A stretch of DNA of 11,187 bases from Chlamydiota bacterium (lineage in GTDB: Bacteria > Auribacterota > Tritonobacteria > UBA1439), in contig JBAXOY010000096.1 of assembly GCA_037133055.1 (NCBI GenBank), forward strand, positions 1 through 11,187. Reading direction: 5' to 3'. A program made the position numbers and the translations under genes. Under the pieces are notes generated by a model. It was not told the origin of the DNA. It ran no database searches and saw only the letters and a list, made by a program, of their open reading frames with translations. The stretch's first letter is position 1. Each line of letters begins with the position of its first letter. Positions 1 to 11,187 of this stretch are shown here, in pieces.

Positions 1-1088
1 AGGAGTCCTTCGATCGAACTGCCCCCGTCGATGCCCGCCCTGACGCCCCCGCAGGTGTAGTGGGCGGCGGGGACGACCGGGATCGGCTCCCTCGTCATGT
101 CGAAGCCGAACTCGAGGCACTTCTCGTAGATCGTGGGGAAGCGGGAGAGGATGAAGTCGCGGCCCCGGTGCGTGATGTCGAGGAGGGCGTGCTCCGCGCC
201 CGATGTCTTGATCTCGTTGTCGATCGCCCGCGCGACGATGTCGCGGGGGGCGAGCTCGCGGTCGGGGTGGTACTTCGCCATGAACGGCTCTCCGCCCGCG
301 AGCCGCAGGATCCCGCCCTCCCCGCGCACCGCCTCGGAGATGAGGAAGCTCTTCGCCTTCGGGTGGTAGAGGCAGGTCGGGTGGAACTGGATGAACTCCA
401 TGTTCGCGATCTCCGCCCCCGCGCGGTACGCCATCGCGACGCCGTCGCCGGTGGCGATGTCCGGGTTGCTCGTGTAGAGGTACGCCTTGCCCGCCCCTCC
501 CGTCGCGAGGACCGTGAGCCGGGCCGAGATCGGCGAAATGACCCCCGTCGACCTGTCCAGGACGTAGGCCCCCGCGCATCGGCCGGGGTCTTTCCTGTCG
601 CCGGCGATCTTTCCGGTGGTGACCAGGTCGACGGCGATGTGGTCCTCGAGGATGGAGATGTTCCTCTGTTCCGCCGCCCGCGCCAGGAGCGTTTCCTCGA
701 TTTCGCGCCCGGTGCAGTCCGAGGCGTGGACGACCCGGCGGGCGGAGTGGCCGCCCTCGCGCCCGAGGTCGAAGCCCCCCGCCGCGTCGCGCGAGAAACC
801 AGCCCCGAGGCCCGAGAGCCATTCGATGGCCCGCGGGCCGCCCCCGACGACCTCCTCGACCGCCGCCCGGTTGCAGAGGCCGTCGCCGGCGGCGAGCGTG
901 TCGCGGACGTGGGCCTCGAACGAGTCGGGGGGCGAGAGGACGGCGGCGATGCCGCCCTGGGCGTAGAGGGTGTTGGACTCGGACTTCTCCCTCTTGGCGA
1001 GAACGGTGACCCGGGCGAACGGTGCGCACCTCAACGCGTAGGAGAGGCCCGCGATGCCTCCTCCGATCACGAGGATGTCGGTTTCCAT
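1..1088 (-). CDS. nadB: L-aspartate oxidase (5' part; continues beyond the left edge)
   Basis: Not in the ORF track because it has no stop in the window. Manual translation from ATG (cat at 1086-1088) gives [32 protein letters not shown]...[13 protein letters not shown], then [55 protein letters not shown] and PAAHYTCGG. These are the FAD-binding and active-site motifs of NadB. Confidence 0.95.
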
Positions 1089-1169
1089 GGCCCCATGGTA
1101 GCGGCCTTTGCGGGGCGTGTCAACGACGGGGCGCACCCGCGGGGTGCAACCCGCCCGCGGCGAATCTGG
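1048..1169 (+). repeat. Left copy of 122-bp direct repeat (partner 3292-3413)
   Basis: Manual alignment at offset 2244 gives 120/122 identical (T1088/C3332, A1126/G3370). Confidence 0.97.
1095..1123 (-). promoter_or_regulatory. sigma70-type promoter of nadB (TTGACA-N17-TACCAT), probably leaderless
   Basis: The minus strand reads TTGACA(1123-1118) cgccccgcaaaggccgc(17 nt) TACCAT(1100-1095) ggggcc ATG. The -10 is 6 nt from the start codon, leaving no room for a transcribed Shine-Dalgarno. Confidence 0.8.
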
Positions 1170-1173
1170 ACTG

Positions 1174-1298
1174 CAAACAGGGAGCATGCTGAATCCGTAA
1201 TCCCGCTTGACAGCCCCTATGGCTCGAAGAATATCTGTGTGTACTTCAAACAGGGAGCATACTGAATCCGCAATCCCTCATTAACAGCCCCTACGGCT
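1174..1298 (+). repeat. Imperfect direct repeat pair, 1174-1224 and 1247-1298
   Basis: caaacagggagcatgctgaatccgtaatcccgc-ttgacagcccctatggct versus caaacagggagcatactgaatccgcaatccctcattaacagcccctacggct: 46/52 identical, with 5 substitutions and 1 indel. Confidence 0.93.
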
Positions 1299-3142
1299 TC
1301 CGGCCTTGCGGATAATATTTCAGTTAATATGTTTTGATGCCCGTACGAGTTTTTTGTTAAAAAAATCCCATAGCCTTGATATATTGACATTTTCTGATGT
1401 TCGCTGAAGTGATTCGTGAAATCTATAAATTTAGGCGCCGTTTTTAATTTCCACATCGCCATGTAGCCAATTCCCTCTCCGCAAAGCTCTTGATCTCTCC
1501 TCGAAAAGGCATTTATAACCTCTTTAAGCATAGCAGGCTGATTTTCACATAGCCAAAACGCTGCATAAACTCCCAGCGCTCGTATCATTTCATCATGATT
1601 CTGATCAGGTGTAAAATGAGGCAGTGCAGAGGTTAGTGCTCGTATTTGTTGCTGCATAGACTCGGCATCTTTAGCGCGTATATAATCATCTCTGCCATAC
1701 CCGGCAAACCACTCGGCAAACCCCATTTTAATGTCATTTGATTCCTGTGCATTATAATGATGAGGCAACTCTGCGAGTAGTGCCTTGCATAGTGCAGGTG
1801 AATTCCTGTAGTTCATAGTTATCATAGCACCAAGCCACCAATAGTTTGTTCCCGAAGCCCGGCCCCGCCCCGTGTCCACCGGATCCAAAATCGATAATGT
1901 GCCTTTCATGCCGGCTAAAATTGTTGTTGCCAGCAAGAATATACCTATCAAGCGTAATGGCATTGTAGTGATACCATTCCTATGCGATTTGATAAGATTC
2001 GAGATTCCAAGGGCTATTACGATAAAATAAATTGGATAGAGCCTGATAAGATACGGGCCACGTTGCCAAAAACCAACAAGCGGGGAAACGTGCCAACTAA
2101 AAGAAAACATATGGACCAAAGGAAAGATCAATACATATCCGAGTATGACACTTTTTGCATCATCATTCTCTGATCTTCTCAGACTACGGGAGGGAATCAA
2201 GAAGTGCCGGAGAGAGAGTAAAGTAACCACATAGCACAACCAGAAAGTGGCGAGAAGCCCCCCCCCCCACAAATAACTGCCTTTGTAACAAAACGAATCA
2301 TATATTCCTCTGGTAGCTGCAACAAAAAAATTCCGAATCGCATCATAAAGCGTAGGGGATTTGATGATACAGTTTATTATACCCGTAAATCTAAATAAGA
2401 ATGTCAGATCAAGTTCATATGAATACATCAGGAGTGGGCTAAGCCCCAATAATAAGCACGGGAAGACCAAAATCCAATTCCAATCCTTCCATGTGCGCCA
2501 ATTATAGATGGTGACAAACATGATGATGATAGCACTGCTGAACAACATCGTCGGCAATATGAAATAGCCAAGCCCGCAGGTCAACCCAACTCCAATTATG
2601 AGCAACCTCCTGATACTCTCTTTTGGTCGCTCAATAATATGAACAAAAAGCGTGAGGAGGAGAAGGTCGAGGTACCCTATGAGATTATGATGTCCGGTAG
2701 CTAATACTGAAGAAATGATATCGCCGGGGAAAGAAAGAATCGAAAATACATAAAAAAGCCTTGCAGCCAGAGGGCCAAAATATTTTCCGAGCAGGTGGAT
2801 CACAAGCCAGACATTCAACACCGAGAATACGAGTGCTGAAAGCTTCAGGCTAAGATGACAATCGCCAAGCAATAGATAATACGGGGCCGCAAACAAACCT
2901 ATAAGATACGGTCCCCCTTCACCTATGACATAATGATAACAATAAATGGGTTGAAGCCTCCCCCACGCAATATCTTTGGCAAGGTTACCGGCAACGAGCT
3001 CTTCACAGGTGCCTATTTGATATACTTGACGGGAGAGAAGTAGCACCATTAGCCTGGCCGCACTATAAAGAAAAAGCGCGATACAGACTTCAATATGGCG
3101 AAGAGAGCGATTATGGATTTTTATATATGGCGTGCTCATCAT
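1217..3142 (-). CDS. Polytopic membrane protein, probable GT-C superfamily glycosyltransferase (ArnT/PMT-like, GT39/GT83-like) with a soluble helical C-terminal region
   Basis: 641-aa ORF in AT-rich DNA. The N-terminal ~420 aa carry about 10-12 hydrophobic segments. An acidic pair follows TM1 (GTCEELVAG), then [31 protein letters not shown], resembling the P-L...LFG.S..SLRL pattern of ArnT/PMT_2 proteins. The C-terminal ~200 aa are hydrophilic. The ORF itself is near certain; the family is inferred. Confidence 0.65.
2258..2268 (-). repeat. G11 homopolymer tract in the cargo coding strand
   Basis: The plus strand has 11 consecutive C. The coding strand TGG GGG GGG GGG CTT gives WGGGL and is currently in frame. 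Confidence 0.9.
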
Positions 3143-3158
3143 CCGATGGAGGGTCTAC

Positions 3159-3187
3159 ATCTTATATATACCTGAAACCTGCGTGAA
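3159..3187 (-). promoter_or_regulatory. Possible native promoter of the cargo gene (TTCACG-N17-TAAGAT)
   Basis: The minus strand has TTCACG(3187-3182), 17 nt, then TAAGAT(3164-3159), 16 nt upstream of the ATG at 3142. The AT-rich context makes chance matches likely. Confidence 0.35.
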
Positions 3188-3230
3188 TATCCGTTGTTAC
3201 GACAATGAATATGCCAAAAAAAGCCAAGAA

Positions 3231-3332
3231 TTACAAAGGAAGTATATCCCCGCCAAGATCATAGTGCCAGATTTTTCCGGATTTTTCCAATCCCGCGATG
3301 CCTCCTCCGATCACGAGGATGTCGGTTTCCAC
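3231..3332 (-). pseudogene. Duplicated nadB 5' fragment forming a 33-codon chimeric mini-ORF
   Basis: GTG start, (M)[14 protein letters not shown] then EKSGKIWHYDLGGDILPL*. The first 15 residues equal the NadB N-terminus. Confidence 0.75.
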
Positions 3333-3413
3333 GGCCCCATGGTAGCGGCCTTTGCGGGGCGTGTCAACGGCGGGGCGCACCCGCGGGGTGCAACCCGCCC
3401 GCGGCGAATCTGG
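3292..3413 (+). repeat. Right copy of 122-bp direct repeat (partner 1048-1169)
   Basis: Same alignment. It contains the first ~13 nadB codons (ATG changed to GTG) and the nadB promoter, and abuts the uvrA -10 box. Confidence 0.97.
3339..3367 (-). promoter_or_regulatory. Second intact copy of the nadB promoter, pointing into the cargo gene
   Basis: Identical to 1095-1123 (TTGACA-N17-TACCAT). Both repeat mismatches fall outside it. Confidence 0.75.
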
Positions 3414-3419
3414 TATACT
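3411..3419 (+). promoter_or_regulatory. Extended -10 promoter of uvrA (TGgTATACT), probably leaderless
   Basis: TG-n-TATACT ends 7 nt before the ATG at 3427. There is no SD sequence and no convincing -35 at 17 nt. Confidence 0.7.
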
Positions 3420-3426
3420 GTCGGTC

Positions 3427-6303
<2,877 letters not shown>

Positions 6304-6331
6304 AGTGGCCCGAGTGTCCCGGTCTTGCCTG

Positions 6332-6360
6332 TTGTCCTGATCCGCCCCCTGTGATAGTAT
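6332..6360 (+). promoter_or_regulatory. Putative sigma70 promoter of lptFG (TTGTCC-N17-TAGTAT with TGn extension)
   Basis: TTGTCC at 6332-6337, a 17-nt spacer ending in TGA, and TAGTAT at 6355-6360, 39 nt before the GTG start. Confidence 0.55.
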
Positions 6361-6399
6361 CGTGGGAAAGCACCACCCGGACATCGCGGCGGATCCCAC

Positions 6400-7518
6400 G
6401 TGAAAATCATTCAGCGCTATATCGGCGGCCAGCTCCTGAAGACGTTCGGCATCGCGCTCACGGTCTTCACCTTCATCCTCTTCATGGGGAACGTGATCAG
6501 GATCCTGGACATGCTGGAGCGCGGCGTCGCGGGAGGGCTGCTGCTCAGGCTCTTCCTGAGCTTCATCCCGTACCTTCTCGTCTTCTCCATCCCGATGTCC
6601 GTCCTCACCGCGTGCCTGCTCGTCTTCGGCCGGCTCTCCGCGGACAACGAGATCACCGCGATGCGCGCCTGCGGGATGGGCTACGGCAGGATATTCAGGA
6701 GCGGGATAATGCTCGCGCTCGCCCTCACGGCCGTTTCGTGGATGGTGAACGCGGTGGTGGCCCCCCGGGCGCACTACGCCATCCGGGAACTGCGCGACCA
6801 GGTGGGCGCGCAGAGCCCCGCGGCGCTCCTCGAACCGGGCGTCTTCATCGACTACTTCAAGCCGTACCAGTTCTACATCGGCCGGAAGGACGGGAGCCTT
6901 TTCAAGGATGTGATCATCTATGAAAAACTCCCGGACGACCGCATCCGGTTCCTCAAGGCGGCGCACGGCGAGATCGTCTCCGGCGAGGCCCGGAAGATCG
7001 TCTTCAGGCTCTTCGACGGCACCATGGAGGAGCCGCCGCGGGAGGGGGAGACCACCTCGGTCTCGGCCACCTTCAAGACCTACATCGTGAAGATGGGGCT
7101 CGACGAGGACCAGGGGGGCGTGCCGAAAAAAATGCCCGACTACACCTTCTCCGAGCTCGTGACGAAGATCGCCCACTGGAGGGGTATGCTCGCCGCCGCG
7201 AGCCCGATGATGCGGCGCGACATGCAGCGCCGGATCAGCATCACGCTCACGGAGGCGAGCGAGCGGATGGTCTTCACCTTCTGCGCCCTCGCGTTCGTGA
7301 TGATCGGGATGCCGCTTGGGATTGTGGCGCACCGCGGGGAGACCTCCGTCGGGGCGGCGATAAGCCTGGCCCTCGTGGGGCTCAACTACGCCTTCATCAT
7401 CTGCGTGGAGGCTCTCCAGGAGCGCGCCTGGCTCTACCCGTTCGTCCTCGTCTGGGTCCCGAACGTGGTGTTCGCCATCATCGGCCCCTGGCTCACCTAC
7501 CGGCTCGACAGGAGATGA
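6400..7518 (+). CDS. lptF: LptF/LptG (YjgP/YjgQ) family LPS-export permease, LptF-like
   Basis: MKIIQRYI N-terminus, three TM helices, IPMSVL...GRLSADNEITAMRACG motif, periplasmic domain, three further TMs with GMPLG. It is the first gene of a tandem paralogue pair; F versus G is assigned by order and motifs. Confidence 0.88.
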   Translation: MKIIQRYIGGQLLKTFGIALTVFTFILFMGNVIRILDMLERGVAGGLLLRLFLSFIPYLLVFSIPMSVLTACLLVFGRLSADNEITAMRACGMGYGRIFRSGIMLALALTAVSWMVNAVVAPRAHYAIRELRDQVGAQSPAALLEPGVFIDYFKPYQFYIGRKDGSLFKDVIIYEKLPDDRIRFLKAAHGEIVSGEARKIVFRLFDGTMEEPPREGETTSVSATFKTYIVKMGLDEDQGGVPKKMPDYTFSELVTKIAHWRGMLAAASPMMRRDMQRRISITLTEASERMVFTFCALAFVMIGMPLGIVAHRGETSVGAAISLALVGLNYAFIICVEALQERAWLYPFVLVWVPNVVFAIIGPWLTYRLDRR

Positions 7519-7522
7519 GGCA

Positions 7523-8596
7523 ATGATCAAGATACTCGACCGCTACCTCGTCCGCGAATTCCTCATCCCGCTCTGCTACTGCCTCGCGGCGTTCATACTG
7601 ATCTACGTCATCTATGACCTCTCCGCCCACCTCGACAACTACATCGAGGACCGGGTGCCCATGCGGTTCCTGATCCAGTACTACGTCATCCAGATGCCGC
7701 TCGTCATGGTGCAGGTCATCCCCCTCTCCATCCTCCTCGCGATCGTCTACTGCCTGGGCGCCCTGAGCCGCCACAACGAGATCACCGCGATGCGCGCCAA
7801 CGGCATCAGCGTCTACCGCATCATGCTGCCCTATTTCATCCTGGGCGTGGGCTTCACCGCGTTCATCTTCTATCTGAACGACCGGCACGCCCCGCGGGCG
7901 TACGAGGAATCGAAGAAGTTCCTCGATGACGCCCGCGGCGGGAAGCCCGAGGAGAAGATGCGCCCGCTCGCCTTCTTCAACTCGAAGGAGGGGCGGGCGT
8001 GGGCGGGGCAGTGGAAGCCGTCGGGCGACCTGCTCCAGAACGTCTCGGTGCGGAGCTTCCAGAACGGGCAGGTGGTCGAGACGATCTCCTCGTCGAAGGC
8101 GTCGTACCTCGACCAGGAATGGTGGTTCTTCGACGGCTCCATCCAGCGGTACGATTCGAAGGGGCGGGCCCGAGGGAGCGAGGAGGCGTTCAGCAAGCGC
8201 CGCTTCCCGTTCGGCGAAAAGCCCGAGGATTTTCTGAGCAGCCAGAAGGAGTCGCTCTCCATGAGCCTCGCGGAGCTCTGGCGGAACATGGCCCTCTATC
8301 CACGGGACTCCGATATCTACGGCAAGAAGCTCGTGGACCTCCACTACAAGATCGCCTTCCCGTTCGTCGGCATCACGATCGTGCTCATCGCGGTGCCCCT
8401 CGCCATCAAGACGACGCGGGGCGGCGCCGCGGGGAGCGCGGGCCTGAGCATCGCCATCTGCATCTCCTACTATGTCGTCGGCATGGTGAGCCTCTCGCTC
8501 GGGCACGGAGGGCACCTGCCCGCGTGGCTCGCGAGCTGGCTGCCCAACATCCTCTTCGGCGCGGCGGGGCTCGTGCTTCTGTACAGGAACAGATAG
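7523..8596 (+). CDS. lptG: LptF/LptG family LPS-export permease, LptG-like
   Basis: MIKILDRYL N-terminus, LSRHNEITAMRANGIS motif, KIAFPF...AVPL and LPAWLASWLPN C-terminal motif. An SD-like AGGAG/GAGG sequence overlaps the upstream stop. Confidence 0.88.
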   Translation: MIKILDRYLVREFLIPLCYCLAAFILIYVIYDLSAHLDNYIEDRVPMRFLIQYYVIQMPLVMVQVIPLSILLAIVYCLGALSRHNEITAMRANGISVYRIMLPYFILGVGFTAFIFYLNDRHAPRAYEESKKFLDDARGGKPEEKMRPLAFFNSKEGRAWAGQWKPSGDLLQNVSVRSFQNGQVVETISSSKASYLDQEWWFFDGSIQRYDSKGRARGSEEAFSKRRFPFGEKPEDFLSSQKESLSMSLAELWRNMALYPRDSDIYGKKLVDLHYKIAFPFVGITIVLIAVPLAIKTTRGGAAGSAGLSIAICISYYVVGMVSLSLGHGGHLPAWLASWLPNILFGAAGLVLLYRNR

Positions 8597-8685
8597 CGAT
8601 CGAGCGATCGAGCGATCGAGCTATCGAGCTATCGAGCTATCGAGCTATCGAGCTATCGAGATATCGAGCTATCGAGATATCGAGC
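8595..8685 (+). repeat. 8-bp tandem repeat, 11 units plus 3 nt
   Basis: (AGCGATCG)x3 (AGCTATCG)x5 AGATATCG AGCTATCG AGATATCG AGC, starting inside the lptG stop codon. Confidence 0.97.
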
Positions 8686-8709
8686 GGGGGATCCTGTTCG
8701 TCCCGCGGA

Positions 8710-8745
8710 TTGAACAGCGTGAACCGTTTGAACGGCTTGAACCAA
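8710..8745 (+). repeat. Degenerate 9-bp tandem repeat, 4 units with a TGAAC core
   Basis: ttgaacagc gtgaaccgt ttgaacggc ttgaaccaa. Confidence 0.85.
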
Positions 8746-8816
8746 CGGTGCGCCGGCGATTGATCGTGCGGTATCCCTGACCCTGCACCGCCCCCCGGCG
8801 CAAAGGTACTGGATTC

Positions 8817-11187
8817 ATGCATCACTCCCAGTTCGCGCACCTCCACGTGCACAGCGAGTACAGCCTCCTCGACGGCGCCTGCCGGCTCCCCGACCTCATC
8901 GAGAGGGCGCGCGAACTCAAAATGCCCGCCCTCGCGCTCACCGACCACGGCTTCATGGGCGGAGCCCTCGAGTTCTACGGGAAGGCCATGGCGGGGGGAG
9001 TGAAGCCGATCATCGGCCAGGAGATGTACATCGCCCCGGGGAGCCGCATCGACCGTAAGACCTCGGGGATCAAGGACGCCTCGTTCCATATCCTCCTCCT
9101 GGCGAAAGACCTCGAGGGCTATCGAAATCTCCTCACGCTCTCCTCCCGCGCGCACCTCGAGGGCTTCTACTACAAGCCGAGGATCGACCGTGAGCTGCTC
9201 GCCTCCATGAGCGGGGGGCTGGTCGGGGCGAGCGCCTGTCTGAAGGGCGAGATCGCCGCGCTGATTTTGAAGGGGGACACCGCCGGCGCCGGGCGCGTCG
9301 CGGGGGAGTTCAAGGAGATCTTCGCGCCCGGGGATTTTTACCTCGAGGTCCACAACCACGGCCTCGAGGAGCAGAAGCGGGTGAACCGCGAGCTCCCGGG
9401 CATCGCGCGCCGGGTCGGGCTTCCGCTCCTCGCGACCAACGACGTCCACTACATGCGGCGCGAGGACTCCCTCGCCCACGAGGTGCTCCTCTGCGTCCAG
9501 ACGGGGAAGACGCTCCTCGACGAACATCGCATGAAGTTCTCCACCGGCGAATTCTACTTCAAGTCGCAGCAGGAAATGGCCGCCGCCCTCGGGGAGTTTC
9601 CCGATGCGCTCGCGCGCACCATCGAGGTCGTCGAGAAATGCACCCTGGAGCTCAATTTCAAGGATGAGAAGGGGGAGCAGATCTACCGGATCCCCGAATA
9701 CCAGACCCCGGGCGGCAAGGGGAGGATGGAGTACCTCCGCGAGCTCTGCCACGCGGGGATCGCGCGCCGCTACCCGGGCGCCCCGCCGGAGGTGATGCAG
9801 CGCCTCGACCGGGAGCTCAAGGTCATCGAGCGGATGAACTTCGAGAGCTACTTCCTGATCGTCTGGGACTTCATCAGTTGGGCGCGACGGCAGGACATCC
9901 CCGTCGGTCCCGGCCGCGGCTCCGCCGCGGGATCGATCGCCGCCTACGCGCTCGAGATCACGGACATCGACCCGCTGAAGTACAATCTCCTCTTCGAGCG
10001 GTTCCTCAACCCGAACCGCGTGACGATGCCGGACATGGACATCGACTTCTGCTACGACCGACGGGGGGAGCTGATCGGCTATGTCAGCGACCGCTACGGC
10101 CACGAGAACGTCGCACAGATCATCACCTTCGGCCGGATGAAGGCGAAGGCGGTGATCCGCGACGTCGGGCGCGTCCTCGGGATGCCGTACGGAGAGGTGG
10201 ACGCCATCGCCAAGCTTGTCCCGAACGACCCCAAGATCACCCTCGCCGAGGCGATCGAGACGGAGCCCGAGCTGAAGCGCCTCAAGGAGAAGAACCCCCA
10301 GGTCGCGCGCCTCATGGGCCTCGCCTTTTCCCTCGAGGGGCTCGCCCGCAACGCCTCCACCCACGCGGCGGGTGTCGTGATCGGCGACCGGCCCCTGATC
10401 GAGTACCTCCCCCTCTGCCGCGGCACCAACGACGAACCGATCACGCAGTACGCGATGAAGTCGGTCGAGGAGATCGGGCTTCTCAAGATGGATTTCCTCG
10501 GCCTGCGAACCCTCACCGTCCTGCACAACGCCCTCAAGATCATCGCGCGGACTCGCGGCGTGCAGCTCTCCTGGGAGACGGTTCCCCTTGACGACCGCCC
10601 CACCTTCGACCTCCTCAACAGGGCCGACACGGTGGGGGTGTTCCAGCTCGAGAGCGCGGGGATGCGGGACCTCTCGAAGAAGATCGGGCTCGACCGATTC
10701 GAGGACCTGATCGCCCTCCTCGCCCTCTTCCGCCCGGGGCCTATGCGGATGCTCGACGACTACGTGCGGCGCAAGCACGGCCAGACGAAGATCGCCTACA
10801 ACCACCCGGCGCTCGAGCCCATCCTCAGGGACACCTACGGCGTCATGCTCTACCAGGAGCAGGTGATCCAGATCGCCCACGAGATCGCCGGCTTCACGAT
10901 GCCCCAGGCCGACAACCTCCGCCGCATCATGGGCAAGAAGATCGTCGAGCAGATGGAGAAGCAGCAGGAGGCGTTCGTCCGCGGGGCGGTGAAGAAGGGG
11001 ATAAAAAAGGCGGTCGCCGAGGGGATCTTCGACCTGGTGGCGCGCTTCGCCGAGTACGGGTTCAACAAGTCGCACAGCGCCGCGTACGCCCTGATCGCCT
11101 ACCGGACGGCGTACCTCAAGGCCAACTACCCGGTCGAGTACATGGCCTCGCTCCTCTCGCGCGAGATCAACAACCCGGACAAGATCG
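8817..11187 (+). CDS. dnaE: DNA polymerase III alpha subunit (5' part; continues beyond the right edge)
   Basis: Not in the ORF track. From ATG 8817 it reads MHHSQFAHLHVHSEYSLLDGA (PHP domain), ALTDHG, GFYYKPRID, ATNDVHY, GPGRGSAAGS, LLFERFLNPNRVTMPDMDIDF, STHAAGVV, GLLKMDFLGL, LYQEQV and FAEYGFNKSHSAAY. Confidence 0.97.
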   Translation, partial: MHHSQFAHLHVHSEYSLLDGACRLPDLIERARELKMPALALTDHGFMGGALEFYGKAMAGGVKPIIGQEMYIAPGSRIDRKTSGIKDASFHILLLAKDLEGYRNLLTLSSRAHLEGFYYKPRIDRELLASMSGGLVGASACLKGEIAALILKGDTAGAGRVAGEFKEIFAPGDFYLEVHNHGLEEQKRVNRELPGIARRVGLPLLATNDVHYMRREDSLAHEVLLCVQTGKTLLDEHRMKFSTGEFYFKSQQEMAAALGEFPDALARTIEVVEKCTLELNFKDEKGEQIYRIPEYQTPGGKGRMEYLRELCHAGIARRYPGAPPEVMQRLDRELKVIERMNFESYFLIVWDFISWARRQDIPVGPGRGSAAGSIAAYALEITDIDPLKYNLLFERFLNPNRVTMPDMDIDFCYDRRGELIGYVSDRYGHENVAQIITFGRMKAKAVIRDVGRVLGMPYGEVDAIAKLVPNDPKITLAEAIETEPELKRLKEKNPQVARLMGLAFSLEGLARNASTHAAGVVIGDRPLIEYLPLCRGTNDEPITQYAMKSVEEIGLLKMDFLGLRTLTVLHNALKIIARTRGVQLSWETVPLDDRPTFDLLNRADTVGVFQLESAGMRDLSKKIGLDRFEDLIALLALFRPGPMRMLDDYVRRKHGQTKIAYNHPALEPILRDTYGVMLYQEQVIQIAHEIAGFTMPQADNLRRIMGKKIVEQMEKQQEAFVRGAVKKGIKKAVAEGIFDLVARFAEYGFNKSHSAAYALIAYRTAYLKANYPVEYMASLLSREINNPDKI

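Follow-up and report, generated by a model that had tools for sequence, protein, structure and literature searches.

A GT-C-like gene inserted with a long target duplication between nadB and uvrA in Ca. Auribacterota

Examination of an 11,187-nucleotide stretch (the window) from a metagenome-assembled genome of Ca. Auribacterota reveals that its nadB-uvrA locus belongs to a known class, the 'insertion with long target duplication'. Here a foreign cassette with one gene, whose product is by structure prediction an intact multi-pass membrane protein of the GT-C fold, lies between two copies of a 122-bp segment of host DNA. We propose that the gene and the target duplication probably arose, though with considerable room for doubt, via a circle and one host RecA crossover, without a dedicated recombinase.

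Structure of the cassette and its host genes

The following features were delineated (strand given where assigned):
1-1088, minus: nadB-like FAD oxidoreductase (Pfam FAD_binding_2, E 3e-81) with intact start (ATG at 1088), continuing past the contig end
1048-1169: repeat copy 1, which takes in 41 nt at the start of nadB and 81 nt of the DNA between nadB and uvrA
1095-1123, minus: putative sigma70-type nadB promoter (TTGACA-17-TACCAT), 10/12 matches, by consensus match only
1167-1298: internal duplication of the cargo gene 3' end (1167-1224 against 1240-1298; 59 bp, 86%), reaching the left junction
1170-3291: the foreign insert of 2122 bp, with a GC of 0.43 (flanks 0.71), missing in congener G002 and in G004
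1217-3142, minus: GT-C-fold membrane glycosyltransferase-like protein, 641 aa, the one long ORF of the insert; its hydrophobic segments number about 10, Glu-Glu at 47-48 is conserved and the C-terminal domain is helical
3170-3234: non-coding element, 65 bp, 94% identical to a gene-upstream region of same-family genome G007
3231-3332, minus: mini-ORF of 33 codons, nadB codons 1-14 (GTG start) joined to insert DNA, with its stop 88 nt ahead of the cargo gene
3240-3269, minus: IS-end remnant, 30 bp, matching (29/30) the inner right end of an IS that is multicopy in same-family genome G003, with the IS terminal repeat missing here
3292-3413: repeat copy 2, which a single contig of run X7 joins to both of its flanks
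3339-3367, minus: second putative nadB promoter, complete, inside repeat copy 2 and directed at the cargo gene
3411-3419, plus: putative extended -10 of uvrA (TG-n-TATACT), TATACT being conserved in G002
3427-6303, plus: intact uvrA (Pfam UvrA_inter and UvrA_DNA-bind)

The FAD oxidoreductase we take to be nadB on the strength of its family and of an earlier sequence-only reading of this DNA, and the motif at 3411-3419 is presumably an extended -10. That reading described an AT-rich one-gene insert between 122-bp repeats with two mismatches, devoid of integrase, transposase or terminal inverted repeats, and the present analysis bears it out on each point. The repeat copies are 98% identical and differ at 1088 T/3332 C, which changes the nadB start from ATG to GTG, and at 1126 A/3370 G, leaving identical blocks of just 40, 37 and 43 bp; the repeat has no further copy genome-wide. 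Searches of the insert with Pfam and NCBIfam found no recombinase, transposase or other mobility family, a profile search found no integrase on this contig, and the longest match between the insert ends is 3 bp.

The sole mobile-element trace in the insert is the IS-end remnant, 22 bp inside the border of copy 2. Both this remnant and the internal duplication had been overlooked in the sequence-only reading. The internal duplication appears to be older than the host repeat, given identities of 86% and 98%, respectively.

The nadB start codon lies 6 nt past the predicted -10, suggesting that its transcript is leaderless. The border of the repeat splits the TG-n from the hexamer of the uvrA element, so that only copy 2 keeps the extended -10. 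As judged from these motifs, both host genes retain their promoters after insertion, as had been claimed: nadB has a promoter copy beside it and uvrA the -10 retained by copy 2. That the boundaries leave both genes working is the likely reason for the survival of this insertion.

The predicted GT-C-fold cargo protein

The AlphaFold2 model of the cargo protein (pLDDT 85.9, pTM 0.89) recovers GT-C enzymes throughout the 23 best PDB structure matches listed (best E 8e-4, TM about 0.4). The protein itself has no match in a Pfam search, while 13 of its 17 top homologues match PMT_2 at E<=0.001. The closest full-length homologues are about 25% identical, and homologues were found by a full HMMER search after a word-based protein search had missed them. 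The two acidic residues of the first external loop are widely retained among 86 aligned sequences, E47 in 70 and E48 in 76; we assume, by analogy with the GT-C family, that this pair is catalytic. The cargo thus shares the multi-pass fold and the first-loop acidic pair with GT-C glycosyltransferases such as ArnT, the PMT_2 family, ALG9 and AglB/STT3, but differs in having no Pfam match of its own, an identity of about 25% and an additional helical C-terminal domain.

Empty sites, sequencing runs and recurrence in the genome

An empty nadB-uvrA site with one target copy is present in congener G002 (about 81% identical), and the cargo is also missing in G004, which we count as an empty site. The one contig returned by a metagenome scan matches the empty site of G002 at 99.96% identity and hence is not independent evidence. 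No integrase element, which the sequence-only reading had named as a possible sign of a decayed remnant, occurs in the nadB-uvrA gap of G002-G005; in G003 and G005 the gap holds unrelated secreted-protein genes without target duplication. Left out of the count were G006 (nadB and uvrA adjacent, both 5' ends missing) and G001 (the two genes unlinked). Searches of relatives and metagenome contigs found no donor with the cargo gene beside nadB or uvrA, and relatives and the metagenome scan yielded no alternative cargo between the 122-bp repeats.

Both new junctions, which had been singled out earlier as points to check in the assembly, are bridged by contigs in runs of at least four studies; the X7 contig spans insert, copy 2 and uvrA and carries the copy-2 alleles. 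Run X12 contains pieces that match the cargo gene at about 97% identity, and no nadB or uvrA that is near-identical. Among the 8 runs no same-species empty allele or empty-site joint (0/8) was found, and circle-like joints occur in Logan contigs of 2/8 (X4, 3291 to 1048; X6, 3332 to 1089), with the outer flanks uncovered in both. When assembly was simulated from linear molecules only (k=31, each setting replicated 300 times), such joints appeared in 4.7-13% of low-depth graphs and in none at depth 11/8; their presence in 2/7 low-depth runs gives p 0.04-0.23. They fall within the range of assembly artefacts and are not taken as evidence for circles.

The same layout recurs, as the sequence-only reading had surmised, at ten hand-picked loci in the genome with unrelated repeats of 36-321 bp: seven kept from 22 pairs flagged as sharp, and three added by hand (C41, C22, C11). 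The 15 flagged pairs dropped comprise one repeat at a tRNA end (C70); four that lie within genes or stem from paralogues (C2 63323, C5 and two on C24); C32 and C90, whose repeats are REP-like; two C7 repeats flanking small genes that we take to be BrnT/BrnA-like; a contig-end case (C130); C29, where native DNA precedes copy 2; and C2 25496, C53, C74 and C80. In G007, a 140-bp repeat (C118) is a palindromic element rather than a target duplication. Empty sites, searched for at nine loci (all but C87), are clear at 4/10 loci (C6, C41 and C11 besides nadB-uvrA) and partially supported at C111 and C22; the search found no synteny at C12, C86 and C83.

The cargo is GT-C-like at 4/10 loci and other at 6/10, three of the latter with a methyltransferase or oxidase/sulfatase. 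No motif is common to the repeats or junctions across the ten loci (best cross-locus junction match 11 bp), and terminal inverted repeats are absent from all (longest terminal match 2-4 bp). At C111, C41 and C6 one junction runs on in register into an orthologue-like gene end. The cargo sulfatase of C111 is cut at the junction, suggesting that insert ends are arbitrary; the repeat there has 303 identical bases followed by four differences. C12 has an IS3-like element whose end lies 23 bp from copy 2.

Repeats bracket 7/68 low-GC islands as against 5/300 random host-GC intervals with a repeat of at least 28 bp (mostly 29-31-bp matches; p 0.002), with host-target duplications in only 3 of these 7; counting those alone, 3/68 against the unfiltered control gives p 0.17.

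Routes of insertion and their meaning

The class was reportedly described by Nobusato et al. in 2000. The sequence-only reading had put forward integration of a circle by a single crossover, which as a proposal we likewise place first among the routes, and had called the other route, an insertion that duplicates a long target, unknown; the latter is the 'insertion with long target duplication' already recognized by the Kobayashi laboratory. Long, variable target duplications are also generated by IS elements such as IS1634 and IS1549, from which the locus differs in having ends without terminal inverted repeats or transposase and an IS trace from an element with short flank duplication. IS1630 is named among such elements in PMC2853133.

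In that paper (Furuta, Abe and Kobayashi 2010), restriction-modification insertions have target duplications of 24-423 bp (Table 3). The shared features are a unique target repeat longer than 30 bp (here 122 bp), a lower-GC insert below 20 kb (here 2122 bp), absence of a mobile gene and an empty site in a relative; the repeat there often covers a start or stop codon so that the host gene survives, and here it covers the nadB start. Those cases differ in carrying restriction-modification cargo, with breakage by the cargo being invoked, whereas the present cargo is glycosyltransferase-like, with no nuclease. Its GT-C-fold cargo thus places the locus outside the restriction-modification subset, which there served to define the search and is not claimed to bound the process; the pattern is extended to 'other DNAs' by Lim et al. 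2012 (PMC3457768).

An experimental parallel is provided by Amarir-Bouhram et al. 2011 (PMC3240628), where one-sided homology in E. coli led, in 56/60 clones, to circle crossover that duplicated 109-950 bp of the target. These were RecA-dependent and arose without a site-specific enzyme from conjugated laboratory plasmid DNA (about 6e-9 per cell), while true homology-facilitated illegitimate recombination (HFIR) gave deletions instead. The variable duplication without dedicated enzyme is as at our locus. Unconventional circularizable structures (UCS; Palmieri et al. 2013, per PMC7843796), whose circles were demonstrated by PCR, likewise have direct repeats around cargo able to loop out and no recombinase gene; their repeats are far longer and usually within mobile elements with resistance genes, in contrast to the 122-bp housekeeping promoter here, where the circle is a proposal. 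On target duplication together with glycosyltransferase islands, the literature search yielded two haloarchaeal papers; passages of one (PMC3119063) deal chiefly with short repeat-mediated deletions.

Under the circle route, free DNA from a lower-GC relative, with a host nadB-uvrA segment beside the foreign gene, would have closed into a circle, and one RecA crossover at the divergent promoter would have integrated it, duplicating the 122 bp. The second copy of the nadB promoter would then drive the cargo gene, transcription reading on into nadB, and recombination between the two copies would remove the cassette cleanly. Consistent with this are the empty site, the junctions seen in several studies, the features shared with the 2010 cases apart from restriction-modification cargo, the E. 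coli experiments, the unrelated repeats of the ten loci with neither common motif nor terminal repeats, the cut sulfatase of C111 and the gene pieces in X12. The in-register ends at C111, C41 and C6 are as expected from one-sided homology. The leader DNA of the insert is in common with same-family genomes; recA is present in this genome, and comEC and dprA in 8/8 family genomes, though the latter two are no proof of competence as they also match in 10/14 and 11/14 control genomes. Against the circle, there is no homology past the repeat at either nadB-uvrA junction (5/18 and 4/18 identical bases), the mismatch polarity at C6 misfits a single crossover, and over nine loci polarity forms no consistent single-crossover pattern. 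Moreover, the duplicated segment resembles host DNA, its copies matching each other at 98% and the congener at about 80%, and a circle thus requires an earlier non-homologous junction within the same species; nor was a donor found in the searches above.

Some plausibility attaches to one-step chromosomal capture, in which a linear foreign fragment is taken up at a staggered break or stalled fork, through template switching or end joining, and resumption 122 bp upstream duplicates the target with no circle. The non-homologous junctions and host-like copies, the 303 identical bases ahead of the differences at C111, the internal duplication adjoining the left junction, and double-strand breakage, proposed as the common cause in PMC2853133, all fit such an event. 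We nevertheless hold it to be a lesser possibility, as the internal duplication predates the host repeat, the in-register ends indicate use of homology, and our literature search gave no experiment yielding such a layout. It is likely that the host's own recombination machinery, and no dedicated system for swapping genes, made the insertion. Decay of an integrase element that had a long att block, or of a unit mobilised by an IS, with loss of the enzyme gene, could account for the IS-end remnant, the IS3-like element at C12 and 6 tyrosine-recombinase matches in the genome, yet appears unlikely: relatives G002-G005 have no integrase element at this site, the gap genes of G003 and G005 are unrelated, no att core is common to the ten targets, and repeats that are still 98% identical leave little time for decay. 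For the G003 IS a single flank pairing of 7 bp was found and no long duplication, on which ground a long-duplication IS was rejected as the source. No full copy of this IS was found in the genome contigs, viral contigs or 79 phylum genomes, its interior being unassembled in G003; a related IS end in G048 lies ahead of an ISNCY-like transposase match below cut-off, which makes ISNCY a lead for this IS.

A dedicated genome-wide system swapping surface-glycosylation genes at housekeeping promoters via repeat-flanked circles, as the sequence-only reading had envisaged, might be read from the GT-C-like, methyltransferase and oxidase/sulfatase cargo, the circle-like joints, and a 135-bp promoter-plus-start duplication flanking sulfatase and methyltransferase cargo in G008. 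It is very improbable, and the claim found no support: 6/10 loci carry other cargo, no motif is common to their repeats and junctions, repeats bracket only 3/56 GT-C profile matches (4/57 including C86) in a genome rich in GT-C genes regardless (49 PMT_2 matches), a promoter is duplicated at nadB-uvrA only, 61/68 low-GC islands are unbracketed, and these repeats hold no other cargo in the searches above. Least credible of all is an assembly chimera in which foreign DNA was joined to a host contig; it would draw on the single metagenome-assembled genome and on the fact that none of the contigs listed spans the whole stretch, but is countered by the short identical blocks, the junctions bridged in several studies and the copy-2 alleles of X7.

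The class has been described since 2000, and this genome supplies about ten cases of differing age with non-nuclease cargo. From these it can be argued that DNA cleavage by the cargo is dispensable and recombination by the host sufficient. As the organism is uncultured, the case broadens the class but does not provide a system ready for tests. We speculate, with more doubt than conviction, that in Ca. Auribacterota such insertions may be an ongoing, reversible pickup of relatives' surface-glycan genes, in which the cassette with its captured nadB promoter would loop out as a 2244-bp circle and so, without a recombinase, vary a surface glycosyltransferase in copy number or switch it on and off. 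The locus also illustrates a simple way in which a foreign gene may gain a host promoter upon insertion.

The insert between nadB and uvrA

Contig C96, which makes up the entire 11,187-bp window, comes from a genome (G000) of 2.99 Mb with 64% GC that is 92% complete. Two 122-bp direct repeats differing by two mismatches, with no further copy in the assembly, enclose a 2122-bp insert of 43% GC between flanks of 71% GC:

1048-1169, copy 1 of the direct repeat, overlapping the start of nadB (minus strand)
1217-3142, minus strand, cargo gene for a 641-aa GT-C-fold glycosyltransferase-like protein, the one long ORF within the insert
3292-3413, copy 2 of the direct repeat
3427-6303, plus strand, uvrA

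No terminal inverted repeat was found at the insert ends, and Pfam and NCBIfam profiles gave no mobility-family match within it. The sequence-only reading had proposed an insertion here, and both new junctions are indeed spanned by contigs of several public sequencing runs. The contigs of eight runs overlap by 30 bases where they branch, which implies assembly at k=31. Among them, junction 1169/1170 is spanned with at least 31 bases on each side in X3, X4 and X6, and junction 3291/3292 in X2, X3, X4, X5, X6 and X7, representing five studies. A single X7 contig carries the insert, the whole of copy 2 and uvrA with zero mismatches; X1, perhaps the source sample itself, extends just 30 bases into the repeat. 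Since the mismatches divide the repeat into identical blocks of 40, 37 and 43 bp, a larger-k assembly should resolve it. The empty-site joint was seen in none of the eight runs, as judged from contigs, which drop rare variants. Circle-like joints occur in X4 and X6; these were given no weight because a circle predicts them but low-depth assembly yields them too.

The comparison with relatives that the same reading proposed covered seven other family genomes (G006 and G001 proved unusable) and revealed an empty site, with one target copy between nadB and uvrA, in the congener G002, and a gap free of cargo in G004. In G003 and G005 the gap holds unrelated large secreted-protein genes (L017, L018 and L020 are excerpts from G003, G005 and G007), with neither an integrase nor a target duplication found there; in G007 a secreted-protein cargo lies upstream of uvrA on a contig that stops before reaching nadB. 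These gap contents indicate that the insert was gained in the G000 lineage. Cargo is frequent in this gap, which is a recurrent insertion spot with different secreted proteins in G003, G005 and G007. Elsewhere, an 8-bp unit (AGCTATCG-type) is repeated in tandem about 11 times directly after lptG (window 8595-8685), and contig C8 of G002 begins with a CRISPR-like array (L164, 1-2211; 36-bp repeats, ~70-bp period).

Promoters, leader and cargo gene

Each repeat copy includes 41 nt from the start of nadB together with a predicted minus-strand promoter (TTGACA-17-TACCAT). As the repeat holds the nadB promoter, copy 2 would give the cargo gene a host promoter facing it, with a 33-codon mini-ORF lying between the two. 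No terminator-like site was found ahead of nadB. The likely uvrA -10 hexamer starts one base beyond copy 2, so that copy 1 lacks it. The start codons of nadB (1088) and uvrA (3427) lie 6-7 nt past their likely -10 boxes, a spacing that suggests leaderless mRNAs from a divergent promoter. A palindrome, GCACCC-GCG-GGGTGC, also lies inside the repeat (1134-1148 and 3378-3392), in a 30-bp stretch absent from G002, and may be an operator or a small insertion.

The 149-bp insert leader is a patchwork: a 65-bp piece is 94% identical to G007, and a 30-bp piece is 97% identical to the inner end of a multicopy, possibly ISNCY-like, IS of G003, whose 16-bp terminal motif has 22 matches in that genome, whose terminal repeat at the contig ends (L022-L026 and L055-L058) is 17 bp and whose interior is unassembled. 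The opposite insert end carries an older internal duplication of 59 bp.

While the cargo protein matches no Pfam or NCBIfam family, it has 226 homologues at E<=0.001, and 13 of the 17 top full-length homologues scanned match PMT_2. Its AlphaFold2 model (pLDDT 85.9) resembles the GT-C enzymes AglB, ALG9, STT3 and ArnT in the PDB (best E 8e-4), and its Atlas features are consistent with GT-C. Of 86 sequences, 70 keep E47 and 76 keep E48, and the reading frame can be aligned with a homologue through to its end. The family is native to the class, with paralogues ~23% identical; GC3 is 0.44 in this copy against 0.83 in the C111 paralogue. Four 151-nt pieces of the gene (window 1321-2707, ~97% identity) occur in the sediment run X12, in which no near-identical nadB or uvrA was found. 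This suggests that the gene is present in another genomic background, possibly that of a donor lineage.

Recurrence of the layout

Self-comparison of the genome gave 100 repeat pairs, 38 of them unique and 22 sharp-edged; with seven retained from the last group and three added by hand, the layout recurs at ten hand-picked loci, C96 included. Their repeats (36-321 bp) and inserts (0.7-3.0 kb) are unrelated to one another, and no junction motif is shared among the ten. The duplicated part is a gene 3' end at seven loci, a 5' coding part at C41, ambiguous at C83 and a promoter at C96 only. GT-C-like cargo is found at four (C96, C12, C22, C86), methyltransferases at two, an oxidase with a cut sulfatase at one, and toxin-antitoxin, KAP NTPase and rhodanese/NMT1-like genes at the other three. 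When relatives were searched for eight of the nine loci other than C96, an empty site was clear at C6, C41 and C11, had partial support at C111 and C22, and had none at C12, C86 and C83.

Several loci show further peculiarities. At C111 (L059, 942-1262 and 3483-3803) the transaldolase 3' half is duplicated over 321 bp, 303 bp being identical; the intact transaldolase gene now has an end unlike that in relatives, and the junction truncates the cargo sulfatase. At C22 (L061, 3598-3902) copy 2 of a 100-bp duplication is interrupted by a 197-bp dispersed repeat abundant in G003. C12 carries an IS3/IS481-like element (L060, 2879-4504) 95% identical to copies in G003, of another genus; such similarity suggests that members of the family exchanged DNA recently. 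One promoter-plus-start case emerged from 382 kb of glycan-rich DNA of relatives: in contig C75 of G008 (L157), a 135-bp promoter and start-codon duplication (9033-9167 and 13697-13831, 97.8%) encloses a 4.5-kb segment bearing sulfatase-HEAT and methyltransferase genes, arranged as at C96.

Route of insertion and the glycan cargo

Insertion with long target duplication was defined by the same features in PMC2853133 (Furuta, Abe and Kobayashi 2010), which notes that the repeats frequently include a start or stop codon; the cargo described there is restriction-modification genes, whereas C96 carries a GT-C-fold gene. PMC3457768 (Lim et al. 2012) widened the pattern to other DNAs, and PMC7843796 describes UCS elements. 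Literature searches, which covered few subscription papers, found no publication that describes such insertions of GT-C genes. The C96 locus is a genuine, recent and well-preserved case of a known class, with an unusual cargo and a putatively captured promoter.

We somewhat favor a route in which incoming DNA would be circularised and then integrated by host recombination through a single crossover. This route has a precedent in E. coli experiments that gave duplications of fitting length, 109-950 bp (PMC3240628; Amarir-Bouhram et al. 2011), accounts for variable repeats at unrelated targets, and is consistent with the orthologue-like ends that continue in register at C111, C41 and C6. Genes for comEC and dprA occur in the family, and recA in G000, but all of these are widespread. 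PMC3784515 describes duplications arising during transformation by an interchromatid route. However, C96 shows no homology beyond the repeat, and for this reason one-step capture of foreign DNA at a break competes closely with the circle route, though we regard it as rather unlikely. That the cassette descends from an integrase or IS element since decayed is less likely than either and appears improbable.

The genome-wide system for swapping glycosylation genes envisaged by the sequence-only reading is not supported: repeats bracket 3 of 56 GT-C matches (4 of 57 with C86), and 61 of 68 interior low-GC islands have no bracketing repeat. The GT-C set of G000 is unusually large, with 49 PMT_2 and 4 GT87 matches in 3 Mb. 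Within this small, hand-picked group of loci the cargo does lean towards glycan genes, though the lean may just reflect the accessory genome.
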